NCBI GenBank assembly: GCA_951804945.1 | Contig: OX638159.1 | Location: 39,618,001 to 39,682,000, forward strand | Direction: 5' to 3' | DNA: 64,000 bases | Source of the DNA: Podarcis cretensis | Taxonomy: Eukaryota | Shown here: piece after piece, positions 1 through 64,000 of the stretch | Layout: every line of letters starts with the position of its first letter | Position numbering within the stretch: the first letter of the stretch is position 1 | Notes under the pieces: generated by a model | Database searches by the model: none | Told to the model about the DNA's origin: nothing | What the model saw: only the letters and a program-made list of their open reading frames with translations | Made by a program: the position numbers and the translations under genes

Positions 1-1149
1 CTCCAAAACACATTCAGGCTTGCTATTGAGGGGCGGGGTGAAGTTCCAACCACAGATTTCAATTAGACCTTTTTATGGCAACTGTTATCAGGATTTAGGT
101 AACCATGAGAAACCTGACAATGTAAAGTGAAGCTGAAATTTAATCTCAACAACAGACCTCCAGACCCTGGGAACTGAACCACAGCAACGCCAGGAAATAC
201 AAACGATGGATTAAAACGTCAAAACGTACAAATTACTTATCTCTCCAACAAAGCAGTCCCCTGATAAACAGGAGAAGTGAAAATGAATTTGGCAGCTTGC
301 AAAAAGATGGGCAGGGCAATCCGGTGGGAGCATCATGTAATTGTGATCCTATGTATTCCCAGCGGCAGAGCAGAAAGCAAAACAATACCAGCATAAAGGA
401 AGAAGAAGAATGAAACAATGCCAGCAGCCACTTCACTGCATCCCTGCTAACGCCACCATTACTGCAGTACCCTGTGGAGGGAAGGAACCAGTCAACAGTG
501 GATAAAAGCAGGTGTGCCATAAGATTATCACAGAATCCAGTCTATGCCCCCACCAAGATGCAATCCACCAGCACACAGAATCTACTGTGCGATAATAGGC
601 TCCATGGCCCAGTGGTTAGAAGGGCAGCAACTGACCCTTGCAGCCACAAACTCCAGAGAAGGGACAGAATCACATGCCAGCAATGAACAGCCTGCAAACA
701 ACCCTTTTGCTAGGGACAAAACAGCAACTCTGCCTGTTTTAAGTATTTTTAAAGTATTTTAAAATTATATACTGTCCTTCAACAGGCATTGCTGGTGTGA
801 TTTGCATAAAAAGAAAATGCAAAAAGAACAAGAAGGAAGATGGGGGGGAAGACACAGGTAATAATCAGAAAACGTTAAGACTAAAAGGCAGGAATCACCA
901 TATAAATACAATCGGCAGGGATAAATTTAACTCTAAAGACCTGGGAAAACAAGGAGGTATTTGCTTGGCACTGACAGGACAACAAAACAGCTGCCAGGCA
1001 GATCTCTCTGGGGACAGCATTCCATAACTGGATGCCATTTCTTCCCCCTGGTCCTGAAGATGTTACCGTTTGGGTAGGCACATGAGGAGATAGGCTAGTC
1101 CTAGGCTGTAAAAGGATTTAAGGGTCAAAACCAACTTTACCACTACAAC

Positions 1150-1530
1150 AGCACCAGTGTGGTGTGATCATGACAACCAGTCCCACTTAGTATTCTAGGC
1201 GCTGCATTCTGAACTAGTTGCCATTTTTCAAAGGTGTCATATGGAGCACATTACAATCTAACCTGGAGGGTAGCAGAGCACGGAATGTTATGGTTAGACT
1301 CTCTCTGTGTCCAGACTTTATCTAGCACACCAATATAAGTTGCTAACAGGCACTTCATGCCACAGAAGCAACCTATGCCCTCAGTGACAAATATGCATCA
1401 ATGAGAACGTTGAAGTGGCGAGCCTGTTCCTTCAGGCAAAAGGTGACTGTGTCAAGTACAACATGAACTCTCTGTGCAGATAAGCTACCCAACCACCTGT
1501 ATTGAGCATCAGTTTATTACTCCATTCCCC
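1150..1530 (-). mobile_element. Decayed L2-type LINE fragment (RT C-terminal region)
   Basis: The reverse complement degenerately matches the L2 ORF2 motif HALVTSRLDYCNAL...LQLVQNAAAR (gctctgctaccctccaggttagattgtaatgtgctc...caactagttcagaatgcagcgcc). Boundaries approximate. Confidence 0.6.
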
Positions 1531-3813
1531 CACCATACCTTATTATCAAGCCCCACCGGAAGTACCATAACTGCTGAAGGGGCTGTTACAGGAGAACACT
1601 GAGCTGTTATCCATTGGCAGAGCCATAGACAAGTTGCAGATCCAAAGCCCTGGTAGGGTGACAAACACCACTGCCTTCGTTCATTATAGGGCCCTAACCA
1701 TTAAGACATCCAAGCTGAGTAACAATGGCAGGAAGGAGCGCTAACATCTGGAGAACACACACACACATCTAATGCAGACAGCTTTTATTGAATAACCGCA
1801 CTAGCGGGATGAATTCTGACAGGTTCACAGAAACATGGGACTGTCAATCTTGCATGGTCTGTGTACTTCTGAAATATGCCCAAGGGTTAGCTGAGTAGCA
1901 AGTGCAGTGTTCCCCATCACTGCATCCCATAAAAAACCAAAGGAGATCTAGAGTGAGATCACCTGGCATAAATTCACTGTACTGATGTTGTGTTGGGCAT
2001 TCAAGGGGAATTTAGGACTGGACGTAGCTTAGGGATCAGATCACACTCTGTGGGTTTCAATTAAAGAGCAGGATGAACAGCTAGCTATTTTTGGAGGGTG
2101 CTCACAGAGTATCTCCATATTAAGAGCTTGAAAAACTTTTTCTGCAGATGTGGCGTTCCTTGGCCATGCAATTAACCACTGCAACTAGAACATGCACATA
2201 TAAAGGAAAATAAGGACAGTTCTGTTACTCTCATTTGCTACACTCACTCCCTGACCTTAAGAAGTCTAACCAAGCATTATCCCACAAACATTCAACCAAT
2301 GATAAAGGCCATTTACTCTCATCTCTAGTACTAGAAAGTAATTTCATAGGGACTGGTGAAAGAAGCACTGCTGAAAATATGAAGAACAGCTTCGGGACAA
2401 CAAGCAGCACTGCATTATTTATGCCTCATGTAGAGATGGAACTTTACTTACGTCAAACTCAAGACACTCTGTACATATCTAAGTTCTCCTGTAAGATTCA
2501 CTCATCTGTCCTTCATGTATCAGATATTTAACATGCACTGATTTACTGCCTGATCCTAAGCAGAACTATGTAAATTCAGGTCCACTAATGAATTTAGGCA
2601 AGACTAAATTGGCAAAGGAACGGCTGCTGGAATAAAGCAATTATTTCAGAATATGTCACAGAGGCATGCTTATTCAAATGGCATCTAAAACCCGCAATCA
2701 CCCTCATTAGTAACACAGATAGTGTCTTAGAAATTCTTTTTTTTTAAGCCTGTACCTTCATCACTGTAAAATATGTATAGGACCATACCATATTATATAT
2801 AGGCAGACTGTTATAATCACTCCAGCTCCTAAAGACAAGAACAATAGCTTTACAGGTTTCTCAATCATATATTAAATATACAAGCATGTCTGTTACAAAC
2901 ACAGCTAAGCACATTTCAGTAAATTAACTCCAAAATTCACGAGCAACTTAATGCTTTTGCTAAATGATTACTGAACTGAGCCCTTTTGTCACTGTTCTAG
3001 ATTAAGGTGTGTCAGAAACTGTATTGTATTATTAAGTAAGGGATCTCATGCAGTCAAGGCAGGCACATTTGGGTGCTCTTTAATCCTACTTCTCAAACTG
3101 CAATCCAGTGAAAGCATACACCCAATTGGTCCCTTAAAGATTAATCTAAAAATCTAATGCTATTGAAATCATGACATGTGGACTCAATATACATAAGATG
3201 TTCCTTGAATGCATCCCACATTAATGCAGGTTGCTGCCTGCAAAGGCTCATGTCACAATAAATAGATACCCATAGTGTGCCCCTTTTTTTCTTTTTGCAT
3301 GTTCGATAGTTTCCGTCACATTCTGAGTGCCGGAGCCTTGCTAAAATTGTGGCACCTAAAGTGGGGAGAGGGTGGCCAATATGTTCCAGAGGGCTGAAGT
3401 GGGGTGGGGTGGGATCTTCTTTTTCAGGGATGGCAACTCCTAAACCGCAGCGATTCCCTCCTCTGCGTCTATTTGAAACACCCTTAAGAATAAGGTATGG
3501 CTTTCTTCCTTAGCAGCGAGCATCAGAAGGAAGAAACGGGCGCTGGAAACAGTTCAAGGGAAGGCGATAGGGTGGTTAACCTATGCTATAGGAGCGATTT
3601 TACCAAACGGCTACTCCCACCGCGGAAGGGAGGGCATGGCCGCTTAATGCACTTGTGCCACACAAAAGATATTGCGGCCAGGAGGGAAAAAAGACAGCCA
3701 GACCCCCTCCCACCAGCGTCCTTCAGGTACCACGCGGGGCGAACGGATCCCACCCGAGACGCTGCCGCCTTACTCCTGTGCCGGTGAGGCGAGGTCTTTC
3801 TTGCACGGGGTAC

Positions 3814-3854
3814 CTGCAGAAGCTTCGGCCCGCGGAGACGCCCAAGGACAGCAT
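3814..3854 (-). CDS. NLN: Neurolysin (mitochondrial oligopeptidase M), coding exon 1; rest of gene lies left of the window
   Basis: ATG at 3854 gives MLSLGVSAGRSFC(R), 41 nt ending at AG|GTACCC donor. Arg/Ser-rich, acid-free, presequence-like. Sits in a CpG island head-to-head with SGTB, as in the known vertebrate synteny. Confidence 0.7.
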
Positions 3855-4069
3855 GAAGGGAAGCCGAGCGAGGAAAAGCAGCCCCGCTCCCAGCCAAGGA
3901 CGCCCCCCTCTCCGCTCCCACGCGCCGGCCGCTCCCAGCTCCCTTCGCCGCCTGCCGGGGCGCACGCACAGCTCCCCCCACGTGCGCCTGCAGCCCCCGC
4001 CGCTGCCGCTTCGCGCGCTCGCCGCCCAGCCGAGCTGCGCATTCACTTCCGCCGGGCCAGGTCTCGTTC

Positions 4070-4096
4070 CCGCCGCCGCCGCCGCCGCCGCCGCCG
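4070..4096 (+). repeat. (CCG)9 trinucleotide repeat
   Basis: Read directly from the sequence. Confidence 0.95.
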
Positions 4097-4179
4097 CGCG
4101 CGCAGGCGCGCCCCCTTCAGGCACGCGCCCGCCTTCCCTCACTCCCTTTCACACGGACGACAACCACGCCTCGGGAGCG

Positions 4180-4311
4180 AGCCGGGGACAAGTTTGTGCC
4201 TCTCACAGCAGCAGCAGCAGCAGCAGCGGCGGCGGACGAAAGCAGCTTGGTAGCGGACAGCCATTGCTCCGCCCGCCCGGTCTTCCTCCTCCTCCTGATC
4301 CTGCTGGCGCG
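4180..4311 (+). other. SGTB: Probable non-coding exon 1 of SGTB (start approximate)
   Basis: Strong donor GCG|GTAAGC at 4311/4312 inside the CpG island. The SGTB ATG lies in a downstream exon with its own acceptor (cag at 8414-8416). Confidence 0.55.
4206..4235 (+). repeat. (CAG)7(CGG)3 compound repeat, probably in the SGTB 5' UTR
   Basis: Read directly from the sequence. Confidence 0.9.
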
Positions 4312-6849
4312 GTAAGCTCTTCTGCCATTGCCCTGCCCTTCTGCATGGAGTGTGCCGCGCAAAAGCCGCAGAGAGGCGGCTGCCGCCGTAGCCGCCCGTG
4401 CAAGAAGGAGGGACGGGGAGAACATGTTGGTGCGCATGTTGGTGAGGAAGGGCGCCCAGCATCCCCGTCGCTTTCCTTCCCCCTTTTGCAGGTCTTCGCC
4501 TCCACCCCTCAGGTAGCTCGCCGTCTCCCGCCTTAGCGTCCGGCGCCATCCCGGTCTGGCTCGCGCACCTGAGGTGGACGTAGCCCAGCCAGATGGAGAA
4601 AATGGGCGAGCGGAGGTGTTTGTGTCCGGTTTCCTAGGCGGGTGGCTGGCAGGGTTTCTCCCGCGTTGGGTACGCATTGCATGACTGTCCTCGGCTCGTG
4701 GGCTCCCAGCCCTGAAGCTGTCCACCTGCCAAATGTGAACCGGCGGGGGGGGGGGGCTGCCGAAAGCATTCCCAAGGAATAACGTTTTCCGAAATAGAAG
4801 CGGCCAGTTATATAACTCCATAAAGTGCACCGGGGGATGCAAAATGCTGCCGTTATTAAGGACACGCTGCATCCTCCTGCGCTCGGCAACGTTTGCCTCA
4901 AGTGGGCTGCGCCACCATTAAAACAAACACACCATTTATTATTATATGACAACACTTCTTGCTTCGCCATTGGCTAGCAACCCTTTGGATGTTCATCATC
5001 AGCCTTAATAGTGCAAACAGTATTTTTAGCATCGGTATTATGAAGTCTTTTCAGGGTGAATTTGGCAGCGGGCGGTGGGGAGGAGGAGAACCTATGAAGT
5101 TGTACTGGGGAAAATTTCCCATAAGTTACATAATTTCTAACAGAGATGATGCTGGATGCAAATGAAGCTCTGAGTCAGCACTGTGTCACTAATCACAAGT
5201 TTGCATTGAGGTCACCATGTTCTAGTCTTCATCCTAAAGGGCAGGTCTATGTTGGAAGAAGACAGTTATTATATTTATTTTCATAAAAGGGCATGTTTCC
5301 CTTTGCCATTTCCATCAGTTCAGTTGTGTGGTTCATTTAAAACAACAATGTGGAAAGCAATTTGGGGCTGCATTGATAGGTGATAAATTATTATTATTAA
5401 TAATTTATTTCTATAGCAGCATCAGTGAGCATAGTGCTTTACAGAGTCCGTAAGGACATTCCATACATTGGAGGTAGTTGGTGGATTTTTTGGGGGGTGG
5501 GTGGGGCAGCTGCTGCTGTTTTCATCCTTTCATCTCTTGCCCAGGGCTAATATGCTTATGCATTGTGTAAATAACCATGGCCAGCCTGAGACCTAGCTGG
5601 AATGTGCATGCGAGTTGCTGTAGGTTGGTGATAGGAAGAGTTCAAAATATTTACCAGGAAGCTTCCTTTTACTTGCAAAATGTTTTATTGATTGTTGTCG
5701 TTTCATTTGTTTTTTGTTTCCCCCCTAACAATCTAAACTACCTCGGGAATATCTAATTGAAAGATGGTTTAGACATGTTTTAAATAAATAAATAAAGTGC
5801 ATGCCTCAGCAAAACCCAAAATGCAGCCTCACAGTAGGCATAAGATCCATAGTGACAGACCTGCTGTATTTCGTGAACATCTTGAGCCCAGCAACATGTA
5901 GTCTGAGTTCTTGTCTCCGGTGGTTGAGTGCACTCATTCTTCAGCACTGGGACTTGGTTTGCCATTAAATGAAGAAAAGAGTTCCCTTAAGGATATGGAA
6001 TGTGCCAAACTTCCTCCCAAACTCAGGCTTCAAGCAATTTCTAAAAGCTCATTTGGAACCCAAGCTCGCCCCATCTTAACCCCCTCAAGGTTCACAGAAT
6101 CTTAGCACTACGACTCGCTCCCCTGGCCTCTGAGTATGAGCCACCAAGCATAGATCATAATAGCCTCCATATGCCAGTAGTCCAGAAAATGTACAACATT
6201 TGGCTCAGTCTGGTTTATCTCAATTTTATTGAAACATAAATTATTGTCTTCCCTTTGAACGCCCCCTCCTGCATTCATAAATAGACCAACACTTGATATT
6301 GTTTCACTGGTAAAATTAGAGGGAAAATGACTATTACTCATACTTATTCTAAGTACAATCACAAGGGCTCCTGATTGGATGTTCAGCTATGTGATGCTGA
6401 ATGTTACCTGTTATCTCTGTTCTTTGTTTTTGTTTAAATTCACGAACCAAGAACTTACACATTGATCACTAATAATGAACCATATGTTGTAGGTATTACT
6501 GAAAATTTATTATGCTATTTTTGTGATATACAAATGAAGTAAGAAGACTTGGTATATTTATTTGTATTATTATTCCTACGATCCTTGTTTATAAAATCCA
6601 ATAAAAGGTTATTAAAAATAATAGCCTCCATATTTTGAGAACTAGGGAGAACACTTGAACAGACCAGGAAACACACTCCAGTTCTGCTCTTTGGGGAAAC
6701 TGTACCCAAACTGCAGCAACCTCTCTCTTTCTCACTTTAACCCCTCCCAGAAGTCAATATTGCAACCCAACCGAATCCATGCATATAGTTGATAGAACTA
6801 CTGGTATGAATATGCTCCACCCCAATAGGCAGACAGTGTTGGGTAGTAA

Positions 6850-6983
6850 TGCCAGCACAACCAGGTTCCTACCAGCATAAATGCTGGCTCCCTTGGCCTG
6901 AAGTGAGATGAATGCTGCACCCCATAGTCGCCTTTGACTGGACTTAACTGTCCAGGAGTCCCTTTACCTTACCTTTTTTACCA
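6850..6983 (+). mobile_element. Sauria SINE 3' fragment
   Basis: gagatgaatgctgcaccccatagtcgcctttgactggacttaactgtccaggagtccctttaccttaccttt matches the Sauria SINE 3' end with its (ACCTTT)-type tail. Supports a squamate origin. Confidence 0.7.
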
Positions 6984-7670
6984 TAGGGCAGAAGAAAAGA
7001 CCCAGAAGAAAAATCTAGAAATTCCAAAGTCAGGAAATTAATTTCTGTGTTGCGAAATGAAATCATTGTCTCTGCTCAGATCCAAATGAACAGAATTGGC
7101 CTACTTGATAAATTGTATATTGTTGATCAGCGCTTGTTCCGTATCATTTCCAACTACTACGTTTCCTCTCTTTTGTGCCCATTTTTTTTAAAAAAAGCAT
7201 GATGTTTTCACTGATTTTCAAATATATAAGGAAAAGAAAACAGAATAAAACCCACAATACATTGCACCCATTTGTATGCATACCTGCCAGCTGAGGGTGG
7301 CACTTTATGTCTCTGTTGAAGGGGCTTCTAAGCCACAAAAGTTTCTGTCATTATAAATTGGTTAGTCTTGGTATGCTGTGAGATTCTTAGTTCTTCCCTC
7401 AGTCATCATGCAGGGAAATAGAGAGCTTAACAGGCTTAACTGCTTCCTGCATCCCCACATTTTGGCTCTTTGAAGTGCAGCAGTTGCATGAGGCAAATCC
7501 CAACAAATCAGCTATGTGCATGATTGGTTGAAGCTCTTCTCTCAGTCTACAGATGGTAGCAAGGCAGAGGGGCAAAGTCAGTTAAGAAGATAAAAGGTAA
7601 TTTGATGAATTTATCGGTGCCCAAGGCCTGGGGGGCGGGGACCCTGTATTTCTATAAGCACTCCTTATCC

Positions 7671-8109
7671 CAGGGGTCAGCAAACTTTCAACAGGAGGCT
7701 TTGTGGAGGGCCATCCCCCCTGACTTTCCCCTCCCTTCTCCACAGCACTGGACGAGCCCTGGTGGCTGCTTACCTGTGTCTTGCGAGCTGCAGGGACTGG
7801 CGGCGGCAGCGAGGGGACAATGAGCGGTGCACGAAAGGGCTCCAGAGAAGGGCTGCTTAAAATGGCAGCCGCTTGAGCACTGCTGCTGCTGGCACCAACA
7901 AAGCCCAGCCCCCTTCCTCCTCTAGGCAGGGCAGGGAGAAGCCAGGAGGGAGGGAGGGAGGGAGGGAGGAGGTGCCGGCGCCACCACCGAGGGAAGGAGA
8001 GGGAAAGAGTGCATGTGCAATTCCTGGACCATCCCGGACCATCCACGGGCCGGATCCAGAAGGCAATTGGGTCTGATCCAGCCCGCAGGCCTTAGTTTGC
8101 CGACCCACG
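7671..8109. mobile_element. hAT non-autonomous DNA transposon (MITE)
   Basis: Termini CAGGGGTCAGCAAACT ... AGTTTGCCGACCCACG; perfect 8-bp TSD CCTTATCC at 7663-7670 and 8110-8117. Confidence 0.85.
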
Positions 8110-8438
8110 CCTTATCCCTTCCCTGTTTTGGTTTTTGGAGAGGAACAGCAATGGGGGAAAGCAAAAAGGATTGGTTAATGAAATACTATTTAATTGATTT
8201 TTTTAAAAAAAAATGTTGGAATGGGCAGAGCCCTATAGTATGTGATAAAGGAGTCTTCATTATCCACAACAAACTTTTCTAACCTCAGCGTAATTCAGTA
8301 AAGTAGCATCCAGAAAAACTGTTGTTGAAATCTAAAAGCTTTTGCGTTCTCAGTTTTAATGGGTTTCCCTTTATTTCCTTAGAACTAATTTGATTGTTCT
8401 TACTTTTGTGATTCAGGGGAGCTTCACAGACCTTGAAA

Positions 8439-8538
8439 ATGTCTTCTGTCAAACGCCTTGTATATGCTGTCATCCATTTCTTGCGAGAACAGAGTCAGAT
8501 GGATGCATTCACATCAGATGAACAAGAAAGCTTGGAAG
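8439..8538 (+). CDS. SGTB: SGTB coding exon 1
   Basis: [33 protein letters not shown]; exon starts at 8417 after cag; donor GT at 8539. Confidence 0.95.
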
Positions 8539-11500
8539 GTTTGTGGTGATGACTGAAGAGTCATGATGCCTGATGGAAGTGTTGATGTCAAATGTGTGAA
8601 AACCAAGAGAGGCATTAAAGCTGTGTTTGTTTTATTCTGTGCTGGAGGTTTTCAAGCAGAGACACCTTGTTAGAAGATGACTAATAGCAGACAGACTTCC
8701 CAGAAAGACAGCTTGTCGAAACACAACCAATGTTCTCTTGCAGTGCGTAACCCCTGGAGAGAGCTGGGTCAGATTGCAGTGGGCAGCCAGACCTGGCGCC
8801 TGTTTTGTCTTCCTGAATGTTGGAAGATGCAAGACAGATAAGAGAAAGTACTTCTACATGCTGTGCATAGTTAAACTGTGGAACTCACTCCAACAGGAGG
8901 CAGTGATGGAAGCAGCAATGGACGCTAACTAGGGTGGCTTTAAAAGAGGATTGGACAAATATATAAAGGATAAGGCAACTAGCCATGATGGCTATGATCT
9001 GTCTCCATGATCAGAAACAGCAATGCTTTTAAATACCAGTTTCTGGAAACCACAAGAGGGGAGAATGCTCTCGTGCATCCAGGTTTCCTGCAGGCATCTG
9101 AGCAGCCAATATGAGAACAGGATGCTGCAGTAGATGTGCCATTGGCCCTGATCCTCATGCTCTTAGTTTACATGGAGCAACAATGAGGCTCAGTTGGCAG
9201 GAAACCACAAACTGGGTGGGCTTGGTAGCCAAAAATTGCTTCTGGAGGCTGGTGAGGCTCATCTTTCTTGCTTCATACACCACAGAGGCACAGTAAAGTC
9301 TTCCATGTGACATGCTTAGATCAAAGGCAAGGATAGGGAGGTTTAGCTCTAGGTCTGTCCCTTCATGTTGAGGGAATTTCAGCTGGGAGTGGCTCCCATC
9401 CTGCCTGTAGTCAACTGTAGTCAACTGCAGTTTCTCAGGGTACTTCCCACCCGAGAGTTGAAAGGAGATGATGGCAAAACCATAGTTCATTTGGGAGCCA
9501 TCTGTGGGCCAACAGCAGATTCATTACATACATGAAATTGTCTTATTCTGTGTGATTGCTAGGCTGTAAATGAACTGACCTGGACCCTGAGATCATCTGA
9601 GGCACTGCTTCATGTTCCTCCTCCACAGGAGGTTTGGAGGATGGCAACACAGGATCAAGTCTCTTCAGTGGTGGCCCCCTTTTGTTCAGAACAGTGAACT
9701 GCAGTACTTGCATAGGCATAACCCAGCAAGATAGAGTCAAATGGAATTGACATGCTGAGGGATTAGGAAATTTGTGCTTGATTAGACAGTAGAATTTTTC
9801 ACAGTGTAAGCAATCCAAGCATACAGTGAGATTAAGTAGCAGGGAAAGAGATATATTAAAGCTCAAGCAGAGCATGAATATAGCTTCATGAGAAGCTATA
9901 TTGAGAAGGCTATGGATCAGGCTATAGATAGGGATGGGGAACATGGGCCTTTCCAAATTTTTTGGGCTCCAACTCCCATTATCCCCAGCCAGCATTGCCA
10001 CTGGTCAGGGATGGTAGAAGCTGAAGTCCAACGTTCATCTAGCACGTCACAGGCTACCCACTTGTGACATATATATATAGTGTGTGACTGGTTGCACAGA
10101 TTGAGGGCATAGACAGGAATAGGAAGCTTATATAGAAACAAAGAGGAGGAGTCATGACCTTTAAAGCAAAGTGAGTGCAGCAAGATGATGGGACTAATCA
10201 GGCAGGCATCACAAATTGCATAGCAATCGAGGCCCTTTGTATGACTTACAAGACCTTTTACACGCTACTACATAAATATATGGGAATTCTGAGTTCCTTG
10301 GCACAGCACGTACCTTGACCAGCAGAATACCAATTCCTAGTATGGGCAGCAGGAATTGAGCAACTTCATGCATGGAAGAATCTGCAGTAGAAGTCCCTTC
10401 ATCCTCCGCCTTGCCTTACTCCCAGTCGTAATATATGGGGGTTGGCGGGAGGTGGAGCATCTATGGTGCTCTTCAAGTGGTGATGGCACTCCCCAGGAAT
10501 GGGAGAGGCAGGGCAGAGGTCTAGGGAACTCATGAGCTGGCAGTGGCTCCACAGATGTGCACCTGTGGGCTGCTTCTATTTTGGAGGGGCCCCCAATACT
10601 TACTGTTACCCTGTTGTGCCCTTTTCCCCATGCCAGTGAATGCTGCTCTGCCCTTGTGTCATGTGCCACTCTGCCATACTCCCTTGTTTTTCACAGGTTT
10701 TTTCTTAACATCAAATGCAGTTTTGCTGGGGGGATATGTATTCGGGTTTTTTTAGGCCTTGCGGGCCTGCAAAGATTGAGGGTGTAATCCCATGTTGAGC
10801 CTGCTGGCATGGAAAGCATCTCAGCAATAAAAAAGAAGGCAGCTTGGCTTTTTATTAGTAAAAAAATGTTAAAATAAATGAACAATTGACAGGTTTTTTT
10901 TGGAAAGGTTTGGAAATAATTCCAGGTTAAAAGTTTCCTTTTCCAAAACAAAAGCAGTGTAGTGTAGTAAATATACAGTGTTGTACTCAGTTTGGGGAAA
11001 CCCAGGTTAAAATCCAACCTGAACTGCAAATCTTACCAGCTAACACCAAGCTAACCTCACAGGTTTGTTGTGAGAGAGTATCAGTATACATTAGCTTCCT
11101 GCATCATGGTGTCCCTCTAAATGTTTTGTGCTATAGGTCTCATCATCCTGGGATTATTGGCCATGCTGGTTGCAACTGATGGGAGTTTTGGTCCAAAACA
11201 GGAGGGGGCATCAATTTGGGGAAGGCTGATGTACATTACCTGAAATTTTTGGAGTAAGGGGTAGGAGAATAGTGAAGCTGTTGCAATAGTTTTACTACAA
11301 AACATGCTCATTATTCTTTAACAGCAAAGTAACTTAATAACGTTGATATCCTATAAAACCATTCCGAATTCCAGAAAATTGTTTGGAAGTATCACAAACC
11401 TAAATAAAATTTTATTTGAAACCATTTGTTTATTTTAGACTGTTCTATCCCAGGAGGCCAGAGTGCTTTATAGCAATTGCAAACAGATGATGCAGTTTGT

Positions 11501-14500
11501 TCTAGAAGCCCGTTATTATTTTAGAAACTCTGCACCTTTGGTACTAATGGAAGTTGTGCAGATGGCATGTTTGTTTGCTTTTCTTGCTTGGATAACACAT
11601 GCACTTTTGTTAAATCAAACATTTTTGTGACGTTAAAGAGAGAGAGAGAAATAAATATTGCAAGTTATCAAGATAGGCCCAGTCTGTCCTTATTTAGCCA
11701 TAGAGAGGAATGATTGTCCAGCTCTCGCTGCCTGTCGGAAAGAGTTGACAATGTAGGAGTACATGAATGTGGTTGGTCTCTGATTGGTATAGAAGCAAGC
11801 CTAATTCAAACTATGGGTTCTCCAGCTGACTTGATTAGTTTGTTATAAATTTCAGTCCTCAGTCCAGATGACACAACAAGCCAAGTTTCAGGGAAAATAA
11901 GCCTAAATGCTGCCAAAGTTGTGGGGCAGGAAGGAGGTTTGTGTGAGCCTAAGGATCCCCTCAGGCTTGTTCTAGGTCAGGCTCATAGCATTAAACCATG
12001 GTTTACCATTTCTTGTGAAAGTGGCCAAAGGGTGTAGTTGACTTAGAAACTAGGAAGACATGATACAAACAGCCACACCATTATTTTCCCCATATGAAGT
12101 ACATTTCCAAAGAAATTCTAATCCAAATTGCCTTTTGATGGAGGCTGAGAAAGTTGACTAGTACTTATAAATAACTACTTAAATCTATAAGTACTTATTG
12201 ATGAAGCACGTTCCTGTGGCCAGGTTTGTCAACTGAGTCTAGGTCAATTGGTGTTGACTGAGAGAAGGCAGTGCTTTATTGATCCATTACATGTTATATT
12301 TGCTGATTTGCACAGATTTAGCTGCCAAAATCCACCTCTGATTTCTTTCAAGTTCTTTGGTTTCTGCCATTAATATCCTGCCTTTCTTCTATCATGGCAT
12401 ACATATGGTCACCCTTCCGCAATAGAGGGTTTGATTCTGGTGTTAGTGAATTGTTATTATAAGGCAGCAACCATGGAATGAAGAATTTGTGTTACTCATA
12501 TATATTGGTAAATTAACAAGTGGTTTCCTTTTTAAAAAACAAAACATATTTCTCTACAGTGGCAATTCAGTGTTTGGAGACAGTCTTTAAAATTAATTTG
12601 GAGGATTCCCATCTTGCAGTACCTATACGTTTGACAGAAATGTTTGAAGATTCTTGTCACAAGGTAAGATTGTATTGGAGCAGATATGTTTATAACTTAA
12701 ATAATTTTAACAGGGCACAGTTTTTGTTTTCTTAGACTGTTTTAGTTCTAGCATGTTAGTTGAAGAAAAGGGACTAGTGGTCTGGTTCAGACAATCATAT
12801 CTGCCCTTAATAAGCTAAGAACAAAGAGCCTCACATGCAACTCTTTTTCTACTGCTTTTGCAACACACCTGAATTCAATGAAGAAGCCACCAATGAACCA
12901 TAGTTTGAACAGGAAAACTTGGTGGTCACCATCTTTGGAGCAAGCCAGAATCTAAAACCATGTGTTGAGGCTTACTTAAATTTGTAGTCTTGTTCTATCC
13001 TGTCTTGTTCCAAGGCTGGTAAGTATAGTCTCCTGGTTTGGACAGGAGACTACCATGTTGCATTCAGGCCAGTAAAGGGTAGCAGAACAAACTGCATGTG
13101 CAGGTACAAGGTTCATTCATATTTCATCTTATTAAGCCAAAATAATGATTGTTAAAACACTGGTAATCTCTCAAAAGAGGCTTCAGTAACAAGTAAATAT
13201 ATACATACAGATGAACTAAAAATGAATAAATATGCAGTAGTCACTATCCTGATATGTGTGTGCCAAGTTTTTACTTGAAAGCAAGTGTTTAATTTTAAAA
13301 TAAATTAGACTTTTATATGGGTACAAACGTTCTGAGGGTCAGGTACCTGTTACTGAGTTAACAGCTAGATTACAAATTTCCAGCACCCAGCGTTGAGCTG
13401 CATGCAGGAATCTGCATATTAATTAAACAGGTTTTGCAATATTCACCACTTGTTTTGGGCAGAAGACAGTCACGTGCTCAGATAGATAATCAATGTTGTA
13501 GAGGCTGACTGCATGCAACTGAGTCCAGCATGGATCTCTGCACTTTCACACCCAAGAGCTGAATGTTTTGTTTTAAAACCCAATGCAGTAAATGCAATTC
13601 ATACTTGAATATTCCAGATTACTATATTATTTTGATTGGTGTCTCAGTTCCCTGACGCACTTAAAAATGAGAGTCATATCCTTTATACCAACTGATTTTT
13701 CTTGCCCTTTTTTAGATTATTCATCTGTACCATGCAGAATAAGCTAATATTAGCTTATTAGCCTTCTCATTGCTGATAGGCCCACTCTGGCTAAATTTCC
13801 ATTTAAGACTGGTAATAGAGGTAGCTAAATCTAGATAAGATTATTTAAAAAATGAGATTTACCTTTCTTTAAAATTCATATAGAATGAGATACTGCCTCT
13901 CTCAGATTCTTTGCCAGAGGATCTTGAGAAAGCTGACCAGCTGAAGGATGAAGGTATGTAACTGAGAAGAAGTAAACATACCATTCCATTTTGCCATAGC
14001 TTTCGTAGTTCAGTTGTCGGCCATATTGAAGTATGGTTCATGAATGATGCGCAGCTATTCAGGCTTCTAGCCAACCCTGTTAGTAGAGAACTGTTGCGTA
14101 TTTCATTAGATGCTGTATAATAGAAAGGAATAGTCTGCTGGCTGCTCTGAAGGAAATGAAAAAGCACAGGAACACTTACATTTAGAGCGCAATCCTTATT
14201 TGGAAGTAGGGCTGCAAAGTTAGTGAGCTGGACTCGTTCAATTAAAAACTTCTAAACTACTAAAAAGGTTCCCTCATTTAATTGGGCAGCAGTTAAAATA
14301 TATATTTTAATACAAACTTGTATAAAAAGCTGTGGGTGAGTAGTTCAGTCTTGGAAGAGGCAGTCTCCCTTCTCTCTTACACAGAGAGTGTGTGTCTTCT
14401 GAGATAACTGCTATTAAACAAGGGAGGAATTCAATGTCACACTCTTGAAATTGCTCCGTCAGCGTAATATTTTCAGCTTGCCGGATGGAATAATCCTCCA

Positions 14501-17500
14501 TTCTCCTCCCTCCCCCCCCCACACTGTTCTGGAGGTTCTTCTGACCTCCCTTGGAGCCAAATTTGGGGTGGCCATGGGAGAGAAGCAGGGGGAGAAGCCA
14601 CGCTACACAAGCAGAAGTCCTTGTGCATGGCTTCCACTGAAAGGGCTTGTTAGGTGATTCCTGCCCCCCAAGTGTTTTATTGTCATCATACAAAATAAAA
14701 ATAAATAGAACAAAATACTTATTGCTTCAGAAATATGATTTGTGCCTGTGTGCAAATTTAATTGCCTATCTAATTAGTAGATTAACATTTCTTTAATACA
14801 CTTGCAGCTCTGTTTGGAAGTAATCCCACTGAATTTAGTAAGACTTACTTCCATAAAAATGAGTTAGGTTCCCTGTCTCTGTTGTGTGCTGATTGCAAGC
14901 AACACCTTTAAGGCATGTTCTCCCCCCCCCCCCCCGGAATGCTGGGCATTGTAGTTCGTTAAGGGTTGATGGGAATTGTAACTCTGTGAGGGATAAGCTC
15001 GCAGTGGCGGTGTTGAATCCAGGAGCACTGCCAAACTGCAGGCCTACTCCTTCCAGATGAGTGTGGTATCATCCAGAACAGGCCATCTTCACACCTCCCT
15101 GATGTGATAACTCAGGAAACATACCAACTCAGTTTTTTCAGGATTCAGCTTCATTTTACTGACCTACATAAAGCCCATCACCATCTCTAAGCTCTCACCT
15201 CCACTGCCTCTCCTGATTCAGATGGAACAGAGAGATAGAACAGATATACTGAATAACTGTTAAGTATTTTATATATACTGCAAATCCTTACAGTTGTTAT
15301 CCCGTTCACCCATGCTGTAGGCCTATGAAATAGGTAATAAAAGCTTCCCCCATTTTAGAGATTTGGGGCACGAAGGCTGCAGTTCTGTGATATGTCCAAG
15401 GCCCCCACTCATTTATGACACGGCATCTAAACACAAAGCTTTCAGATACAGTTATGGTACTCTAGCTACCAAACTATACTGACTCGCTTATTCTACCCAG
15501 TTTCCTCCTTGTTTAAAATGACGAAATCTCTTGAATTTCCACAAGCAAAGGTCATATGTTGTGTCATTTTGTATCAAGGAAAATTGCATGGGAAAGGCAT
15601 GCATAGTTCTAGTTGGCATGTGTTATACTGCTGAAAGCAATTTGTTTCTGAAAAGACAGTTGCAAAGGGCAACAGAGTCATAAAAGTGCTTTATGTGGTG
15701 TAGTTTATAACAATCTGTGGCTGTTGTTTAATACATCAGCATTCCAATTATCCACAAAATTTTATTGTTGCAATTTATTTCAGGTAATAATCACATGAAG
15801 GAAGAAAATTATGGTGCTGCGGTGGATTGTTATACTCAGGCTATAGAACTGGATCCAAATAATGCAGTCTATTATTGCAACAGGTAAATAAACTTGGATC
15901 AATGAATTATATCAGTCCTACCATCTGTCTATATATCTACAGTTCCCCAGAACACGGCTGCAAACTCTTGTCCTTGTTTGATCACCAGCATGGTTTCCCC
16001 CCTATAAAAACTCCACTACATTTCCTTAAGTAGTCCAGTTCAGTCCATTGCGAAGTTAGCTTTGTTCAGGTGACTTTGCTGGGGATAGGGTTGCAATTCT
16101 AAATATATTTGCTTGGAATTAAGTTCTGCTGAGATTGATTGGAATTAATTTCCAAGAAAAAATGATTAGGATTGGGCTGCAAATTAGTTGAAATGTTACG
16201 ATGTCAACATTACTGGATTGGGTTGATGAGTGGATGGATAGTCTTATTGTTGATATACACTTTTCTTAGCTGCACTCTTTGTTCTTTTTCTTTTTCACTT
16301 CAGAGCTGCTGCTCAAAGTAAGTTGAGTAACCACAATGAAGCAATAACGGACTGTGAAAGAGCTATAGCAATAGATCCAAAATATAGCAAAGCATATGGA
16401 AGAATGGGGTAAGTAAACCTAACTTGTTTGAACATCAAATTAAAGTGTGTTGTCCTAACACACTTACACATCAGTTATCAAACTCTCGCCACACTTACAG
16501 TATACCCCTGGAATAATTTCTGATCGCTTGGCAACTGTCTATCAGATTTATTTTATTCTACCAGTACATAAACACTGCAGACTCTGTCTAAGAGGAGTCA
16601 ATATAGATGTCATTGAGAATGATACAGCAGCAATAGCAACTATTAATTTTGTTTGGCCTAAAACATTAGATGTATAACTACAGTGCTTATTGCAATAAGA
16701 AACATATTTGAGTTAGATGGTATTGGTTAAGTTGGACCCTCTGTGAAAGAGACAAAGCTGGTGAGATGATACCTTTATTGGGCTACCTAGGACTGCAGAT
16801 GTGCAATTTTGAATTTAGCTGAACCTTTCAACCTTTAGCTGAGCAGCCAAAATTACTAGTACAGTACAGGTAACTTGCATCTTACATGGGGGTTTTGTTC
16901 CTGGCTATTGTGCATGCAAGCAAAACCATGTAAAGCCAGAACGACCCCCTAGAAAGCCATTTTAAAAATCGCTGCACTTACATTTTTCCTAGAACCCTGC
17001 CCCCTTTTAATTTTTTTGTCAAGCTTGAAAAGCTGAATGCACACAAGTTAAATGCAAGTAAGCGGCAGGCTTGCTGTAAATTTCTCATACGACTTTACTT
17101 TTATTTTATACTTTGAAGAATTTTATCATTTATACAAGACATCTGTTTTTGAAAATTGAAGTTAACTTTGCAAGTAGTTTGTCTTGTCTAGAGCACAGAA
17201 TAGTCTGGCACTGGCACTGAATGAGGTACTGCCCCACCAACCTCACCCTGCCCCCATCTGTCTGCCTTCTTACTTACAACCAGTCAGAAGGTGACTCTCT
17301 GCTTGTCATTGGTTCTGGTTTCAGCTACTGTTGGGCTTCCTGCCTCCCGCTCTCTTAGTCTCAATGGACACCAGCCAGTCAGTGTAGGTAACACTCTAGT
17401 TCACTGCTGGGAGTTCCCTGACACCTCAAAGCCAAAATAGACTTATTATGTCTTAAAAGTTTTGTGGACTGGAGTCTACTTCCTTAGAATTTAAGCAGCA

Positions 17501-20404
17501 TTTACATTTTTTTTCATTTAAATGAATGCAAATTAGATCAGAAAATACAAATACTCTTTCATATTGGCTTTTTCACATTGGCTTCCTTTGTTCGTATCAG
17601 ATTGGCTCTGACTTCAATGAACAAATACCAAGAAGCAATTAATAGCTATCGAAAAGCACTGGACCTTGATCCGGAAAATGACTCCTATAAGTCAAATCTG
17701 AAAATAGCTGAACAGAAGTTGAGAGACATGTCCAGTCCTGTAAGTTGGCTTTCAAACTATTTATTCAACTATTGTAATGACTCGGTGCTACTTTGTACAG
17801 GATTGATGCGTATATTTAATTTTCAGACTGGAACTGGATTAAGTTTTGACATGGCAAGCTTGATAAACAATCCTGCCTTCATTAGCATGGTAAGTGCATT
17901 TAAAATTATTTTTTGTGGTTTCCGTTTCATGTCCTCCTTCTGTTTCATGTCTTATTTTGCTCTCCTGAAGAGCAATTTAGAAACCTCAACTCTTCTTACT
18001 CAATGCTGACAAACCCCATGGTAGATTGTCACTGATTCTTTTGTTTTGCTATAATGAATTCTGCTCCCAAGTTTTTGGAATGCATTTCAAAATAGTTTTG
18101 GGGAGGGTCTTATGGCTGCTTAGAAACTGGACCTACATTGTATATCCTGGTAAAATGAGGTTTTCTATGAGCCTCTCAAAACTGAGACCCCGTAAGGTGT
18201 TGGATCCAGAGCTTTTGGAATGGAACTCTGCTAACTGGGTGCTCTCATAGGCAGAAGGGAAGGAGGGAGATGCAGTTTTTGCCAGTTGCCCCCTAAAGCC
18301 CCCCTATGCTACCTGAAAACGTGCTCCAGAATGTTGGAACATCTTCCAGAACAGTGTGGGAGGTGGCTCTTAGAGCCGCAGAGGGCAATGGAAATTGGCA
18401 AAAATTGCTTCGTCCCTTTTCCTCTAGCAGGAGCTTCCTCTGGATCCAGGTCGCTTCTGCAAATTGAGAAAGCCCTTCTGTTTGCAAAACAGCAGGTTTG
18501 GATCGAGCCCAAGGCATTTGCTTGCCAGACAGCTTAGGGCTGGTCAAAGGTTTGACCTCTGTTCACAGTGCTGTGGAATTTCAAGCCTCCTCTTTATTCA
18601 CTGTGCTATGGGCTAAACACTGGCTGCATTACAACTCAATTTCATCTATTTCAGGCAGCAAGTTTAATGCAGAATCCTCAAGTTCAGCAACTGTAAGTAT
18701 GAACTAAGAATGGAGTCTCTGTTGAAAGACATAAGTGAAAAAGTCTTTGGCATACCACAGAGGATATGGTTGGGGGGACGGACGGACTCTGAACTAGAAG
18801 TTTTCACCTCATGGGCACACAATTCTTCCCTTCGCCGCCCCCCCCCCCCCACAGAAGGCACTCCCTAGGGCTAAAAAGTCATTAATCATTTTTCTTGCTA
18901 GTAATAAGCAGCAATTCAGGGATTGCCAAGAGCAAAAACCTGTTAAATATTATGTGTGCTGCAGATAGGTGAAGAAGAGGCTTAAGACCCTAGAATCAAA
19001 ACTGACACTGGGATCTCAGAGACAACATAATACATGAACAGACCTTGAATAGATTAAAGGAGGTGCAGAAGACCAATACTTTATTACCAAATCATACTTT
19101 TATTAGCAAAATATTTTATTGTTATTCGGAAGAATTCAACAGGAATTTCTCAAGCACAGATCCCCATTGCAATGACTCAGAATTGTGCAAGAGAGCAGCT
19201 GTGCCTTCTAAAACTCCCAGTTGCTTTAATTGGAGTTGTGCAAGGGAAAGTTGTGCCAATTGACGTCCTTCCCAGAGCGACAGCTACATTTACTTGTAGC
19301 TTCTTTTTTTTATATAATATGGAAGAGAACACTTGCTAAATATATATATCTCACAAACACACACATACACACATTCTAATGCCTGTATTTCTCCATGTAC
19401 CTAAAATCTTTAGGATGTCGGGAATGATGACAAATGCTATAGGGGGCCCTGCGGCAGGTGTTGGTGGCCTCACTGATCTCTCAAGTCTCATACATGCGTA
19501 AGTGATGTACATACTGCAATTGCAAGTTAATTTTATGAAAATTATTTATTTATGAGGTTCTTTTCATTCATATTAAATTTTATAGACAGCTTGTCCATAG
19601 GAATGATCAAGCAGTATTATGCATGCAAATACGTAAGAAGTATATTAGGACATGAGTACACTAAAACAGTATCGAACAGCATATAAAATTCCTTCATTAT
19701 CAACAATGTCAGCCACAGGAAAAACTAGTTGTTCAGTTCAGTTGATGAAAGCCTGGTTAAATAGAAAAGTCTTCATTGGACGCCTGAAACTGAAAATACG
19801 TGTCCCTTTAATGATTAGTGGTACAGAATTTTGCAAAGCTGGTGTAACCACTCTGAAGGCCCTGTTACTGGTAGTTTAATACCTAACACATGACACCATT
19901 AGCAAGGCCTCATCCACTGAATGTAAAGGTTGGGCAGGGCTTAGGGACCAATGGAATATTGAAAATAGTCTATTTTTAAGTTGTTTTTAAAGGGGGCTGA
20001 CTTAGTAGTTCTTGTTTTCTGTTGCCGTCACTGGTTACAACTTCACATCTATGTTCTGATCCTTCGTTTGAGCATTTGGCCTGTGCTTTCCCTGTCTTTT
20101 CAGCAAAATGAAGAGCAGCTTTCTAAATTTCATGTTTTTCTCAGCTTAGGGCAAATGGGCTGTCTGATTAGTACTTTCTTTCAGTTGTAGAGTTAATTTG
20201 AGCTTTGGCTTCCTGTGTTTTGAGTACAGCACAACAGTGGCTTCCCCTCGTTTACTGATCTTTGTAAAATAAAAACAAAAATTTCTGTACAGAGGGCAGC
20301 AGTTTGCACAGCAGATACAGCAGCAAAACCCAGAACTCATAGAGCAGCTGCGGAACCACGTTCGAAGCAGATCTTTCAGCGGCAGCACTGAAGAGCATTC
20401 CTGA
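8439..20404 (+). CDS. SGTB: Small glutamine-rich TPR-containing co-chaperone beta; 10 coding exons, 304 aa
   Basis: join(8439-8538,12560-12663,13884-13953,15784-15883,16304-16408,17601-17739,17827-17889,18655-18692,19414-19497,20293-20404) = 915 nt, all introns GT-AG. N-terminal dimerisation domain, three TPRs, Q-rich C-terminus. Confidence 0.96.
8820..9165 (+). mobile_element. CR1-type LINE 3' fragment / CR1-tailed SINE
   Basis: ...catagttaaactgtggaactcactcc...ggctttaaaagaggattggacaaat resembles the end of CR1 ORF2 plus 3' UTR. Boundaries approximate. Confidence 0.6.
12560..12663 (+). CDS. SGTB: SGTB coding exon 2
   Basis: [35 protein letters not shown]; ctacag|...|gtaag. Confidence 0.95.
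13884..13953 (+). CDS. SGTB: SGTB coding exon 3
   Basis: [23 protein letters not shown]; tag|...|gtatg. Confidence 0.93.
15784..15883 (+). CDS. SGTB: SGTB coding exon 4 (TPR1)
   Basis: [33 protein letters not shown]; ttcag|...|gtaaa. Confidence 0.95.
16304..16408 (+). CDS. SGTB: SGTB coding exon 5 (TPR2)
   Basis: [35 protein letters not shown]; ttcag|...|gtaag. Confidence 0.95.
16867..17076. mobile_element. Degenerate Tc1/mariner-type MITE
   Basis: TA-flanked, with imperfect TIRs CAGGTAACTTGCATCTTAC ... GTAAGCGGCAGGCTTGCTG. Confidence 0.45.
17601..17739 (+). CDS. SGTB: SGTB coding exon 6 (TPR3)
   Basis: [46 protein letters not shown]; atcag|...|gtaag. Confidence 0.95.
17827..17889 (+). 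CDS. SGTB: SGTB coding exon 7
   Basis: [21 protein letters not shown]; ttcag|...|gtaag. Confidence 0.95.
18655..18692 (+). CDS. SGTB: SGTB coding exon 8
   Basis: [12 protein letters not shown]; ttcag|...|gtaag. Confidence 0.93.
19414..19497 (+). CDS. SGTB: SGTB coding exon 9
   Basis: [27 protein letters not shown]; tttag|...|gtaag. Confidence 0.93.
20293..20404 (+). CDS. SGTB: SGTB last coding exon
   Basis: [36 protein letters not shown] (TGA at 20402-20404). Confidence 0.95.
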
Positions 20405-22825
20405 TTAAAAGCAGCATGTGATAGAACACTGTTTTACTAATTCCAAAAGGCATACTGTAGCTAGTAGCAAATATCACCATTGTAATTCTTCTCAGACATG
20501 AGACTGGAAATCCTTTGTGTGTATTCCTTATCGTCTGTTGAAAACAGATTCATTGCACACAGATGTGAACATATCATGTATGTATATTGATGCCTTTGTA
20601 AATGGACTATAAATAAAACTGGTGACAGATTAAAATCTTTACATATAAGGCAGCATTTTCGTATCAATGCACAAAAGCATGCAATTTTTCGTTCTCTTTT
20701 AAGAGAGTGGATTTTTTGCACTAGGATTGTGCGTTGAAAGAGATCACCCACTTGTGGTGACATAATATTACTTGTGGAGTAATAATGCTTGATAGGCTAG
20801 TCAGTCCTATGTAAAATCTGTATTCAAAATATATTAAATAAGGCAGCCTTTCCTCAAAACTGAAGGGTTGCTGCTGCCCCAGAGACAAGGCTGTGGCAAG
20901 CAAAAACAATTTTGCATGACTAATGTTGCATTTTTTACTTTATAAGCTTATAAAGTGAAGACTGCTTTTTTCCACATTGTGGGTCATTACTGGGGTTTTT
21001 GAAAGGAAGGAGAGCAATAGGCCTGATTGTTGGAGTTGCTTCAGGCTCAGAGGTTGTGGTGGGAGATGGAAAGAGGGTGAGTAAACCTTAAGCTGGGGGA
21101 GAAATAAATGTCTTGTAGGAGTTGGACCAGAAAAATTTAAGCTGTGCAGAATTTACGGGTCTATGCGTAGGTACAGGCAAAGAGGTATAGCATGTAGGCT
21201 GACAAGCAGGGAGTACCTACTAAGTTTTCAAAGGGAGCGTTACTGTGAAATAATTGGAAACATTTCTTATAGGGCAGCTTGGGCTAGATGTAAAAGGGGA
21301 CGCTTGGCCTCCTTCTTTCCTATAGTTGTCTTAATAGACAGGACTTGCACAGCAGCAGTTCCGTGTTGCAATGAATGTATTGAGAGGAGCAAGGAGAAGG
21401 AAATTACGAAAGCCATATTTAAGACTTGTGATTGAGCAATAGGTGATTCTCAGTCTCCTTATCAGTTTGTAATGGATGGATAGTGGGGAGAACTTTAGAA
21501 GCCCTAGCCAGAAAAGGTGCACCAAGGGGTGTTGAGGGAAAAAGCAGTGTAGAATCCAGAACAAAAGATGGGGATGAAAGTTTTCCCAGTAATATGCAGA
21601 AATAGTCTCTCTGGCATACACAGAACCCAAGATTTTACCCTGGAGATAGCTCTGCAAACTTTGATGGAATGACACCATGTTTTCATAATGAGTTGAGTTA
21701 TATGCTCATAGTATCTATTCAATGTAGTTGTCATGTGCCTGTTTACGTAATCTGTGGTTTATGTAACCACGTATTGGTTGCACATTAGAAACTGTCTTAA
21801 GGGAAATCTGACAGCAGAAAGTTAATACAGTATGTATATTGTAGATTATCTGAAGTCAGCTTTTTGTTATCCCCTTTTAGTTCTGCCTTTGTTCTGAATT
21901 TTTATTTGTTGCTGTTGTCTTTATGCCTCTTCCTTCCTGTACGCACCTCCTGTCACTGTATTTTTTTATACGGTAATTCCAACCAAACGTACTTATGCAT
22001 TTCTGCAGAACCAATTTAGAAAGTCTGTAACAGGAGAGACTTTCAGGCTAACAATATATTGCCACATTCGGGAAATAGTTCATTGGAGGATATTCGGAAT
22101 GCTGAGCGGGTGGGAGAGCACCAAGAGTCTGTTGCAGTGCTGTTAACATTTGTCTTTTTTCTCAGCTACTCTCTCTACAAAGCAGCAGTTTTTGACCTTT
22201 GTTTTTCAATATACTTGGTCCCCATTGACCTGTCCTTTTCCGAGTTCTCAAGTACCTTGGGTGTCTGGTTATTGGCATTAGGACAGTGCTTCAAGCATAT
22301 TTTCATTCAGAAGTAGGAATCGCTGCTGAGCAAGTGTAATTAGAATACTGAAAATATGGAATATAAAGCTTGCAGTATAAAGGTACAATGCAAACTACTC
22401 ATTAAATTGCTTTTGTGTAATTAACATTTAAATTAATTAGAAATTGCAGTAGCTATACACTGGTGTCCTGAACTCACTGGGTAGAAATAGTCCAGTGCTG
22501 ATTTAACCAGTCATGATAGCGTTTTCAAAAAGTATGATCAGAGATGCAATCTCCTTCATGGCTACCACCCCATATTTAAGCTGCTGATTAGCACCCGTTC
22601 AGATGTTCAGTGAACTAACCAGATAAGATGTGTTTGAAACAGCAGAAAGTGTTGCATTTATGGCAAACAACTAGCCTTTTCACTGTTAGATCAGGCAGAC
22701 TGTTCTCCAAATAAAAATGCACATTCCAGATAACATTTTAGGTAGCAGCTATTCACACCTGAATCTGTTCTTCAGTTTTCCATAGATGATTCATGGATCA
22801 GTCTTGTGTTGTTTGGAATAAGTTT

Positions 22826-23088
22826 AATAAAAGAACACTTAAAATAAAGAATAGTTTACTGTTTTCCAACATTGTCTGTATAGTTTTTACTTCCCATTTC
22901 TTGTTTCATGAAGAAATTGACTTTATTGTACAAATTGGTTTTAAACTAGGACTGTTTCTAGGGGTTTCTGTCTGCTAATAAAACTAGTTTTCCCTGTCTG
23001 CAGCATTAAGGAAGAAACAGCCTTGCTGTTGAATCCTGCGCCTATAGTTTTCTTTTAAGTGTGTTAAGGGCTGATTTAATACAATAAA
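22826..23088 (+). terminator. Cluster of candidate SGTB polyadenylation signals
   Basis: AATAAA at 22826, 22843, 22977 and 23083. Which one is used cannot be told from sequence. Confidence 0.45.
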
Positions 23089-23733
23089 TCCTCACTGTGT
23101 ATCATTCAAAGACTTATGTTGGCATTCTGGTCAGTTAGCCATATGGAATGCAAACTAAAATATTGCTTCACTGCTAGCAGTGATACTTGTGGGAGACATC
23201 TATATGGAGGGATATGCCAGCAACTACCACTGCAGTGTCTTGCTAGATGTCTCCCACAAGTATCTGGTTTGGTTTTTACTGAAATAATTCAAAACAGGAG
23301 AAACTCTTGACTAATTGATTTGTGCATTTCCTTTTGCACTCAGTCTTTATGGACCCAGAGTCTGGTTGCAGCAATGTAAAAATACAATATTAAAATCAGT
23401 TAAAACTATTTACAATCAAAAGAATTGGGCAGGTGTCAATGGCCGGGTAAAGAGGTACCTTTACAGCATGTGATGAACACTATACAATGAAGGTACCAGC
23501 CGTACTCTTTCCAGTTTCTGTCTGAATCTGAGCTATTTCATCCCTACAGTGCCTTGCAAAGTAGTTGCAGCAGCCTTCAAACTGTACACAGCCTCCAAAG
23601 TTCAAAGACAGCGTGCTTCTAAGTACTAGTTGCTGGGGAGCAAGAGCTCCAGAGAACTCTTGCCTCCAAGTGCCACTAGCACACTTTCCAGAGACATCTG
23701 GTTGTTTACTGTGAATAGAATGCTGGATTACAT

Positions 23734-23859
23734 CAGGGATGGGGAACATGGGACCTGCTATATGTTGTTGGTCTATATTTTGTTGGTCAGCCCAGCTAGC
23801 ATAGCTGTTGGTTGGTGATGATGGGAGTTGTAGTCCAGCAACAGGGTTCCCCATCCCTG
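23734..23859. mobile_element. Short hAT-like MITE
   Basis: Perfect 14-bp TIRs CAGGGATGGGGAAC ... GTTCCCCATCCCTG; degenerate 8-bp TSD (gattacat/gaccagat). A related copy starts near 9929. Confidence 0.65.
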
Positions 23860-23950
23860 GACCAGATGGGTGTTCAGTTTGAATGGCTCTTATGGTCCAA
23901 ATGGCGCTTCACTGACTCTGTACTCAGATCACTCTGGTTCCCCACACTTC

Positions 23951-24236
23951 TTTATTACATGGTGAATTAAATCCCTAATATATGACCACCAAAAACATTT
24001 GTAAAATATGCTGTATTTCTAGATGTAGAAAATCCTGTTTTAATGTAGGGTGCAAGATTGGGAATTAGCCGCTGCTTTTCCTATGAACATCAGCATGCAT
24101 GAAATAGTTTGCAACCTTCCTCAATACAGCTTAAGAGTCATTTATCCAGATACTACATGTCATGTTGCAAGTATCATTAAATGAGTTATGCAAGTAATAA
24201 TTAGGGCAGCTGCATCATTGGACTCAGGGCTTTATT
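23951..24236 (-). terminator. Candidate TRAPPC13 polyadenylation signals
   Basis: Minus-strand AATAAA (tttatt on +) at 24231-24236 and 23951-23956. Confidence 0.4.
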
Positions 24237-24439
24237 TCCAAATAGTTTAAAATACATACGGTTGGCTCTTCACAAATAAACTTTTTTAAAAACATTCCAA
24301 ACATGCCAGATTGAATTGCAAAGGGGCAGTTAAATAAATAAATAAATTCTTTTTTGGATTGCAGATGGTTGTAGTAAATTGCCAGAGGGTTGGGTCCAAA
24401 AACCAAAATAGGAAATATTAAAACGAAAAGGGTTCATTT

Positions 24440-24544
24440 TCAGTTTTCTTTTATTTTGGAAGAAACTACACAGACTTGTGCAATATCATCATACTCGTAC
24501 GTTCTCTTCAGAAAGGTGTCTGTTAATCTTAAGCCAGAGACAGT
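24440..24544 (-). CDS. TRAPPC13: TRAPPC13 exon 13
   Basis: [34 protein letters not shown]. Confidence 0.93.
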
Positions 24545-27500
24545 CTAAAATGAAAGGGGGAGAAAAAAGGATTGACAATGTGAAACGTAACAGGCTTCTG
24601 AACTGGTCGTAAGAGCCCTATAACTCAACAGTATCACCTTATATAGGTCATAAGGACCCCATGCTGCCATTCTTGGAAAGATATTCCAGGGCAATTGGAT
24701 TTTTCAGTTTCCCTCCATGGGTAGAGAAGGTGGTCTGCCCTTGAAAGGACAGGGGACAAAGGAAAGGAAAGCACACCCCAGCCTTTTGCCCTACAGACAC
24801 AAGCCCAACAGCTACTCCCTCCAACCCCATATAGGATTGCAATGCCCAAGCGGGAGATCTTACCTGTAGTCCCTGCACAGATGAAAGCAGCGTAAGTGTC
24901 AAGTGTAGGGATGAAGTGGGGTGCAGTTTGCCCAGCTGCCTTCCTGACACCCCACACCAGTGAATGGAATTAGTGTTGCACATTTCCAAAACCAGATCCA
25001 TGGTTCTTTCACTGCTGGATGGAAAAGAATAATAAATTAACATAGATCTCAATTTGTCTAAGGGCCAGTTCATGTGTTTTTACTCCTTTTTCTTTTTCTT
25101 TGCTGCCGCCTTTCTATGGTTAGAAAGAAAAGGTTTCAGGGTGATGCATACAGTTGTTAAATGATTTAATGCTTCCAGCAAACCTGTGGCTTAGTGATTG
25201 CCCAACAGGAGCCAGCATGATAATTAAAACATGTATTTCTCTTAAATTCTGATTATTAAAAATAAATGGTTTTTAAAATAAATGGTTTAAAAAATGAAGT
25301 CCTTATGTAATACAAATACACACATCTTTTTCAGCACATTGGACCAACTAGGTCACTGCCTCTCTTTCCTCTCCATCAATAAAAACCACAAATATTTTTG
25401 GAATTCTAAAATCTACTTTGTCCACTGTATCTCAGCAAGTGAGGGGCAGAATTATATATATCTAGGAATGTTCATTTAAAAAGCAAACCACTTCCATCAC
25501 CTTAAAAATAATTATATATTCCTGCAGTAAGGAAAACCTTGAATGCAAACAGCATTTTAATACATCTAAAACATTGGGTGAATTATCTCTACAAAACTTA
25601 CCCCTTTGACTGGAAACGGTAAGCAGTTCAAACTACAATTCTTAAAAAATAGAGATGGCAGGAGGGGAAGTAATTTCATTACCTGCAGTTTGTTATTTTA
25701 CATGTAATATCAAACGGTTCTTCCAGGTTTACAGTGTCCGGAATTGTCTCCAATGAAACCCTGACATCACCATAACCTGGAGCCTAAGAAAGCATTAAAA
25801 GTTTAGCAAGGTGCACCCACACCGAAAGGGAGAGAGAGAGGGTGGGGGTGGGGGTGGGGAGACGAGACAAGCAGTAATACTAGAGTAGGAATGGCCATTG
25901 TGGTCCCCTTCCGATGGATTCCACTTTCTGCCATCCTCAGCTATGGGCTATTGTAGCTAAGACTGATGGAAGTTATACGGTAATTCACAACAACATCTGA
26001 AAGGCACCACAAGTGAATCATAGGATGACATTCTGGAGGAGTTTATGTAACATTACAAATGTCATGTTTATGCTGATGTACTTGGAGTCCTCATTTGGAT
26101 TTTGATGAACAGGAGCAACCTCAAACATCTTCAGAAAGAAAACATAAAAACTGAGATTTATAGTACAATTCTGGATAGCATTTAAGTAAGTTTTACCCAC
26201 CGAGATTAAAGAACATGATTTAGGTGCATTAATTTCAATAGGTCTACTCTTGAGTAAAACCTCTACAGCCTTTTCTCCTTATGAGTGCACAAGCCACTGC
26301 TTTCAAGAAGTGTTCTATTTAACCATATGTTGATATTTAATTAAACAGGTCTTAGACCACTTTTTAGGCAAAGTTGCTTGGCAAAGCAGTTTACAATCAC
26401 AGACAAACATTCATCCACAACATTCAGTAGTAAAACAAGTTATGGCAGTCTCATCCCAGGAACATACAAGCCAGCATAACAATAAAATAAGCCATCTAGT
26501 TCTCAAAGAGAAGCATGAAACAGGGAGCTGCCTTGGAATGAGTCAGGACACTGGTCAATCTAGTGCAGTATTGTCAACACTGACCAAAAGCAAATTTCAG
26601 ATGGGATGTTCACAGCTGTGCCTACTGATGTCTGGGACCTTGTGCACGCAAAGCAGATGCTCTATCACTGAGCTATGGTCATTCCCCCAAATAATTAGCA
26701 TTGGCCCCAAAGACCCTGATGAAAAAAACTGATGTAAACAAGGCATGTTTACAGCTAGCAAGGGAGGAAATATACCTGATCTCACCTGGAATCAAATTCC
26801 GTATTTGGGGTGTGGACCGCTGAAAAGAATCTGTTCTATGTTCCAGCATGTATATATATATCTGGTCTTATAAATTGTAATATTAATGAGAACTTGAGAA
26901 GAATCCCGATGGATCACATCAAGGTCTATTTACTCCAATATTGTTTTTACAATTTCTAAATTTTCCTCCCAGCACCTGATATTCAGAGGTAAACTGTATC
27001 TGCACAGGCTCTTCACTACTTCCCCTTCTGTCTTTAAAGAGAATCTTCTGAAAAATACTTACCATTCGTTGGAGCTGGCTGGTTTGCAACCTTCCCCTTT
27101 CGCCCAAGTTGGTCTTCCATACTATATCAAGCTTTCCAATGACTGTCACACCTTTAATAACGCCAGCTTTCTCTGCAAACTCTTGCTTTGGTTTAAGACA
27201 GTAAAGATACTGTCGAGTATCCATGGGTTGCAGATACGTTCTTGAACCAAATGTTGACACACTGGAAGAGAAGGGGCAGGTTTACCTTAGCTTGTACCTC
27301 AAAATTGGACTTTTCAACAAAAATCCAGTGAATTCTGGATTGGCTATCAGATTCAATTTTCAGTTGCCTCCGGAAGTTTTAAGGAAATCAGGCTTAGCAG
27401 AGAAAAAAAATTAAAAGACAAGCAAGATTTTTTGCGAAAGTTTGGAAGGGAGGAATATAGGAATGGGGGAGGCCTCAAACTGGCTAGACCACCTGTTTTG

Positions 27501-30500
27501 CTATGCTACACTGGACTATATTCTACAGTAATCTTGATACAAATGGTGGTGATAGTTAAGAGAGCTCATAGAAAATGAACTGAGGTATATGCCAATGTTT
27601 GAAATTAAAAGCAAATGTAGCAAGGTCATCAAGATACCACAGTAAGCAGTATGACACAGAATTATACAGTCGTACCTTGGTTCTCGAACGGAATCTGTTC
27701 CGGAAGTCTGTTCAACTTCTGAAAACATTCGAAAACCAAGGTGCGGCTTCCTGCAGGAGCTTCCTTGCACTCAATTGGAAGCCGCAGAAGCCGTGTCGGA
27801 CATTCAGCTTCCAAAAAAAGTTGCAAATCAGAACACGTACTTCTGGGTTTGCGGGGTTCGAGAGCCAAGATGTTCAAGTCACAAGGTGTTCAAGAACCGA
27901 GGTACGACTGTACTCTGTGCCCATAATACAAGGAACCACAGCAAAGAGCATCCATTTGCAAGAACAGCTTCATCAGCGCACGTATAGCTTCAGTTTTTAG
28001 TATATGAAGACACAAGCACCATGATGCGTGACTGTAGCCAGTACTGTATGAAGAAGCAAATAAGGCCCTTACCTCTCCTCACCTTGGCTGACTGCATTTA
28101 ATTCTGCTACGTTGTACATAATAGAAGGTTCCAGTGACACCTTCTCCATGAACATTGGAGAGGTTGTGATATTCTGAATCTGAGCTTCCAAAAATACTTC
28201 ATCAGTCTAAAAGAGCAGAGAAAACGCCTAAATAAAAAAATAATCTCAACTGACAAAACGCTCCAGCATCTCAAGTGTTTGAAAAACATTAAACCACAAA
28301 CGCAGTTAGTTCATGCCTGAAAATCAAAGGTAACAGTCATTAAATGCGAGAAAAGTCTTTATCCCAACAGAGAGCAGTAGAAGCAAAAATGTTAGTCAAC
28401 TGGAATAGTGCTGAACAATGGATTTGGGAAAACTTTGTCATATTTTCCTATTCTAAGGTAGTGTCTATATGGCCTAAACTGGACTTGCAAGCTGAGCTCC
28501 AACGGTCCACATCAATTCAGATTTTCTTTTAAAAGGAAAGAAATAACACTTTATAAATGTAAAATGAGTGCAATGCACAACAGACACATGCCATGCCAGA
28601 TTAATGATGCACCAGGCTGCATACAAAGAAAATATTGTTAATAGGTGTTTTTTTAAGTGTATGAACTGTTACAGGGGTTTAGAGGCATGCTACACAAACT
28701 GTTCACATTGACCTAAGAACTGCTCTAGTCTCTGCTATAAACTTTCATAATGGCACGGAGCTTAATATTCTACTACCCCAACAACCTTATTTCTGGTTCT
28801 AAGACACCTAGTGTCCTTCCCATCTCAAGAATTAAAGAACTTGATGCAATTATCAACTGCATGTCCCTTAACTGGGGACATGGTACAAACGTGATCTGTT
28901 TACATGTCTCTGCAAGATCTCAGTCCTGCAAAGCAGTGTGACGTATCTGGCAGTTCAAAGCTGCAATCAAAACCTGCTGACAATCAAAGGGATGCCTGCA
29001 GGGGAGGAACGATGGGAGCCGCTTGATCAAAGGCTCCAACATCATATCTGATTACAGGCATGTGGAGGCCCTGTGTAAAATGGAAAATCCCATCAAGTAA
29101 AAGGGGCATACTTGGTTTTTGTAACTGAAAACAGGATAGCCTCATACCTATTTTCCACTGTTTGTCAAAAGTTGAGTTGGAACTGGATGTTGACTAGTGG
29201 TGGCAAACTGTAAAACAATTCCAGCCCCTCACATTCCATGTTTGGAGGGCCATCAAAAGGCAATGGATGGCCCTCCAAACAACATGGAATGTGAGAGGCT
29301 GGAATTGTTTTACAGTTTGCCACCACCAGTCAACATCCAGTTGACTGTAAGATTAGCCACAGTTTAGAATATTGTCTGATTCTTAAACAGTGGTTAATCT
29401 AAGACAGAAATACTCCCATTCAGGCTCTTTGCTGGGAGATCAGCAAACTTTTAGGTAAATTACCTATTAGACAAAATTCCTGGAGTCTCTTTGGCAGCAG
29501 AAAAATTCCTGTTAGTTGCTGAGAAGACCAGAAAGCAACAGGTGAATAAAGGTTTGATCTTTATTGTCCTAGAAATTGTCTTTCTGGGGTTATCATGTTA
29601 TGCTGATGTCACCTAACACTGTATTAGATCTGTACTTTTGGTTAATTTTGGCCTATTAACTGTATTAAAAAAAAGGTAGTGCATGTTGTAAAATAGAAGC
29701 AGCAGCTTCTGGTCTTCTCAGATTAGAAGGAGGGGAGTATTATGTATTCAAGCAAAACACCAATGACAAATAAAATTCAGTTATTTTGCTTTTAATTTTT
29801 TTTTTAAAAAAACCTTAAGTACTATCATGTCTTCTAGCACTAGGGATTTAATATTTTTCTACTCTTCTGAAAGAATATCCCATAAATCCATTGCTTACAT
29901 CTTGTGTTTTCCAAATTTCCCATCAGTGTCTTTTAAAACAGCAACCACCAGAAATTTAGCAAGAGCCAAGTTGAGGGAAGAAAACAAAACCAAGCAGCAT
30001 AATGAAAAAGCAAGGTAGCTTACAATGACGTAGGGGTTGATTAGTCTCACTCTCACGATTAGTCTCAATAGCATGATTTGATCAGAGCGCTTCACAGCAA
30101 ATTTCCTGGATTATTATAGCACACACATTAAGATTTGAACTGCAATTACACCGTTAGACTCATTGGCACATGCATTCATAAATTTGAAAGGAGTTTTAAT
30201 AAACATATAAAGAAAGATGTGAAATATCTTGTCTCTCTCCTCCCATCCAGTGTCTTCATAAAAACAGCAGATAACAGAAATTTTGCCATGATTTAATACA
30301 AAACAAGCCTACATGCAAGGTTCTGTGTACTTTTATACCACCAAATACAGGAAACACTACCAGGTAAAGACCACTATACTAGGCATTCCAAATAGTGAGA
30401 AATATATAAATTACGTAAGGAAATTTGCACAATGCATTGGAAGGAAAATAGGCATTAGCAGAATTTTGTGAAGTTCTATACTAGTCAATTAAATGATTTT

Positions 30501-33500
30501 TTAAAAATTGCTTTTGAGGGCCATACCCTCAAGAATGGTCTTTCCACATATAAACCTACTTGGGACTCTTAAGATAACCCAAGGTCCTTCTCTGTGTGCT
30601 CCCATTTAAGTGATGCTAAGATGGTAGCAATGAGATAACAGGTCTTTCCAATAGTAGCCTCCTGCTTGTGCAACACTTGCATTTGATCTAGTAGGCTCTT
30701 CGCACGTCATTGGAGGAGAGAAGATATTCTTGCTTACAATAGACTATTGTGGATGTACGTAGTTAGCATGCAGTCTTGCCTTAATGGATACATTTGCTAC
30801 GTATTTTATTTTGCTTTGGTTAGAAGTAAACTTGAGACTTCCTTAGCTGTGGAAGTGATGAACAAATCTAATACTAGGCTTGTGTAAGAGATTTTATAGC
30901 CAGTGAATTTCATTTCACTTGTTCACATGATATTCTAGCCTGCACTATAAAAGCCCTTCTGGGAATGGAAAATACTTTCTGCATGCAGAAGGATAGATTG
31001 GCCTCCAACCCAATACCTTCAATTTAATGCAATTTATTATACAACTTTAATTTTCTTTTTGCATAACTCATTCTGGCTTTGTGAATCATCAGACAGGCCC
31101 AGAACTATTCCAGACCATGACACCCCACTCTAGTCACTCATGACAAATCACACTTTCAGCATCAGAGACAATAGACCTCCGAATATGAGTTGCTGAGGTT
31201 CACAGCTGGGAAAGTACTATTATGTTCATGTCCTACTTGGGGGCTTTTCATAGGCATCTGGCTGGGCACTGTGAGGACAGAATGCTGAACTTTGGTCTGG
31301 TCCAGCAGAGCTGTTCTTATGTAAAAAAAACAAATGTTTCATAAGATTTGCAGAAAACTGAATTTTTGCCCAATGAAACATGTGCACCCAACAGAAATTA
31401 CAACAAAAAGAGCCTGGCCCATGTGCTTTTGTAGCCTCAACAGTATGCCTCTAGGAATATCATTGTTGCTCTGTGGTCAACAATTAATTTCCTAGTCACA
31501 GTAGTTTACTGAAATATTTATTCAGTACAGAAGTCTGAACTGCAAAATACTGTTAAACAATGGATGCAAGGAGAGAGCTAGTATGGGGAGAAAGGGGAAA
31601 CAAGCCAATATCTATGGGTACAAACATTGCTTTTCCATTATGTTTTCAAAATAATGTTAGTAACAGGCAGAAAGACAAACAGAAGACAAGCATACATATT
31701 TATAAATAATAAATAAAATTACCACAGAACTGAGGTCACTCTAATGGGAAAATAAAAAAGAAAACATTAGAGAAATTAGGGTTAAATGTTAAAGAAAAAA
31801 AGGAGGACAACTAAGTTTCAAATAAAATGCATCTTTCTGCATTTTTTTTGGTACTTTCTAAACAAGACAGCATTAGTAAGAGAGAAATGTAAACTGGCAA
31901 TAAAAATAAAAGGCTCACTATTAAGAAATCTTATTTCTAAATAAGACCATGTCAGCATATGGTATAATGAAGAAATAAATTATGTGAAATGGCAAACACA
32001 GGGAGTGCACAATGAACACAATGATAAACCAGTACATGCTCACAGAAGAAGTCCATTACTTGGCTGAATACTTCCATATGGGGGGGAAACTGAGGACCCG
32101 TTAATCTTACAAATATTCTCTTAATGCACAAAGTTTTAAATATGGGAAGGAAACCTGTTTACTGATGACTCTCGGGTTTTTAATTGAGCCAGTCTGCATA
32201 TTAACTGCATGTATTTATACATCGTTCTATAACAAAAGCTCCCATTGTAATTAACAAGCTACAAGAAAATTGAAAGCACCATTGGAAAAGGACAAGTGCT
32301 AAAATGCACCTCCCAATGAATTGCCTTTCTTCAAAAGCTTAATTCGGTACCATAACAACCTTTACATTTATCAATCCCCCCACCCCCTTTATGCTAGGTA
32401 TCTTTAAATATTGTTTGGCCAACAACTCAGGGAATTACCAACCCCATCACTGGCACAAGTACACTTGCAGAGCATCTCTGTCAGAGGCACTGTGCCTTTA
32501 AGACCCAAAGGTCTTTCTATAATTCATCAAGTTGCACCTATCTCAGGATGGAGATGCAGTGATGGGGAAATCCGCACCCGCTGCATTACTGTCACACAGA
32601 CCTGATAAGTAATTCTACTCTGGCATATCACCTAGTTTTAGTTTACTTAACATCAATAATGTTAAGTAAGGTAGCTGCCTTTTTGACTAAATCTGAACCA
32701 CAAGTTTATCCAGTTGATAATGAAACAAATGTTTTTAAAATGGATTATAACTAAATATGCAGCCACATTTTCCCCAAATGGTGATGGCAATGACAAATGG
32801 ATAGATTAAGTGAGGAGGAGAGCAAGGTGTAGATTTGTACTCACCTGTTTTCCTCGCCCTCGGCCAGGAAAGAGGGCAAGATCATTATATTTTTCCAAAG
32901 ATGTAATAGCTAGGCAGCCATTTTCTATAGCTGGCATACAGAAATTTTATGCCAGAATCATAGAACTGTAGAGTTGGACAGGAAACTGAGGGTTACACAG
33001 TTCAACTCCCTGCAATGCAGGAATCTCAACTAAAGCATCCCTGAGAGAGGGCCGTCCAAGCTCTGCTTTAAAACCTCCAAGTTAGGAGAGTCCACCACTT
33101 TCTGATGGACTCTGTTCCACTGTTAGCATGCCCTTCGGGGTATTTTGTAGTTTCTTAGTAGCTTTTAACATACAACTTGGTTTATTATTAAAAAAAAATA
33201 ATAATACTGTAAGTACAGTTAAACAAATTCACTCCTTCACCTAGTTTTCAAACAATCCTTTCAGCTCTATTTTCCTAAGTTTATCTCCTCAGATTTTTGT
33301 CTTTTTCTATTTTGTGGCTATTCCAGCTAATAAAAAGTGCCTAAGTTCAAACTGCCAACACCTGTCAATTCTAAAAGACAAACGATTAATATTATGTAGA
33401 AAGGAATAATTTTAAAATGCTTTGCCAGGTGAGAAAGTTCTGTTTATTTGTCTGGGTTTAACAGAACAGATAATGAAATGGGCCTATTATATCTCAAATG

Positions 33501-36500
33501 GGAGATCTAGATCTATAATCCTGAAAAAGAACCACCATTTTAATTCCCAATATAACAAGTTTTCACTAAGAGCCTGTTCAGAATTTTGGACACCAAGCAC
33601 TAAATACAATATTCTGCATTTACCTCAGCATTGTAGAACTTTGTTTTCACATCAAGCGGTTTGAGGACCTGTTTGAAAAAAGAATAAATACTAAAGGGAG
33701 ATTTATCAAACTCCTTCATCAACACTAAGTACTACCTGTTTCTGAGTAATTCAAAAGTAAAGTTATTAACTTGCGTCCATATAAGCAAACCCCAAAGTTT
33801 ACTTCAGTGGAAGAACCCAGCTTACTCATCCCACTTTTTCTTTCCTATGTCTACAGACGCTTCCACATTTTGATCAGGTAAAAGGATTTTACAGTAGCAT
33901 GGCAAAAAACCTCTCCCACAAAAGTTATTTTTATACCAGAGTGTCATATAGGTCACGATCATACCCTTTAATATAATGATGCATTTCAAAATTAGCAGTT
34001 TTAATTTCCACAAGCTTTAATTAAGAAATGCTGTTCTTTCCCAGCTTCTGCTGTTGGAAGGAAGTCAGCCAGTGGCAAATAAGCTGCAAGCAATTACACT
34101 ATCAATTGCTGGCTAAGCTTCCTAATTAAAGGAGCAAAGCATATCAATTATCAGGTGTTATATACGCGACGAATAAATAAAATCTTTTCATTTGCATATC
34201 AGCGATTCTGACCCTGAAATCAAGACAAACTGCAAATAGACTTAAATTATTCTTATTAAATAATTTGTTTGCATGACACTTTAATGCATGAGTTTCACCT
34301 TTAAATCATAGTGAAGTATATGGAAATACTTGTGCATGTTACTAAAAACAGAGGTGCTTTGCTCCTTCCCTGCTCCTCCCGGAAACAAGAGAGCAAGAGA
34401 CGAGAGGAGCACCTGCAGTTTCAGAAGCAAGCAGTAGCACTCTGCACCTTCACCTCCAGAACAATGCTGAAATTTAGCTATGTTTTCAACAAGGGTCACC
34501 TGTGGAGTAACTACTGTTTAACTCTATGTTTGCTACCTGTCATATCTTCACGACTTTATGATTGAGCAACTATACCTTTGACAGATGTGGGACAGGCAGA
34601 AATTCAGCAGATGCCACTACCTTCATCTCTGCAAGTTCATGCTAGGAAAACTACACGTCTTCATTTTTTGCTCATTATGTAGCTGTTAAAAGGCACAGGA
34701 ACCCCATATCCTTATGATACCTGATTCCTCTATGTACAGACACCTCACTCCTCAGAAGGTATTTTCTGTAATGCTGTTCTGGGGTTTCTACCCTAAAAGC
34801 CAAACTTCCAAATCAAAACTCTTCGCTTGGTTATTTTTAAAGTTACCAGGACAGAACCCAGATAAGGTTCCCCACTTCTAAACTCCGTGAGGTATTGGCA
34901 TCCCTGGTTTCTGCAACTTTACCCATACCTACCTACCTACCTACCTACCATCATCCATTCATTCATTCTGGATTAATTCCAATCTGTCTCTGACTTGGCT
35001 TACAGACAACTTGGTAGATGACCTATGATAAGGAGTGGACTGACAGAGTATAGTAGACTGACAGAGTATAGAATCAGTGGCTACTGATTCTATTGACTTT
35101 CTGGGGTTCAGCCTGGAAGACATGGTGCTACGATAGCTCTGGTCATTTCTAGAGGGATGGACCTAGAAGGTGCTGCTGGGGGGACTTCTGATTCACATTA
35201 TGGTACTAGCCTCTCTTGCACTTCACTTCAACGCTGATGCGAACTTGTACCGACAAACCCAACATTAAAAGAAACCTTAACAACAACTGCACCACCACCA
35301 CCAAATTTGCCCCAGATAAATTCTGGGGAAAGTTGCAAGCATGGGCAGCATAGAAGAGACAGAGAGATAGACAAGGGTTAGATATCTTCATTCACAGTCA
35401 ACACTGCCAGCTATGTCAGCTTAATACCTGAAATTTGAAGAACTTTCTGAAGTACATCTTCTCACCTGTCTGTGTGGTGTAGCTTACCGCACACACTAAG
35501 CTGAAAGAGACAAATGATTCAGTGGGGTTTAACTAGTTTTCAGTCTTGCTTGTGTTTTCAGGTTGAGAGAATGGGGAGAATGGAGAAATGGAGCAAATGA
35601 TGCAAATTTGCAATTCATCTCCTTTGGCATTTTTTTTAATTTTTTTTACAGATGGGAAAAACTAAATTAAGTTTACAGATGGTTTTAGACTACCAGAAAC
35701 ATTTCTGTTAATGCAAGGCACCATTCCCCCCGGGACCAATTGCAGCCCTCTGTGCCGTATCCTATACTGCTCTAGGAGTTCCCCATAGCTTTCGAAAGGC
35801 TTTTTTGGAGTGTGGGAGACACATCAGGAAGGAGGGATTGGCAACAAGCAGGTGTCCTGCCTTTGGCAAGCTACTGTTAGATACAACCCTATGAATTGGG
35901 GGTGGAAGTATAATGTGTCTTACATGTGCGTTCCTATTTCCTTTACTTCATGGTGTATTACATCATCGATACAACAGTCTTGTTTGAGTTCTGCCACTGC
36001 AGCACTAGAGGCTGAAAGGTTTAAACGCTGTGAACTTGTCTGTAGATCAGCCTTGGAATTAAGAACAAAAAACTCTTCAATAAAAGAGAGGTTGAATTTT
36101 ATTATTGAAAATAGTTTTTCATTGCTTTAACTGATTTTACATTCCATCCTCCCCAAGGCATTCATTGAAAATCTGGGCACAGTCCACTGAGAAGATGTGA
36201 TGCCCGAGCATCCCAAAAGCTAACATGTACTCGTAATGTTCTCTTGCACGATTGTGGTTGTACAGTAGAACTTTCCGTTGGAATATACTTGGTAAGAAAA
36301 GTACAGAACAAACTTACTTTCAGACTGCCTCAAAAATATATAGCAAGCAAAAAGAATATGCCTTTATAATTTGCCCTGTTACCTTTAGATACACCCCTAT
36401 TGTTTTTGTTCAAAGTTTCCTTCAATTAGAAAAACGTTAACTGATTAATTACCTTAACAACACACTTAAAACTACTTGATAAGAACAAACATACCTTTAC

Positions 36501-39500
36501 CAAAATATCTTTTACCACTTGGTTACTGTCATTATGTACACTGATGTAGCTGGAAAATGTCTCTCCTAAGAATATATTTCTGTTCAAGAAGGGAGGAGAA
36601 AAGAGAACTGTTAAAACCATTGCTTTGAATAAATCTCTAAAATCTATTATTGCCACTTTTAACAACAGCATGGACTTCTGTTATCGTACCATGAAAGCCA
36701 TATTTATAGAGTTCCATTTTTGCATCTTCTAGCATTGATGTTATTGCATGCACATGGCTAAAAGCCTCTGAAGACAATCTTGTGGTTTCAGTATTTAACA
36801 TAGTGCCTAAGCACAGCACTATGTTGACAAGAACAAACAAAATGACAATAAGTAAGCTAGTCTGAGCTAACTAAGGCACACAGCATGGATGTGTACAGTG
36901 GTGCCTCGCAAGACGAAATTAATCCGTTCCGTGAGGCTCTTCGTATAGCGGGTTTTTCGTCTTGTGAAGCAAGCCCAATGACAGCTTAGCGGATTAGCGC
37001 TATTAGCGGTTTGGCGGCTTTTAGCGGTTTGGCGGCTTATCAGTGGATCAGCTGATAAGCGGCTTAGCGGCTTAGGAAAAGGGGGGGAAAGGGGGGGAAC
37101 CCGCAGGAACTCACAAGACATTTTCGTCTTGCGAAGCAAGCCCATAGGGAAATTCGTTTTGCGAAGCGCCTCCAAAACTGAAAACCTTTTCGTCCAGCGG
37201 GTTTTCCGTCTTGCGAGGCGTTCATCTTGTGGGGCACCACTGTATATGAGTATGTTGTGTAGATTTTAAAAGGGAATTAGGGAGATTTGTGTGTGGAAGA
37301 TAAGGATAACATGATGGCTATATGACACCTCCAGGTTCATAGGCAACACCACTGGCTGGGGAATCAAGAGTGGGAAAGAATTATTGTCCTTACATTCTGC
37401 TTGCAGGCTTTCCATAGCTATCTGATCGGTCACTATGGGAAAGAGGACGGTGGACTAGATAGGTTTAGTCAAAAGCAGAAGGGCTGTTCTTATATTCAAA
37501 ATCAGGGTCTGGTAGTTGCTAGCTTTACTTTTAACTCACCACCTTTGTTTAACAGTAAAGATCTCTTCATGCTTCATCCAATGACTGTTTACTCAGAGGT
37601 ACCACTGATTCAAAGTTAGAAACCATAATAGATGGCTTTCTAACCCTGTAACGCAAGAGGCCCTTGGAAACAGTTTGTGGCAGGGGGAAATTAAGAATAA
37701 TAATAGACTTTATCCATAGGAAGGACAAGGAAGATAGGCTTAGGCCACAGTCCTAAGAGCAAGGGTCAGCAACCTATTTCAGCCGTGGGCCGGTCCACTG
37801 TCCCTCAGACCATGTGGTGGGCCGGATTATATTGGGGGGGGGATGAACAAATTCCTATGCCCTACAAATAACCCAGAGATGCATTTTAAATAAAAGCACA
37901 CATTCTACTCATATAAAAACACACTGATTCCCAGACCATCCGCAGGCTGGATTGAGTAGGCAATTGGGTCGCATCCGGCCCACGGACCTTAGGTTGCCTA
38001 CCCCTGCCTAAGAGCATTCTAAGTTGGAAGCAAGTACAACTGAAACCGCTGGTATTTACAATATTAGGACAGTTCTGCACAGGACTAGAGATCATAAAAC
38101 AATTATCTCAACAAATCTACACATCTATATACAATTCTTACCCAAAATTCTGAGGCAAAGTCAACATTTCCCCAAGCATTAATGTTTCTGCTCCTTTTAC
38201 TGTGGAAGGATCATCTTTCATTAACTGGTTAAACAGATCTCCTACAGTAATATAAAATTATATGTCAGGTCAACTACCGTATATTGATATTTCTATATAA
38301 ACTAATTAAATACTTTAATTGATTAGCCACTGGCTTTTAACTTATTATAATATATTTTCATCTGAACATACGATTGAAAATACATGTGAAGTGGCATTCC
38401 TGTTAGAAGGAAGGGACATTTAATCTTTTTGATATACTAAATGGCAGAGTTCTAAACAAGCACCTCTAAGCAGTTTTGTAATATGTATAAACAGCAGTTT
38501 AAACAGACTTTTTGTAGTTCCTTGAATTTTATTGTTTCTTTAAAAAAAACACCAATAAAACATTCAACAGTAATTTATCTGCTATCTTTGGAAGGAAAAG
38601 TGACCCAGAAACTTCTTGGCAAACATTGGCTCCAGTTCTCATGAATTCTTGCAAGACCTGCTAGCTGAGATCTTCTGATTTTTGTTGTTGTTTTGAAAGG
38701 CTATCATTTCATGTCTCTCAGTTCTATGGGGTGTTACAGGGAAAGTATTCCATGTGGGCATACATGGCAATAAATGAAGCAATGCCAAAAAAAGGAAAAT
38801 AAATTTTAAGTTTCTGTACTCTGGTTTGAAAAAGAAGGGATCTGAAATGTCCATGTGCTCCGCATAGTGGTGAACATCAATCATTCCACATTACTGAGTT
38901 TTTAGCTTGCTAGGACTGTGCTAACACACCCACACTCCCACTATGCTGATGACTGGGGACTTACGATGGTGCATAAGTGTGTTCCTACTGGCCTCTGCCA
39001 ATGGAGAGAAACATGCAATAACCTGTACATTGTTAGCAGAAAAGTTTCCTACAGAACCCAGGTTTCATGAAGTATCGCAATTGCACTGGTTCACACACAG
39101 GCAAACTACTGGTCACAATCCCTGAGCTTTAACTTAACTACAATATTTGACACTGGTGTTGTTCAGCAACACTCCACACATTCAAGTACAGTATTTTCAG
39201 GTATACACTGGCCTAACAACAAATCTAACAGCAGTGTGCCTCTATATGTAGATCTACCAGAGTTTGCGTATTATTTAACACCATAACAAATTTTACCTGG
39301 CAAGTCTCTCTCTTCACAGGTCACAGGAATATTGGTGAACAATGTAGGTTTGGTCAGCCTCATTACTGTGAATTTAGAAAGCAAATTCCACATTAATCAC
39401 ACACCTCATCACCAGGACTTCACTAGAAGCTCAACATATTTAACTTCAAAATAAGAACCATAAGACCTGTTTGGATATTACGGTACCTTGTCCCTGGAAT

Positions 39501-42500
39501 TCTGCCCAAGTTTTATGTATTTTGTTTGTTTGTACTGAGCACAAGAAAAGGAGATGAAATTGGGCTTAATGTGAAAACAACTAGAAATGCAGGAAGTGTT
39601 CATTCACATAGATACTTGAGCTAAGACAAAAAGCATGCATATCCATTTTTTTAAAATCCCACCAATAATATTTTTTTAAAAATGTTTTAGGATAATCATG
39701 GATAACTGCAAAAATCATTTTAACAAAACACAATACTCATAACCGCCTTGATCCTTATCCAACCATGTTGAGAGTACCATTTGTAAGCAGTTGTTTGGTC
39801 CAAAGGATAGTTGACTCCCCCTAAGGCAGACTGGGGGGGCAGGGAGGTTTGCAGTCAACCAAAGCTTTCCCCATTCATTCAAATGTAGATATTAAGGCTG
39901 GACCAGGGCCTGTAAACTATCGATTGTAGACCCTCCAAGTGTCCCTATTTTCCAGGGACAGTCCTGGATTTACAGAAGCTGTTCAAATTTCTGATTTTAT
40001 CCCAAAATGTCCTGCTTTTCCTTAGTATGTCCCAATTTTCATCAGAGATATATTGGAGGATATGGAGTTATCCAACCCCTGAAGATAGCCCTGTACAGGG
40101 AAGATTTTTAATGTTTAAAGTTTTACAGTATTATGTTTTTATATATGTTGGAAGCAGCCCACAGTTGCTGGCGTAACCCAGTCAGATGCTGAGGTATAAA
40201 AAGAAGAATAAGAAGATAGAATAGGACATTCCTATTTTTATCGAAGAAATGTCGGAGGGTATGTGATTGCAATAGAATTTGCTTACAAATGACCATGTTT
40301 AGATGGCATACATTTTCTAAGGACTGCTAAGAACACAAAGAAGTCTTGCCTCTGTACAGAACATAATGGCCAGTAGGACAGCATTCTGCCCACTGCCGAT
40401 GTGACTACAATCTATAGGAAGCAAAAATGTAGGCCAAACACACAAAAAGGGAAACAAATATATCAGCATGATGGACTTCATAAAATTAAAGTTTAGAAAT
40501 TATTACTCCAACACAGCAGCCTTTCTTTTTATTGTTCATTAATTTTAGACAAATCATTCCAAACAAATGTTTTTTCCTCTAATTTTCAATAAATCCATAC
40601 TCTGAAAAAAGTCAATCCTCTAATCAAAGGGTACATATATAGAGAACATGACTTACTATAGCTCAGAATCTTGAGTTCTTTCTACGTGAGCGAAGAAATA
40701 TACAAGGAGGGCTTCTAATTTAAATAAAATGGAAAATGCCCAAGATAAGCTAATTACTTCCCTTCTGCCCCCCCACCACCACCACAGATTTTTTTCAAAA
40801 ACATTGTAAGGCAACAAAGTGTATTTAAAATATAACATTTCACAGAAAGTAGCAATGCCTTGTTATAAAGCTACAGACTATGTATGATTCCATATTTGTG
40901 AACAAACAAATTTATTTTCCCCAAAAGGTTTAATTTTTCTCTAAGGTTGTTGGCAACATATTCACAGTACAGTATATCACAGAAAACTGAAATCTGCCCT
41001 TCACATCTCTGGATCGTAGCATTACAAGATGGCAGTTCATTGTGTTTGATCATCTTGTTGAGCTTTACCCAAATGTCCTCCAACGTTTGACTACCAAATG
41101 TAGATGGTTCTATTATCCACTGGGCTCTATAGAATGCATGGAGCTTTAATTTGTCTAAAGTGCTCTGCAGTTCTCTAGATAAAGGAAGAATCTTGTCTTT
41201 GAGCTTGGTGTTGGGAAGAGACACACTCCAAGACCTTCTCAGCTTCTGCTTGCTGCTTGATGTTTGCTTTTCCAAATTGCTTAAATTGTTTCTTTCATGC
41301 TCAGCTTGCAAACACTTCCCAGCTTTTACATCAGGATCAAATTCCTTAAGCCCTGCAGTACAGTCATAAGATGGGGAGCAGCAAGCAGTTTCTATGGCTG
41401 CAATATGTTGTTTCATTTGCTCTACTTCTTCACCAGAAATAACTGGAGCGATTCTTTTAGGTTTGAGGGGAAGTTGACGCAAGTCATTTGGAAACCAGGG
41501 TATGAAACTTGGGAGCTTCCTAACAGGAAATTCTTTCAGTGCCTCTTCTGCGATTCTTTGCAATGCTGCAGGGTCCCTTTGCCATGCTCGATAGTGTAGA
41601 ATCACCTCCATGCTTGTACAACAGGAATCCACATGTTCTTATTTTAAATGTTTCTTGGACAGCAGCTTCATCACTAATGATATAATCACTTAAAAGAATC
41701 TTTTCATGCCATGTGCTGTGCAGTTCAGAAGAAAACAGGACCTAGAGCAGAAGTATTGCAAGTAATAAGACATGCTAGCAGTTTTCCCACTAAAGTTCAC
41801 CATCATGTTGACGCAGTTATCGCTAGAAAATGCTATAGTAAGTGTAATGGACGGCAAACGTATGCAGTTGGAAACCCAAACCACAACAGCACCCCCTCGG
41901 ACTTATAGTTTTTTTGTTTCTGTCAGACATCTGGGTTTGCTGCAACTGCTAATTCAAACCCGAATGCTACATAAGTTTCTCCAATACAGAAATTAAACAA
42001 GTGAGATGGCCCTACTGTAAGGGAGCTGTGATACACCACCAAATTTCTGAACTTCTGTGAGTGCCAAACAACATGCTGTCTTAAACATATATCTCGGCAT
42101 TGCACAACTGTTTCCTTCCAACTCTAAAGTGGCTTCCCAATTGTGGAATGCCCTCCCCTCACAGACTCAGCTGATGCCAACGCTGATCGGTTTTATGCAT
42201 CGTGTAGACATCCCTATCTGAGCAAGCATTTTGAAGGACTGGATATGTTTTCTCATCCTCATGGTGTGATATAAATCAGATTTATTGTTGTACTGGTTTG
42301 CTTTTTCAGATTGTTTATTTTTATTGCTAAACAAATAAATAGCAGTCACAGAAGGGGCAGAATCAGGAACATGGGCTGCAGTGCGTGGGGGGGGTTAACC
42401 CTTTTACTTCCACACTGTGGCCCTGATGACAATTTCTTCACATACTGTTTGTCACAGGCAGGAAGCTTTCATGCAGTAGTAGTAGCTGTTGCTTATGACT

Positions 42501-44151
42501 CCTAAGAAGAAGGAAGGATAGCAGAGTTGGAATGTTACTATAGTAGGATAATAATTGAAAAAAGAGGAAGAGAAGCTGGGAGGACTGAAATTATTCATGT
42601 TCATGGTAACATCTGAAGTGTATGCATGCACATGGGGTCACAATTTTAGACTGGATAGTGTTCCAAGTACTGTCTATGTTATTTGTGTTGTCACAGATGA
42701 AAGTTAGCCTTAGAAGCAGGAAGGCAAAAAATGTTTTAAAAGAGATTCCTGGAACCATTCTTCCACAAATCTGCATCTTTGGGTCCTTACTTTGAAGGTC
42801 CCCCTTTTTTCTTGCTTGCTCTGCAATTCTTTAGAGCATCTACTCCACAGTGTGTATGTACTTTCTCTCTTTAGTGTTCCTTGCTGGCAACTACAGAAAT
42901 ATATATTGCCATGAAATGCCTTTAAAGCATTTCTGCCTACAGAAGTGTATTGGGATTGTGCTTTGTGATGCTCATACACTCCACTTCCCCATAAGGAAAA
43001 TATTTCAAAAGAGTTGCCTTTTTCATCAACTCATTATTTGTAAGAACTTGAGGGGATACTGGGACAGGAGATAGGAAGGGTTCTAATTTCAACAACTGCT
43101 TAGGTACTGGTCCCAATCAATGCACTCTCCACACATCCTTCACAGCTTTTCTGGTACTCTTAGTGGCCATTTTTTCTCAGGAGAATGTTTCCATGTGGTA
43201 AACTCATACAACTGAAACTTCAAGGAAGCAGGTGAGAACTAGTTCCATTAATCTTGTTCTTCCATCTGAGGTTGCAGAAATGGGTTTGGTTTTTTCCTAA
43301 ATAGCTTGTGTTGTGTTACAAAGAAAGGATATATATTGGAAGGACTGAGGGATTTCCTCTTTAGCAGCTGATTGTATCTAAGGCTTGACAGATTTTTATT
43401 TATTTTTTAGTTCAAGGAAATGTTCCATTTTCTGGGAGCTGACGAGAAGATAACAGGCACCCCCTTTTTCAAAGCTCACTCCCAGAGCAGCTGTATAATA
43501 TTGCAGCCCCGCTTGCTTTAGAAATGTTTACACACCACCCATCTCTGAAACTTGTTCTGCAGCAACATTGTCCCTCTTGAGTCATAGCTGGGCAAGCGCA
43601 AGAAAGGCCTGCCAACTGAAGATTTCGCAATGGATTTTGAGATGCAGTTCTTGCTTATACAAAACTGCACAAAAAAACAAGAACACCTTACCATTTCCTA
43701 GGGAAGCGATGATGTCCTTATCTTTTAAAAGAAATCTGAAAACGTTGGGAGATTCCCCGTCCTGAGTGCACACTCTGGCTTGAACCAATGAGGCTGGATC
43801 TAGGGTCACTTTCCGAGCTCTTTATTCAACAACGTGCCCTGGCAGGTGGAATAAGGAACCGACCTTTTGAAAAGGATAGCCCACTTCTCCTGCAAATTAG
43901 CTTTGGGCCACCAACCTGCCGATCCCTCCCAGGTTTAATTGCCTTAGACCCACCCGCTTTGGTCTCCTAAAAACAGCGGCCAAGGGAGCCGCCGCAGAAA
44001 GGAAGCGGGGCTGGATTCTCTTCTTCTGGTCCCTTGCAGGATTTGCTTTTCAGCTGCTAAGCCCCAGGCCAAATCCCAAGGAGCGGAGGAAGCGAGAGCG
44101 AGTACCTTTCAGGGCCAAGAGATGCTCCTGCTTGGGCTGGGTAACATCCAT
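24440..44151 (-). CDS. TRAPPC13: Trafficking protein particle complex subunit 13 (TRAPPIII); 13 exons, 416 aa (417 with the alternative NAGNAG acceptor)
   Basis: complement join(44106-44151,39297-39365,38142-38241,36495-36579,35924-36051,35428-35500,33624-33668,31723-31740,28073-28206,27063-27261,25683-25783,24864-25011,24440-24544) = 1251 nt, open frame, GT-AG introns. Confidence 0.96.
24864..25011 (-). CDS. TRAPPC13: TRAPPC13 exon 12 (alternative start 25014)
   Basis: [49 protein letters not shown]; acceptor CAG CAG. Confidence 0.94.
25683..25783 (-). CDS. TRAPPC13: TRAPPC13 exon 11
   Basis: [33 protein letters not shown]. Confidence 0.94.
27063..27261 (-). CDS. TRAPPC13: TRAPPC13 exon 10
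   Basis: [66 protein letters not shown]. Confidence 0.95.
27667..27910. mobile_element. Tc1/mariner (Tigger/Tc2-like) MITE
   Basis: TA|CAGTCGTACCTTGGTTCTCGAAC ... GTTCAAGAACCGAGGTACGACTG|TA; about 23-bp TIRs with a TA TSD. Confidence 0.85.
28073..28206 (-). CDS. TRAPPC13: TRAPPC13 exon 9
   Basis: [44 protein letters not shown]. Confidence 0.94.
29181..29342. repeat. Long near-perfect inverted repeat (74/77-bp arms, 11-nt spacer)
   Basis: Arms 29181-29254 and 29266-29342 differ by 2 substitutions and one 3-nt indel. Confidence 0.92.
31723..31740 (-). CDS. TRAPPC13: TRAPPC13 18-nt microexon (SDLSSV)
   Basis: Long polypyrimidine tract ...ttttcccattag|AGTGACCTCAGTTCTGTG|gtaatt; phase 0/0. Confidence 0.85.
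32955..33125 (-). mobile_element. CR1 LINE 3' end
   Basis: agaatcatagaactgtagagttgg... is the reverse complement of the CR1 3' terminus ending in (ATTCTAT/GATTCT) repeats. Confidence 0.65.
33624..33668 (-). CDS. TRAPPC13: TRAPPC13 exon 7
   Basis: [15 protein letters not shown]. Confidence 0.93.
35428..35500 (-). CDS. TRAPPC13: TRAPPC13 exon 6
   Basis: [24 protein letters not shown]. Confidence 0.94.
35924..36051 (-). CDS. TRAPPC13: TRAPPC13 exon 5
   Basis: [42 protein letters not shown]. Confidence 0.94.
36495..36579 (-). CDS. TRAPPC13: TRAPPC13 exon 4
   Basis: [28 protein letters not shown]. Confidence 0.94.
36896..37242. mobile_element. Tc1/mariner-type MITE with internal TTAGCGG-like microrepeats
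   Basis: TA|CAGTGGTGCCTCGCAAGACG ... CATCTTGTGGGGCACCACTG|TA; internal repeats of ttagcgg and cgtcttgcg. Confidence 0.85.
37760..38006. mobile_element. hAT non-autonomous DNA transposon (MITE)
   Basis: CAAGGGTCAGCAACCT ... AGGTTGCCTACCCCTG; perfect 8-bp TSD CCTAAGAG at 37752-37759 and 38007-38014. Confidence 0.85.
38142..38241 (-). CDS. TRAPPC13: TRAPPC13 exon 3
   Basis: [33 protein letters not shown]. Confidence 0.94.
39297..39365 (-). CDS. TRAPPC13: TRAPPC13 exon 2
   Basis: [23 protein letters not shown]. Confidence 0.94.
39927..40263. mobile_element. Composite TIR element (MITE-like) with a duplicated 3' terminus
   Basis: Termini TAGACCCTCCAA ... TCGGAGGGTATG; a similar terminus also ends near 40063; flanks cgattg/tgattg may be a TSD. 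Confidence 0.5.
40528..40533 (-). terminator. Candidate SHLD3 polyadenylation signal inside TRAPPC13 intron 1
   Basis: Minus-strand AATAAA about 340 nt after the SHLD3 stop. Confidence 0.5.
40871..41611 (-). CDS. SHLD3: Shieldin complex subunit 3 (RINN1), single coding exon nested in TRAPPC13 intron 1; 246 aa
   Basis: ATG in strong context (agcATGg) at 41611 gives MEVILHY...[14 protein letters not shown]...[13 protein letters not shown]. Contains the FxPWFP and PxxxAP REV7-binding motifs, [10 protein letters not shown], and a C-terminal eIF4E-like region ending [13 protein letters not shown]. The ORF-track start at 41632 is a GTG. Confidence 0.93.
   Translation of the reverse strand: MEVILHYRAWQRDPAALQRIAEEALKEFPVRKLPSFIPWFPNDLRQLPLKPKRIAPVISGEEVEQMKQHIAAIETACCSPSYDCTAGLKEFDPDVKAGKCLQAEHERNNLSNLEKQTSSSKQKLRRSWSVSLPNTKLKDKILPLSRELQSTLDKLKLHAFYRAQWIIEPSTFGSQTLEDIWVKLNKMIKHNELPSCNATIQRCEGQISVFCDILYCEYVANNLREKLNLLGKINLFVHKYGIIHSL
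44106..44151 (-). CDS. TRAPPC13: TRAPPC13 exon 1 coding part (probably also exon 1 of SHLD3)
   Basis: [15 protein letters not shown], donor AAG|GTACT. Confidence 0.93.
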
Positions 44152-44714
44152 CGCTGCAGCCGCTCCCGGGCCTCTTCCTCCTTTACGGAATCAGCCGAGG
44201 CCCAACTTCCTCCGGCCGCGAACAAGAGGTTCACTCCCCGCCGGCTTTGGCCCGCTTCCTTCTCCCAGCTGTGCTCCTCGCAATGCAAGTCGCCTCCGCA
44301 ATCGAGCCAGAAACTACAATCCCCAGCGTGCTCTTTGGATCGTCCGTATCTCCATAGGCGCCTCTGCTTGCTTTTATTTCCTGCACCGTGGAAAAGGCGA
44401 GCTGTCAAAGTGATGCATGATGGGAGCTGTAGTTTTTTTTTTTAACGTCCCTCGGCGCCGCTATCATGGCGGCCAATGGCATAGTGGGAAACGGGGAGTG
44501 ACAAGAAACGGACATGCGCAGTGCTTAGAAACCACAGACCGGGTTAAGATACGGGGAAAGCGACCTTGTTGTGTGTGTTTTGACGTTTGTCTCCTTTACC
44601 TACGGCTCTCTTTGGTGACGTAGGCGCGTAACCCCGCCCCGTCTCCAGGGGGACACTCCGCTGTGGGAGCGGCGAAGGCAGCTTCTTCTTGGTCTTTCTC
44701 CTTCCTTCTCCAAG

Positions 44715-44807
44715 ATGGCCGCGCTAGGTGTAAACAAGGTCGGGGCTAGTGCGGGGCTGGATGCCGGGAGCAGGCAGAGCCGGAGTCCGGCCGGGCCTGT
44801 GGTGAAG
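44715..44807 (+). CDS. TRIM23: TRIM23 exon 1
   Basis: [31 protein letters not shown]; donor AAG|GTGAG. Confidence 0.92.
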
Positions 44808-47800
44808 GTGAGCAGAGGGAGGCCGGGGGGGGGGGGCTTCCAAGCCGCCTTGGCGGGGCCCCCTCGTCGTTCGCTGTCTTGGGTGGGGGCGGGAGGAAAG
44901 AGAGAGAGGGGGGGGAGCCCCCGCCCCCTTTGGGCTCCCGGGCTGTAGCGCCTTCATCTCCTGCAAGAGCCTTCACGTTTTGCGGGTCGGTTCTCTCCGG
45001 TTGTGCCCATGTTGGGCAACCCTCGTGTGTATTTACCCCGNNNNNNNNNNNNNNNNNNNNNNNNNNNNNNNNNNNNNNNNNNNNNNNNNNNNNNNNNNNN
45101 NNNNNNNNNNNNNNNNNNNNNNNNNNNNNNNNNNNNNNNNNNNNNNNNNNNNNNNNNNNNNNNNNNNNNNNNNNNNNNNNNNNNNNNNNNNNNNNNNNNN
45201 NNNNNNNNNNNNNNNNNNNNNNNNNNNNNNNNNNNNNNNNNNNNNNNNNNNNNNNNNNNNNNNNNNNNNNNNNNNNNNNNNNNNNNNNNNNNNNNNNNTA
45301 TGTTCTGTACTGTTTAAAGCAAGGGGGGTGCCCAGAGCGATTTACCATGCGTGTCAGATAGGTTTGACAAATGAGGTGGGACAAGGTAGGGGGAATCTCA
45401 CATGTAGGGTTCCAGCTTTTTTCTCTGGCAGGTTTCTAGCTTTTTGCATCTATTCAGTAGGCGGTAAATAAGCAAGTGGAACATCTTAGGACATGAAGAT
45501 GCAGCGGTGGCAAAGAAACAGAAAATGTAGGGTTGTGTGCAGCTAATTTAGACCCATCTAAATTAATGGACATTACTAACTTTGATTTCCATGGGTCTGC
45601 TTTGAGTAGTTCTGCCTGTCATTGAGTTGTTGAAGGTATAAGGAAATGTTCCATTATAGATGGCAAGAATATAAAGGGGCAGAACAGATGAAGAGATGAA
45701 ACTGGTACACTGGGATTCCCATGCATTTGGGAACTGTGCAAACATTTGTTACAGAACTGGAAACATATTAAGTATCGTAAACAATATGGACATTGTATCT
45801 TGATAGCCTTCTGTCTTATTTTGAAAATATTGCAGGGGGTTGAACTAGATGGTCCTCGTGGTCCCTTCCAGCTCTACAGTCCTATGATTCTATAATTCTT
45901 TGATGCAAAAATGCATTATGTTCGTTCCACAAGAGTGTCTAGTGACCTTGGGTGGGTTATAATCATGAACATGAGATCCAGTTTGTGGCTATACATCGTT
46001 TTTATGTTCTGCCATACAGAAAAATGTGCATAATGCAGATAGAAGTTACCTTGAGCAATAGATACTTAATAATCCTGGACCAAAATGTATGGTTTCACCC
46101 TAAGGGTCAGCCTGACAGCTGAGTTCACGAAAGTTACAAACCCACACAAATGGGTTGTATTCCAGCTTGCCCACATCTATGTTAGTTACAGTGGTGGGTT
46201 TGTATTTGCTATTTTAATGCAGGTATTTTAAATTATGAATTGTTACATTATTGATATATACTTGTTTAATTTGTAATTTTTGCATGCCGTCTTATTAAAA
46301 GTTTCTTTTTTAAAATTGGGATATAAATTTATTAAGTAAATAAATAAATAAATTGGAATTTTTGCTGTTGTGGAATAAAAAATGTGATTTCTGATAAAGA
46401 CCTTTGTTGGAAAATAGTTGTTACTTTCTTTGAAGTGCTATCTTAAGCTCAGTTACTTGAAAGGTTCTCCATCCTGTGTAGAAGTACAACTATACGGAGA
46501 CTAATACCTATACCCTATACCTATACCCCTTACCTAGAAGTCAGCCCCAATTCACTCAGTAGGACAGATGTGTGTAGTAAGGTCTAGGGAATACAACATA
46601 CCAACCACTAAGGAAGTGCTTTGGGTCATGGACTACAGTTTTTAGGATCCACTAATTATCTGGTAGTTCTTAGTATATAGAGCTAACCTGAAACTTAATC
46701 ATAATGAGGTCTGACCTGAGAGACTGATGCGGCTGTCCTCATCCCCATCCATAGTGGCATCTGTTGGCTGCATCCAAATAGACATTGTTAACAATGAAGC
46801 TGGCTTAAAGCGAGTCAGAATATTGGTCTAAGTAAGTACTGTTGATGCTGACAGGCAGTGCCAGGACTTCCAGCACAAGTCCCAGGCCTACCTGGAGATA
46901 TAAGGGATTGAACCTGGGACCTTTTTTGCCTGCTCTTTACCACTAACTTTTAGCTCTTCCCTAGTGCTTAAAAACTGAACGTATTCCCTTGTAAATTATA
47001 GGTTCTGGAATGTGGAGTCTGTGAAGATGTATTTTCACTGCAAGGAGACAAAGTTCCCAGACTGCTTTTGTGTGGTCATACAGTCTGTCATGACTGTCTC
47101 ACTCGACTTCCTCTCCATGGCAGAGCAGTTCGGTGTCCTTTTGATCGGCAGGTTACTGAATTAGGTAAGCTGCTTATAAATTGTTGAATTAAGAACATAA
47201 GAAAAGCCCTGTTGGGAAGACTAATGACGTGTGTAGGTCCACCATCCTGTTCTCAAATTGACTAACCAGATGCCTATGGGAGGCCCACAAGGAGGACACC
47301 AGTGCAGCAGCACTCTCCCCGCTAGTATTAGTACTACCTCTCACGCTGGAGGTAGCAGTCATTTTATACAGGTTCGCCAAATGGGCAGGTACAACAGACA
47401 CACTTAGAATATATCTGCATAGCTTGAATATACTGAGGCAAGCCACCACTTAAACAACAAAACACTGACATTGGTTGCAAGGCAGTTCAGAAGTTTGACT
47501 TGCGCGCTTCAAAAGTTGCAGCAATGTGATGTGATGAAAAGAGCAATGTGCACTATGAAAACGTATGGAAGATTTAATGTTTTAGAGGAAGGATTGTTGG
47601 AAAAATGCTCCCCCCCCTCCCCCGGACCTCTGAGCGTCTCCCGGTAGGCACGTCTCTGGAATGGCATGTCCCTTCATCTCCAGAGTGCCTCTCTGCGACA
47701 CTTTTCATATGAAAAGTACACACAAGTCTTCTAGTATCCTACAGCAAGAAGAAAGAAACATCCGTAGATCTAAACTACATTTTATTTACATTCTATACAG

Positions 47801-50800
47801 ACAATCCATAATCATGTCTGTGTTCTCCAAGCTCTGGCAGAACAACCTGTTGCATACTGTAAAAGGGAAGGTACAGTACAAAAACATGCTCAGATGGAAG
47901 AGATAAGACAGTCTTCCGTTTCCACACTCTTCCCAGACATCTCATATGATTTATACTAATCACACTAGCAGCATCGGCTGCATAAAATTCCCATTTGAAC
48001 ATAATAGACTATCCAACCTATAATGTATTGAACACATTGAAATATACCTTAAAGTAAAACAAATTTAGGATTTGCCTGTAAGAACATTTACTTTTGAGAA
48101 GCCTTGGTGGCTATGCATGAAAGCAAAAGTCAAAATCCAGATTTTTCCGCATCAACAAGGGTCTCTTCTTGAACTAACAGTGAAGAAACATAGGTCTCTA
48201 GGAAGCTGCCTTACACCATGTCAGGTTAGCAGTCCTTCTAGCTCAGTATTGTCAGCACTGACTCGGGTTTTGGACAGGGATCTTTCCTTACCTAGAGATG
48301 CCATTGAATCTACCATTGAACTATAGCACTTTATTGTAGCCCACTGCCGCCAAGTGTGCAACATCATTCACTCAGAACTATTTCAACTTTTTATTTTATT
48401 AAATATGGGTGGTAGTCAACCAGTCATATTCAGAGTAGGCCCACTGAAATCTGTGGATTTAGTCATGACTAACTTAAGTCCATTGATTTCAGTGAGTCTG
48501 CTCTGATATTACTTTGTTTGATACCACCCTATATTTCTAATCTTGCTTGCATTATGGTAACATTGTAAACATTGCTTGTGAAGTTATCTCAGGACAGCTG
48601 TTTAGTGCTTAATGTCATAAGACAATAAAAATGGTAGCAAGGTCAGACAGGTTGAGTCAAGCAAGGTTGTGTTTATAATGTAAAATAGGTCTATTATGTA
48701 GCATTAATTTGTATAATGCCATCTGTGTGCACGGAACTGCAAGGAGCAGCATAAGAAAAAGACATGTCCCTGCCCTGGGGAGGTTACAGTCTAAATTTGA
48801 GCTGTAGGGAGAGGTAATAGTGCATAAATATGTATACTTAAGGATTTGTTCTGGTTGAGCTGAGGGCTGTGAAAAGGTGGGGGTGATGAAGGATTTGAAG
48901 TAGGGAAGAGTGGCATCAGGTAGGGGGCAACACTGCAGAAAGAACTGAGCTGTTTAAGAGAGCAGACATTTCCTTTTAAACACAAATACTAGCTTCGTTT
49001 GTACAAGCCAACTCAGATCCCTATTAAGTTATGGTGCAGTGACCCAAAACAAAACCTTTGAAGACAAAAGCACCCATCAAGGCACCATTAAATGTGCTTA
49101 ATGAAACAGTGTGTGGCTCAGCCTTCATAAGCCTTACTCCTTGTAGTATCTTACAATTAAGCTGAACAACCTGAATATGTTTGTGCCTCAGTCCTAGGGA
49201 GAAATCTGGGAAGAAATCTTTGCCACACCTTTCATTTTCTCTCCCCTACTCACCGCTCAAATATTGAGTGATTGGGGGAAAGCAATTTCCTGCTTTCCCC
49301 CTTTCCTGTTTGTAGAACTTGTAGGAATTCCTTCCATGATTTTTCAGTCTTCACTTTGCATTCACCCCCTTCCAAAGGATACACAGTTCAGTTATTTGAA
49401 ATAGGATTTGACTTTCTGCGAATGGTTACACATTCTCATCAACAGCACTAAGGGACCTTCATCATGGAGGTGCATTAAATTGTTTATTCACTTTTTGCCA
49501 ATCGCTGTAAAGAGACTGTTAGTAACCTCTCTGAATTTTCCTCCTTTCAGTGGTGGGAGAGTTTGGAAAGGGGCTGAAAAGCTAAGCTATGGAAGAGAGA
49601 ACAGCCTGGGCAGAACAGAAATTAAAATAAACACAAGACCCAGTATGCACGTGATTAACACTAAATTAGCACCGCTACTCAATAATCCTCCCCACACCCC
49701 TTTTTGTACTTGTGTGCCAGACAATCACAGCTATCCTTTTCGAGTTTTGGTCTGGTTTCTTGGGCAGGAGAACTCTTCTTAATGTCTGTTGCTGAAAAGT
49801 ATGTGTTCTGGCTCTGATATCCTCAGTCACTGATGAATCAAAGAGGAATGTTTGCCCATTTCGTGACTGGTGTACTGTAATCAATGGGCTCAGTATTCAC
49901 TCCATGATTGCCCACATAATGCAGTCTTGTTTCTGATATGCAGGCTCCCTGCTATTCAAGCTTCATGCCTTTTCTAAGGAAAGGCTGCCAAAATCTGTAG
50001 GTTTGTTGTTGTTTAGAATGTTCCATAGATTTCATGCAATAGGCATATCTATAAAATTATGTAACCTGCACATATAGTGAGGAACCTGGCAGTTAGCACT
50101 TTGAATAGTTCCTACATTAGCTGAAATAAATTTGGACAGGCTTAATCAAAACCACCATTTGTTTTGAAGTACTGTACTGGAATCCATCCATGAAAATATA
50201 TACATGTGAAAAGATAGAAAACCCAGCTGTCCATGAAGTATTTATCCTAACCTCTACCAATATTTGGGTGGGTTAATTAAAAATTGAAGCCAACAGAGAT
50301 AGAAGCAATTTGTAGTGGGTCAGTACAAATTCAGTAGCACTAACATATTTAAAGGCTTGCTGTTAAAAATGAATAGCACAATTCAGCCCAATACCTGCGT
50401 TTTGTACCCTGTTGAGTTCTTCAGTGTGTCCCATTAAAATGAATGAGCCCTAAGTTATTAACTTTAGACCACACAAAGGCTTCAGATCAAAGATTGATGA
50501 GTAAAAGGAAAAATATATTCGTGTTAATCTATGAAGTCTTCTGAAAGCAGAAAACTTCTCACACTGATGTTCCACAACCAAACATGGGGTTACAGTAGGT
50601 GAAATATAGTAAATAAGGAAGATCCAGCATATAGTTTATAAAATCTAATGGACCATAAGATCCATAAGATGAGAGAGAGCTCATGCAAACTGAAAAACTT
50701 TTCTGGCTATGGAATCACTTTTCAAAAGAATATTGTTTTTGCTGACTTAATTTTTTCCCTCCAAAACAGGAGATTCTGGTGTCTGGGGTTTGAAAAAAAA

Positions 50801-53800
50801 CTTTGCTTTGTTGGAACTCCTGGAACGACTTCAAAATGGGCTTGGTGGTCAGTGTGGGACAACTGAAGAAGCCATTGGCCTCTCTGGAGAGGTAGTAGTA
50901 ATCAATTTTGTATTTCGTTTTGTGTCACTTTCAGAGTACTGTTCCCAATCACTTTTTTATATTTCAGTTTGATTGTCCTTTTCAGATGTCATAAATGTTT
51001 GATTTTAATTCAGTGATTTCAACATTACTACATTAACAACTAAAAGACCTGGACCTAAATTACATGTTCAGGAGTATCGAGTGGTACAGATTCTCCTGGA
51101 CTATATAATTTCAGATTTGTACCTGCACTCTCAATCAGAACTGTCAAGTAATGGCTGTTCTATTCGATATTTCTGACTATATAGTAGTTTCTAGAAAGTG
51201 TATGCTAGTTCCCTAGAGCAGGTATCTATAAAATTTTGTTTCATCGATTGGGCGATAATTGGGCAAGCATTGGGATTTTGATTTGTAGCCATAATAAGCT
51301 TTCAGCACTTTTATTCACCAAGGTGTTTGAAAAGATTTTACTGATTTAATTGTGTGCATTTTAGTCTGTTTTTCTTGTTAATGCTGTACAATGCCTTGGA
51401 ATCTAATATTAAAAACATTTTTATGCGACCAGTTACCATGAGTAAATAATGTTCTAGTTTTTCTTTTTGTTAGTGCATTGTCCGCTGTGATGAAGATGAA
51501 ACGCATCTTGCTTCAGTATACTGCACTGTTTGTGCCACTCACCTGTGTGCAGAGTGTTCCCAACTCACACATTCCACGAAGACACTTGCAAAACACAGAC
51601 GTGTGCCCCTTGCTGATAAACCTCATGAGAAGACCATGTGCTCTCAGCACCAAGTGCATGCTATTGAATTTGTGTGCCTGGAAGAAGGGTGTCAAGCCAG
51701 TCCTCTCATGTGTTGTGTCTGCAAAGAATATGGAAAGCATCAGGGTCATAAAGTAGGTTGCATCAATTCTTTATTGTCCATCTATGTCATTGTTAATATG
51801 TGACTGAAAAGGAGAGTTTGTGTTGGGTTTTTTGCCCATTTGACAAACCATCAGACTATATTTTGTTCCCTCTCCTATTCTTTACATTACTTATTTAATA
51901 AAGGCAATGTTCCAGGGTATCATTAAGCTATCACTAAAGCTGCTTTCCTGCTGTCACCTAGTAGGGGGCTGCTAGACAATTTTGTGTTCATATATTGATG
52001 TATAATACTGTCCAGCTAATGCTTATATTTAATTTTCCATCTCTTTTGAAACATAACTAGTCTTTACATACTTCTTGTTAAATAATAATAAAGTTTTTTA
52101 AATCTTACTATGATAAATTAAAGATCACTGCTTTTGAAAGATGATTCATGCAAAGGAGCATGCAAAGACTAGTTACCTTGTGCGCCTACATTTCTGCGCT
52201 AAGCACCTGAGGCAGAATGTCCAAAGTTTTGCTCTTTTTTCTCTCTCATACTGTGTGGGGGCAGAATTTGTAGGTGGAAAGAATTTGGAAATGGGTGTTC
52301 AGATTTACTTTTGATGCTTTCCCCTTAGCACAGTGTTTTGGAACCAGAAGCAAACCAGATCCGTGCTTCCATTTTAGACATGGCTCACTGTATAAGAACT
52401 TTCACAGAAGAAATATCAGATTATTCTCGGAAACTAGTTGGAATAGTTCAGCAGATAGAAGGAGGAGAACAGATAATTGAAGATGGAATTGGAATGGCTC
52501 ATACAGAACATGTAAGCAAGTTTGTCATTTCCTTAACCTGCACGTAATCTTCATTATTATATCTCCCCACCCCTTTACACTTTTTAAATGAAGCAGTATG
52601 CCACATTATTAACATGACTCACAAAAGCTTTTTCAAGGCCACTTATCAAAAGTAAGTTGGTATGGGCAAGGGTAGAGGACCTTCTGTAAGGAGAAGATAG
52701 AGCCAAGAAGTCTGTTCTGTTAACTCACCAGTGGTAATGGACTATTTTGCAAAGCTGTTTTTCAGAAGAAAGCAGCCATGAAGAAGCAGAAATGATTGAT
52801 TTTGGAATAATTATAGAGATGATAATGAAAAATACAGCTAGGATACAAAGTGCAGGCCGAAGTACTTAGACTTACCTAGTAGGATTTTTATTTACTGTAT
52901 TGCCATATCACTAAATGATTTGGAAAGTTTTTCATTTTCAAAAATGGCTTACTATGTAGCATGGCAGGTAGCTACTGGTGAAATACAAATCTGATATTTC
53001 CTGGACACGTGGAACTTAGGTTTGGGGGGGGGGGGTTATTCCAGTCTGTGTTTCTATTTCTTTTCAGAATCTCCTAATGCTGTTCCTAGCCGATTTGACT
53101 AGGACACCAACCTTAGTATTATGCAGAAATAGCAGTGTTGATTATATAAGGTTTTCTGTGGAAACATCATGAATTAGATTAGCTTGCATATTTCATCTGT
53201 TAGTGATCAGGCTAATTTGAATGAAGATACATATTAGAATATACCTAGTATTTTTGTTACACTTTGTTTTAGATGTAGCAATTTGTGTGTGGTACATAAT
53301 TCTGTACTCTAGAGCTACAATTTTGGCCCTCAGTTACTTCTAATTTGTGAATTTCACTTCTAAAAGCAATGAGTTAATAGGTTTACAGTATTTTGCTAAG
53401 GCACTTGGCAAAAGTTTATTCAAAGGATAGATACTACTAGGAAAGTGGAAGTGTTAGATACTACTAGGAAAGTGGAAGAGTAGTTCTAACAGTGAGCTGT
53501 TAATATATATTATGGAGTACTGTGCCTCTTCTAGCTGGGTTAATTCAGAATAGGGAGTCACCACTTCCAACTCACAGGAGAGCCAACAGAGATCATGAGA
53601 TTTGAAAACATAAAATATTTTGGCAATACTTTAACATTCATTTTTTTAATATTATTTTATTAATTTCCCCAAAACAACAAAAAATAAAAACAACAATACA
53701 TATTCGAACATTAAAAAAAGAGTTGACTTCCCCCTATTCCCTTCCCTAGTTCCATTGTTTATCATCATACCGCATGTCCATTTTAAATTGTAAAATCATT

Positions 53801-56800
53801 AAAATTACTTATTGCCCAGTCATAATGTCTTTACAAGTATTTTTAAAATCTTGCTAATATATTAACCTGTGTACATTGCTTCTGTATGTATGCAATAAAG
53901 TCCTTCTAATCTTATTGTACTCCTTTAATATTCAAAACACACTGACATTCTTCTTCTAGCTTTCCTCACAATAATGGAGGCTGGTAGCATTTTAAAAATG
54001 AACACTAATTTCTGCAGAGATATGTCTTATGTTAAGCCGTCTACTGGAAATTTGTGTGCCAGCCCATTGCAATGGAGAAGGATATTAAAGCTCTGTCTTA
54101 AAGAGGTCTGCAACAACGTAATGTCTGTCTCCTTGATTTCATAACCACCCAGGTCCCAGGTACTGCAGAGAATGCTCGTTCATGTGTACGAGCCTATTTT
54201 TCTGATCTTCATGAAACCCTCTGCCGCCAAGAAGAAACGGCACTTAGTGTGGTTGATGCCCATGTGCGGGAGAAATTGATCTGGCTTAGGCAACAGCAAG
54301 AAGATATGACTATTCTCTTGTCCCAGGTTTCAACAGCTTGCCTTCACTGTGAAAAGACATTGCAGCAGGTGAAGTATTCATACAGTGGCCCTCTTCCATA
54401 TATATGTACTTTAGGTTGCTGACTAAGGTTGACAATGTCAGGTGGTTTATAAATAATTTGTGAAAGTTTCTCTGTTGGGTGAGTCCCTTGTGGGAGGGAG
54501 AAGTATTGGATAACAAAATAAGTATTGTTGGGAAAATACTGTGTTAGGGATTTGCTTTTATTGGGTTAATTGTATGTGTAAGCTTAGTTATTCTAAAATT
54601 CTGCTTCTACAAATGGTGATTTGGGACACAGCAGTGGTTTGTAAAAGTTTCTCTGTTGGGTGAGTGCCTTGTGGGAGGGAGAAGTATTGGATAACAAAAG
54701 GGAGGAGATGGGAGGCAAAAGTGCTATAGCATCTGAGTCAAAGGATAGGTTTGAAATATAAAAGTTTAATGTACCGTATTTTTCGCTCTATAGGGCACAC
54801 TATTCTTCTAGCTTTCCTCACAATAATGGAGGCTGGTAACATTTTAAAAACGAACACTAATTTCTCCAGAGCTATGTCTTATGTTAAGCAGTCTACAGTC
54901 TATAGGGCGCACCTAGTTTTTAGGGGGGGGGGGAATAAAGGGGGGTAAATTATTTTTTCGCCCCAGCCCCAAAGAGCTCCCCAGAGCTTGTGGGGATGGG
55001 GATGGGGAAGCCCGAGCTTCCCCAGACCCCGGCCCCCAGAACAGGTCCAGGAGAGGCGGCGCGATTGTGCACAACCTTGCCGCCGGTCCCAGAGCTTGCG
55101 GGGCTGGGGACGGGGGCTTCCCCCGACCCCAGCCCCCAGAACAGGCTATCCGCAAGCCTTCTGAGCCCGGCGGGAACTCCCGCCGGGCTTAGAAGGCTTG
55201 CGGATAGCTGCCTGAAGCCCGGGGAGCGCAGCGGCAGTTGGCGCTGCGCTCCCCGGGCTTCAGGCTGCTATCCGCAAGCCCTCGGAGGGCTCCGAAGGCT
55301 TGCGGATAGCTGCCTGAAGCCTGGAGAGCGAGGGGTCGGTGCACACTGACCCCTCTCCCTCTCCAGGCTTCAGCGAAAGATTGCATTCACTCCATAGGAC
55401 GCACACACATTTCCCCTTCATTTTTGGAGGGGAAAGAGTGCGTCCTATAGAGCGAAAAATACGGTAGTTGGTGATGCCTTTTTCTAGTGAAACGTTTGGG
55501 ATCCACACTTTGGAGAAGTAGCTAGTTGTATAGAAATTAATGTAGAAACCTATTAGGCTTGGCCTTAAGAGACAAAATACTGTAGGGGCAATGTTCTTAC
55601 ATAGTCACTTGAGCATTAAAATGGTGTTCAGCTGCCTCTTGTGTACCAAACAAAATAAAACAAGAAAAGGAGCAATCGTGTGTGTTGATAGTAGCACCCA
55701 TTTTTAATCCTAATGAGATTCTTTTTCCTTTCAAGTCTTTATATTTGCCAGTGTTGTTTCAGTTGAATAATACAGTAGCTTTCTTGTCTTGGTTCCTGTG
55801 TAGTGTTACTGTGTTTTCCTTAAGACAAACAAAAGCTTCTGTGAACAGCATGCATTCCTGTCTTCCATTTCTCCATTGTTGATGTACCATGAAACAATTT
55901 ATTTCAGTTATAGTAGAGTTTTAAATCTGCTTGAGTTAAAGTTCAATTTTAAATTTAGTAAAAAATGTAACTTTCTTTTTGGTAGACGTAACTTCTTGCT
56001 CAGCTGGATTTTGAGAAGGAAAACACATAGGTGGTACTGCATTCATTGTATTAAATTTAGCTTCCTTTTTAAAGGATGACTGCAGAGTTGTCTTGGCCAA
56101 ACAAGAAATTACAAGGCTTCTAGAAACACTACAAAAACAACAACAACAGTTTACCGAGCTTGCAGACCATATACAACTTGATGCTAGCATTCCAGTTACT
56201 TTTACAAAGGTACAGTTTTCTCATGTTTAGGTTGCTTCAATACTTTGATCATGAATCCAGAGAGAAGTAAGAACTCTGTCCCCTCCCTTCCTTCCTTCCT
56301 TCCTCCCTCCCTCCCTCCCTCCCTCCCTCCCTCTTCTCCTCTGCCACCCTAAGTACAGCAAGAAACACTCATGGCCAGCTGGCTTTTGAAGCTCCCCAAA
56401 TTACAAGTAATTTGCAACACTGTGCAATCATGTCTTGGATATATATACATTTTTTTAAAAAGATAGACCCGAAGACTAGGGTGACTCTGTAGGAATGTTT
56501 TTCTTTTGTTTAACATCCTATAAGTCATGGTGGCTGTTGCCCTAATTCAAAGTGTTTTGGTTAAAATAGTATCTGCTAATGAAATGACTTTGCACCTTTT
56601 CAATTGTGCATGTTTTTGTTTAGTCAAACATATTATCTTGCAGATTGTCGGACTAAAATTGTAACCATTCTGGTCACAAAACTTTTAGTATCCTCAGCAA
56701 AAAAAAAAAAAAACAACTTACCAATGGGATAAATTAATCATTTGGGGTAATATGCAAATGGTCTTCAGCTCATTTGGGGTAATCATGCAAATGGTCTTCA

Positions 56801-59040
56801 ACTCACACCGTGTGGCTTGCCCTTCTTTCTTTCACCTCCTGCAGCCCCCAAGCGCTGGATGTGCTACTTGGGTTATTTTCTTTTGAATATTTTATATTGT
56901 TATTTGCAAATCATTTAGATCTTCTTGGTTAAGTGAAATCTAACACTTGTTTAAAAAATAAATAAAAGTGTTGGCTTTCTACTTAGTCTTGGCTCACCCA
57001 CAGAACGGCATCCTTTAAGGTGAAACTTATGTATCCTAAATGAGACACAGTGTCAGAAATTCAAAGCGCTCCATGTGTCCACCCAAATACACCTGCACAA
57101 GAAGTAATCAATTTCTTCTGACTACTGCTCCTCACACTACAATGGAAACTCCTGACATTGGGTGCTTTTCAGCTAAATTTTACTCAGAGGAAACCCTCTG
57201 AAATTACTTAACATGACAAAATAATTTAAGTAGGTCCACTCTGAGGAAAATATAGTTGATGGCCCATCAATACATATAAATTCATATACCCCTATGAATC
57301 GGAGCACGAGTTTCTTCCATTACGACATTTAATCATCTTTGCAGTTCACGAAACTTAAAACACTCTTAACAAGCAAGAAACTTACATGATACATTACATT
57401 AGGATTTTCCTTTGCCACAGCACCTTGAGCTAATAAAAATTCTTTTTGCGGGACGTGGGGGGGGGGCGACAAAATTCAGGTTTCTCCATATCTTTTTTCT
57501 TGGCTGCAGGACAACAGGGTACACATTGGGCCAAAAATGGAGATTCGGGTTGTAACTCTGGGATTAGACGGAGCTGGCAAGACAACCATTTTATTTAAGC
57601 TGAAGCAGGATGAATTCATGCAACCTATTCCAACAATAGGCAAGTAACATTGATTTTGGAACCAGTGAAATGTATATATAAATCCTTTGTCAGAAGTGTG
57701 GTTAAAAGGCCCTTCCTTTCCATCCTCCTTTAGGTTTTAATGTTGAAACTGTAGAATATAAAAATCTGAAGTTCACTATTTGGGATGTAGGAGGTAAACA
57801 CAAGCTGAGGCCTTTGTGGAAACATTATTACCTCAATACACAAGGTAAGAGTGCCATATTTCATATTTTGACTCAATGAATAATTATGCCTATTAAAAGT
57901 AAGAAAGGGAATGTTTCCTAGGTTTATTGTCAAATGATGTAATTCTAAACACATCTGTTTGAAAGTAAATTCCATGGAAATCTATGGGTTTTGCGTTTCA
58001 GGGTACAACAATTCAGGGATCTGACTGCTAGACAACATTTTAATTTCTTCAGTTTTGGTCTCTGTGATGAGTGACTTGCATTTACTTTCAGATTTGATTT
58101 TTGGCTTTGCTTCAGGCTAATACAGTTTAGAAAGTTGTACAGTGCAGTTTATTTTAGTAAAGAAAATGGTTCAATTGCTAGTTTGTAGTACGTCAACAAT
58201 TTCTGGAAAATATGTATAGCCTTCAGATGTAAAATATAGGGCTGGAGTCTTTCCCCTGTTTCCTAAGTTATAATATCTGCATGTGGAATGAAAATGTGTA
58301 GCAAAATGCAGCTGCATAATTGTTCTCTTTCTGTAGCGGTGGTGTTTGTTATTGATAGCAGCCACAGAGACAGGGTCAGTGAAGCACACAATGAACTTGC
58401 CAAACTGTTAACAGAAAAGGAGTTGCGAGATGCTTTGCTGCTGATCTTTGCCAATAAGCAGGTATTGTGGTCCTTTTTTTAGTTTTCTCATTTGTCTCAA
58501 TTTAACTTCATTTTGCTAGTGTAAAGTAAGTACGGAAACAAAATTTAAAAGGCTATATTAATTGTAATGTTTCCTCTGATAAACTGCTAATTTAGCCGAA
58601 AATAAATAAAAATCCCAACCTTCTTAACAGTCTGTTTTGGGGTCTTCTATTAATTTCCAAAATCTTGCAGATAGAGTTCTAGCCACGTTTCTTAAAAACA
58701 TAATTGGTACTTGAATACTTGTGAACTATTTAAATATATTTAACAAAATTCTGTAGGTTTTGGCACTGACTTTAATTTTCAATCTGCCGCATTCATTAGG
58801 TAAGATTACTAATTCTTAAGTTACTGTCTATGCATTTAAGTATATGGTTGTTGTTTACAGGATGTGGCAGGGGCACTTTCCGTAGAAGAGGTCACAGAAT
58901 TGCTGAGTCTGCACAAACTCTGCTGTGGTCGGAGCTGGTATATTCAAGGGTGTGATGCCCGAAGTGGCATGGGACTGTATGAAGGACTGGATTGGCTCTC
59001 GAGACACCTGGTAGCCGCAGGTGTGCTGGATGTCGCATAA
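44715..59040 (+). CDS. TRIM23: E3 ubiquitin ligase TRIM23 / ARD1 (RING, B-boxes, coiled coil, ARF GTPase); 11 exons, 578 aa
   Basis: join(44715-44807,47002-47164,50770-50891,51474-51752,52329-52511,54153-54368,56075-56209,57510-57639,57734-57844,58337-58461,58861-59040) = 1737 nt, open frame. P-loop [18 protein letters not shown]. Confidence 0.97.
45041..45298. other. Assembly gap (258 N) at the edge of the CpG island in TRIM23 intron 1
   Basis: Run of N. Confidence 0.99.
45833..45893 (+). mobile_element. CR1 LINE extreme 3' end
   Basis: ggggttgaactagatggtcctcgtggtcccttccagctctacagtcctatgattctat. Confidence 0.7.
47002..47164 (+). CDS. TRIM23: TRIM23 exon 2 (RING finger)
   Basis: [54 protein letters not shown]. 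Confidence 0.96.
48407..48529. mobile_element. Short palindromic MITE (PIF/Harbinger-like)
   Basis: TAT|GGGTGGTAGTCAA ... TTGATACCACCC|TAT, with an imperfect internal palindrome. Confidence 0.5.
50770..50891 (+). CDS. TRIM23: TRIM23 exon 3
   Basis: [40 protein letters not shown]. Confidence 0.95.
51474..51752 (+). CDS. TRIM23: TRIM23 exon 4 (B-boxes)
   Basis: [33 protein letters not shown]...[38 protein letters not shown]. Confidence 0.96.
52329..52511 (+). CDS. TRIM23: TRIM23 exon 5
   Basis: [61 protein letters not shown]. Confidence 0.96.
54153..54368 (+). CDS. TRIM23: TRIM23 exon 6
   Basis: [28 protein letters not shown]...[12 protein letters not shown]. Confidence 0.96.
54774..55464. 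mobile_element. Tc1/mariner (Tc2/Tigger-like) non-autonomous element with a GC-rich hairpin core and a captured host segment
   Basis: TA|CCGTATTTTTCGCTCTATAGG ... CCTATAGAGCGAAAAATACGG|TA; perfect 21-bp TIRs with a TA TSD. Confidence 0.88.
56075..56209 (+). CDS. TRIM23: TRIM23 exon 7 (coiled coil)
   Basis: [45 protein letters not shown]. Confidence 0.96.
56281..56333 (+). repeat. (CCTT)n(CCCT)n microsatellite
   Basis: Read directly from the sequence. Confidence 0.9.
57510..57639 (+). CDS. TRIM23: TRIM23 exon 8 (ARF P-loop), GC donor
   Basis: [43 protein letters not shown]; donor AG|GCAAGT. Confidence 0.94.
57734..57844 (+). CDS. TRIM23: TRIM23 exon 9
   Basis: [36 protein letters not shown]. 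Confidence 0.96.
58337..58461 (+). CDS. TRIM23: TRIM23 exon 10
   Basis: [41 protein letters not shown]. Confidence 0.96.
58861..59040 (+). CDS. TRIM23: TRIM23 exon 11 (last)
   Basis: [59 protein letters not shown]. Confidence 0.96.
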   Translation, partial: DVAGALSVEEVTELLSLHKLCCGRSWYIQGCDARSGMGLYEGLDWLSRHLVAAGVLDVA

Positions 59041-62000
59041 GGTCCTCTTGAGAAGTGTTAAGCTTGAAGATCACTTAATTTATTTGTGTGACTTGAGATG
59101 GTCAAACACGAACTTTTCATCTAAGGCTATGTATTCTAAAGAAAACAACTAACATTTTTGCTGGAATGCTTATTGGAGTGTGGTACAGTAAGTGTGTAAT
59201 TCCTGTAAATTATGGTAATTTAATAGTGGTGTGGTGGATTTGCAAGAAAGGTGCCTTGGTGTTTTGGGGGGTTTTTTAAGAAATGAGATTTGAAATGTCT
59301 TACCTAATAAGCAACTAAATTATCTTCTCACAAGTACTTTAGGAACTTAGCATTTATTTGACCGTGCTCCTTTCAGAGTTGGCCTTGCTGCATTTGCTTT
59401 TTCTCAGATCTCACTTGGGCACGCAGGCACACACAAACCACTTCTTGATAAAAAGAAAAATGAAGTAGACATGGTGCCAGGTTGTGCATAGAGCCTGTGT
59501 ACTTGTAGATGTATGTGCATTTTGTCTGGGTACCTTGTGTAGCTTGCATATGTGAGAGTGTGGAATGGGACACCTACCAGTGGCAAGTGGTCCTTGGTGA
59601 ATGCTGCCATCAGACCAAAAGACCTTTGCCATCCTTACTCCTTCAAAGTTTCATTGTCGTTTTCCTCCTTCATCTTCCATCTTAGAGGAAAAAACACCAC
59701 CTTGCAGAAGGACTAGCATTAAAATGGATGCTGGGGTTTCTCATGCAGGATGAAACACTTGGGCCTGGGTTAATGGCTGGTCAGGTCTCCAGCTCCCCAA
59801 GTGTAGACCTAAATGTGCCCTGGTTAAAATCTCTCCTCAGTTGTATTTGTTTGTCTGACTGAGGTTGCAAGTGGACATTGTCTAAATACACATTTTTAAT
59901 GACTTTTTTGGGGAAATTTTAATCAGCTTCTTAAAATCCTTCTTTCCCTCCTTCACCTGAATTCCATATGTACATTGTGCTATGCAGGCAACTTCTGATC
60001 CGGTGGTACATGATTACATACCCCTCTTTCCATAAGATCAGTAATGGTTTATTTTCAGTTCTTGATGGGAAATCATGTACAGTTTTGGGAAGCTGAAGTA
60101 CTCTCTTGCAACTCCCTATATAAGAAACATTGAAGCACAATTACACTGTCACAGTGGCTGCACTTTTACTCAAATCTGGGGTAAGCTTTGCCTTCAAAAC
60201 TTCTTTTCGGCTACAATTCTATGGTGGATAGGCTTGTATATATATTTTCTAACGTCAGAGGATCTGTGAATGGGGAAAGCTCTGTAACAAGGATCTGTAG
60301 CAGTTTATCTTGTTAGCCTTAATCAGTTTATCACTTGGTTAGCTGCTTGAGCACATTGTGTTTTGCAGGTCTGTGAAATATTTAACCCTATTACATGAAG
60401 ACACCAGTTGTTAGCATTTGGATTCATCCTTTTGGACATTCAGTGCACTGAGGAAAGAGGATGTGTGTTTTTGACAGGACACTCGAGTTACAGGACCCAA
60501 GTTCTGTAACATACTTCTGGATAACCTTCTGCAGATACACCCATGGAGGAATTGTGTGGAGCTGTGTGAAGAAGTTCCCTGTATCTTACACCATGAAGAG
60601 GGCATGTATGTGGTTGAGTAAAAGTTCAGAGTTCAAATGCTGATTCCACGCTGCTGTAGTCACTAGTCCCCAGGCTGAAGCAGGCAGGGTTGAGGCAGGC
60701 AAATTGACTGCTGGTACTGGCCTAAAAAGGATAGTTCTGCTTTTTAAATCCAGATTCTCTCCCCAAGCAACATAGGAATTAAACTTCATACCCTTCTAAT
60801 TGTGCTCTCAGCACAAGAATTTCTGCTTGCCGGACAAAATTATCCTCCCTCTCCTTCCCATGGACTGTTCCAGGGGTTTTACCAACCTTCCAGAGCAGAT
60901 TTGGGAAAGGAGGGGGGAAGCTGCATTGCATTAGCAGGAGTCCTAGTGCTGGCTGGGTTAGTTGAATCTGGCCCGTAATGTTCCTTTCAGAAACCCTTTG
61001 AGTAGACTGTTTTCCCTATGTTGGTTCTAGATAACACAACTAATATTAGATAATTATAACTAGTAATTAGATAATCCTTTAGGGTAGCAGTAGTCAGCTT
61101 ACCCAGAGCAGCACCTCACCAGCTGTTCATGGTTCCACATGCAACATGTGTTTACTTCAAATAGAGGTCTGTTCAAAACATTAATCCTGAAATGGTTGAA
61201 CGTGTTGCTTTTTGTAACCAGCTATACACATTGAGGGATGCAGCGCAAGACCATACATAGGTTTTTTAGGGGGGTGGGAGATTAAGTTGCACTGTGTCCA
61301 GTGAGGCTCATTCCTGTGTAATTGAATGTAGGACTGCAGAACTACCTTTCCAACCTTTCTGATGAAATGTTCCTGGTAAGCTGATCTAGTAAATGTTACT
61401 AAGGGCTCTTCATGCAGTGTTCAGTTAGGAATGAATATTGCATATAGTAGGCTGTCAACAAATTCTAGGTCTGATTTTAAGCATGAGAATTCTGCTACTT
61501 AGCTGAGATACAGTTGTCATGATGCAGTTCCCTTCTTTTCTGGCTCTTCTAGATGAAGCAGATACTTACAACCACTCTCACTTTAACTAAAATCTTGTTT
61601 GCTGAATCCTGCTTCGTTACAGCAAGTGGCTATCACTGCCCATACAAGAGACCTTTACCCTCAAGGAACTTTCCTCTGCCTCAATGAATAACCTCTTCAC
61701 AGCATACCACAAAGCTAGACTTGATGCATTTATGTGCAAGGCCTAGCTGTGTGTTTGAAATAATTTGGAGACTTTTGACTGCATTTCAGTGAGGCCAGGC
61801 TTTCACTTATTTATACCCTCTTTTATTTTTCAACACTATTCAAATGCATGACAACACGTGATAATGCAGCGGTTGGGAAGGGTAAATGTGAATTGTTCTT
61901 CTGTGGCTTTAATTGCTGTAGCGTTATCGTTCTGGGCTCTCCTTGTAAAACACTCAAGATGTTTTAGGACATTGGATAAATACTTGTTTTCCAAAAACCT

Positions 62001-62366
62001 GTTTGTTCCTGTCAAGCTCTACTATAAATGTAGTGGGCTTGCATTAAAAGTATTGAAATCCACTTAAGTGACTGTGAACATAAGTGTTGCATTTGTTTGA
62101 ATTCAAACAATTACCAGATAAAATTTTAGCAGCTTGTTTGTACTGTATATAACAATTTCAGCTATAAACTTCAAGCTTGTTTCATATGATGTTGAGCTTC
62201 AACTCAGTTTAGTATACTGATATGTGCTAGTTTTTAAGAAGTGTTTCAACTCCAAGGAGATTTTTAAAGGTTAGCATAAAAGCTGTATTAAGAACAGACA
62301 GTTTGTAAAACAATTGGGTCATAGTCTAGTTTTAACTGTGAAACTAAAATGCAACATACAGTGACA

Positions 62367-62372
62367 ATAAAG
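62367..62372 (+). terminator. Candidate distal TRIM23 polyadenylation signal
   Basis: AATAAA followed by U/GU-rich sequence, which would imply a 3' UTR of about 3.3 kb. A second AATAAA lies near 62633. Confidence 0.35.
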
Positions 62373-64000
62373 AGGTGTATATTAACGTATTGCTTTTAAA
62401 AAATAACGTATTAATGTATAGGGCTTCATTCCTTGACATACTCTAGCTTTTAACTGTATGTAATGAATTCTTTTCTAATTGTGGATTGGGAGTGAATGGA
62501 AGTATTGAGAGGGGTTATAGCACCAAGAATTTTATGCTCTGGGGCTGCTCAAGGTATAAAATAGCTCACAAAACAATGTTGGATTAAAAAAAATTGATGG
62601 TGTGATTTCAGAATGGCCTTGGACTCCCTAACAATAAAAATTCTCTAACCAGCTGGTGGAATGTGTCGTCTTTCTGAAGTAGATTTTTGCCACTTAATTT
62701 TTCTTTCCCCCCCAATCAAATATTTATTTATGGTCAACCAAGAAAGTGAATAATGAGTGAATGTGTCTGGATGTTGGATGGTTTATATTCGTAAGTGGGA
62801 GTGGGAGGTTTCAAATGAATGCTAAGTGTCTCCTGCCATTCTTTATAGATGTCAGCTCACATAAGAATGTGGTCAAAACAAATGGCACATGTGTGCATGT
62901 TCAGAGGTTGACCTCAGTTAGTCTTGGGGCACAAAATGAAGGTGATGAGTGAAAGGAAACTGGCCGATATGCATGGATAGTCTGCAGTCTGAAGCTAATA
63001 GATAAATTTGAAACCAGAAGCCAGTGGAGGTGCCTAGGTAATGCTGGCAAATGACAGCCACCCCACTCACTGTTCTCATAATTCCAGGGATTACTGAAGC
63101 AAGGTTTTCTTGAGACAACCCCTGAAAGCAATGAAGAGGCTTAAGTAAAGTGGGATGGTTCTCACCCTCCTTCCCCTCTCTGGGTTCCCCTTCTGCTTTT
63201 CCTCAACACAGCTAAGATATTTAGCTCACTTGCTCTTCTTCCAAGCCAAGCACTTCTAAGAAACTGCAAGTTGCGGGAACCACTTCCTCATTAGTGCCAT
63301 CTAGTGCCGAGAGAGAGATCGTTCCTCCTGCCCCGTCTCATCCCCCAAGTTCTTCAATGAACCCACCCTGAACTGAAGCAACAGTTTTGCTTTTCTCCTG
63401 CAGACAGACTGCAGGGATTCCACCCCATGAAGGAGGGAAGCTGATGAATGGAAGTAGGCAATTATCTGGCACTGGTTTGTCGCAAGGTTATGCACTTTTG
63501 CTGCCCCCCAAATAGGAATGTACACACTCTGCAACCATCTGCCAGGGGAAAAAAGATGAACTTTCCCCAATCTTGCTCAAATTTCAAGAACAATGGATTA
63601 AGAAAGGGACAAATCACTCTAATCCTTTTATAACCATTCCACTCAAAACCTAAATGATACCTATTTAGTATTAGCGATTATCAGCGGCTCAAATTATCAC
63701 TTGTTTTGTATGTTATTTAGTATAAAGAGATTCTTATTGTCAAGAATGCACAGTAATATGATTATGGTTACATGTTGTATTTGCAATTAAATACATTTAA
63801 AACCCCCAAAAAAACCTTTTTCCCCCATTCTATTTTGTGGGTAACGAGTTGGAAGACACAAAAATATTTCAGTGCTGGAATAGAACTGCTGGCAATGCTG
63901 CAGCATTTTCCATACTAGAAACCATTGCAATATATACACAAGATACATACTTTTCTAACATGGCTGGCTTTTATTTTTTGTATAAAAAACATTTTTAAAA

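Follow-up and report, generated by a model that had tools for sequence, protein, structure and literature searches.

The window analysed here is a stretch of 64,000 nucleotides of Podarcis cretensis DNA (assembly GCA_951804945.1, contig OX638159.1, forward-strand positions 39,618,001 to 39,682,000), and all coordinates below are positions within it. Its minus strand holds an open reading frame (41611-40871) that is 97% identical to SHLD3 of Podarcis muralis and matches PDB 6kto_C, a solved structure of the human N-terminus, with an E value of 1e-17. The homology is full-length and includes the N-terminal region solved with REV7 and SHLD2; a Pfam search returned zero matches. The coding sequence sits inside intron 1 of TRAPPC13, a name that we took from the first-pass annotation of this DNA and from matching database N-termini. 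The following exons and signals are needed for the argument.

44106..44289, minus strand: exon 1, common to TRAPPC13 and SHLD3; its 5' limit is given by the contig that reaches furthest and not by start-site mapping
44106..44151, minus strand: TRAPPC13 AUG and 46 coding nt (G at -3, G at +4)
41742..44105, minus strand: intron of the SHLD3 mRNA, 2364 nt, the 5' part of TRAPPC13 intron 1 (joint 41739/44104, cut +2, CT..AC)
41612..41741, minus strand: leader of the SHLD3 terminal exon, 130 nt, GC 36%, unstructured, conserved in close relatives
41637..41639, minus strand: candidate second acceptor, AG/41637, which would add 24 codons and place the TRAPPC13 AUG in the SHLD3 frame
40871..41611, minus strand: SHLD3 coding sequence, single exon, 246 aa
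39297..39365, minus strand: TRAPPC13 exon 2, whose acceptor competes for exon 1 (joint 39365/44106 in three of four runs)

Contigs that contain exon 1 terminate at 44229-44289, and its donor is joined both to 41741 and to 39365. There is no AUG upstream of the TRAPPC13 AUG as far as 44289, the next one being at 44355. The leader sequence occurs once in its own genome according to an own-genome search. No structure was found in the 130-nt leader (z +1.7), for which reason an IRES or a queueing hairpin was dropped from consideration, and the one Rfam match, which is at chance level (E 0.81), lies in the intron.

In database entries for rat, pig and dog the SHLD3 protein carries the TRAPPC13 gene name. 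In this respect the locus resembles its annotated counterparts in other amniotes, where SHLD3 is listed among the products of the TRAPPC13 unit, and this fits a shared transcription unit across amniotes. The mouse gene 2410002O22Rik we take to be Trappc13. In 2018 Noordermeer and colleagues reportedly described SHLD3 as an alternative TRAPPC13-locus transcript. The idea that the SHLD3 exon is a poison cassette was dropped, as the read-through models of three species exit the exon at different places.

Splicing of exon 1 onto the SHLD3 exon

The first-pass annotation had predicted an acceptor 130 nt ahead of the SHLD3 ATG (41611) and its use by TRAPPC13 exon 1. Both predictions are borne out: the acceptor lies at 41742/41741 on the minus strand, and contigs of three of four runs (X2, X13 and X16, from organisms A, B and C) carry the 44106->41741 junction with GT-AG ends. 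These runs are presumed, not recorded, to be RNA, and they come from relatives and not from the organism whose runs hold the whole window. Single contigs run through the junction, the leader and the coding sequence in all three organisms, hence the uAUGs are present in the mature mRNA. Contigs of the same three runs also show the 44106->39365 junction, and the remaining run, X23, which is small and is the one presumed-RNA run carrying the species label of the window's holders, covers neither exon. In a second set, contigs of two of four runs (X1 and X16) stop at the acceptor with exon-1 letters, matched by eye; an X14 contig (organism B) continues through 41741 into the intron, and an X22 contig (kind of run not recorded) is continuous across 41741. 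Altogether the contigs of 7 of the 23 listed runs were examined for joints, and within them, given that contigs drop rare forms, exon 1 is joined to no acceptor other than 41741 and 39365. Contig depth, a crude figure, is 0.04-0.18 times as high at the SHLD3 junction as at the TRAPPC13 junction.

Upstream open reading frames

All five uORFs of the first-pass annotation are where it had placed them. Its inventory of uAUGs was right as far as it went, but it had overlooked a sixth, at 44147 in exon 1. In the order in which a scanning ribosome would meet them, the uORFs are:

44151 to the junction, then 41725..41741, minus strand: uORF1, 20 aa, opened by the TRAPPC13 AUG, with 5 codons and TGA past the junction
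44109..44147, minus strand: the additional uORF, 12 aa, weak context, its AUG 4 nt inside the TRAPPC13 AUG
41704..41712, minus strand: uORF of 2 aa
41690..41707, minus strand: uORF of 5 aa
41639..41671, minus strand: uORF of 10 aa in the SHLD3 frame, stopping 27 nt short of the ATG; one base of its TAA also belongs to the candidate second acceptor
41602..41634, minus strand: overlapping uORF of 10 aa, out of frame, starting 23 nt before the SHLD3 AUG and overlapping it by 10 nt

The length of uORF1 follows from the 46 coding nt in exon 1 and the stop 5 codons past the junction, which together give 20 aa ending at 41725. Counted from that stop, the next four uAUGs lie at 12, 17, 53 and 90 nt and the SHLD3 AUG at 113 nt. 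Both exon-1 AUGs, that of TRAPPC13 and that at 44147, are unchanged in X2 and X16, for which the differences in exon 1 are fully listed.

Chance expectation and conservation

Four ATGs are not unusual for a leader of this length and composition. The probability of at least four ATG per 130 nt is 0.23 among 1604 intron windows, 0.28 among 832 GC-matched windows and 0.62 among 5000 shuffles; the mean number in the shuffles is 3.9, equal to that of the leader. An overlapping uORF together with an upstream one appears with probabilities of 0.33 and 0.51 in controls. Thus both the uAUG count and the overlapping-plus-upstream pattern are at chance level for the composition of the leader.

Conservation of the leader, on the other hand, does exceed chance in close relatives. 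In the pooled contigs of X1, X13, X14, X16 and X22, 2 of 130 leader sites are variable against 15 of 157 intron sites (p=0.005, the intron being seen only in X14 and X22) and 9 of 104 third codon positions (p=0.013); against all coding sites (15 of 312) p is 0.17. The pool excludes X2, for which 5 of 11 differences are listed, and one difference each is unlisted in X13, X14 and X16. None of the 22 bases of uAUGs and their stops is hit by a variant in the five relative contigs, which is expected by chance since the leader has only 2 variants. The conservation could reflect splicing signals rather than selection on uAUGs.

For more distant species, conservation was read from N-terminal extensions of database proteins, a sample that favours proteins with an annotated extension and is blind to uORFs starting further upstream. 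No vertebrate SHLD3 locus turned up in two metagenome scans. With codons numbered back from the conserved Glu, the overlapping ATG requires His, Tyr, Asp, Asn or Ile at -9 and a codon beginning with G at -8. This combination makes a homologous ATG possible in 1 of 28 distinct extensions, that of Phrynosoma, which has His-Val as here. Codon -8 is Met in snakes, rodents and peafowl, Leu in most birds and Pro in tenrecs, and a homologous uAUG is impossible in the bird, snake, rodent and tenrec N-termini that show this codon. The last 9 codons leave no room for an out-of-frame ATG in hummingbirds and tenrecs; in mouse, one could be concealed there by a Ser-Cys pair. The mouse leader has an in-frame Met at codon -8 and is without the lizard's overlapping uAUG.

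Comparison with ATF4 and ATF5

The first-pass annotation had likened this leader to those of ATF4 and ATF5, and indeed in both cases an upstream uORF precedes one that is out of frame and runs across the main start. In ATF4, according to PMC3434475, uORF1 is 3 aa long and uORF2 59 aa with an 83-nt overlap of the coding sequence, which places the start of uORF2 97 nt before the main AUG. The differences are considerable. The first uORF of SHLD3, with 20 aa instead of 3, is not the short permissive one of that design; the overlapping uORF is 10 aa long with a 10-nt overlap instead of 59 aa with 83 nt; the gap between the inhibitory and the main AUG is 23 nt instead of 97 nt, short of a reload distance; and three additional uAUGs lie within the spacer. 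Moreover, unlike in ATF4 and ATF5, the overlapping uAUG lacks conservation across amniotes, and no induction of the mouse orthologue is seen in the two low-count sets described below.

The consequences of this geometry were explored in a toy scanning model, in which all parameters are assumed and the ATF4 spacer is 87 nt. Maximum induction in the model is 2.6-fold for the ATF4 geometry and 1.05-fold for the SHLD3 leader, with about 5% of scanning ribosomes getting to SHLD3. Among 400 random parameter sets, induction above 1.5-fold occurs in 5 draws for SHLD3 and in 190 for the ATF4 geometry. If uORF1 and a nearly non-leaky overlapping AUG (p=0.98) are retained and the other uAUGs ignored, the model gives 2.7-fold. 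Judging by the model, stress induction from the SHLD3 leader would be unlikely, though not impossible.

A second comparison is with ordinary repressive uORF leaders, which ribosomes negotiate by leaky scanning and reinitiation. According to PMC3434475, about 50% of human mRNAs carry uORFs, and Klhdc8a provides an example of a repressive uORF leader that is only mildly sensitive to eIF2-alpha (PMC11790910). SHLD3 shares with such leaders several short uORFs and, as far as the mouse data suggest, a lower translational efficiency (TE) of the main ORF and little change upon eIF2-alpha phosphorylation. It differs from them in that its first uORF is opened, via splicing, by the true start codon of another protein. 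Sharing of exons or start codons, by which one locus gives two unrelated proteins, is familiar from CDKN2A (INK4a/ARF) and MOCS2; here, in contrast, the partner's start codon opens a short uORF, and SHLD3 lies wholly in intron 1 of its host.

Mouse ribosome profiling

In mouse carcinoma cells, wild type or eIF2-alpha S51A and treated with vehicle or bortezomib, the tables of PMC9299849 drawn on here, which count footprints in coding sequences only, give a Shld3 TE in wild type of 0.44 with vehicle and 0.46 with bortezomib (1.06-fold, p=0.92), and in S51A of 0.31 and 0.22. In the bortezomib comparison Ifrd1 is up 1.57-fold, and the z-scores of Atf4 and Atf5 are up in the Fig 3 sheet; Atf4, Atf5, Ddit3 and Ppp1r15a are absent among the rows listed of the TE table. 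In ES cells kept in LIF, the values taken from PMC10962698 give a log2 fold change of TE in S51A relative to wild type of +0.82 for Shld3 (padj 0.22) and -0.95 for Atf4 (padj 0.03); the wild type/S51A ratio of Shld3 TE there is 0.54. The corresponding ratio in the carcinoma cells is 1.42 in vehicle (p=0.07) and 2.15 under bortezomib (uncorrected p=0.026, 9-32 counts; PMC9299849). The latter value is the one hint of dependence on eIF2-alpha in the tables used, and it is largely due to Shld3 mRNA being higher in S51A. In these tables the effect of S51A on Shld3 is thus opposite in sign in the two mouse sets, induction is seen in neither, and Shld3 counts are low in both.

A more uniform result in the same tables is the low TE of Shld3 relative to Trappc13, which is 0.24-0.41 in ES cells (PMC10962698) and 0.22-0.59 in carcinoma cells (PMC9299849), hence below 0.6 in 8 of 8 conditions, with a mouse leader that differs from the lizard's. 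The mouse Shld3/Trappc13 ratio is 0.13-0.16 for RNA in the values from PMC10962698, and 0.03-0.06 for footprint density. The relative TE of 0.2-0.6 in mouse clearly exceeds the 5% that the model gives for the lizard leader, which suggests either milder repression or a contribution from another isoform. As mouse lacks the lizard's overlapping uAUG, a lizard-only switch, though improbable, would be compatible with its data. A SHLD3 row is absent from the human uORF tables of PMC10032668 (6 files) and PMC7494916, the files searched in the supplement of PMC12119373 hold no match to SHLD3, and the Shld3 footprint value in the PMC11790910 supplement is NA.

A candidate second acceptor

Four NCBI models named 'isoform X5', each of 273 aa (Heliangelus, Calypte, Echinops and Tenrec), have the TRAPPC13 exon-1 peptide fused in frame to SHLD3. 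A homologous in-frame splice is thereby implied in two hummingbirds and two tenrecs (P0037, P0127, P0079 and P0129), and the short SHLD3 form is also present in Heliangelus and Tenrec. In the lizard, AG/41637 and the conserved E-V of SHLD3 are spaced as in these models, with an open frame onward; the final 9 codons of the leader can be aligned with no indels between lizard, bird and tenrec, and 6 of the 9 residues are equal in lizard and hummingbird. The fusion form is found in 4 of 310 database proteins; a fifth candidate, the gene prediction P0005, is joined differently. In 74 representative proteins, the last 11 residues of the extensions were inspected for fusions. A region search with P0037, one of the four fusion proteins, brought up none beyond those known. 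The pyrimidine tract before AG/41637 is weak (6/17 against 12/17), and no joint at 41637 is present in the contigs of the 7 lizard runs, contigs being prone to drop rare forms.

Use of this acceptor would remove three uORFs, place the 41634 AUG inside a frame that is already being translated, and turn the TRAPPC13 AUG into the start codon of SHLD3. In the toy model, 1% use of it yields about 15% of SHLD3 output. One may speculate, tentatively and without regarding it as likely, that the dosage of SHLD3 depends on which of two 3' splice sites, separated by 104 nt, is used: the upstream site would give the inhibitory uORF and the downstream site an extended SHLD3.

Presentation of the hypothesis

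In our opinion SHLD3 is, on balance, best seen as an alternative terminal exon on TRAPPC13 exon 1, whose uORFs likely damp its synthesis constitutively and probably confer no inducibility by stress; we lean towards this reading without great confidence. A minority of transcripts would join exon 1 to 41741 and not to TRAPPC13 exon 2; the junction is directly seen, and its minority share is suggested by contig depths and the mouse RPKM values. The strong TRAPPC13 AUG would then capture most scanning ribosomes, whose translation would end 5 codons past the junction. Those that leak past this AUG or resume scanning would be thinned by the uAUGs at 41712, 41707, 41671 and 41634, and the remaining ones may initiate at the strong SHLD3 AUG. 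Initiation at the individual uAUGs, such leakage and reinitiation, and a flat response to stress in the lizard, are what we infer. If ternary-complex loading slows, uAUGs are skipped, but so is the SHLD3 AUG 23 nt further on, thus gain and loss are predicted to cancel.

The earlier interpretation is supported in part. The suggestion that SHLD3 is kept scarce by translational control has some backing: the splice is real, the uAUGs and stops of the leader are unvaried in five contigs and TE is low in mouse. The label 'ATF4-like, stress-inducible' we consider unsupported, given the 20-aa uORF1, three uAUGs in the spacer, a 23-nt gap, a pattern at chance level, a 1.06-fold change with bortezomib and a trend in ES cells opposite to that of Atf4.

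Alternative explanations

Among the other readings, we give most weight to one that places the control in splicing, though we regard it as rather unlikely: the second acceptor would join exon 1 in frame to give an extended SHLD3 of 270 aa, and much of the protein would come from this minor mRNA, the 41741 isoform being repressed. The four 'isoform X5' models that begin with the TRAPPC13 exon-1 peptide, the lizard AG at the matching position with its open frame, the indel-free leader codons and the modelled 15% of output at 1% use all argue for it. Against it are the absence of a 41637 joint from the contigs of seven runs, the weak pyrimidine tract and the fact that the fusion form is seen in 4 of 310 proteins, all four being database models. 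Delayed reinitiation of the ATF4/ATF5 type, with a permissive uORF1, an inhibitory 41634 uORF and SHLD3 rising upon eIF2-alpha phosphorylation, is in our view improbable. The pattern on which it was built arises in 33-51% of chance controls, the lengths of uORF1 (20 against 3 aa) and of the gap (23 against 97 nt) are unlike those of ATF4, and the homologous uAUG is impossible in the bird, snake, rodent and tenrec N-termini showing codon -8. In the mouse tables used, wild-type cells are without induction and ES cells trend in the opposite direction, although the wild type/S51A ratios of 2.15 with bortezomib and 1.42 with vehicle point the other way, and the model does reach 2.7-fold if the overlapping AUG is almost leak-free and the other uAUGs are ignored.

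About as doubtful is the notion that the uAUGs are neutral and simply follow from the AT/TG-richness of a leader conserved for splicing, with SHLD3 kept low through rare use of its exon and reached by efficient leakage or reinitiation. Their number equals the shuffle mean of 3.9, codon -8 switches among V, L, M and P across amniotes, and in the mouse tables used the RNA ratio of 0.13-0.16 outweighs the TE ratio as a factor. Yet the TRAPPC13 AUG, in strong context, comes first in every spliced form seen, and the TE of mouse Shld3 in those tables is 2-4-fold under that of Trappc13. It is very improbable that much of the SHLD3 mRNA has its start at an internal promoter or keeps the intron, in which case the TRAPPC13 AUG would not be its uORF. 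The X14 contig from organism B, presumed to be RNA, does pass 41741 into the intron and X13 holds an intron-1 contig, but four other presumed-RNA runs stop at 41741 and join exon 1, no CpG island is present near 41-42 kb, and pre-mRNA or DNA would account for X14.

Implications of the hypothesis

The nested arrangement of SHLD3 and TRAPPC13 is already in gene annotation, and damping by uORFs is common. The odd feature of the SHLD3 mRNA is that a start codon is borrowed from TRAPPC13. We found no treatment of the translational effect of this sharing, or of the in-frame acceptor, in the literature covered, most subscription papers being outside that coverage.

Shieldin steers the repair of double-strand breaks and sensitivity to PARP inhibitors. 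A stress-inducible shieldin subunit would matter more, and looks unlikely. If SHLD3 is throttled by the start codon of its host, as we favour, the level of its mRNA would be a poor proxy for the protein, variants or guides in TRAPPC13 exon 1 or in the leader would hit both genes, and a TRAPPC13 start-loss variant is predicted to raise SHLD3. The part that a specialist might find surprising is the splice-site lead: if it were true, a shift of a few percent in splicing would change shieldin several-fold with little change in total mRNA, and the shifted shieldin levels would alter repair-pathway choice and the response to PARP inhibitors.

Leader of the shared first exon

The exon that TRAPPC13 shares with SHLD3 is preceded by a promoter and carries a further uORF:

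44290-44745, CpG-island bidirectional promoter, upstream of the shared exon 1
44109-44147, minus strand, out-of-frame uORF of 12 aa, whose AUG comes 4 nt into the frame opened by the TRAPPC13 AUG

A plus-strand gene starts near 44700, at this promoter, and its ORF resembles TRIM23. The uORF starting at 44147 would capture part of the ribosomes leaking past the TRAPPC13 AUG, in TRAPPC13 and SHLD3 mRNAs alike. In mouse, the translation efficiency of Trappc13 is lower on Denr knock-down (log2FC -0.68, padj 9e-4; PMC11790910). Human TRAPPC13 shows no fall in DENR knock-out HeLa cells (+0.24) and has two uORFs, of 17 and 6 codons, in its 5' UTR (PMC7494916); via the orthologue of exon 1 (44106-44289), SHLD3 mRNA would have both of these uORFs as well.

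In-frame acceptor and codon -8

Closer to the SHLD3 start lies another possible splice site:

41637-41639, minus strand, AG, candidate acceptor homologous to the in-frame acceptor of SHLD3 isoform X5 (TRAPPC13 exon-1 peptide fused in frame to SHLD3) of hummingbirds and tenrecs

It has one base in common with the stop of the uORF starting at 41671. Codon -8 of SHLD3 (41630-41632), counted back from its conserved Glu, is Val, Leu, Met or Pro among amniotes, and its Met in snakes, rodents and peafowl hints that translation may have an in-frame (near-cognate) start site upstream.

3' end and read-through

The likely poly(A) signal of SHLD3 is the following:

40533, minus strand, AATAAA, 338 nt past the SHLD3 stop

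Contig pieces of two close relatives' sets, guessed to be RNA (X2 and X16), terminate at 40571. In a third such set, X14 from organism B, an unspliced contig crosses the boundary of the SHLD3 exon and continues in intron sequence (41742-41898), which may be intron retention, pre-mRNA or DNA.

Database models of Peromyscus, Vipera and Meleagris (P0252/P0253/P0255/P0256, P0306, P0173) join the SHLD3 exon onward to TRAPPC13 exon 2, the products being SHLD3-TRAPPC13 fusion proteins; the exit point from the SHLD3 exon differs between models, its equivalent in the window being about 40960-41000, joined to 39365.

Downstream of the SHLD3 3' end, TRAPPC13 intron 1 also holds a high-copy repeat (39928-40263), covered by hundreds of unrelated contigs.
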